From the IMG/VR virus record IMGVR_UViG_3300035562_000112, positions 1 through 36,558 of that record: 36,558 bases of DNA, one strand, 5' to 3'. The stretch's first letter is position 1; each line of letters opens with the position of its first letter. A program made the position numbers and the translations under genes. Below are positions 1-36,558 of this stretch, piece after piece. This DNA comes from a virus (Duplodnaviria; Caudoviricetes). A model generated the notes under the pieces. The model saw nothing but the letters and a program-made list of their open reading frames with translations. It ran no database searches and had not been told where the DNA came from.

Positions 1-984
1 TCAATACTTATTTAAAACCAATGGATTAAAACGTACTGCATCTTCCAAATAATCTGGCGCAAAATGCGCATAAACCATTGTTTGTAGGATGCTTGAGTGT
101 CCTAAAATCCGTTGTAACGCCAGAATATTTCCCCCATTCATCATAAAGTGACTGGCAAAGGTATGGCGCAGTACGTGAACGGCCTGCCCTGCTGGTAAGC
201 CGGGGGCAACCTCTTTGATGCAGCTTCTCACATAGGGGTAATTGAGTTCGGCGAATATTGGCCCAGCCTTAATCCCAGAAGTAATTTCTTTGCAGAGTTC
301 GGTTGAGACCGGGACAGTTCTATTTTTGCTGTTCTTGGTGTTGAGGTAAGTCACTTTGTTACCGATCACCTCTTCCCTCCGAAGTTTGACCACCTCACCC
401 CAGCGTGCCCCTGTTGCCAGGCACAACTTAACCGCCTTCAGATGATCACCTTCCAGCCGATCGAGCAACTGCCAGATTTCGTCATGAGTTAAGAAACCCA
501 TTTCCTGATCCGGCAGCTTAATTTTTTTCATCTCTTTGAGCGGGTGCTCGCCATAGTAATGGCCCAGATCGATAAGCACGGAGAATACCCCGCCCAATTT
601 TTCCTGGTCGAGATTGACGGTTTTTGCCTTTTTACCTTCGGCCAGCCGCAACACACGGTAGTCAGAAAATGAGGCGCGGGAGATCTGGCTAGCCTTGGGG
701 TTGCCCATTTTGGCCGCCATCACCTGCAATTTATGCTCTATCTTCACGCCATCTTTCAGGTTCTGTCCATGATGCTTAAACCAAAGGTCTATCAGTTCCG
801 TGAGGGGTCGCTGATCGGCTGGTTTATCAACCCAATCTTTGTTGTTCTGCGTCGCGATAATCCAACGCTCAAACTGCTGCGCCTCCGACTTGGTCTTGAA
901 CTTTTTGCGGACGCGCTTCCCTGTACGTCCTTGAGGGCGCACATCTACCATATAACCCTCAACACCAAGGGACTTAATACTCAT
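1..984 (-). CDS. int: Phage integrase (tyrosine recombinase, P2-type)
   Basis: Catalytic motifs TGARWGE (R), HVLRHTFASHF (HxxR), LGH and VYAH (Y); N-terminal arm-binding segment DVRPQGRTGKRVRKKF. Confidence 0.96.
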   Translation of the reverse strand: MSIKSLGVEGYMVDVRPQGRTGKRVRKKFKTKSEAQQFERWIIATQNNKDWVDKPADQRPLTELIDLWFKHHGQNLKDGVKIEHKLQVMAAKMGNPKASQISRASFSDYRVLRLAEGKKAKTVNLDQEKLGGVFSVLIDLGHYYGEHPLKEMKKIKLPDQEMGFLTHDEIWQLLDRLEGDHLKAVKLCLATGARWGEVVKLRREEVIGNKVTYLNTKNSKNRTVPVSTELCKEITSGIKAGPIFAELNYPYVRSCIKEVAPGLPAGQAVHVLRHTFASHFMMNGGNILALQRILGHSSILQTMVYAHFAPDYLEDAVRFNPLVLNKY

Positions 985-995
985 TCGTTACGCCC

Positions 996-1613
996 TTACC
1001 ACTTGCAGGCTTCACGTAACGGCTTAATAGCTGTCGATAGACCAGATAAATCAAAAGTAGTTTGTACAGGGCTTTCCCCATAAGGCGTTATTTGTACAAA
1101 CATTTTTTTGCTTTTCATCAGCTCTTTAATGAACGAAATTGACTGCCCACTATAGAAAGTAGCCTTATTATCAGTTGAGATCTGCCAGGAACGATTGACT
1201 GCTTTTTGGGCATCAATACGAGTAAGGACACGTGTGCTATCAATCCCAAGGAAAGTTTCCCAATCGATAAAAAGCTCAGTTTTTTTCTCTCTGCATGTGA
1301 TATACAAAGAAGGAGTTATTGACTCACGAAATTGCCCACGAATCTGACTTTCGGCTGATAAATAAACGAACTCATTGCTTGAATCATCGATTGGAGATTT
1401 TTCGCTCCTTGTTATCCATTTCCCCGCAGACTGAGGTTCTATATTTTCAATTTTATCCTCAACCTTGTTTTTTCCTAGTTTATCAAAACACCCGAGGCGT
1501 TCAGTGTCGCCAGTAATTTTCTGACACTGTGCCAGTTGCTCAGATATGCTCGTTTCTGCATGTGAAAAGCCAACAAAGGAACTAAATAAAACCAGAGATA
1601 TGATTTTTTTCAT
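996..1613 (-). CDS. Secreted protein resembling the T6SS-associated VasI/TagO family
   Basis: Signal peptide MKKIISLVLFSSFVGFSHA (ATG 1613 preferred over 1625); N-terminal CxxIxxxxERLGCFD and C-terminal FDLSGL...LREACKW patterns recalled for this family; AT-rich. Confidence 0.65.
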   Translation of the reverse strand: MKKIISLVLFSSFVGFSHAETSISEQLAQCQKITGDTERLGCFDKLGKNKVEDKIENIEPQSAGKWITRSEKSPIDDSSNEFVYLSAESQIRGQFRESITPSLYITCREKKTELFIDWETFLGIDSTRVLTRIDAQKAVNRSWQISTDNKATFYSGQSISFIKELMKSKKMFVQITPYGESPVQTTFDLSGLSTAIKPLREACKW

Positions 1614-1742
1614 TTTAATTATCACCCAACTTAATTATTCAATTAATAATTGCTGTGTAAGTTAATTATTACGTATCTAGCCAGGAGGCTTTTTCCACAC
1701 AAATACCTCCTTTCCCCCAAGAATACATAATTTTCCAGGCAA

Positions 1743-2042
1743 TTAGCCAGCCTTCTGGCCTTTTCGGTTGTTGGATGTACTTTCGTGCCCATCAGGGGAG
1801 AGAGCAGGTGAAATCTGTCCGATTTCCGGCGCGACATCCCCTGTCATTAGCCACATCGTATATTTCTTAAACCGCGGATTGCTTGTAATCTTCATGAGAG
1901 TCACGCCGCCTGGCTCAATCAACCCCGTTTCGTACTTCTTCACAGTACTAATTGATATGCCTGTTATGTCGCAAAATTCGCTCTGGCTTACCCCTTCACT
2001 CTTCCGGATCGCCTTCACTTTCTCGCTTAGAATGCTTGACAT
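1743..2042 (-). CDS. C: Immunity repressor C (XRE-type HTH, P2 C-like, no peptidase domain)
   Basis: 99 aa; SEKVKAIRKSEG...FKKYTMWLMTGDVAPEIGQISPAL closely parallels P2 C; divergent from the cox-like gene. Confidence 0.92.
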   Translation of the reverse strand: MSSILSEKVKAIRKSEGVSQSEFCDITGISISTVKKYETGLIEPGGVTLMKITSNPRFKKYTMWLMTGDVAPEIGQISPALSPDGHESTSNNRKGQKAG

Positions 2043-2065
2043 GGTTCATTCCTATGAACTATCGT
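2036..2065 (+). promoter_or_regulatory. Early lytic promoter Pe
   Basis: TTGACA 2036-2041 (overlapping the C start codon), 18-bp spacer, TATCGT 2060-2065; position matches P2 Pe. Confidence 0.7.
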
Positions 2066-2089
2066 TATCTTGGTTCATAGATATGAACC
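2044..2089. promoter_or_regulatory. Two palindromic operators GTTCAT-N4-ATGAAC (probable C binding sites)
   Basis: GTTCATtcctATGAAC 2044-2059 inside the Pe spacer and GGTTCATAgaTATGAACC 2072-2089 downstream of the -10. Confidence 0.7.
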
Positions 2090-2129
2090 TTCGATAACTT
2101 AAATCTGCGTGATCTTAAAGGGTATCACT

Positions 2130-2396
2130 ATGAGCAAAAACCGACAAAAAAAGGTGATTGGGGTAAGGGAAAACCAGCTGCCGGCTGATTATCCATTTGG
2201 TGATCTGTTGGAGGAGTCGCTCTCTGACTACGCCCTGCGCATCGGCAAAAACAAGCAAACCATCCGTACTCAGGCGGACACTGGTGCCCTGCCAATCTTG
2301 CAAGCAAGACCAGGTGCAAAGCGCCGCGTAAACCTGTACGCCATCTATCTGAATGCCAAGCGTCACGCGGAAAAGTTTGTTGCACAAATGAGTTGA
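2130..2396 (+). CDS. cox: Cox/Apl-like excisionase and lytic regulator
   Basis: First gene after Pe; winged-helix-like SLSDYALRIGKNKQTIRTQADTGALPI resembles P2 Cox. Confidence 0.75.
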   Translation: MSKNRQKKVIGVRENQLPADYPFGDLLEESLSDYALRIGKNKQTIRTQADTGALPILQARPGAKRRVNLYAIYLNAKRHAEKFVAQMS

Positions 2397-2404
2397 GGTG
2401 GGAA

Positions 2405-2617
2405 ATGCGATCAGGCGAACACACTATCACCAAAATTAGCCGTAATTCATCACTCTATCGCAGCTTTGTTATTGTTTACCGCCCGTGCACCATCGCTAAC
2501 CCGATCGCAAGATATGAAGTCAGCCAAGGCGATCAGTCTTACGGTTTGTTCGATGCACAGGCACTGGCAACGGATTACATCGACCAACTTTACGCACAAC
2601 AACAGGTGGCAGCATGA
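2405..2617 (+). CDS. Small early protein (DUF4761-like)
   Basis: RBS GAGGTG at 2395-2400; YRSFVI...ARYEV...GLFDAQALATDYID pattern recalled from P2-like early genes; stop overlaps next start. Confidence 0.55.
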   Translation: MRSGEHTITKISRNSSLYRSFVIVYRPCTIANPIARYEVSQGDQSYGLFDAQALATDYIDQLYAQQQVAA

Positions 2618-2886
2618 AACAGGCATACACCATTTTGGTTGACGATCTGCTGATGCAGTACCACGCCAAGGCTGCCAACATCAGCGCCGCCAGCGCTATA
2701 GCTCCAGCAGTGCGGGCTGTTTCACTGAATGATCACGCATTCCGTTTGAGCATTGGCCTTACTGGCTTATTTAGTGCCGCAGAAGCCGCGGGCGATGACG
2801 TCGCCGCTGCGGCGATCGATAGTTTGATGTCACGCTGCAACAATGGCGATATCCCATCCCCACGCGAAACACTGTGTTTCGCCTGA
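2614..2886 (+). CDS. Hypothetical early phage protein
   Basis: ATGA overlap with upstream gene; in early operon. Confidence 0.6.
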   Translation: MKQAYTILVDDLLMQYHAKAANISAASAIAPAVRAVSLNDHAFRLSIGLTGLFSAAEAAGDDVAAAAIDSLMSRCNNGDIPSPRETLCFA

Positions 2887-2888
2887 TT

Positions 2889-2972
2889 GCCGGGTTGCCC
2901 GGCTCTATCTGAGAGCGCATCCCTTCCATTAACGTGTGGGCGATAGGCGTCGTGGGGTGTGCTCTCAGATAG
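2889..2972 (+). other. Intergenic RNA hairpins in the early transcript
   Basis: GCCGGG/CCCGGC 2889-2903, then a 19-bp stem 2905-2923 pairing with 2954-2972 (two G-U pairs). Confidence 0.6.
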
Positions 2973-3160
2973 GTAATAAGCATCCGATCGCGCCCTTATA
3001 AAAGAATGGGCTGCATATATCGGGTAATTACCTTCAGCATGAGCCGGCATGGGTAAAAACCGGCATATATTAGTTGCTTACTGAAATATATAAACCACTC
3101 GAAATAACAAATGCTGCCTTCTGGTGGCGGGTTTCCCACATCCTGAATTCAGGGGGTTTT

Positions 3161-3361
3161 ATGAACGATGTTGCGTTAATGGAATTACTAACAGAAGCCC
3201 GCCGTGCCTCGCGGCTACAACTGCTGGAGTTGTTAAGCACTCGAATTGAACGTTTGGAAGCCGACAATGCTTCTCGCGATCAAATTCTTTCCATGCTGAA
3301 AAGCTGGATAAGCGCCCGTCAAAATGTTGGGGCCAGTAAATCTCAGGGGGTCGCACTGTGA
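3161..3361 (+). CDS. Small helical early protein (DUF2732-like)
   Basis: GGGGG RBS before ATG 3161; LMELLTEARR motif resembles P2-like DUF2732 proteins. Confidence 0.5.
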   Translation: MNDVALMELLTEARRASRLQLLELLSTRIERLEADNASRDQILSMLKSWISARQNVGASKSQGVAL

Positions 3362-3579
3362 TAACGCTTGCTGGCACTCCTGCCAAACCTGATGTCTACC
3401 GCAAAGCCATTTCTTTATTAGCTCAGTTTCGCCGAGGTAATCGAGTGTTTCGCCGTATTAAGCCACACGGCTACCTGAAAATAGATATCGGTTATCGCTG
3501 GCGCTTGCTGAGTAAAAACGGCGGCAAGGATTGGCGGTTAATGACTCACGAAACTTACAACGTGGAGTACCGAAAATGA
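3358..3579 (+). CDS. Small basic protein, ParE/RelE-like toxin fold candidate
   Basis: GTGA overlap; YLKIDIGYRWRLL...WRLMTHETYN resembles the RelE/ParE beta-strand motif. Confidence 0.5.
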   Translation: MITLAGTPAKPDVYRKAISLLAQFRRGNRVFRRIKPHGYLKIDIGYRWRLLSKNGGKDWRLMTHETYNVEYRK

Positions 3580-3725
3580 CGGGTTTAGGCCTGGCCATCA
3601 CCATAGCCAGCATCTGGGCTGTTTTCGCCTTTGGTCTGGTTGGCTTATTTATCTACCGCTATTGCAAGTTCTGCCGGGTATTTAACCGTCAGTGTATGCA
3701 ACCAGAAGAACGCAACTACGACTAA
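3576..3725 (+). CDS. Small single-TM membrane protein
   Basis: ATGA overlap; hydrophobic GLGLAITIASIWAVFAFGLVGLFIY followed by a basic stretch. Confidence 0.55.
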   Translation: MTGLGLAITIASIWAVFAFGLVGLFIYRYCKFCRVFNRQCMQPEERNYD

Positions 3726-3734
3726 GGATGCCTG

Positions 3735-4028
3735 ATGGCTGATCAAATCGACATGGCACAAGAACGGCATCAGCTAATTCTTGACGCTCAAATCAAAAAC
3801 GCCCGCTCGCAGCCTTGCGGGCCTTCTGCACTTCACTGCGAAGAATGTGGCTCATCTATTCCCGAACCTCGCAGACGCCTAATTCATGGCGTCACTACCT
3901 GCGTGCACTGCCAAGCAATACGTGAAGCCAAATCCCAGCATATGAAGTTCCAGGGGAGGCCCTCACCACGAAATGAGGATGCTAACGCTGGCTGGATGCA
4001 AAAAATCAAACCGAGTAGTACCGAGTGA
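3735..4028 (+). CDS. TraR/DksA C4 zinc-finger protein (P2 orf82-like)
   Basis: MADQIDMAQ start, CEECG...IPEPRR...CVHCQ; RBS AAGGA. Confidence 0.9.
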   Translation: MADQIDMAQERHQLILDAQIKNARSQPCGPSALHCEECGSSIPEPRRRLIHGVTTCVHCQAIREAKSQHMKFQGRPSPRNEDANAGWMQKIKPSSTE

Positions 4029-4035
4029 CGCCCGT

Positions 4036-4266
4036 ATGAAAACACACTCCTGTGCCGCGCCAACTGGCGTTTTTACATTCAACTGTAATTCTCGCGATTT
4101 TGTTGTTCAACAAAAAGACGTCGCTTACTTCCACCCTTCAACAACTAATGAGGGTCAGTATTTCGTGATGATGCAAAACGGTAAGCAGTACCGAGCTGAA
4201 AATCTCGTGGAGATTACAAGGATGATCGGCCCGGATGAAATAATCAGCGTGAGGAAGAAACTTTGA
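4036..4266 (+). CDS. Hypothetical early protein (start uncertain, 3973 or 4036)
   Basis: ORF continuing the early operon; no recognised motif. Confidence 0.45.
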   Translation: MKTHSCAAPTGVFTFNCNSRDFVVQQKDVAYFHPSTTNEGQYFVMMQNGKQYRAENLVEITRMIGPDEIISVRKKL

Positions 4267-4540
4267 TCAAATTAAGAGTTTGCGAAGTCTCAAATGCACT
4301 ATCAAACACCTGCTTAACAGATCGCAGGATCGCAGCCCGCTCATCACTTTCAGGTCTAGTAAAATCAGAGATTCCGGTTCGTACAATGTCTGTTATTGCC
4401 TCTATGGATGACGGGGATTTTGATGTTAACTCTTTCAATAAGGCTGTAATCATTACGCCTTGTGCTGCAACAGTTAGCTCCAAAGATTTCAATCTTGCAT
4501 CAACCCCTTCACCGTCCAACTTTTCAACGTCATTAAGCAT
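4244..4540 (-). CDS. Antisense moron, small helical hypothetical protein
   Basis: AAGGA 9 nt before ATG 4540; AT-rich; amphipathic helical sequence; own putative promoter. Confidence 0.55.
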   Translation of the reverse strand: MLNDVEKLDGEGVDARLKSLELTVAAQGVMITALLKELTSKSPSSIEAITDIVRTGISDFTRPESDERAAILRSVKQVFDSAFETSQTLNLIKVSSSR

Positions 4541-4577
4541 TCTGTTCATTCCTTTTACATGCATACGTAACGGGATG

Positions 4578-4606
4578 ATTATGAATAATTTCGTCACATT
4601 GATAAA
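4578..4606 (-). promoter_or_regulatory. Putative sigma70 promoter for the antisense moron
   Basis: On minus strand TTTATC (4606-4601), 17-bp spacer, CATAAT (4583-4578). Confidence 0.4.
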
Positions 4607-4623
4607 GCACCAGGCCACCATGC

Positions 4624-7149
4624 ATGGCTAGAAATTCCGGTTGCCGTCACGCTCCCACCCCACCGCTGCCATACCCTGGTAGCGGCGCGCCTGCTTTTGA
4701 ATGGGCATTCTCATGGAATGCACCGCTCCCGGTTATCGATCCATCGCTGAACCGACCGCCCGAAATCGATAAACAGACCGAAGAGCAGATCGCCGCCACC
4801 CTCAACGCTTATCTCCTGCTTGAACAGCAACCACAGCTGATCCAACGCGATGTGCGTTACCACATCAACAAGTTGGAAGAATCCCAGGGTATCCGCCGGG
4901 GCAATGCGTACTTGACGAAAAACTTTGTTGAGCGCGTATTGCCACGGCTTGATCTCGTTAGTGATAAATACCGCGCTTCCGATAACAACAGCGATGCCGC
5001 CCTGTGCCACCGCTTTAACCATCTGCCGGACGCCGGGCGAGCTGATATTGAACTGTTGGCGAAAGATATTACCGCTGTCATCAGGCAAGAACTGAGCATA
5101 GTCGATGAAGAGACTGGCCAGTCTTCTGAATTATTGAGCGTGATGGCGTTGTATAAAGGAGCCGCCGCGCTCACCCGCAGGTTTAAGCAGAAGCCGCCAC
5201 TGTGGAAAACCTACCAGGTGGCCAGCTGGAAAATGACAGTGGATAACACCACACCGGCAGTCATGCGCATGATGTCAGAGGATTGGTGGCTGCGACGTTT
5301 GCGACGCCATGCAGACCGCTGGAAAGAGCACCTGCATATTGCCATTGGCCACGTCAGCAAAAAAGCGACGCCCTATGCCAGCCGGCCAACTGTCAGCGAT
5401 TGGCGGGAGCAAAAACGCCGCACCCGTGAATTTTTAAAATCGATGGAACTGGAAGACGACGAAGGCAACCGCATATCGCTGATCGACAAGTACGATCACA
5501 GTGTTGCAAATCCAGCCATTCGCCGATGCGAGCTAATGAACCGCATTCGTGGTTTTGAGGATATCTGCAACGAAATGGGATTCGTGGGGGAGTTTTACAC
5601 CCTGACAGCCCCTTCCCGCTTCCATGCCACCAACAGACATGGCCACCGCAATCGCAAGTGGTGTGGAGCTAGCCCGGACGAAACGCAACGCTATCTGCGT
5701 AATGTGTGGGAACGCGCACGCGCCAAGCTACATCGTAAAGGGTTCCGTATCTTCGGGATCCGTGTGGCGGAGCCGCACGGTGACGGCACGCCTCACTGGC
5801 ATATGCTGCTATTCATGCGGCCCGAGGTAGTTGGCCAGGTGCGCGACATCCTGCGCGCTTATGCCTGCGCGGAAGACACTGACGAGCTTTACAGCGAACG
5901 CTCAAGAAAAGCCCGTTTCCACGCCGAAGCCATAGATCCGGAAAAAGGCAGCGCCACCGGTTACATCGCCAAATACATATCAAAGAATATCGACGGTTAC
6001 GCGCTTGATGGCGAACTGGACGACGACAGCGGTAAAGAGCTGAAAGAAATTGCTCCGGCAGTATCAGCCTGGGCAGCCCGTTGGCGTATACGACAGTTTC
6101 AGTTTATCGGCGGTGCACCAGTGACGGTTTACCGCGAATTGCGCCGCATGGCTGACCATGAAACCGCACTTGGCCTGAGTGTCGAGTTTGCCGCCGTACA
6201 TGATGCCGCCGATTATGGCCACTGGGCTGAATACGTCAACGCCCAGGGCGGCCCCTTTGTCCGGCGTGACGATCTGATCGTGCGCTCTTACTACGAGCCG
6301 GCAGAAGCCACTAACGACTATGGCGAAGACGTGATCCGGATACGGGGTGTGTTTTCACCACCGGTCGGGATGGATACCCCAATTATCACCCGCACGAAGG
6401 AATGGAAGTTCGTTCCGGCCCGTGCCGTTGACCTGGCCGTTGACCTTAAGGGCGCGTCTGCGCCCTCTCGGAGTTCTGTCAATAACTGTACGGTGCAGCC
6501 GGAAAGGCTAAAAACCAAACAGGTGCAGGAGCCATCGTCACCGCCTGAAAACCTCGATTTTGAGCGAATAACCGACAAAGAACGGCGGTTGTTGCTCCGG
6601 CGAATACGCAGCGCACCGCCAGAACCCATGAAAAATCCATTTATGGCCGTCGCCGAGGGCTTCGCATTGCCAGACGAAGGGCTAAATCTGCCACCAATAA
6701 GGTCGATACTGCCAGATCCGGCCAGCAATAAGCGGTGGCGGGAACAGGTGCGCCACGAACAAGAACAACGCGCCCTGGCTTATTTCAGTTTGGATGATGG
6801 GCAGGAGGCTGAAAATCACCGGCCATCTACTACGGCCCGCGCTGGCATTCACACAATCAAGCGAGCACTCAACAAGCTGGAACGCCAGATCGGTAGCTTC
6901 GCCGAGTCCATCGGTTTCAGTCTGGATGCCTGCATTCTGAAATCGGTGGCCAAGGGCGCAACGGTCACTATCGACGGTCAGCGCTACAGAGCGCGGGCCG
7001 ACGGTTGTCTGTATCAGCAATCAACGCCGGCAACCACCACCGCGCTAACGCGACTCACTGCGCTATGGCATCGGCAGATACCAGAGCAAACACGCCTTGT
7101 TGGCGACCACCTGAGAAAAGAAGCCATAAAGCAGCAATCGGAGGAATAG
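4624..7149 (+). CDS. A: Replication initiation endonuclease gpA (rolling circle, HUH)
   Basis: FYTLTAPSRFH, EPHGDGTPHWH (HUH) and GYIAKYISKNIDG (two Tyr) motifs; RQFQFIGGAPVTVYRELRR. Confidence 0.96.
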   Translation: MARNSGCRHAPTPPLPYPGSGAPAFEWAFSWNAPLPVIDPSLNRPPEIDKQTEEQIAATLNAYLLLEQQPQLIQRDVRYHINKLEESQGIRRGNAYLTKNFVERVLPRLDLVSDKYRASDNNSDAALCHRFNHLPDAGRADIELLAKDITAVIRQELSIVDEETGQSSELLSVMALYKGAAALTRRFKQKPPLWKTYQVASWKMTVDNTTPAVMRMMSEDWWLRRLRRHADRWKEHLHIAIGHVSKKATPYASRPTVSDWREQKRRTREFLKSMELEDDEGNRISLIDKYDHSVANPAIRRCELMNRIRGFEDICNEMGFVGEFYTLTAPSRFHATNRHGHRNRKWCGASPDETQRYLRNVWERARAKLHRKGFRIFGIRVAEPHGDGTPHWHMLLFMRPEVVGQVRDILRAYACAEDTDELYSERSRKARFHAEAIDPEKGSATGYIAKYISKNIDGYALDGELDDDSGKELKEIAPAVSAWAARWRIRQFQFIGGAPVTVYRELRRMADHETALGLSVEFAAVHDAADYGHWAEYVNAQGGPFVRRDDLIVRSYYEPAEATNDYGEDVIRIRGVFSPPVGMDTPIITRTKEWKFVPARAVDLAVDLKGASAPSRSSVNNCTVQPERLKTKQVQEPSSPPENLDFERITDKERRLLLRRIRSAPPEPMKNPFMAVAEGFALPDEGLNLPPIRSILPDPASNKRWREQVRHEQEQRALAYFSLDDGQEAENHRPSTTARAGIHTIKRALNKLERQIGSFAESIGFSLDACILKSVAKGATVTIDGQRYRARADGCLYQQSTPATTTALTRLTALWHRQIPEQTRLVGDHLRKEAIKQQSEE
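6424..6492 (+). other. Replication origin inside gene A (probable nick between 6470 and 6471)
   Basis: CTCG/GAGTTCTGTCAATAACTGT matches the recalled P2 ori; preceded by hairpin AGGGCGC-gtct-GCGCCCT (6449-6466) and direct repeat GCCGTTGACCT (6424-6434, 6436-6446). Confidence 0.8.
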
Positions 7150-7150
7150 C

Positions 7151-7495
7151 ATGACCACTTCAGCAGAGCGTAAACGCGCCCAGCGCCAGCGCGATAAGGC
7201 GAACGGCATCACCACGATCACCCTGCGCGTAGACAGTCAGGAAATGGCGATGATTCTGGAAGGTTGCCAGCAGCGCAGGATAGCCAGGGAACCTTATGAG
7301 CTGACGGAATACCTTATTGGCCTTATCAGGCAAGACAATAAATTACTGCATAAGCAGCTATCAGAACTGCGGAAAAGCAGTTGTGGGAAGTGTGGGGATA
7401 CTTTGCCTGGCGAGCTGGGTGGATGTTGCATGCAGGGAGATTCACAGTGTTGGCAGACCGCGGGTTATAAAAAGTTGATGCTGTCAACGTTATAA
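7151..7495 (+). CDS. Conserved P2-like hypothetical protein (SAERKxxQR start, Cys-rich C-terminus)
   Basis: GGAGG RBS; directly after A; CGKC...CC...CW motif. Confidence 0.75.
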   Translation: MTTSAERKRAQRQRDKANGITTITLRVDSQEMAMILEGCQQRRIAREPYELTEYLIGLIRQDNKLLHKQLSELRKSSCGKCGDTLPGELGGCCMQGDSQCWQTAGYKKLMLSTL

Positions 7496-7567
7496 ATTCA
7501 TTCTGCTTAAACACATAACCATACCGAAAAATCATCTACACATAAGAATTAAAATATAATACCACCT

Positions 7568-7608
7568 CCTCAATGGCTACTGTGCAAAAAAAACAGAAAC
7601 CATTGAGG
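7568..7608. terminator. Hairpin between convergent genes
   Basis: CCTCAATGG 7568-7576 pairs with CCATTGAGG 7600-7608. Confidence 0.45.
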
Positions 7609-7612
7609 TCTC

Positions 7613-8653
7613 TCATTGCTTTTTATTTCCAATGATTATTGTTGGGAATGGACAAAGGAAGTTTATTTTAGCAAAACCTGCTGTTTCACACATAATTGAC
7701 TCAGAAAGTTTTGATAATGGCTTATTTATAAATCCGTGACTGTAAAGTGGCCCATAACCTGGATAAAAACAAGACACTTTCATTCCGTCGTCGAAACGTT
7801 GTATTTTTATAAAATAACAATTGCCCTCTGAGAACAAACTCAATTCATTGTGTCCAAAACTTATCATTTTAAATGATATGTTATCAGGAAGACGATCATA
7901 GACACTTTCGAAAAGACATGTCTTGAGTTCATCTAAGTTTCTCTGCAAATGGATATATTCCATATATACGTCAGAACTAAGTTGGTTTGCCATCATTCCC
8001 CCACCAGGAGACATGATGACTGTCCCATCTTTTAAACTAATACATGCATTAGCGCCATTTGAGCGTAAGTTGTATCTTTCCAGAGGTGATAAAGAATGAC
8101 CCGTGACATTTTTTAACATATATTTTTCTAAAACATGTGGCCAATTATCATATAGTAGCTCTAACAATTGACTATCCGTAAATATTAGATCAGCCTCTTC
8201 CTTTCCATGTTTAAAAACTCCAACCACATAAATATCATTTTCGTCGACTTTTGCAATGAGTATATGCCCTGTTCTTTTGATATACCTTTTATTCTTGCCT
8301 GTTTTGTAATTCCCCTCACCTAAATGGAAGTGATAAAGGCCAAAATCATTTAGAAGTCCATCATGGAAATTTATTCTGTGAAGATGTGTACTTTGGTATG
8401 GATTAATATCCACCCCCCGTGACATCTTGTTAATTAGTATTTGCATTCCATTTATATCTTTAATTGGCACATTGAATTTATTTGGCAAATGGACAAGCCG
8501 TGGCCTTTGTTCGATTAACTTTCTCTTAATGTTTAACAAAAGACATATCAAAGGAAGGCTATTATTATTTGGTATTTTAAATTGAGCTTTAACAAGTTGA
8601 TCTAGGCAGAGCCTTTCTATTTCATTTTTCAGGTTAAACTGGATGTTTTTCAT
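7613..8653 (-). CDS. AT-rich accessory protein, putative YafO-like ribonuclease / defence candidate
   Basis: 346 aa in the A-portal accessory hotspot; DGLLNDFGLYHFHL...KRTGHILIAKV...IYVVGVFKH motif. ORF is solid; function is inferred. Confidence 0.7.
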   Translation of the reverse strand: MKNIQFNLKNEIERLCLDQLVKAQFKIPNNNSLPLICLLLNIKRKLIEQRPRLVHLPNKFNVPIKDINGMQILINKMSRGVDINPYQSTHLHRINFHDGLLNDFGLYHFHLGEGNYKTGKNKRYIKRTGHILIAKVDENDIYVVGVFKHGKEEADLIFTDSQLLELLYDNWPHVLEKYMLKNVTGHSLSPLERYNLRSNGANACISLKDGTVIMSPGGGMMANQLSSDVYMEYIHLQRNLDELKTCLFESVYDRLPDNISFKMISFGHNELSLFSEGNCYFIKIQRFDDGMKVSCFYPGYGPLYSHGFINKPLSKLSESIMCETAGFAKINFLCPFPTIIIGNKKQ

Positions 8654-9101
8654 TATTTTTTACCAAAGCCGTCTTGCTTTTAAGGTAAACATTAAACCAC
8701 CTCATAAAAAATTTGTGATGGGATGGTAACCATGAATAATTTTACATCTAAAATACAAATAAATTCAATAAATTGAAAAGATAAATGAAGCGTTTGATTG
8801 CATTCAGATGCATCAAACAGTAAGAGAATGAGGGACAAGGATAGTATGTGCTCACAGTATCACGCTAAGCCAGCAACAAAGTACCGTTCACATCATGAAA
8901 GATAGGGGGAGATACAAATGCTGCCAACCCACTGCAAAAGTAGTCACCACAAAAGCACCACTACGCCTGTAGTGACGCGTTTTTATTTATATCCTCGTTC
9001 GCGTCGTAAATTCGTTCGCCTTGCAGAAATACAACCATGCAACAGAGGCTACCTTATGGGGTGTAGGACAGAAGGGACGATCCCTGTCGATCCCCTAATC
9101 C

Positions 9102-9120
9102 GTGCCGTCCCCCCCGCCCC
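9102..9120. other. Candidate cos site (cohesive end)
   Basis: GTGCCGTCCCCCCCGCCCC matches 14/19 to the reverse complement of the P2 cohesive end as recalled (GTGCTTTCCCCGCCTCGCC), followed by TTTTATGCAG and a TGCA-rich tract. Low complexity limits certainty. Confidence 0.45.
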
Positions 9121-9572
9121 CGCGCTACATACTTGATAATTCACTTTTTATGCAGTCGTAAAAATGCTTCAAAGTCTTGCGGCTATGGCTTAGAAGAATG
9201 ATTGGGTATGCAAGAAAGTATGCGGATTGTTGCACTTAGTGTATGCAATATTTTTTATTTAAAATCCGGATCGATCTCGATAAAAAATACGCTTTAGATA
9301 AGAATCCCTGCACAGGAAATGTCAGATGATGCACAACTACCCTGCCACGTCACAATTTTATTTTCAACATTCGTGTGACAGGTCACGCATGGTGATGCAC
9401 CTGCATTGGAATTTTACGCTTCACGGCTAAAACCATCGTCTCACTTGCAAATTATCACAACGTGGACTGGTTGCCCTTAGCACACAGTTCTAGCACTAAA
9501 GTCAGTGACCGGTATGCCACCGATACCAAATTTTCTAGCGATGGATTGGATGACAATTTAGATATGGGGGTG

Positions 9573-9622
9573 ATATCTATTTGATATCTTCCTTGACAAG
9601 GGTGATATCAAATAGATATACT
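9573..9622 (+). promoter_or_regulatory. Sigma70 promoter embedded in a 47-bp near-perfect palindrome (operator)
   Basis: ATATCTATTTGATATC 9573-9588 is the exact reverse complement of GATATCAAATAGATAT 9604-9619; TTGACA 9593-9598 at the centre; TATACT 9617-9622 at an 18-bp spacer. Confidence 0.8.
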
Positions 9623-9667
9623 CAATGAATGATAAGAATCTACACCCAACTACTATAGGAGACCATC

Positions 9668-9679
9668 ATGCGAAGATGA
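9668..9679 (+). other. Minigene ATG CGA AGA TGA (Met-Arg-Arg-stop) with strong Shine-Dalgarno
   Basis: AGGAG 9657-9661, 6 nt before ATG 9668; first SD-ATG pair after the promoter. Confidence 0.55.
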
Positions 9680-9697
9680 ACTTAACCCCATAAGGGA

Positions 9698-9850
9698 GCC
9701 ATATCTTACGCGCAACGCGTGGGATCGACGAGATTGAATTAACTGGTCTCGACTTAAATATGAGCAACTGCGCAATGCAGATGTTAATTCAGTGTACACG
9801 TTAATATCAGACGTTTTAACTCTTTTCCAACTGATATATAACTCACTGAA
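9698..9850 (+). ncRNA. Putative structured leader / ncRNA
   Basis: Stems 9703-9725, 9729-9751, 9768-9780 and 9788-9850, plus 9-bp complementarity between 9735-9743 and 9783-9791. Confidence 0.5.
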
Positions 9851-9885
9851 ATCTATATAAAAGAGAAATCGTATAGGAATTAAAC

Positions 9886-10170
9886 ATGAATCTCACCACT
9901 GAAAAACAAGCAGACAGCTTCTTATTCAGACTGAGAAGCCAGGACACCCCAACTGGAATCAGCGCAAACACACTGAAGCAGCTGATCGATGAAACGGGCC
10001 TGAGCAAAACCGAAGTCTTACATCTCGCACTTCGTTTGTTCGCAAACACACGTTTGCCGTACTACGAACCGGATGATGCGGCTTTAACAGGTGCTCAAAT
10101 CCAGTATCTACGCGAGACTAGTCCCGCTAATGACATACCGGAGGAGAGGTTTACAAATAGACTATTCTGA
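9886..10170 (+). CDS. Ribbon-helix-helix protein, putative antitoxin/autorepressor
   Basis: Strand FLFRLR, helix NTLKQLIDETG, helix SKTEVLHLALRLFA; acidic C-terminal tail; RBS AGGA; directly upstream of a PemK-like gene. Confidence 0.7.
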   Translation: MNLTTEKQADSFLFRLRSQDTPTGISANTLKQLIDETGLSKTEVLHLALRLFANTRLPYYEPDDAALTGAQIQYLRETSPANDIPEERFTNRLF

Positions 10171-10178
10171 CGGAGTTA

Positions 10179-10646
10179 ATGATGGCCGAAGAGAAAGAAC
10201 CACAACAAATTGAAATTTTTCCACTTGCTACTGCTGGGTCCATTGTCTGGAGCCGATTCCCTGATCATGGAATCCCTGGGCCAAGCCCAAAACCACGCCC
10301 GGCGCTCGTGATCCGTTCCTCACCTGAGGAAAATGTGGTTTTTGTCGCATATGCCACAACTTCAAAAACTGACAAGATCTACTCGACGGAGTTCCTTATC
10401 AGCGTTAATGACGATGATTTTGAACAAACGGGCCTAGCTTTGACGACGAAATTCGATATGGGCCACACCGTCCAATTACCTTATAATTCTGAGTATTTCT
10501 CAGTCGCTCCCCAGCGTCCCGGCGGACCTATCCCAAGAACGCCTCGTATGGGGACTTTACCCGCCAGCTATTTCACAGTAGCCAAAACGGCTTTCGAAAA
10601 GGCTAACGCACCTAAAAAAAAGAAGACTTCCAAGCCTGAGAAATAG
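10179..10646 (+). CDS. PemK/MazF-like endoribonuclease toxin
   Basis: GSIVWSRFP...KPRPALVI...VFVAYATT...TGLALTTKFD parallels the PemK/MazF motifs G.I.W..F, K.RP.LV, V...T(T/S) and GL; RBS GGAG. Confidence 0.78.
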   Translation: MMAEEKEPQQIEIFPLATAGSIVWSRFPDHGIPGPSPKPRPALVIRSSPEENVVFVAYATTSKTDKIYSTEFLISVNDDDFEQTGLALTTKFDMGHTVQLPYNSEYFSVAPQRPGGPIPRTPRMGTLPASYFTVAKTAFEKANAPKKKKTSKPEK

Positions 10647-10649
10647 TTC

Positions 10650-10680
10650 CTGATAGCCTCCTACTACTGGGGGCTATCAG
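10650..10680 (+). terminator. Hairpin ending the RHH-PemK operon
   Basis: CTGATAGCCTCC 10650-10661 pairs with GGGGGCTATCAG 10669-10680; no clear U-tract. Confidence 0.6.
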
Positions 10681-10855
10681 AATTGCCATTTAGTTAACAA
10701 ACAAACTTTGACGATCTTAGAATGACCTAGCTGTATCATTGCGATTCAGCTAATTGAACTCGCAACACAAAGGCGACTGTTAGAGATTAGTTTTAGCTCA
10801 GAACATAGAGAGTGCTAGATCAAATATGGTTCTGTACACTCACTAAACCGAATGA

Positions 10856-11893
10856 TTATGTGTCCTTCTTCAGCAATTCATAAGGCTTGAAGCTGATCAC
10901 CTCTTCCCCTGCCCACTCGTTTAGCTCACACAGCCGCTCTTGCAGCGGAGCCAGCTCGTTAATGGCAAACACCCGTGCAGCCTTCTCTACATCACCAAAG
11001 CCACCGGTGTTATTCGGTAAAATCCCCATCAGTTGCGGCGGCGTGCGCTGGGCCGCAAGCTGATCATCACGGGTGACGTTTTTGATGTTCAAAAACTCGT
11101 CCTTTGCCGCGACTTCGGCCAGAGGGATCAGTTGTAACCCGTCCGGCTTACCGCCTGGGGCGTACATAAACAGGTTGCGGAAGTTACCCGGCCCTTTTGA
11201 CTCTTTCAGCGCTTTACGCAGGTTATCAATATCCTCCTGCTTATGCGCCGCATCGTTCATGTACAGGATAAACCCGGCATGACTGCCGTTAAGGTAGTAT
11301 TTCCGGCGGAACAGCGTCGCCGCCTCGTTAAGCCAGATGGAGTTAAGCGAGGAAAGGTATTCGGGAACGCCGTAAATCTCCTGGTTAATGTCAGGATCCA
11401 GCAGGTGGAAAATAGAACCCTCCGCAAACTGATGCGGCTCCATCCATGATTGCACGAACCAGTAAGAGTCAGTTTCAACACCACGGCGGGTGTATTTCGC
11501 CAGGCTGGGGGCCAGCTTCATCAGGCCGCCCAACCGGTTATAGCGCCCCTCAATAAAACTGTTGCCAAACACCATAAAATCCTGCGCATAGCGGCTAAAA
11601 TCCTGCTTTGACAGTAGCCGGTGAGGCTTGAACATGCTCACCAAAATATTGCGCTTCATGGTGATCGGTGAACTGTGATGCACTGCTGCGCGGAACGTTT
11701 TCGCAAGGCCACTGAAAGAGATCGGCGGCTCATACCAACGGTCAACAATGCTGCATTCCAGATAGTCCAGGATTTCACGACGATCCAGCATCGGGATCGG
11801 GTCGCCGAAGGTGAAGGCCTCAACATGCTGTGCGCCGCTTTGTTTCTGCGTGATCGGCTGGGTATTTTTGTGGCCCCGGTTGCGTTTACTCAT
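10856..11893 (-). CDS. Q: Portal protein gpQ
   Basis: EAFTFGDP, WYEPPISFSGLAK, DINQEIYGVPEY and AAKDEFLNIK motifs of P2/PBSX portals. Confidence 0.96.
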   Translation of the reverse strand: MSKRNRGHKNTQPITQKQSGAQHVEAFTFGDPIPMLDRREILDYLECSIVDRWYEPPISFSGLAKTFRAAVHHSSPITMKRNILVSMFKPHRLLSKQDFSRYAQDFMVFGNSFIEGRYNRLGGLMKLAPSLAKYTRRGVETDSYWFVQSWMEPHQFAEGSIFHLLDPDINQEIYGVPEYLSSLNSIWLNEAATLFRRKYYLNGSHAGFILYMNDAAHKQEDIDNLRKALKESKGPGNFRNLFMYAPGGKPDGLQLIPLAEVAAKDEFLNIKNVTRDDQLAAQRTPPQLMGILPNNTGGFGDVEKAARVFAINELAPLQERLCELNEWAGEEVISFKPYELLKKDT

Positions 11894-13663
11894 TTAAAAA
11901 ATCTCCATAAAACCTGTATTGCTACCGGTTGCCCCTTCGAGCGGTTCATTGAATAAGGCGTGCATTACCGCCCAGGCTACGTCACCGTGGCTGACGCCTT
12001 CGGCGCGACTGGTGACATAGGTTGCCCGCCGGCCCGTTGCGGTCATCTGTTTGCGGATGGACATAAACGCCTGGGCGATATCCAGCGCACCGGCGTCAAA
12101 CTCCAGGCGGCCAGAGCGGATCACATCGCGGGCTTTCAGTACAAGGTCGGTTTTCATTTCAAGGCTGTAGTTGATGGCGTTAACCGCCGGGAAGAATTGG
12201 CGCACCAGTTGCGACACCGCACGGCCAAGGCCAGTGTTATCAATCCCGATATAAGTCACGTTGTAGCGCTCAGTCAGCGCCTTGATATTTTTGGCCTGGG
12301 CGGAAAAATCCATTCCGCGCCACTGATGGCGCTCCAGCACGCGGAACTTGCCGCCAGCAATCAGCGGCGGCAGGATAACCGCACAACCGGCGCTGTCGCC
12401 GTTTTCAGAACTGGCCGGGTCATAACCGATCCAGACCTCCCGTGCCGCCACCGGGCGCAATGCAAAGGGTTTAACATCTGTCCAATGCTCCCAACTGTCG
12501 ACCATGCAGCGCTGCATTTCCCCCATCGGGAACACCGACGCGGTATCGTCAATGAAGTTGCACATGAACAGGTTTTCAAAGTCTTCATCGCTGTTTTCCT
12601 CGCGCAGCTCATCGAGGTCAAACAGGTCACAGCCCCCGCGTAACGCATCCTCAATGGTGACAATCTGGCGAAATTGCTTGTCTTCACAGAGCAGACCGCT
12701 GGCCAGGCGTTTATAGCTAACGTCAATTTCCCGGCGTCTATCCTTCGATTTGCCCTTGTTAAACAGCGTGCCATTCCAGAATGAATAGGCTTCATGAGTC
12801 ATGCTGGACGGGGTGGAAAAGTACGTTGAGCGATAACGCGTTTGGGATGCCATACCCGATGCGGCCCGCCGCAGCTTCTTAAAGCCCGGGATCCAGAAAT
12901 ACTCATCCAGATACAGGTTGCCTGGTCGCCCCTGGGCGGTGTTGGAGTTGGTGCCCAAAAAGTGCATTTCCGCCGCGTTCGGCAGGATGATTGTTTCACC
13001 ACGCAGCTCAACATCAACCTCCTGCGCAAAGGCCATGATGTAGTTTTTGAACTGGTGTGCCTGCGCCTTTGAGGCAGAAACAAACATCTGATTGCGTCCC
13101 GTGTCCAGGGCGTCGATCAGGGCTTCACGGGCAAAATAGTAGGTTGCGCCGATCTGGCGACTTTTCAGGATATTGCGGATACGGAATTCTTTCGACAGCC
13201 CGGCCTGATACCAACTGCGTTGATATTCAAACATCTGTTCTAAAAAGATTTCTTTCAACCGGGCGTGTTGCTCATCCGTAAAGGCATTTTTCTGCGTACG
13301 TTTACGCGGGCCAGCGTTGCGCGCTGCAATATTGGGGTTGAGATCGGCCTCATTCCCGCCGCCGTTGTATTTCCCTATGCGGGCGTGTCGCTCCGCCTGG
13401 CGGGCCAACAGGTCAATTTCCTTGAGATCGCGCCCTTCCTTCTCCGGCTTTAAGATTAGTTGGCAATACCGGGCGGCAGTCGTGATTTGCATCTGGTCGA
13501 GAGGGCCGTAATCGTCCCACTTGTCGCGGCGTTTCCAACTGTGTACCGTGACGGGCTTCTCCCCGATCATCTCGGCGATGCGGGCCACTCGCAGCCCCTG
13601 CCAGTAGAGATACATCGCTTGACGGCGGGGATCCAAATCGGCACTGATAGTAATAGCATTCAT
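11894..13663 (-). CDS. P: Terminase ATPase subunit gpP
   Basis: DPRRQAMYLYWQG, ILKSRQIGATYYF (Walker A region), LYLDEYFWIP (Walker B), GYDP nuclease motif. Confidence 0.96.
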   Translation of the reverse strand: MNAITISADLDPRRQAMYLYWQGLRVARIAEMIGEKPVTVHSWKRRDKWDDYGPLDQMQITTAARYCQLILKPEKEGRDLKEIDLLARQAERHARIGKYNGGGNEADLNPNIAARNAGPRKRTQKNAFTDEQHARLKEIFLEQMFEYQRSWYQAGLSKEFRIRNILKSRQIGATYYFAREALIDALDTGRNQMFVSASKAQAHQFKNYIMAFAQEVDVELRGETIILPNAAEMHFLGTNSNTAQGRPGNLYLDEYFWIPGFKKLRRAASGMASQTRYRSTYFSTPSSMTHEAYSFWNGTLFNKGKSKDRRREIDVSYKRLASGLLCEDKQFRQIVTIEDALRGGCDLFDLDELREENSDEDFENLFMCNFIDDTASVFPMGEMQRCMVDSWEHWTDVKPFALRPVAAREVWIGYDPASSENGDSAGCAVILPPLIAGGKFRVLERHQWRGMDFSAQAKNIKALTERYNVTYIGIDNTGLGRAVSQLVRQFFPAVNAINYSLEMKTDLVLKARDVIRSGRLEFDAGALDIAQAFMSIRKQMTATGRRATYVTSRAEGVSHGDVAWAVMHALFNEPLEGATGSNTGFMEIF

Positions 13664-13740
13664 GTGCAATCAGCCTGAAATTCAACGTTTCAATGCCGAA
13701 AGGCTACCTACCCGCCATCACCAACACCCTTAATGCACCT

Positions 13741-13758
13741 TGTGCCATTCATCACACA
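13741..13758. promoter_or_regulatory. Ogr-binding site for the divergent P/O late promoters
   Basis: TGT-N12-ACA (TGTgccattcatcacACA); shares CCTTGTGCCAT...CACAA with the sites at 19404 and 27852. Confidence 0.8.
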
Positions 13759-13853
13759 AGGCCGCCGCGTTGTCCCCATTCCAGCGCCCCGCCACCATAA
13801 GCCAAACATGGCCAACACCGGCCAAATTCGCTTACATGATCGGGGCTTATCCA

Positions 13854-14651
13854 ATGCCAATTTCAAAATCTTTCCGTGTCGCCGTCGAGGGGGCAACCAG
13901 CGATGGCCGTCAGATCCAGCGCCAGCACATCAAAGAGATGGCCGAAACCTATAACCAGCAGTTCAAAGCGGCGCGCGTCAACCTTGAGCATTACCTGAGT
14001 ATTTTTCCTGACAGCACCTTCTGTGCTTATGGAGATGTGCTGTCACTGAGCGCCGATGAAGTCAGCGATGGCCCGCTGAAAGGCAAATTGGCGCTCTATG
14101 CCCAGGTTGATGCGACGGATAGCCTGGTGCAGTTGAACAACAAGCGCCAGAAGATTTTCACCAGCATTGAGTATTACGAAAAATTCGCTGATACCAACAA
14201 AGCCTATCTGACCGGCCTCGCGTTCACGGACAACCCTGCGTCACTCGGCAGTGAAGCGATGAAATTCAGCTCAAATCACCTGGCGCAACAGGGCCTGTTT
14301 TTCTCTGCCGCCGAAGAAACCACCCTCGAATTCGAAACGCCGGAAACCGAAAAGCCGAGCCTGCTTACCAGCATTAAAGCCCTGTTCAGCAAACGACAGG
14401 CCTCTGATGATGCCCGCTTTATCGATGTTCATCAGGCCGTGGAGTTGGTGGCTGAAAGGCAGCAGCAGGCCGAGGAAAAACTTGCCAGCCTGGATGACAT
14501 GAAAGACGCCGTCCAAAAACTGACAGATCGGCTGACCGCCAGCGAGACGGCATTTTCTGGTCTGGAAACCCAACTCAGCACCACCGACCGCAGCGACAAG
14601 CGCCGCGAACTGTCAACGGGTGGCGAAAGCGCCGAGCTAACCGACTGTTAA
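13854..14651 (+). CDS. O: Capsid scaffolding protein gpO
   Basis: SKSFRVAVEGATSDGRQI, YLTGLAFTDNPASLG, C-terminal LTDC. Confidence 0.95.
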   Translation: MPISKSFRVAVEGATSDGRQIQRQHIKEMAETYNQQFKAARVNLEHYLSIFPDSTFCAYGDVLSLSADEVSDGPLKGKLALYAQVDATDSLVQLNNKRQKIFTSIEYYEKFADTNKAYLTGLAFTDNPASLGSEAMKFSSNHLAQQGLFFSAAEETTLEFETPETEKPSLLTSIKALFSKRQASDDARFIDVHQAVELVAERQQQAEEKLASLDDMKDAVQKLTDRLTASETAFSGLETQLSTTDRSDKRRELSTGGESAELTDC

Positions 14652-14707
14652 GCAACCAATTACAGACGGTGACAGCACCGTTCTAGCCGATTTATAGGAT
14701 AAGAGAA

Positions 14708-15766
14708 ATGAGAAAGGTAACCCGTGAGCAGTACAAGAAGTATGTGAACCAGATTGCCGCCATCAACGGCATTGATGCCCTGGATGTGGCGGGGAAGTTC
14801 ACCGTTGAGCCGTCCGTCAGCCAGACCCTGGAAGAAAAAATCCAGGAAAGCAGCGGTTTCCTGAAAACAATCAATATTGTCCCGGTTGATGAACAAAGCG
14901 GTGACAAAATCGGCCTGGGGATTGATCGCCCGGTTGCCAGCACCACCAACACCGATGAAAAAGACCGTGAACCCATCGATCCAACCAGTTTGGATGAACA
15001 GGGCTACGTGTGTACCCAGACCAACTTTGATACCGCATTGAAGTATTCAAAATTGGATTCGTGGGCAAAATTCAAGGATTTCCAGGTCAAAATTCGCAAC
15101 CAGATTGTGAAACGTCAGGCGCTGGATCGCATCATGATCGGCTGGAACGGAACTAAACGTGCAAGAACGTCCGATTTCACCGTCAACAAGCTGTTGCAGG
15201 ACGTGAATATTGGCTGGCTGGAAAAAATCCGCAAAGGCGCGCCGGATCAGGTGATGTCAAAGATTTTGGATGAGGCTGGCGCTGTCGTGTCAGAAAAAAT
15301 CCGCATCGGCAAAACTGGCGACTATCACAACCTGGACGCCCTCGTTATGGATGCCGTTAACGAGTTGATCGCCGCCTGGTTCCAGGACGATACCGAGTTG
15401 GTCGCCATCGTGGGCCGCTCTCTGCTGGCGGATAAATACTTCCCGATCGTCAACAAAGAGCAGGAAAACAGCGAAATGCTGGCGGCGGACGTCATTATCT
15501 CGCAAAAACGCATTGGTGGGTTGCAGGCGGTGCGTGTCCCTTCCTTCCCGGATAACACCATTTTGATCACCCGTCTGGATAACCTGTCGATTTACTGGCA
15601 GGACGGCACCCGCCGCCGCCATATCATCGACAACCCGAAGCGCGATCGCATTGAAAACTACGAATCGGTCAACGAGGCCTATGTGGTGGAAGATTACCAA
15701 TGCGCCGCACTGATCGAAAACATCGAGATCCTGAAACCAGCCGCACCGGCACCGTCGGAGGGTTAA
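14708..15766 (+). CDS. N: Major capsid protein gpN
   Basis: FTVEPSVSQTLE, ALDRIMIGWNG, LLQDVNIGWL, LDNLSIYWQ motifs. Confidence 0.96.
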   Translation: MRKVTREQYKKYVNQIAAINGIDALDVAGKFTVEPSVSQTLEEKIQESSGFLKTINIVPVDEQSGDKIGLGIDRPVASTTNTDEKDREPIDPTSLDEQGYVCTQTNFDTALKYSKLDSWAKFKDFQVKIRNQIVKRQALDRIMIGWNGTKRARTSDFTVNKLLQDVNIGWLEKIRKGAPDQVMSKILDEAGAVVSEKIRIGKTGDYHNLDALVMDAVNELIAAWFQDDTELVAIVGRSLLADKYFPIVNKEQENSEMLAADVIISQKRIGGLQAVRVPSFPDNTILITRLDNLSIYWQDGTRRRHIIDNPKRDRIENYESVNEAYVVEDYQCAALIENIEILKPAAPAPSEG

Positions 15767-15769
15767 TCC

Positions 15770-16426
15770 ATGACCAGTCCAGCACGCAGACATAAACAAT
15801 ATATCGCTGCACAGCAGTCCTCCTCACTCAGTGAAGCGGCCAGCCTGAGCCACCTGGGCAACTACGACCTGTTGCTGTTCAAAATGCAGCAGGACTTGGC
15901 CAGGCTGAGCGGTGTTGAATCCCACAACACCAAGGCGGAAATGAAACGCAGCATGATCCCCACTTACATGCCGTGGGTCGCCGGTGTGCTGCAAAGTGAT
16001 GCAGGCAGGCAGGACGCCATTCTGATGCGTGTGCTGGTCTGGTTGCTGGACGTGGGCGACATGGAAACCGCATTGAATATCGGCGAATACGCCATCAAGC
16101 ATGATTTAGTTGCCCCTGACGGTTTCGAGCGTTCTACCGGCTGCCTGATTGCCGAAGAACTGGCCGCAGCCGCACAACGCAGCATGACGGCCAATAAGCC
16201 GCTGGACACATCGCAGTTACTCCGCGCTCAGCAGTTGCTCACAGGGCAGGATATGCCGGACAAGGTCAAGGCCCGGCTGTATAAATTCGCAGGATATGCC
16301 CTGCGTCAAGACGGTGACACCGTGCTTGCCCTGGACACATTAAAAAAAGCCCTGCTGAAAGATGAGAATTCCGGTGTGAAATCTGACATTAAGCAACTGG
16401 AAAAACTCACTCAGGCAGGAAGTTAA
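15770..16426 (+). CDS. M: Terminase endonuclease subunit gpM
   Basis: MTSPARRH start, MPDKVKARLYK, GVKSDIKQLE; position after N. Confidence 0.93.
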   Translation: MTSPARRHKQYIAAQQSSSLSEAASLSHLGNYDLLLFKMQQDLARLSGVESHNTKAEMKRSMIPTYMPWVAGVLQSDAGRQDAILMRVLVWLLDVGDMETALNIGEYAIKHDLVAPDGFERSTGCLIAEELAAAAQRSMTANKPLDTSQLLRAQQLLTGQDMPDKVKARLYKFAGYALRQDGDTVLALDTLKKALLKDENSGVKSDIKQLEKLTQAGS

Positions 16427-16518
16427 CGAATCGCCCCCGGCGAGGGCGGCACGGGAGCCGCGACAGGTTTTAACCGCATCAACGCTCCCGTCCACCGCCC
16501 GACTCACAGAGAAAAACC

Positions 16519-17040
16519 ATGGTCAGCATAGCGATTGAACCCGCACCGGGCGACCAGAAACCCGGTAACAATCTGGAGATTGATGTGACGCATCTCCCTG
16601 CGCCACCGGTTAGCACCGTGATTAAAAATACGGGTTTCTGGCCGGATATCGACCTGAAACAGTACCGGGAAGATATGCGCCAGGACGGTACGATCACACA
16701 GCCGCGCCTGCTGGAAGCCGCCCGCAATGCCATCCATGAAGTTAACGATCGCCTGGCCAACTGGCGAAAGCAGCAGCAAAGAGCAGGATATAGCGAGTTG
16801 GATCAGGTTCCTGCCGATCGTCTGGATGATGAGAGCACCCGCGTACAGCTTTACCGCCGTGCGGTGTTTTGTCTGACGCAGGCCAGCCTTACCGAGCGTT
16901 TTCGCAGCTTTGACGCCACCAATTCAGGCAACAAGCGGACAGAGTCATTGGAGCCAACCGTTGACGATCTGCGCCGCGATGCGGATTGGGCCATCAATGA
17001 TTGTCAGTCGCTGCCGCGCATGACGGTTGAGTTGATCTGA
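16519..17040 (+). CDS. L: Head completion protein gpL
   Basis: IKNTGFWPDIDL, YRRAVFC, DDLRRDADWAI, RMTVELI. Confidence 0.92.
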   Translation: MVSIAIEPAPGDQKPGNNLEIDVTHLPAPPVSTVIKNTGFWPDIDLKQYREDMRQDGTITQPRLLEAARNAIHEVNDRLANWRKQQQRAGYSELDQVPADRLDDESTRVQLYRRAVFCLTQASLTERFRSFDATNSGNKRTESLEPTVDDLRRDADWAINDCQSLPRMTVELI

Positions 17041-17243
17041 TGAAGGTCTACGCGCACCAGGGTGACACCGTTGATGCACTGTGCCAGCGCTATTACGGAA
17101 AAACACAGGGTGTCACCGAGCAGGTATTGCTGAGCAATCCGGGCCTGGTCGATTGGGGGCCAATTCTGCCCCACGGTTGCCCGGTAGACATGCCGGATAT
17201 CATTCAGGCCGCATCGGTGCAAACCCTTCAATTATGGGATTAA
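17040..17243 (+). CDS. X: Tail protein gpX (LysM-like)
   Basis: AHQGDTVDALCQRYYG...NPGL...LQLWD. Confidence 0.93.
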   Translation: MKVYAHQGDTVDALCQRYYGKTQGVTEQVLLSNPGLVDWGPILPHGCPVDMPDIIQAASVQTLQLWD

Positions 17244-17267
17244 CCCCCTGCGGACGGGAGGTGGAGA

Positions 17268-17534
17268 ATGAAAATTATGACGGAAAAACTTGCCGCCGGT
17301 CTTAACTACTGCATTGCCGGCGGACTTTGCACCGGCGGCCTGGTCGACTGGTTCCGCCATGTCGACTGGAATCAGGTTGCAGTGATCGGCGGTTTTATTT
17401 TGGGCCTGATCACTTATCTCACGCAGACCTATTTCGACTGGCGGCGCACCAAAGCCTATGAAAAAGGGGTAAGCGCCGGGATCATCACCGAACCGCCGGT
17501 AAAGCGCTGTCTGTTCCGTAAGGAGGCCGAATAA
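17268..17534 (+). CDS. Holin, phage 21 S-like class II (pinholin) with dual-start M-K-I-M
   Basis: Two hydrophobic segments; LGLITYLTQTYF resembles S21; immediately before the endolysin. Confidence 0.75.
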   Translation: MKIMTEKLAAGLNYCIAGGLCTGGLVDWFRHVDWNQVAVIGGFILGLITYLTQTYFDWRRTKAYEKGVSAGIITEPPVKRCLFRKEAE

Positions 17535-18019
17535 TGGCGATGTCATCCACCTTGCGGAAAAGCTTGCTTGGCGCTGCCGGTACAGGCGCGCTGGCGATCG
17601 CCACATTGATGATCCCTGAGCTGGAAGGCATCAGGCTTGAGCCTTATCGTGACGTCACGGGCGTGTTGACGGTCTGCTACGGCCACACCGGCCCCGACAT
17701 TATCCCCGGCAAACGCTACAGCCTGGCGCAATGCAAAACAATGCTGGATAAAGACCTGATCCCCTTTTCCCGTTCGGTTGAGCGGTCGGTAAAGGTTCCG
17801 GCGACGGAGTACCAAAAAGCCGCGCTGATCAGTTTCAGCTACAACGTGGGCGTTTACGCTTTCGAGCATTCCTCCCTGCTGCGCAAGCTGAACGCAGGCG
17901 ACGCAGCCGGCGCATGTGCGGGACTTCGCCAGTGGATTTACGCCGGCGGCAAACCGTGGAAAGGCCTGATGAACCGCCGCGATATAGAGCTTGAGGTCTG
18001 CACCTGGGGCCAAAAATGA
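17534..18019 (+). CDS. SAR endolysin (GH24 lysozyme, R21-like)
   Basis: Gly/Ala-rich N-terminal anchor LLGAAGTGALAIATLMI; catalytic E-x8-D-x5-T in EGIRLEPYRDVTGVLT; FSYNVG. Confidence 0.9.
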   Translation: MAMSSTLRKSLLGAAGTGALAIATLMIPELEGIRLEPYRDVTGVLTVCYGHTGPDIIPGKRYSLAQCKTMLDKDLIPFSRSVERSVKVPATEYQKAALISFSYNVGVYAFEHSSLLRKLNAGDAAGACAGLRQWIYAGGKPWKGLMNRRDIELEVCTWGQK

Positions 18020-18453
18020 CCCGTCTGATTGCCGTCATCGTCCTGATCCTGCTCTGCCTGTTGGCCTTTCTGTTCTACAGCAATCAGGGGCTGCGCCAGA
18101 TGCGTGACACGTTGCAGGATGCCAACGGTAAGCTGACACGCCAGATTGATTGGCAAAACAAGACGCAGCATGTTGTTGCTGCCATAGACGAAAACAGAAG
18201 CCGGGAATTAACCGATGCGAAAAGTAAAATTGATGATTTGCAGCGTGATGTTGCCGATGGCCGTCGCCGGCTGCGGCTCAGCGCCACATGCCCAACCGCC
18301 ACCGCCGCCGGCCTGGCTGATGCAGACAGCCCCCGACTTACTGACGCCGCTCAGCGGGATTATTTCACCCTCAGAAGTCGAATCGAAACCGCCAGCAGCC
18401 AAATAGCGGGCTTGCAAGACTACATCCGTAACGTCTGCCTGGCGCAACCGTAG
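18016..18453 (+). CDS. Rz-like inner-membrane spanin
   Basis: N-terminal TM, coiled coil, GRRRLRLSATC and AQRDYFTLR...LQDYIRNVC as in lambda Rz. Confidence 0.88.
   Translation: MTRLIAVIVLILLCLLAFLFYSNQGLRQMRDTLQDANGKLTRQIDWQNKTQHVVAAIDENRSRELTDAKSKIDDLQRDVADGRRRLRLSATCPTATAAGLADADSPRLTDAAQRDYFTLRSRIETASSQIAGLQDYIRNVCLAQP
18215..18406 (+). CDS. Rz1-like outer-membrane lipoprotein spanin, fully embedded in Rz
   Basis: Lipobox VAGC; Pro-rich PPPPPAWLMQTAPDLLTPLSGIISPS like lambda Rz1. Confidence 0.82.
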   Translation: MRKVKLMICSVMLPMAVAGCGSAPHAQPPPPPAWLMQTAPDLLTPLSGIISPSEVESKPPAAK

Positions 18454-18461
18454 GAGCGAAC

Positions 18462-18929
18462 ATGTTAAAACCGGACTCACTTCGCGCAGCCCTGAGCGGT
18501 TCCGTAAAGTATGTGAAGCAAAATCCCGATTGCCTGCACATTTTTATCGATAAAGGCGTGATTTACTCCACCCTGGCCCCGTCGCTGTCTTTTGAGTATC
18601 AGTACACGCTCAACCTTATCGTGACCAGCTATGCCGATGACGCCAATCTGTTGATCGTGCCCATCCTGCATTGGTTGCGTACCCATCAGCCCGACATCAT
18701 GGCCAACCCGGATAAACGCGGCGATGGCTTCACCTTTGAAGCCGATTTCCTGAATAATGCCGCACGGGATATCAGCATTGATCTGAAACTGACCGAACGT
18801 GTGATCGTCAGCGAGGACAATGGCAAGCTGAACGTCAGGCATGTGGATGAACCGCCACCACCGCCGAGCGACCTCAGCAGTTATGAAATCTGGATGGAAG
18901 GCCGCATGGTGGCAGCATGGGCAGCTTAA
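18462..18929 (+). CDS. R: Tail completion protein gpR
   Basis: MLKPDSLR, SLSFEYQYTL, DISIDLKLTERV. Confidence 0.92.
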   Translation: MLKPDSLRAALSGSVKYVKQNPDCLHIFIDKGVIYSTLAPSLSFEYQYTLNLIVTSYADDANLLIVPILHWLRTHQPDIMANPDKRGDGFTFEADFLNNAARDISIDLKLTERVIVSEDNGKLNVRHVDEPPPPPSDLSSYEIWMEGRMVAAWAA

Positions 18930-19372
18930 GCGACTTCCAGGCGCTGGACGAAACGCTGTCTGTATTGCTCCAGCAGCTTTCCCCGCAGTCCCGCCAGGTA
19001 TTTACCCGTCAGGTGGCCAAAGAGCTGCGCCAGCGCCAGCAAAAGCACATCCAGGAACAGAAGAACCCGGACGGTTCGCCGTACATACCGCGTAAAAACA
19101 AACGGCAGGACAAGCACGGACGCATCCGCCGCAAGATGTTTACCCGGCTGCGCACCGCACGTTTTATGAAAACCGAATCCAACACCGATGAAGCCGCCGT
19201 AACGTTTGCCGCTGGTGTGACCAATTTATCCGTCGTCCACCATTATGGCCTGCGGGATAAAGTCAGCCCAGATGGCCCCACCGTGCGCTATGCGCGCCGG
19301 CAGTTACTGGGCTTCACCGATGCCGATATTGAATGGATTAAGGATCTGGCGTTGACGCACATCGCCAAATAA
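18917..19372 (+). CDS. S: Tail completion / virion morphogenesis protein gpS
   Basis: QKNPDGSPYIPRK, VHHYGLRD, YARRQLLGF. Confidence 0.92.
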   Translation: MGSLSDFQALDETLSVLLQQLSPQSRQVFTRQVAKELRQRQQKHIQEQKNPDGSPYIPRKNKRQDKHGRIRRKMFTRLRTARFMKTESNTDEAAVTFAAGVTNLSVVHHYGLRDKVSPDGPTVRYARRQLLGFTDADIEWIKDLALTHIAK

Positions 19373-19403
19373 TCACCCCGCCTTACTGACCACGCCACCG
19401 CCT

Positions 19404-19421
19404 TGTGCCATCGCTGGCACA
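19404..19421 (+). promoter_or_regulatory. Ogr-binding site of the V late promoter
   Basis: TGT-N12-ACA centred about 55 bp upstream of ATG 19468. Confidence 0.8.
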
Positions 19422-19467
19422 AAGCACACAAAATGCCCCACGCGCCCGCACGCGGCACACTGGCAAC

Positions 19468-20106
19468 ATGAAAGCATCCATCGCCGAACTAAAACGCCTC
19501 CTGGCTAACATTGTGCGCATTGGCACCGTCTCCGAAGTGGACACAGCCAAAGGCCTGTGCCGCGTGAAGATCGGGAAAAATGAAACCGACTGGCTGAACT
19601 GGTTGACGCTGCGTGCCGGTCGCGTGCGCTTTTGGTCTGCCCCGTCGGTTGGCGAACAGGTGATCGTGCTGAGCATCTTCGGTGAACTGACCACGGGCTT
19701 TGTACTACCGGGCGTATTTTCAGATCAGTATCCCGCCGCCTCGGCGTCACCCGATGCTGTTCGTCTGGACTTCCCCGACGGCGCGGTCATTGAGTACGAG
19801 CCTGAAAACGGCACGCTGACGGCAAAGGGCATGAAACAGGCCGATATTCAGGCATCTGAAAAAATCAGCGCCACCGCCAACGTCGTGCTGGTGACGGCTA
19901 GCCAGATGATCACCCTGGATGCGCCCGTCGTGGAATGCACCAATAAATTGATTGCCGGATCACTGTTGCTCAAGTACGGCGGCGAAATGTACGGAAATAT
20001 CACCCACACCGGCGGCAGCTTTAATTCCAACGGCGTGATCATCCACATCCATTATCACGGCAACGTGCAGAACGGCGGCGGCAGCACCGGGGGGCCAGCA
20101 TCATGA
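19468..20106 (+). CDS. V: Baseplate spike gpV
   Basis: LANIVRIGTV, WSAPSVGEQV, C-terminal HIHYHGNV. Confidence 0.93.
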   Translation: MKASIAELKRLLANIVRIGTVSEVDTAKGLCRVKIGKNETDWLNWLTLRAGRVRFWSAPSVGEQVIVLSIFGELTTGFVLPGVFSDQYPAASASPDAVRLDFPDGAVIEYEPENGTLTAKGMKQADIQASEKISATANVVLVTASQMITLDAPVVECTNKLIAGSLLLKYGGEMYGNITHTGGSFNSNGVIIHIHYHGNVQNGGGSTGGPAS

Positions 20107-20450
20107 TGTATCTCGGCATGAACCGTAACGATGGCCAGGCTATCAGCGAGATCGAACACATCCGCCAATCGGTCAGCGATATTTTGATCACGCCTGTTGG
20201 TAGTCGTGTCATGCGCCGTGACTACGGTTCGCAGCTATCGACCCTGATTGACCAGCCACAAAACCCCGCGCTGAACCTCCAGATGATGGCCGCCATTTAT
20301 GGCGCGGTTCTGCGCTGGGAAACCCGCATTTCCCTCACTGCGATTAATCTCGCTTCCAGCGTTGACGGGGAAATGGTGGTTGATTTGGTCGGCAACCGGA
20401 CGGACACCGCCGGGCGTATCCAGTTCTCATTACCTGTCAGGGGGCAATAA
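20103..20450 (+). CDS. W: Baseplate protein gpW
   Basis: HIRQSVSDILITPVGSRVMRRDYGS. Confidence 0.94.
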   Translation: MMYLGMNRNDGQAISEIEHIRQSVSDILITPVGSRVMRRDYGSQLSTLIDQPQNPALNLQMMAAIYGAVLRWETRISLTAINLASSVDGEMVVDLVGNRTDTAGRIQFSLPVRGQ

Positions 20451-21358
20451 TGGCCACCATTGATCTGAGCCAACTCCCCCGCCCCAATGTCATTGAGGCA
20501 TTGGATTTTGAGACGCTATTTTCCGAACGAAAAGAGCGGTTAATCAGCCTGTATCCCGAAGAAGAACGGGAGGCGGTACGCCGCACATTGGGTTTTGAAT
20601 CCGAGCCGATCGTCAAAATCCTGCAAGAGTCAGCTTATCGGGAGATGTTATTGCGCCAGCGCGTCAACGAAGCTGCGCAGGCGGTCATGGTGGCCTACGC
20701 CATCGGTAATGACCTTGAACAGCTTGGTGCAAACAACAACACGCCACGATTAACGATCGTCCCGGCAGATGACGAAGCTATCCCGCCAGTTGAGGAAGTG
20801 ACGGAATCGGACGCCGATTACCGCCAGCGCATCCCGGCGGCCTTTGAAGGGATGAGCGTCGCCGGCCCGACCGGGGCGTATGAATTCCATGCACAAAGTG
20901 CGGACGGCAAAGTCGCGGATGCTTCGGCCATCAGTCCCGCCCCGGCAGAAGTCACGATCAGCGTATTGTCTCGCGACGGTGACGGCACCGCATCCCCCGA
21001 ACTGTTGGCCACCGTCAGTGCCGCATTGAATGACGAGGAAGTCCGCCCGGTGGCTGATCGGTTGACCGTGCAATCTGCCCAGATCGTCAATTACCAGATC
21101 GACGCCACGCTGTACGTTTACCCTGGCCCGGCCATCGAACCCATTATGGCCGATGCTGAACTGCGCCTTAAAGGCTACATCAACGAGCAACGCCGGCTAG
21201 GCCGCGATATTCGCCTGTCGGCCATCTATGCGTCACTGCATACCCAGGGCGTGCAACGCGTTGAACTGGCGGCCCCCCTGGCTGACGTGGTGTTAGACCG
21301 CACCCAGGCGGCCAACTGTACCGATTACCGCATCCGGATCGGCGGTTCCGATGAATAG
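20450..21358 (+). CDS. J: Baseplate protein gpJ
   Basis: MATIDLSQLP, SVAGPTGAYEFHA, VRPVADRLTV. Confidence 0.95.
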   Translation: MATIDLSQLPRPNVIEALDFETLFSERKERLISLYPEEEREAVRRTLGFESEPIVKILQESAYREMLLRQRVNEAAQAVMVAYAIGNDLEQLGANNNTPRLTIVPADDEAIPPVEEVTESDADYRQRIPAAFEGMSVAGPTGAYEFHAQSADGKVADASAISPAPAEVTISVLSRDGDGTASPELLATVSAALNDEEVRPVADRLTVQSAQIVNYQIDATLYVYPGPAIEPIMADAELRLKGYINEQRRLGRDIRLSAIYASLHTQGVQRVELAAPLADVVLDRTQAANCTDYRIRIGGSDE

Positions 21359-21950
21359 CCTGTTGCCGTCCGGTTCTACCCCGCTTGAACGACGCGCGGC
21401 ACAAGCCTGCGCCGGCATCAGCGATCTGAATACCCCACTGCGTGACCTGTGGAACCCTGACCGCTGTCCGGTCAAGTTCCTGCCCTATCTGGCCTGGGCT
21501 TTTTCGGTGGATCGCTGGGATGAGAAATGGACGCCAGCGGAAAAGCGCAAGGCCGTCAAAGACGCCTTTTATATCCATCGCCGCAAGGGAACGATCGCCG
21601 CCATCCGGCGCGTGATTGAGGCCATGGGCTATTCAATGTCAATCGCCGAATGGTGGCAGGTCGCCGACCCGCGCGGCACGTTCCGTCTCACTATCGACGT
21701 GAACGAGGTCGGGATCACGGAGGAAATTGTTCGTGAGCTTGAGCGGTTGATCGGTGATGCCAGACCCGTTAGCCGACACATTGCGCAATTAAGTATCGCG
21801 GCGAAGGTCAGCGGCTTTATTTATTCCGCCGTCTCTGTGCATGACGGCGATATCGTCACTGTCTACCCTGCCGATTACGAGCCGGACGACAGCATTAAAT
21901 ACAACAGCGTTGCCAATTTCAGCGGCGGTTATCACTACTCCGGGGAGTAA
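21351..21950 (+). CDS. I: Baseplate/tail protein gpI
   Basis: LWNPDRCPVKFLPYLAWAFSVDRWD, HRRKGT; extra C-terminal YNSVANFSGGYHYSG tail. Confidence 0.93.
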   Translation: MNSLLPSGSTPLERRAAQACAGISDLNTPLRDLWNPDRCPVKFLPYLAWAFSVDRWDEKWTPAEKRKAVKDAFYIHRRKGTIAAIRRVIEAMGYSMSIAEWWQVADPRGTFRLTIDVNEVGITEEIVRELERLIGDARPVSRHIAQLSIAAKVSGFIYSAVSVHDGDIVTVYPADYEPDDSIKYNSVANFSGGYHYSGE

Positions 21951-21951
21951 T

Positions 21952-24102
21952 ATGACAAAAATTACCGAAAGTGGACGCTGGGAAGAGAGCGTTTATCAAA
22001 TTCAGCGTGGGGATAAAGTAAAAGGTGGTCGTGACGGTGTTGCTAATATCCAGCCGCAGCAGTTGGCGAATCGCACCCAATATTTAAAACAGGCTATTGA
22101 AGGGCTATCCGTTGGCGAGCAGCCTTTTGATAATGAGGAAAAAGCGCAGGCCAAAATTAATGACGGCAGTATCACCTTAAACGCACGTTTTTCTGTACGT
22201 ATTGAAAACGCCGATGCCTGGGTAGCTGAATATAAAAATATTGACGGTAAAGCCACACCAACCGGAAGAACATTACCGTCAGGTGAACTGGTAAAAAAGA
22301 TCACGGATTACTTTCACGTTAATGAGGAAATCAGCAATCTTCTGCTAGATATTGTTGATGATGATTACTTTTCGGTGTGGCGTTTATTTGATAATGGCGC
22401 ATTTGGCACAATTAAAAGCCTGCTCTCTCCCCAGGGTATTTTTCTTGATGACCTGAAAATAACACATGTGGGCGATCGGCCTGGTGTGATCTATCAGGAC
22501 ATCGATGATTTTATTGTTGAGATTGTCAGCGCTGCGGGCGACGTTGCACCGGGTGCGCTACAAGGGCACGGTGCGTTCTCCACGCTGACCACGCCGGATG
22601 CCTGGCTGAGACTTGAGGACGCCGACGGTTTTTTCAAGGATTGCATCGATATCGAAGGCAACCCTATCGGCACCGGTGGTAGCGGCGTCAGCGAGTTCGA
22701 TTTAGTGGCGCATGACGCACAGAACAAAGCCTATTCGCAGTCAGTACGCGACCGCTACAACGCCGATATTCAGCGCCTGGTTTCCGCACTGAATCACCTG
22801 TTGATCTACAGCCAAAGCCTCGGTACGCAGCAAGAGGGGCATCCGGCACTCAGTAATGAACCCATCGACGGTTACGATAATTTAATGCTGGGCGACAGTG
22901 TGCGCCCGAAAAGCCGCACCGCCGCTGAATTCGTGCCCGTTGGTGAGGCCGTGCTCAAGCCGCTGAAAGCGGTGGTTCAGTCAGGGGATGGCGCTAAGGT
23001 TCTCACTGGCGCAGAAAGCAATGCATTGGCATTTAACGCCGGAAATGAAGGTGAAGGTGGAGCGGCTCTGGGCAATTTCTTACGCAAATTGTGGCTGCAA
23101 AAGAACTGCCTGGAACGAGATCCGGCGCGGCGCTTCGTTGTATCAAGCACGGGCGTGAATGGACGCACCATCGAAGAGCTGTCAAAAAATGCAACCCCTC
23201 AACTGTATCTGCGTCCCCTTCAGGTGGTGCAGCAGGTCAAGGCCATCGCGGATCAGATGGGCGTCAGCTATGCCATTGCGGCTTTTATCTTCCTCCAGGG
23301 CGAGTGGAACTACAACGGTATGCGCGGTGGTGTGCAAACCAAGGTCGGATACCGCGAAAAGCTGGACACACTGTTACTGAAGAACATGACCGACGACATG
23401 GCATATGGCATTGCCGGGCAAAAATCCCCCCCAGCCATCTTTATGTACCAGACCGGCGGGGGTTATACCGTTGATACCTACGAGCTGGGGATCGGCATGG
23501 CGCAATGGGAGTTCTGCAAAGAAAACGCCAACGCCTACCTGGTTACGCCGGCTTACCCGTTCCCGGACAAGGGCGGACACCTCACAAGTAATGGCTATCG
23601 TTGGATGGATATGCAATTTGCCAAGGTGATGCACCGCGTTATCAACGAGGGCCAGGGCTGGGAGGCGCTCGGCCCCATCAAGATCATTCGCATCGGGCGA
23701 GCCATCTATGTGCTTTATCATGTACCCAGCCCGCCGCTGCAATTCCGCCCATCCTATGTGGGCCGAGTGCCAACGATATACGCGGACAAAGGTTTCCGTG
23801 TCACTGACAGCGCTGGGGCTATCCCTATCGAGTCAGTGGAAATTGTGGCCGATACCATCATCAAGATCACTCTGGCCAGCGTGCCGGCAGGAGCCGCCAA
23901 GCTCTGGTACGGAGATAAAACCACCCACAACGGAAACGGGAACGTTTTTGACAGTGACGGCTTCGCCTCGTTGGCGAACTACGAATATCACCCAGATTCC
24001 AACCAAGCTGCTGATGAAAATATTGCCGAACTGGTTGGTAAGCCTTACCCATTAAATAACCCATCGGTGCAATTCTGTGAGCCGATCGAGATCGGAGAGT
24101 AA
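21952..24102 (+). CDS. Tailspike-like protein with SGNH esterase (O-deacetylase-like) domain
   Basis: Tail-attachment-type N-terminus WEESVYQI...ANIQPQQLANRTQYLK; SGNH-like blocks YSQSL, GVNGRTIEEL, FLQGEWN, DKGGHL. Confidence 0.72.
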   Translation: MTKITESGRWEESVYQIQRGDKVKGGRDGVANIQPQQLANRTQYLKQAIEGLSVGEQPFDNEEKAQAKINDGSITLNARFSVRIENADAWVAEYKNIDGKATPTGRTLPSGELVKKITDYFHVNEEISNLLLDIVDDDYFSVWRLFDNGAFGTIKSLLSPQGIFLDDLKITHVGDRPGVIYQDIDDFIVEIVSAAGDVAPGALQGHGAFSTLTTPDAWLRLEDADGFFKDCIDIEGNPIGTGGSGVSEFDLVAHDAQNKAYSQSVRDRYNADIQRLVSALNHLLIYSQSLGTQQEGHPALSNEPIDGYDNLMLGDSVRPKSRTAAEFVPVGEAVLKPLKAVVQSGDGAKVLTGAESNALAFNAGNEGEGGAALGNFLRKLWLQKNCLERDPARRFVVSSTGVNGRTIEELSKNATPQLYLRPLQVVQQVKAIADQMGVSYAIAAFIFLQGEWNYNGMRGGVQTKVGYREKLDTLLLKNMTDDMAYGIAGQKSPPAIFMYQTGGGYTVDTYELGIGMAQWEFCKENANAYLVTPAYPFPDKGGHLTSNGYRWMDMQFAKVMHRVINEGQGWEALGPIKIIRIGRAIYVLYHVPSPPLQFRPSYVGRVPTIYADKGFRVTDSAGAIPIESVEIVADTIIKITLASVPAGAAKLWYGDKTTHNGNGNVFDSDGFASLANYEYHPDSNQAADENIAELVGKPYPLNNPSVQFCEPIEIGE

Positions 24103-24107
24103 TTATT

Positions 24108-24851
24108 ATGGTCATGGTCATTAAATCCAATGTTGCCGGTGCCTCTATTTCCAAGCCTGACGGCTGGAATCCCCCTTTCAGCACCGAGGGATTGAAATAC
24201 GCCAATATTTTCGGGCGTGGCAACCTCACGGCCAACCTCGCACCCGGCGGCGTGCCAGCAGTAGCCTACGGAAGCCCGACGCAGAAAGGCGAGGCTTTCG
24301 AATTTTCGACCAACAATTATTTGGATACCCGCGTACCGACTAGCGAGAAAGCGACGCTGATTTCAATCGCCACCAATACCGACTCAACGCAAACTGGTCG
24401 CTGCTTTTTGATTTCGAGCTTCAAAGGTAGCGTTGATGCGGGTAAGTCGCTGTTAACCGCAGGGCCTCCACCATCGACGCTTTTTATGTATTCACATTAT
24501 AAAGGAACCGACGCGGATGGCAGTCCATGGAGCAATGCATACAGCACAAGCCTCAATACCCTGAGCACTTACCGCAGTCCGGCATTTTTCTATGGCAGAG
24601 ATCTGGGTAACGCTCTGCACCTTGGTGATTTGACCAACGCAAAAGCAAAAGTTTCAGCACCTGGCTTACCGATAACCTCTTTCGCAAACCCTGCGCTCAC
24701 TTATTTCATCGGCCAAAGTCGTGTTGAGGGTTCACCAAAGCATCTCCAATATGCAGACCTGATTTTTGATCGCGTACTGAGCGATGAAGAATTGATGCAG
24801 ATTTACCTGTATTTCAAGGGATATTACAGCCGCCGCGGGATCTCCATTTAA
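24108..24851 (+). CDS. Beta-rich tail-associated hypothetical protein (possibly ConA/LamG-like)
   Basis: GGAG RBS; in the tail operon; C-terminal ADLIFDRVLSDEEL resembles the LamG terminal motif. Confidence 0.55.
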   Translation: MVMVIKSNVAGASISKPDGWNPPFSTEGLKYANIFGRGNLTANLAPGGVPAVAYGSPTQKGEAFEFSTNNYLDTRVPTSEKATLISIATNTDSTQTGRCFLISSFKGSVDAGKSLLTAGPPPSTLFMYSHYKGTDADGSPWSNAYSTSLNTLSTYRSPAFFYGRDLGNALHLGDLTNAKAKVSAPGLPITSFANPALTYFIGQSRVEGSPKHLQYADLIFDRVLSDEELMQIYLYFKGYYSRRGISI

Positions 24852-24890
24852 TGAATCGTGAGAAAACAACTGGATAATGGAGGCCTGAGC

Positions 24891-26066
24891 GTGAACGATA
24901 AAAAATACAGCGCAGTGATCACCGATGCTGGCGCAGAACGGCTGGCAAACGCCGCCGCCACGGGCACACCAATAGCGATTAAAGAGATGGCCGTCGGCGA
25001 CGGTGGCGGACGGCTACCGCAGCCGAGTGCTACCAATACCAGACTCGTCAGCGAGCAATATCGGGCTGAACTGAATAAGCTGGTGATCGCTGACAGTGAC
25101 ACCAGTGTTATCGAAGCGGAAATGATCATGCCGCCGCAGATCGGCGGTTTCTGGCTTCGCGAGTTGGCGCTATACGCCGAGGATGGCGAATGCATCGCCG
25201 TTGGCAACATGCCGGAAACCTATAAGCCATTACTGGCTGAGGGTTCGGGCCGCTTCCAAATCATCAGGATGCAGTTGAAAGTCAGCAGCACAGCGGCAGT
25301 GGAACTGATTGCTGATCCGTCGGTTATTCTGGCAACGGTAGAGGACGTCAATGCATTGGAAGAAAAGGTCAAAGACTATACCGATGACCAACTATCAGAC
25401 CATGAGCAATCACGCAACCACCCGAACGCAACGCTGACAGAGAAAGGCTTTACACAGTTGAGCAACGCCACGGACAGCGATAGCGAAGAACTAGCCGCCA
25501 CACCGGCAGCTATCAAAGCTGCAATCAAAGAAGCAATCGAAGCAGCAGTGAGACAGGCATGGGAGCTGGATAACCCGGTCGGATCTTCTCGCCTGTTCAA
25601 CCAGAACTTAAATCCCAATGAACGTTGGCCGTGGTCAACATGGGAGTATGCTGGCGAACACCTGACGATCAGAACGGCGAAAGCAGACGGCTCCGATGTT
25701 GGCACCCTGGGTGGCAGCGACACCGTGACAATTGCGCGTGCAAATCTGCCGGCAGAAGAAATCAGCGTATCTGGGACGGCACAAGATATCGACCTTGGGA
25801 CGAAGCGCACCAAACTCGGTGGTAAGCACGCTCATCATGGCGTACCTAAACGCAACAGTGATTATGAGTTGGGCGGTAACAATCGGGTATTCTTCGACCC
25901 TTATCAGGAAGGCGACACGGACGAAGCCGGCGAACACGATCACGAAATGGAATTAGGCCCGCACAGCCACCCCGTTTCGGGGAAAACTGACGCGCTGGGC
26001 CAAGGACAGGCGATCGGCATCGTTGAGCGTCACAAGCTGCAAATGCTGTGGCACCGTGTGGCATAA
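24891..26066 (+). CDS. H: Short gpH-like tail fibre/collar protein
   Basis: GGAGG then GTG 24891; P2 gpH N-terminus MAVGDGGG, GGFWLRELAL, PETYKPLLAEGSGR, HEQSRNHPNATLTEKGFTQLS; C-terminal HxH repeats. Confidence 0.85.
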   Translation: MNDKKYSAVITDAGAERLANAAATGTPIAIKEMAVGDGGGRLPQPSATNTRLVSEQYRAELNKLVIADSDTSVIEAEMIMPPQIGGFWLRELALYAEDGECIAVGNMPETYKPLLAEGSGRFQIIRMQLKVSSTAAVELIADPSVILATVEDVNALEEKVKDYTDDQLSDHEQSRNHPNATLTEKGFTQLSNATDSDSEELAATPAAIKAAIKEAIEAAVRQAWELDNPVGSSRLFNQNLNPNERWPWSTWEYAGEHLTIRTAKADGSDVGTLGGSDTVTIARANLPAEEISVSGTAQDIDLGTKRTKLGGKHAHHGVPKRNSDYELGGNNRVFFDPYQEGDTDEAGEHDHEMELGPHSHPVSGKTDALGQGQAIGIVERHKLQMLWHRVA

Positions 26067-26070
26067 GCTG

Positions 26071-26152
26071 TATTAGCTCAGACCTGAACTGACAATTTCT
26101 GCGGATAGAACACAATCTTATCTGACAGTCGGCTTTGAGCGGAAGCAGACAT
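26071..26152 (+). repeat. Left inverted-repeat arm
   Basis: Outer 24 nt match the right arm at 21/24; ATCTGAC at arm positions 50-56 in both; inner AAGCAGACAT identical. Confidence 0.85.
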
Positions 26153-26261
26153 GGACATCTAACTTCTGGGAAGTTTAATACTAATGACCACATATCAATA
26201 TTAGCGGGAAGCAAGTCATAGTTTCATAATTCTGAGAGGCAATACTGGTACGGAATAGATA

Positions 26262-26287
26262 AAAACCCTCCTTGCCAGAGGGGTTTT
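26262..26287 (-). terminator. Intrinsic (probably bidirectional) terminator after the TIR gene
   Basis: AAAACCCTC-cttgcca-GAGGGGTTTT with A/T runs on both sides. Confidence 0.7.
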
Positions 26288-26310
26288 ATATAATAATTCT
26301 AATACAAAAA

Positions 26311-27246
26311 CTAGTTTCTATTATTGTCATTAAACTCATCTATCAGATTAAGCTGACGTCGTCGAGCACGGTTCGGCCTTGCCGTTGATGTATCTAATGC
26401 CAAAAATTTTCTGTTCATATATTCAACAGGCTTAGAAAAGCCATCTATTATTGACTCGAGATCTTCGAGATAGGTATTGATATTTCTTTCATCAACTTGG
26501 CCTCGAAGCATCCGACGTCTTAATCGGGATAAATTATCAAAAGACTCAACCAAGTCAGAAGTAACATTATCCAAATGCAGGTCTCTAACTGTATCTGTCC
26601 CTAATACTTTCCTAACGTAATCTTCAGGTAATAATACTTCAGGATTCCTAAGAAGTTGATGATTCGTTCTACTTAGATCTAGTAAACTTTCAACTATATG
26701 AGATATATTTTGTATTTCTATATTTGAACTGCCTTTAGAGGCTTTTGTCGCTTCTTTTGTTTCGGTTTCTGGTTCTTCGATCTTTGAAAGCTCAGAACTT
26801 AACGTTGGCCACCATTGTTCAAAGGAATTAGCCAAACGCTCACTAGTTAAAAAATCACCTTGCTTATTTATAGAGGAAAGTAGTTTTAAAATATCTTCTT
26901 TATCATCTGACCGAGTGTGTTGAAATTGGAGAATAGGGCCAGTAACTTCCGATGGTTTAATTTTAAAAAGAAATGGGCTTAATTTACTTTTATCAACCTT
27001 CTTGCTTAATGCTCCAGCCTCGAAATTTATCCAAGGGGCAGATATATTATTTTTTGTTAGGCAAATTATTCCATACAAAGAGTCATCAAGTTCTTTTGAT
27101 ATATCAGCAGCCCAACGAGTCCCTTTATCAATATCCTCAGCGGAAACATATGGCTTCACGGCCTGGATTACATTTGGGATCCAATCCCTTAATATTTTCG
27201 CTATTTGAAGGCTATCAGTTCCTGACCAGCTAATAAATATTTTCAT
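26311..27246 (-). CDS. TIR-domain protein with C-terminal helical region
   Basis: MKIFISWSG, DIDKGTRW, GIICLT and PWINFEAGAL (catalytic Glu position); RBS AAGGTGA; AT-rich. Confidence 0.9.
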   Translation of the reverse strand: MKIFISWSGTDSLQIAKILRDWIPNVIQAVKPYVSAEDIDKGTRWAADISKELDDSLYGIICLTKNNISAPWINFEAGALSKKVDKSKLSPFLFKIKPSEVTGPILQFQHTRSDDKEDILKLLSSINKQGDFLTSERLANSFEQWWPTLSSELSKIEEPETETKEATKASKGSSNIEIQNISHIVESLLDLSRTNHQLLRNPEVLLPEDYVRKVLGTDTVRDLHLDNVTSDLVESFDNLSRLRRRMLRGQVDERNINTYLEDLESIIDGFSKPVEYMNRKFLALDTSTARPNRARRRQLNLIDEFNDNNRN

Positions 27247-27688
27247 AAATCACCTTTTATATAAAAATTCCCAACCAATTCACATTAACCACCAAGTTTA
27301 ATACGATTTATTCTTTCCACCTAAGAAGGATGCATTAACAGCATGAGATTAGTCTCTCCAAATTATAAATATCGAAATCAGTCCATTTACCAATGCCTTT
27401 GGCATTTTCAATAATTTCACCTTCATAAAGTGGAGATTAAAATTGAACATTGTATTTTTCACTCGCACATAAAAGGTTTAAACATATTATTCAGTTCAAG
27501 TAAGCTAGAAGCTACCCCAGCGGATAGAGACCCGTCTGAGCAACTGTAAGTATCGACGATCTATAGCTTAGATTTTGTGCCGTTCAACAAAGAACCATTA
27601 TAAAATCTGAGCCATATTTTAGCCGCATAAATCCTAAATGCAAATAACCCAACGATACCTAGCTAATTTTTTGCTAGTACAATCATTA

Positions 27689-27771
27689 ATGTCTGCTTTT
27701 GGCACAGAGCTACCCGTCAGATTGGGCTTGGCTCTGTGTCATAGCTGTGTCAGATCAGCTCTGAACTAATA
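27689..27771 (-). repeat. Right inverted-repeat arm
   Basis: Reverse complement TATTAGTTCAGAGCTGATCTGACA...ATCTGAC...AAGCAGACAT aligns with 26071-26152. Confidence 0.85.
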
Positions 27772-27776
27772 GACAT

Positions 27777-27802
27777 AAGCCTCGCTCGGGGCTTTCATTT
27801 TT
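27777..27802 (+). terminator. Terminator of the V-H tail operon
   Basis: AAGCCTCG-ct-CGGGGCTT followed by TCATTTTT. Confidence 0.65.
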
Positions 27803-27851
27803 CGTTTAACGCCGTCATTGTTATGCATTCCCTCCACGTAAGCGCGCACCT

Positions 27852-27869
27852 TGTGCCATCCCTCACACA
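27852..27869 (+). promoter_or_regulatory. Ogr-binding site of the F late promoter
   Basis: TGTgccatccctcacACA (TGT-N12-ACA) upstream of FI. Confidence 0.8.
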
Positions 27870-27939
27870 AAGCCCACCACATGCATTAATCACCTGCCGC
27901 AGACACCATTGGGGAACACCGTTACAGGAGATCCACCTA

Positions 27940-29112
27940 ATGGCTCAAGACTATCACCACGGCGTGCGTGTGCAGGAAATCAACGAAGGCACCCGCACCA
28001 TTACCACCGTCAGCACGGCCATTGTTGGGCTGGTCTGTACCGGTGATGATGCCGACGCGAAAACATTCCCGTTAAACACGCCCGTATTGCTCACCGACGT
28101 ATTGACCGCCAGCGGTAAAGCCGGCGAATCCGGTACTCTGGCTCGCTCACTCGATGCGATCTCAGACCAGACAAAACCTGTGACTGTAGTCGTGCGTGTT
28201 GCCCAGGGCGATACCGAAGCAGAAACCACCACCAACATCATCGGCGGCGTGACCACCGAGGGTAAAAAAACCGGCATGAAAGCCCTGTTGGCCGCACAAA
28301 GCCAGCTTGGCGTAAAACCCCGCATTCTGGGTGTACCTGGTCATGATAATGAGGCTGTAGCCTCCGAATTACTGGCTATCGCGCAAAGCCTGCGCGGCTT
28401 CGCGTACCTGAGCGCCTACGGCTGTAAAACCGTTGCCGAAGCCATCGATTACCGTAAAAATTTCAGCCAGCGTGAAGCCATGCTGATCTGGCCAGACTTC
28501 CTGAGTTGGGATAGCGTGACCAACGCATCGGCAACAGCCTACGCCACGGCCCGCGCGCTAGGTTTACGCGCCAAGATTGATGAGCAAACAGGCTGGCACA
28601 AAACCCTGTCAAACGTCGGCGTCAATGGCGTGACCGGCATCAGCGCCGACGTATATTGGGATTTGCAGGATACGGCCACCGACGCCAATCTTCTGAACCA
28701 AAACGACGTCACCACCCTGATCCGCAAAGATGGATTCCGTTTCTGGGGTTCCCGCACCTGCTCAGATGATCCGCTGTTCCAGTTTGAGAACTACACACGC
28801 ACCGCGCAGGTATTGGCGGACACCATGGCCGAAGCGCAAATGTGGGCCGTTGATCAGCCGATGCACCCTTCCCTGGCCAAAGACATTATCGAAGGCATCA
28901 AGGCCAAATTCCGTGAGCTGAAATCCGGCGGCTACATTATCGACGGCGATTGCTGGATGGATGATGCGGCCAACGATAAAGACACGTTGAAGGCGGGCAA
29001 GCTGATCCTGGACTACAACTACACGCCCGTGCCGCCGCTGGAAAACCTGCTGCTGCGCCAGCGTATCACCGACCAGTATCTGATGAATTTCACTCAGAAC
29101 GTGAACAGCTAA
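27940..29112 (+). CDS. FI: Tail sheath protein gpFI
   Basis: AGGAG RBS; [32 protein letters not shown]. Confidence 0.96.
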
Positions 29113-29122
29113 GGGGGACGCG

Positions 29123-29638
29123 ATGGCCTTACCACGCAAACTGAAATTCCTGAACTTATTCAACGACGCCAACAACTATCAGGGCGTCGTTGAAGAAATC
29201 ACCCTGCCGAAGCTGACGCGAAAGCTTGAGCAGTATCGCGGCGGCGGCATGAACGGCAGCGCCGGCGTTGATCTGGGGATCGATGATAGTGCGCTGGACG
29301 CAGAAATCACCCTGGGGGGTATTGAGGCCCAGCTTTATAAGCAGTGGGGGATCGCCAAGGTTGATGGCGTACTGCTGCGTTTTGTTGGCTCTTTCCAGCG
29401 CGACGACACCGGTGAAATTGTCGCCGTGGAAGTGGTTATGCGCGGTCGTTTTTCCGAGTTTGACTTCGGCAACTACAAACAGGGCGACAACACGCAAACC
29501 AAACTCAGCGCCAAGAACACCTATTACAAGCTGACAATGGACGGCGCTGTTCTGCTTGAAATCGACGTGGTGAACATGATCGAAATCGTTGATGGCGTCG
29601 ACCGCCTGGCGGAACACCGTCGCGCTATCGGTCTGTAA
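29123..29638 (+). CDS. FII: Tail tube protein gpFII
   Basis: MALPRKLKFLNLFND, YRGGGMNG, DRLAEHRRAIGL. Confidence 0.96.
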   Translation: MALPRKLKFLNLFNDANNYQGVVEEITLPKLTRKLEQYRGGGMNGSAGVDLGIDDSALDAEITLGGIEAQLYKQWGIAKVDGVLLRFVGSFQRDDTGEIVAVEVVMRGRFSEFDFGNYKQGDNTQTKLSAKNTYYKLTMDGAVLLEIDVVNMIEIVDGVDRLAEHRRAIGL

Positions 29639-29715
29639 CCACCCTGCCTACATGCATTAATGCTCCATGGCCCCGCTCGAGGGGCCGGTAAACCAGACAA
29701 AATGAAGGTTAAACA

Positions 29716-30069
29716 ATGAAAAACGATAAAACGGTAAACACTGAAATTGATGATGGCCAGGGCAATACCGTTACCGAATTGCTGAACAAACCGGTGATCC
29801 TGGACGTTCCTGTCCTGCGCGGCACCACAAAAATCACCGAAGTGACCGTCAACAAGCCAAACGCCGGCGCGCTGCGTGGTACCCGTTTGCAGGAGCTGAT
29901 TGAAACCGACGTCAATTCACTGATCACCGTGTTGCCGCGTATCACTTCCCCGACCCTGACGGCTAACGAAGTGGCCAGTCTGGATCCGGCAGACCTGTAT
30001 CAGTTGTCTCAAGCGCTGGCACTTTTTTTCTTACCGAGTTCGGTCAGATCCGATTTCCTGAACAGCTAA
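29716..30069 (+). CDS. E: Tail assembly chaperone gpE
   Basis: KPNAGALRG, LITVLPRITSP, LDPADL. Confidence 0.92.
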   Translation: MKNDKTVNTEIDDGQGNTVTELLNKPVILDVPVLRGTTKITEVTVNKPNAGALRGTRLQELIETDVNSLITVLPRITSPTLTANEVASLDPADLYQLSQALALFFLPSSVRSDFLNS

Positions 30070-30203
30070 CCGTTGAAGACCTGACGGCGGACATTGCCGC
30101 CGTCTTCCACTGGCCGCCAACCGTTACCGACCTGATGCCGCTGGCCGAGCTGTTGGAATGGCGGCACAAAGCCATTATCCGCAGCGGGGCAAGTGATGAG
30201 TGA
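30024..30203 (+). CDS. gpE' extension made by a programmed -1 frameshift (gpE+E')
   Basis: Slippery T TTT TTC at 30024-30030; the -1 frame reads ...LTVEDLTADIAAVFHWPP...LLEWRHKAIIRSGASDE with TGA at 30201-30203, like P2 E'. Confidence 0.88.
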   Translation, partial: FFLTEFGQIRFPEQLTVEDLTADIAAVFHWPPTVTDLMPLAELLEWRHKAIIRSGASDE

Positions 30204-33117
30204 CAAAAACCTCCGGTTGCAGGTTTTACTGAGTGCGGTCGATAAAATCACCCGCCCGTTTAAATCCATGCAGGCCAGCAATAAAGCGCTGGCCGCGTCG
30301 GTTAAAGCCACAAAAGACCAGTTAAAACAGCTTGATACTCAAGCCGGGAAAATTGACGGTTTCCGCAAGACAAAAAACCAGGTTGCCGCCGCCGCGCAGG
30401 CGCTGAACACGGCCCGCGATAAAGCGCGCGATCTGGCCATTGCATTGAAATCCACTGACGGCCCGACCGCCAAGCAGGCCCGCCAATTTCAGAAAGCCAG
30501 GGAAGAAGCGGCCAAACTTCAACAGAAATTCGCAGATCTGCGTCTTTCACTGCAAAACCAGCGCACCGCCCTGCAAAACAGCGGCGTGGCAACAAATCGA
30601 TTGGGCGAGGCTCAGCGTTCTCTGCGGTCAAACATCACCAGGGTGACGAGTGCATTAGCCGCACAGCAGAAACGATTAGACCAGCAGGCACAGCAGCAAA
30701 AGCGGCTGAATGCCGCGCGCCACCAGCTTGATGAAAGCAATCAGCGCAAAGTGATGGCCGCCGGGGTGGGCTATACGTCAATGGCCACCGGGCGCGCCAT
30801 GGGCCGTGGACTGGTTGACGCCCTGCATGTGGGCTATGACTTCGATGCGATGATGAGTAAAACCCAGGCAGTGACGCGCATCCCAACCAAAGCCGATCCG
30901 CAAATGCAGTCATTGCGGCACCAGGCGCGAACCTTGCCGCTATCGTCAAAATTCACCGATCTCCAGGTGGCCGAGGGGCAATATTTCCTTGGCAGAACCG
31001 GCTATTCACCCCAGCAAGTTTTAAAAGCGATGCCAGGGATGTTGAATCTGGCCGCTGCCGGTGACATTGACCTTGGCACCACCGCCGATATTGCGTCAAA
31101 CATCCAAACCGCCATGGGGATCCCTGCGGAAAAGATGGACAGGGTGGCCGACGTGCTCACCGCCCTGTTTACCCGTAACAACGTTGATATTCCCATGCTG
31201 GGCGAATCACTGAAATATTCCGCCGGTGTGGGCCGTGAGTACGGGCAAAGCCTGGAAACCGTATCCGCTGCCACGGCGATCATGGGTAATGCCGGCATTC
31301 AGGGGAGCCAGGCGGGTACAGCGATGCGTGCCATTCTAAGCCGTATCGGTAACAGCCCCACGGTTAAAAAGCTGGGCGTAACAACCAAAGATAGAGACGG
31401 CAACATGCGTGATTTGGTCGATATCCTAAAAGACATCGACAAAAAAACGTCAAAAATGGGGAACGTCGATCGCGGCAAGATTTTTAAAGACATTGCCGGC
31501 ATGTATGCCGTCACCGGATTTGGTGAGCTGATGCGAGCAGTGTCAGACGGCAAGCTGCAACAGATGCGCGGCGCGCCAGGTGAGTACGACTGGGAGGCCC
31601 GGCGGGTTTCCAATACCATGCTGGATAACATGAAAGGCGACATGACGATGTTACATGCCGCTCTGGAAAATATCAGCGTTGAATTATTTGAAAAAAATGA
31701 CGCCTGGCTGCGCAAAACAGCAAAAGGCATCAGCAACTTTTTACACGGTGTCGCGGAGTTCCTGAAAGAACACCCGAAAGTCAGCGCCGCCATCGTCAAG
31801 ATTGGCGCAGCCGCTGCCATTTCAACCACCGTTTTCGGTACGCTGGCCATCGCCGTTGTCGGTCTGTTGGGGCCGTTCGCCCTACTCCGATTCAGCACAC
31901 GCATGTTGGGGATCCGTCTGCTGCCCAACCTGTCACTTAGCATGCTGAAATTTGCCAGCACCACCCCGATCACTACCAGGCAAGTCGGTAGTTTCAGCCG
32001 TTCACTGCTGGAAGCGGGAAAGAATGCACTGACCTTTTCTAAACAGCACCTTGGCAGCGCTGGGCGCGCCGTCGCGTCTTTCGCATCATCACCGCTACAG
32101 ACTGCAACCAAAGGGATTAAAGGCATTGGTCGCGTCTTTGCCTGGCTGGCTACGTCCCCGTTGCGGTTCCTGCGTTTTGCCCTGGGCGGCCTGGGTAGCA
32201 TGTTCGGTATTTTGGTTAGCCCGCTTGGGCTGATCACTGCCGCTGTCGTCGGTGCAGGCCTGCTGATTTATAAATATTGGAAACCCATCAAAGCTTTCCT
32301 GGGCGGTGTAGTTGATGGGTTCAAAACTGCGGCAGCCCCCATCAAAGACGCCTTTGCGCCACTGATGCCAGTATTCACCTGGATTGGTGACAAAGTTAAA
32401 GCGCTGTGGGGCTGGTTTACCGACCTGCTCACGCCAATAAAGTCGACAAAAGAAGATTTGGATGGCGCGGCATCAGCGGGGAAAAAGTTCGGTGAGTTTC
32501 TGGCCGGCGGCATTGAATTAGCGCTTACCCCGCTGAAACTTCTCACAGATTCAATTAAGTGGGTTTTAGACAAGCTGGATGAAGTTAAAACCAAATCGGA
32601 TAAAACCCGTCTATTAGCACAGACAAACCCAGACGTTGCCGATGCTGCCCGCCGGGCCGGTGTGGTCATGACGCCAGGCCCGCAAGGTAATTCTGCTGAT
32701 GCCATACGGCGTCGTTACACCGGTGAACATGACAGCGGCGGCAGGATCCCTTTAGGGAAATTTGGCGTGGTGGGCGAGTATGGCCCGGAAATTGTCAACG
32801 GGCCGGCGAATGTCACCAGTCGCAAAAATACCGCCGCCATGGCGGCAGTCGCTGCGTTATTTATGGGTGACCCTGCCACCGCTGCGGACGCCCCCTTACA
32901 TCCCTACAGTCTGCCAGGAAGCCAGTACCCGCGCGGAGCCACTTCATCGCATCACCAGGGTGGTGATACCTACATTGATATTCACGCCCCTATTCAGATT
33001 ATCGCTCAGGCCCACCACAACCCCCAGGACATTGCGCGGGAAGTCGCGCGACAACTGGATGCACGGGAACGGCAAGCAAGATCCAGGGCGAACAGCAGTT
33101 TTAACGATATCGAGTGA
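30196..33117 (+). CDS. T: Tail tape measure protein gpT
   Basis: LRLQVLLSAVDKITRPF start, TP901-type core GIQGSQAGT, length about 970 aa. Confidence 0.95.
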   Translation: MSDKNLRLQVLLSAVDKITRPFKSMQASNKALAASVKATKDQLKQLDTQAGKIDGFRKTKNQVAAAAQALNTARDKARDLAIALKSTDGPTAKQARQFQKAREEAAKLQQKFADLRLSLQNQRTALQNSGVATNRLGEAQRSLRSNITRVTSALAAQQKRLDQQAQQQKRLNAARHQLDESNQRKVMAAGVGYTSMATGRAMGRGLVDALHVGYDFDAMMSKTQAVTRIPTKADPQMQSLRHQARTLPLSSKFTDLQVAEGQYFLGRTGYSPQQVLKAMPGMLNLAAAGDIDLGTTADIASNIQTAMGIPAEKMDRVADVLTALFTRNNVDIPMLGESLKYSAGVGREYGQSLETVSAATAIMGNAGIQGSQAGTAMRAILSRIGNSPTVKKLGVTTKDRDGNMRDLVDILKDIDKKTSKMGNVDRGKIFKDIAGMYAVTGFGELMRAVSDGKLQQMRGAPGEYDWEARRVSNTMLDNMKGDMTMLHAALENISVELFEKNDAWLRKTAKGISNFLHGVAEFLKEHPKVSAAIVKIGAAAAISTTVFGTLAIAVVGLLGPFALLRFSTRMLGIRLLPNLSLSMLKFASTTPITTRQVGSFSRSLLEAGKNALTFSKQHLGSAGRAVASFASSPLQTATKGIKGIGRVFAWLATSPLRFLRFALGGLGSMFGILVSPLGLITAAVVGAGLLIYKYWKPIKAFLGGVVDGFKTAAAPIKDAFAPLMPVFTWIGDKVKALWGWFTDLLTPIKSTKEDLDGAASAGKKFGEFLAGGIELALTPLKLLTDSIKWVLDKLDEVKTKSDKTRLLAQTNPDVADAARRAGVVMTPGPQGNSADAIRRRYTGEHDSGGRIPLGKFGVVGEYGPEIVNGPANVTSRKNTAAMAAVAALFMGDPATAADAPLHPYSLPGSQYPRGATSSHHQGGDTYIDIHAPIQIIAQAHHNPQDIAREVARQLDARERQARSRANSSFNDIE

Positions 33118-33128
33118 GGACGATAATT

Positions 33129-33593
33129 ATGATGATGGCATTAGGCATGTTCGTGTTCATGCTGCAAACCGTTCCATACCAGGAGTTTCAACACCAGATG
33201 GCGTGGCGGCATCCGACCAATAGCCGCGTCGGACTTCGCCCGCAAAGCCAGTTCCTGGGGCCGGATGATGAAACCATCACACTGAGCGGCGTTTTGCTGC
33301 CGGCATTAACCGGGGGTAGGGTTTCCCTGATGGCTATCCAATTAATGGCGGAAACTGGCAAGGCCTGGTCATTGATTGAGGGAAGCGGCGCAATACATGG
33401 CATGTTCGTGATCGAAAGCCTGAGCCGCACCAAAACTGTATTCTTTGCGGATGGCTCCGCCCGTCGTATTGAGTTCACTATCACGCTCAAGCGCACGGAT
33501 GAAGGGTTAAAAGACATGTTCGGCGATTTGTCTCAGCAATTTGAAGACTTGGCCGAGCAGGTTTCCGATACCGTCGGCGGGTTCCTGTCATGA
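33129..33593 (+). CDS. U: Tail protein gpU
   Basis: MMALGMFVF...TVPYQ, QFLGP, RRIEFTITLKR. Confidence 0.94.
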   Translation: MMMALGMFVFMLQTVPYQEFQHQMAWRHPTNSRVGLRPQSQFLGPDDETITLSGVLLPALTGGRVSLMAIQLMAETGKAWSLIEGSGAIHGMFVIESLSRTKTVFFADGSARRIEFTITLKRTDEGLKDMFGDLSQQFEDLAEQVSDTVGGFLS

Positions 33594-34681
33594 GCCTGAT
33601 CGATACGTTGGACAAACTCGGCGGCGATAATACCCCGGCTTACTCGCTTACAATTGAGGGTATCGACATCACCGGAAAGGTGAGAGAGAAATTAATCAGC
33701 CTGACGCTAACGGATAACCGAGGTTTTGAAGCTGACCAGATCAATATTGAACTGGACGATAGCGAAGGCAATTTAAAGCTGCCCCGCCGTGGCGTCAGCC
33801 TGGCTGTTGCACTTGGCTGGAAAGATACCGGAGTTATCGATAAAGGGACGTTTGTCGTTGATGAAATTGGGCATGCTGGCACGCCTGACGTATTGACCAT
33901 AACAGCCCGAAGTGCTGATTTTCGGCAAACATTGAACGTGCAGCGCGATGCCTCTTATCATAAAAAAACCATAGGGGACATTGTCCGAACCATTGCCAGC
34001 CTCAATAAGCTGGCGGCGGTCATCAATAAGAATGTGGCAGACATTCAGATCGGACATATCGACCAAACTACCGAATCGGACGGGAGTTTTATCACCCGAC
34101 TGGCAAAAGAGAATGGCGCAGTGGCAGCAATAAAAAACGGCAATCTGCTGTTTTTTAAACAGGGTCAAAATATGACCGCCGGGGGGAAACCGATTCCGGC
34201 AATCCTCATTAATCGTCAGTCAGGTGATAGCCATCAATTCACGCTAACCGATAGGGGAGCTTATACCGGCGTTTTGGCCAACTGGCTGAATACCCGCACT
34301 GCGAAAAGCGAACAGGTGAAGGTTAAACGCCGTCGGGTAAAGAAACCTGTGGTTGTCGATGAGAAACAGGGGGAATACCTGATCGGCAGTGATGAAAACG
34401 TGTTGGTACTGCGTCATACCTACGCATCAAAATACAATGCACAACGCGCGGCCAAGGCAAATTGGGAACGTATACAGCGTGGTGTAGCAACCTTCTCTAT
34501 TCAGCTTGCGCGTGGACGTGCAGACATTTACCCGGAAGCACCGGTCACTGTTTCAGGTTTCAAAAAAGAGATCGATGAGGCCAACTGGACGTTGGTTAAA
34601 GTGACTCACTCACTGAACAACAGCGGTTTTACTACCGCCCTCGATTTGGAGGTCAAGATTGATGATCTGGAAATAGAGTGA
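33590..34681 (+). CDS. D: Late control / baseplate hub protein gpD
   Basis: LTDNRGFEADQ, HIDQTTESD, QRGVATFSIQLARGR. Confidence 0.95.
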   Translation: MSLIDTLDKLGGDNTPAYSLTIEGIDITGKVREKLISLTLTDNRGFEADQINIELDDSEGNLKLPRRGVSLAVALGWKDTGVIDKGTFVVDEIGHAGTPDVLTITARSADFRQTLNVQRDASYHKKTIGDIVRTIASLNKLAAVINKNVADIQIGHIDQTTESDGSFITRLAKENGAVAAIKNGNLLFFKQGQNMTAGGKPIPAILINRQSGDSHQFTLTDRGAYTGVLANWLNTRTAKSEQVKVKRRRVKKPVVVDEKQGEYLIGSDENVLVLRHTYASKYNAQRAAKANWERIQRGVATFSIQLARGRADIYPEAPVTVSGFKKEIDEANWTLVKVTHSLNNSGFTTALDLEVKIDDLEIE

Positions 34682-34754
34682 TGCAAAATAGCAGTAATTG
34701 TGCATAATTATTAGCAATACTGACCATAGTCAGGGCATCTCGGAGAACCCCGCC

Positions 34755-34976
34755 ATGATGCATTGCCCGCTTTGCGGCCAGGCCGCGCACACCCGCTCAT
34801 CAAGCTATATCACCTCAACCACCAAAGAACGTTACAACCAGTGCACCAACATCAATTGTGGGGGCACATTCGTAAGTCATGAAACTTTTACCCGCATGAT
34901 TTCCCAACCGCAAACCGTGGATCCCGTCCAGCCTCACCCCAAAAGCAGCGGGCAAACTTCACTGATCTTTGGCTAA
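34755..34976 (+). CDS. ogr: Ogr/Delta zinc-finger late-gene activator
   Basis: MMHCPLCGQAAHTRSS...KERYNQCTNINCGGTF; GGAG RBS. Confidence 0.95.
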   Translation: MMHCPLCGQAAHTRSSSYITSTTKERYNQCTNINCGGTFVSHETFTRMISQPQTVDPVQPHPKSSGQTSLIFG

Positions 34977-34982
34977 TCAGGG

Positions 34983-35003
34983 TGCCCGCCGAGGTGGGCA
35001 TTT
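34983..35003 (+). terminator. Terminator after ogr
   Basis: TGCCCGC-cgag-GTGGGCA then TTT. Confidence 0.6.
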
Positions 35004-35020
35004 GTCTCATAGTGTTTAAC

Positions 35021-35105
35021 TGTGGTCTTAATGTGGACACTTAAAATTAAAAATACTTATAAATCAATATAAAAACCAATAAAAAAGGGAGGCTTTCGCC
35101 TCCCT
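35021..35105. other. Prophage attachment junction: Int arm sites, IHF-like site, probable core
   Basis: Tandem TGTGGTCT (35021-35028) and TGTGGACA (35032-35039) match the P2 Int arm consensus; AATCAA at 35062-35067 in an AT tract; abuts the host terminator. Confidence 0.65.
35081..35105 (-). terminator. ptsG intrinsic terminator
   Basis: Minus strand AGGGAGGC-GAAA-GCCTCCCT followed by a T run, 19 nt after the ptsG stop. Confidence 0.88.
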
Positions 35106-35124
35106 CAAAACTCCCCTGCCTGAA

Positions 35125-36558
35125 TTAATGGTTACGGATGTACTCGTCCATATCCGTTTTCAGGTTATCAGATTTGGTACCAAAGATAGCCTGAACACCA
35201 GAGCCTGCGACAACTACGCCGGCAGCACCCAGTTTTTTCAGGCCAGCCTGGTCAACCTTACTCACGTCCGCCACGCTAACACGCAGACGGGTGATGCAGG
35301 CATCCAGGTTGGTGATGTTTTCTTTACCGCCGAAAGCCTGAACCAGCGCCGCAGACATTTCAGAACCGCCCTGCGCAACCTGCTCAGAAACAGTGTCTTC
35401 GCGACCTGGGGTTTTCAGATCCAGCTTGGCAATCAGCACACGGAAGATGGTGTAGTACACCAGACCGTAGATGATACCGACGATTGGGAACAGCCAAATT
35501 TTGCTGCTGTTACCGCTCAGTACGATAAAGTCGATCAAACCGTGTGAGAAGCTGGTGCCGTCACGCATACCCAGCAGGATACAGATCGGGAACGCCAGGC
35601 CAGCCAGGATGGCATGGATTGCGTACAGGATCGGCGCGACGAACATGAATGAGAACTCGATCGGTTCGGTGATACCGGTCAGGAACGAGGTCAAGGCAGC
35701 GGAGATCATGATACCGCCGACTTTAGCGCGGTTTTCCGGCTTGGCTGAGTGCCAGATGGCAATCGCAGCAGCAGGCAGACCGTACATTTTGAACAGGAAG
35801 CCGCCGGACAGTTTACCCGCAGTTGGGTCACCCGCCATATAACGTGGGATATCGCCGTGGAATACCTGACCTGCTGCGTTGGTGTACTCACCAATCTGCA
35901 TTTGGAACGGTACGTTCCAGATATGGTGCAGACCAAATGGCACCAGCGCACGTTCAACCACGCCGTAAATACCAAACGCCACTACCGGGTTCTGATAAGC
36001 AGCCCATTGGGAGAAGGTCTGGATAGCCGTACCGATTGGAGGCCAGATGAAGGACAATACTACGCCCAGAACGATCGCCGCCAGGCCGGAGATAATCGGC
36101 ACAAAACGCTTACCTGCAAAGAAGCCCAGGTATTCCGGCAATTGAATGCGGAAGAAGCGGTTGAACATATAGGCAGCGATGGAGCCGGAGATAATCCCCC
36201 CGAGCACACCGGTATCCGCCAAATGTTTGGCCGCAATCTCTTCAGCCGGCAAGTGCAGCACCAAAGGTGCAACCACCGCCATGGTTTTCACCATGATGCC
36301 GTAAGCCACGACTGCAGCCAGTGCGGATACACCGTCGTTGTTTGTGAAGCCCAGGGCAACACCGATGGCGAAAATTAACGGCATATTGGCGAAAACAGAA
36401 CCGCCGGCTTCCGCCATCACGTGGGAGACTACCGCAGGTAGCCAGCTAAAGTTGGCGGAACCGACGCCCAGCAGGATACCTGCTATAGGCAATACGGACA
36501 CCGGCAGCATTAGCGACTTACCTACTTTTTGCAGGTTTGCAAATGCGTTCTTGAACAT
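35125..36558 (-). CDS. ptsG: PTS glucose-specific EIICB component (host gene)
   Basis: 477 aa; [40 protein letters not shown] linker, DACITRL phosphorylation site. Confidence 0.98.

Follow-up and report, generated by a model that had tools for sequence, protein, structure and literature searches.

Most accounts of type II toxin-antitoxin systems attribute their control to autorepression and to turnover of the antitoxin, and how the toxin is switched on is an open question for those that serve phage defence. In type III systems, the antitoxins are RNA pseudoknots, the toxins have a MazF fold, and RNA and toxin co-evolve, as described in PMC5086642. In the IncI1/IncB repZ system, a leader pseudoknot with a leader peptide activates translation (PMC8053102).

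The DNA analyzed here (the window; 36,558 nt in full) is a P2-like prophage. Between its gpA gene (4624–7149) and its portal gene (10856–11893) lie a PD-T4-7-like gene and a cassette comprising a predicted antitoxin gene and a MazF/PemK-fold toxin gene. This position is the gpA-gpQ slot of P2, which is described as an anti-phage hotspot in PMC9122126, in agreement with the preliminary description of this DNA. Two homologous loci (L015 and L016) occupy the same slot and another (L158) abuts a portal gene, whereas other homologues of the pair are found on plasmids and at other prophage sites. The terms 'MazF' and 'PemK' are absent from the main text of PMC9122126. The curated defence models of PADLOC (library dated 2023) gave no match for the antitoxin, the toxin or four related toxins, and it is from position alone that we infer an anti-phage role for the cassette. 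A second low-GC island, located among the tail genes, carries a TIR-TM gene (26311–27246, minus strand; PADLOC E 1e-111).

The cassette had been described as one self-contained unit, and all of its parts were confirmed. They are listed below with the neighbouring gene.

7613–8653, minus strand: PD-T4-7-like gene (PADLOC E 3e-36), in the same hotspot and divergent from the cassette
9572–9619, no strand: double palindromic operator, GATATC-N5-GATAT(C/A) twice; inverted repeat, predicted RHH autorepression site
9593–9622, plus strand: predicted sigma-70 promoter TTGACA-18-TATACT, 11/12 consensus, predicted start at about 9629
9657–9679, plus strand: Shine-Dalgarno (SD) sequence AGGAGA (9657–9662) and minigene ATG CGA AGA TGA (MRR-stop, 9668–9679), read from the sequence
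9703–9780, plus strand: three local hairpins (9703–9725, 9729–9751, 9768–9780), variable, differing in number between loci and poorly alignable beyond L123
9788–9850, plus strand: conserved hairpin with outer stem 9788–9794/9844–9850, internal loop, inner stem 9800–9810/9831–9842 and a 20-nt loop
9820–9865, plus strand: loop-tail helix, CUCUUUU (9820–9826) with AAAAGAG (9859–9865), pseudoknot or alternative pairing
9875–9888, plus strand: antitoxin ribosome-binding site (RBS) AGGA (9875–9878) and start codon, accessibility computed
9886–10170, plus strand: predicted antitoxin, 94 aa, with RHH-like N-terminus and predicted toxin-binding C-terminus
10179–10646, plus strand: MazF/PemK-fold toxin, 155 aa (PemK_toxin E 7.5e-5), keeping Arg40 and Thr60
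10650–10680, plus strand: closing 12-bp hairpin, no U-run, predicted 3´-end structure

The gene pair, its operator and its relatives

The assignment of the second gene to the PemK/MazF-like toxins is upheld. The protein scores 23.3 bits against Pfam PemK_toxin (cut-off 23.1), which is the sole Pfam family at E values up to 1. Its structure model (pLDDT 94) is closest to MazF (Z 13.3, up to 13.8; rmsd 3.0, 108 aligned residues), with an identity of only 12–24% to solved MazFs. Arg40 and Thr60, which we take to match the catalytic Arg and Thr of MazF, are nearly invariant across 138 toxin sequences, and the toxin profile aligns to the RP motif of E. coli MazF. A lysine-rich C-terminal tail (PKKKKTSKPEK, 10600–10646) is missing in most aligned homologues.

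The first gene is present where an RHH gene had been reported, but its likeness to RHH proteins is weak. The family search returned RelB at E 0.019 and a CopG-type RHH family at a non-significant E of 1.5, below the Pfam cut-off; no NCBIfam or PHROG family was found for either protein. Prediction of the antitoxin-toxin complex gave a score of 0.72 compared with 0.03 for the best of three controls, at a mark reached by 116 of 157 solved pairs and 2 of 215 mismatched pairs. Run-to-run contact agreement was at least 59% and partner pLDDT at least 73, values for a pair that may pass through likeness to solved MazEF. In the predicted complex, antitoxin residues 52–94 lie over the active site of the toxin dimer, with contacts that include Arg40 and Thr60, suggesting that the antitoxin tail blocks the RNase site. 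The core of the cassette therefore looks like an ordinary type II toxin-antitoxin pair, because the modelled toxin resembles MazF in fold and its active site is where the antitoxin tail is predicted to lie.

The complex is predicted to repress its own promoter. The arms of the inverted repeat (9573–9595 and 9597–9619) are 23 nt each and 91% complementary, and a GATATC-like site is located upstream of the antitoxin gene in 108 of 138 distinct homologous loci. The halves of the operator spacer change together in L123. The promoter overlaps the inverted repeat, and the same arrangement is observed in homologues. Thus a near-consensus promoter site does lie across the palindrome, as previously reported, but the strength assigned to it is a prediction and the match alone is not rare, because the scan gave 2 sites compared with 3.7 expected in shuffled sequence. 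The same type of scan found no antisense promoter in the window. The closing hairpin follows the toxin gene as described earlier, and the terminator scan did not call it a terminator. Contigs of one putative RNA run cover each of the two genes in part but miss the leader, and are uninformative.

The family is widespread, with 304 proteins on plasmids and prophages and in genomes and metagenomes, the genome part being the best 80 of 185. A toxin match is present at 135 of 138 distinct antitoxin loci. In the window, about 257 nt separate the predicted start (about 9629) from the antitoxin ATG at 9886. The operator-to-ATG distance across 108 loci is 50 nt or less in 63, 51–120 nt in 15, 121–300 nt in 25 and more than 300 nt in 5, a count in which near-duplicates may remain and from which 30 loci with no detected operator are left out. 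The leaders of the Photorhabdus pairs are only 38–48 nt. A leader RNA is thus not required family-wide, because most leaders are short.

DNA similarity searches gave no match in E. coli genomes or phages, and a search of phages with the toxin gave none either. A DNA search with the leader returned two Leclercia plasmids only, besides three short chance matches. Scans with toxin profiles were positive in 5/401 and 1/401 genomes, and the double-operator pattern found one locus, which was already known. Single-protein scans of viral sequences gave two loci that proved spurious, and a second scan gave none.

Other contents of the leader slot were observed. In L028, L030 and L032, a gene of 121–132 aa is located between the operator and the antitoxin gene, forming a three-gene version; the middle gene of L030 (1855–2220) has no Pfam, PADLOC or NCBIfam match. 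In L016, a copy in the P2 slot, the leader is filled by an (AAACTT)n tandem array (about 1900–2050).

The leader RNA and the upstream open reading frames

Taken as a whole, the leader folds only modestly better than shuffled sequence (z -2.34, 5/200 shuffles as good), and the corresponding z-scores are unremarkable in 7 of the 8 loci that bear the RNA described here. These loci are the window, L123, L125, L126, L127, L004, L144 and L159, with antitoxins 62–74% identical to that of the window. The last 101 nt of their leaders are 64–83% identical to the window and their toxins 38–48%; L123 is 83% identical in RNA, 74% in antitoxin and 44% in toxin.

The conserved domain comprises the 3´ 78 nt of the leader (9788–9865). 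RNAalifold folded the eight loci into a hairpin of 15 pairs, 8 of which show double changes. With the loop-tail helix added, 90.9% of 176 cells are paired and double changes occur in 11 of 22 pairs, for a structure derived from the same eight sequences; the one copy that did not enter the derivation, L189, is close to L125. None of 500 shuffles reached the observed values, and slid controls were 40–48% paired. Because related sequences can beat shuffles, neutral evolution was simulated along the tree, starting from an ancestor in which every pair was formed. The simulated sequences were 67–70% paired at about matched identity, and 0/150 runs reached the observed 90.8% pairing or 8 double-change pairs under either rate model. 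In 5 of 7 comparisons, the plain identity of the domain does not exceed that of third codon positions.

The loop-tail helix was also evaluated in a motif-anchored alignment. All 56 cells pair with their own partner across the eight loci, compared with a mean of 6.3 of 7 for cross partners (permutation fraction 0.006), and a partner arises by chance in a shuffled tail at 0.01–0.11 per locus. Two pairs in L125 and one in L126 are compensated, and wobble changes occur in L127. The linker between hairpin and box is 5–10 nt, which is tight for a pseudoknot built on the full hairpin. The leader RNA is a predicted pseudoknot, but its loop-tail helix may instead form only when the outer stem is open.

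Searches placed the domain in one clade. A covariance model gave 9 matches in 72 sources, all at loci of the window-type antitoxin clade. The RNA model alone found one copy in 75 genomes, L189, directly before the same antitoxin; both stem differences between L189 and L125 keep pairing, as judged by eye. No match was found in 151 further genomes. RNA patterns gave 13 matches in viral contigs, comprising 2 known loci and 11 rejected by the covariance model; a broader pattern gave two loci, both known, and the single match in 401 genomes (L186) was taken as chance. Rfam had no match in the window at gathering score, with chance-level hits only in the leader and in five related loci. In a quick antitoxin tree, 7 of the 8 RNA-bearing loci form one branch (support 99) and L125 groups with a Pantoea locus that does not bear the RNA, which implies RNA loss or transfer.

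A coding role for the domain was considered and rejected: a VYT..LFQ frame is visible in several loci, but a frameshift interrupts it in L123, and stop codons do so in L144 and L159.

Judged from this pattern of substitutions, the 3´ end of the leader is a genuine RNA element, conserved within a small clade of enterobacterial type. The leader is indeed more than filler, as had been proposed, since its 3´ domain covaries over eight divergent loci and includes a pseudoknot-type helix. Leader, minigene and stems, whose joint occurrence and covariation among homologous pairs had been proposed as a check, do go together in these loci, most of which carry an SD-led minigene as well. Most pairs of the family have short leaders, and a lack of the leader in homologous pairs was one of the findings named beforehand as speaking against a third component.

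The MRR-stop minigene was found with its SD sequence as first described, and that of L123 is identical. SD-led open reading frames (ORFs) of three codons or fewer occur in 6 of the 8 RNA-bearing loci (MRR, MRR, MP, MR/MT, MK and M), at a chance of 0.09–0.23 per shuffled leader for loci that are not independent. L004 has a 10-codon SD-led ORF and L144 no SD-led start, and an SD sequence near the 5´ end is visible in all eight. The stop codon is TAG in L125 and TAA in L189, so the stop is kept. The peptide is not the conserved part, because its sequence varies while the SD sequence and the quick stop persist. The first SD sequence lies 33–57 nt past the operator, about where short-leader members start their antitoxin. 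A distance of 108–206 nt separates the minigene stop from the antitoxin ATG, which makes simple coupling of the two unlikely.

The minigene stop overlaps an ATG (AG-ATG-A) that opens a second short frame, MNLTP-stop (9676–9693), and the antitoxin starts with MNLTT. MNIT in L123 and MNLTKK in L016 are located at the same place. This frame may stem from an ancient duplication of the antitoxin start, or the likeness may be due to chance.

Clades that do not have the RNA domain carry SD-led upstream ORFs of 12–22 codons with stops 46–58 nt before the antitoxin ATG. Under the rule applied here, this type was observed in 8 of 9 Klebsiella-type and 1 of 3 Cronobacter-type loci, and in these sister clades the ORFs are followed by a AAGAGAGG box; no consensus fold was found for the Klebsiella-type leaders. 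Upstream ribosome loading thus seems to be a wider theme of the enterobacterial branch. In L003, L010, L015–L018, L020, L148 and L152, a conserved AAGAGAGG box with no start codon lies 35–50 nt before the antitoxin ATG. In L007, a 14-nt stretch matching the AAGAGAGG box serves as the actual RBS for an antitoxin with an N-terminal extension. The 20-codon upstream ORFs of L130 and L131 end in AALVLTHRIRLR-stop with 4/4 tail differences synonymous, and may encode a stalling leader peptide.

Possible functions of the leader

We favour, at about an even chance, the reading that the cassette is a type II RHH-MazF operon in which the leader RNA acts as a cis translational switch for the antitoxin. 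The loop-tail helix ends 17–23 nt before the antitoxin AUG in 8/8 loci, and this comparison places it at the edge of the antitoxin ribosome footprint. When both helix strands are sequestered in the computation, the energy required to open the RBS drops by 0.2–3.1 kcal/mol in 8/8 loci; the window's own gain is small (0.8–1.0 kcal/mol). Native codons 2–5 rank in the top 3–10% of synonymous recodings for this gain in 5/8 loci, which are related and share one box sequence. L125, L126 and L127 fail the box-specific control (recoding ranks 0.60–0.91): the box gain of L125 and L127 is 0.1 kcal/mol, and in L126 blocking the linker (3.3) exceeds blocking the box (2.7). The switch is favoured because the helix keeps a fixed distance from the AUG and because the box effect is specific in five of the eight loci.

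In such a switch, pairing of the loop with the AAAAGAG box would keep the box off the ribosome-binding region and codons 2–5, and antitoxin translation would be favoured. Disruption of the pseudoknot would lower antitoxin synthesis and release the toxin, giving an addiction or abortive-infection response. The disrupting signal may be free toxin that cleaves the RNA, an RNA or protein from a phage, or stalled translation. The upstream SD-minigene would serve as a ribosome-loading site rather than encode a functional peptide. If so, a covarying leader pseudoknot at the antitoxin RBS offers a mutable handle on how the toxin is switched on, and the short-leader relatives are natural controls.

Ribosomes and structure act as obstacles to RNase E, and the leader could instead be a cis element for stability or processing, in which the minigene parks a ribosome, the structure protects the message end or fixes where it lies, and both set its decay after shut-off. 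We consider this unlikely. The SD sequence near the 5´ end in all eight loci, while the peptide varies, is in line with it, as is the conservation of the structure with no consistent effect on the RBS (three of eight fail); it leaves unexplained the fixed distance of 17–23 nt between helix and AUG and the complementarity of codons 2–5 in five of eight loci.

A rather unlikely variant is an RNA-gated type II module, in which either the toxin or a phage product would recognize or cleave the pseudoknot, which would thereby set the supply of antitoxin or hold the toxin directly. Such a module would represent an extant intermediate linking MazF type II systems to pseudoknot-held type III systems. 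If the RNA does bind the toxin, it would bear on the origin of type III RNA antitoxins from MazF-fold type II ancestors.

The preliminary description had gone further and proposed the RNA as a functional third component, a toxin ligand that serves as RNA antitoxin, as gate or as dedicated substrate in a type II/III hybrid, which appears improbable. A pseudoknot-type RNA is predicted to be co-transcribed upstream of a MazF-fold toxin, matching the pseudoknot antitoxins and the shared toxin fold of type III systems (PMC5086642), in a P2 hotspot position (PMC9122126). The toxins of RNA-bearing loci also sit on long branches and vary at the family motifs YGTSQK and KPRPALV. The leader, however, holds no tandem repeat family (best 25-nt self-identity, 14–19 of 25), and a search for a Rho-independent terminator with a U-tail before the genes found none but the 5-bp stem 9768–9780, which lies upstream of the domain (3 found, 2.0 by chance). 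The toxin model is nearer to MazF than to the type III toxins CptN (Z 7.5; rmsd 4.0, 114 aligned residues), ToxN (5.2 and 4.8) and AbiQ (4.7), and the antitoxin tail is predicted to occupy its active site. The two closest relatives of the window toxin are short-leader Photorhabdus proteins (56–57% identity), with which it groups weakly (support 0.81). Across loci, similarity of the RNA is tied more to the antitoxin gene than to the toxin, as in L123, a pattern that physical linkage alone could give. A type III antitoxin is disfavoured because repeats and terminator are absent and the toxins of RNA-bearing loci are only 38–48% alike; together with the 63 of 108 leaders that are short, these observations make the proposal a less good reading than the cis switch.

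It is equally improbable that the long leader is a passenger, left in a variable slot by an inserted element or by a third gene that decayed, with the minigene as the stranded original RBS. The location of the first SD sequence near the antitoxin start of short-leader members fits this reading, as do the 121–132-aa gene in the same slot of three loci, the unrelated leaders of other clades with no consensus fold, and the VYT..LFQ frame. This frame is nevertheless broken in three loci, and pairing is far above neutral decay (0/150), with compensatory changes in three helices.

The earlier suggestion that the minigene is a second toxin, which once derepressed would drain tRNA-Arg as peptidyl-tRNA like toxic minigenes, is highly improbable: in vitro, the build-up of peptidyl-tRNA-Arg4 was greatest with the shortest AGA-AGA-stop minigene (PMC2490762), and many upstream ORFs of the clade end in AGA, CGA or ATA by eye, but the cited effect comes from a Pth-defective system, relatives encode MP, MK or a start-stop, and L144 has no SD-led start.

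Comparison with described systems

We found no paper describing this pair or its leader in the open-licence literature; within it, a pair with a clade-restricted, covarying leader RNA is apparently undescribed.

The closest systems by protein are type II MazEF/PemIK modules with an RHH antitoxin, such as B. subtilis MazEF (4me7) and M. tuberculosis MazEF-mt1 (6kyt). These share with the window the MazF fold, the antitoxin gene in first position, an operator-like site over the promoter and an antitoxin tail predicted on the toxin. The window pair differs by its leader of about 257 nt with a minigene and a covarying RNA. E. coli mazEF is likewise a MazF type II system under RNA-level control; the subjects of PMC5888573 and PMC8749433 are self-cleavage and an antisense RNA rather than a conserved structured 5´ leader.

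ToxIN, CptIN and AbiQ resemble the predicted arrangement of the cassette in that a pseudoknot-type RNA precedes a MazF-fold RNase gene on the same transcript, in a mobile, defence-type context. In contrast to their tandem repeats of 34–36 nt, the window has a single domain of about 78 nt. It shows no clear terminator, its RNA and toxin gene are separated by the gene for a protein antitoxin, and the toxin is nearer to MazF.

The closest model for how the leader may work is repY-repZ of IncI1/IncB, in which a leader ORF and a pseudoknot are tied to translation of the next gene (PMC8053102). In the window, the minigene is far upstream, at one to three codons across the clade, and the target is an antitoxin; the likeness is one of proposed mechanism.
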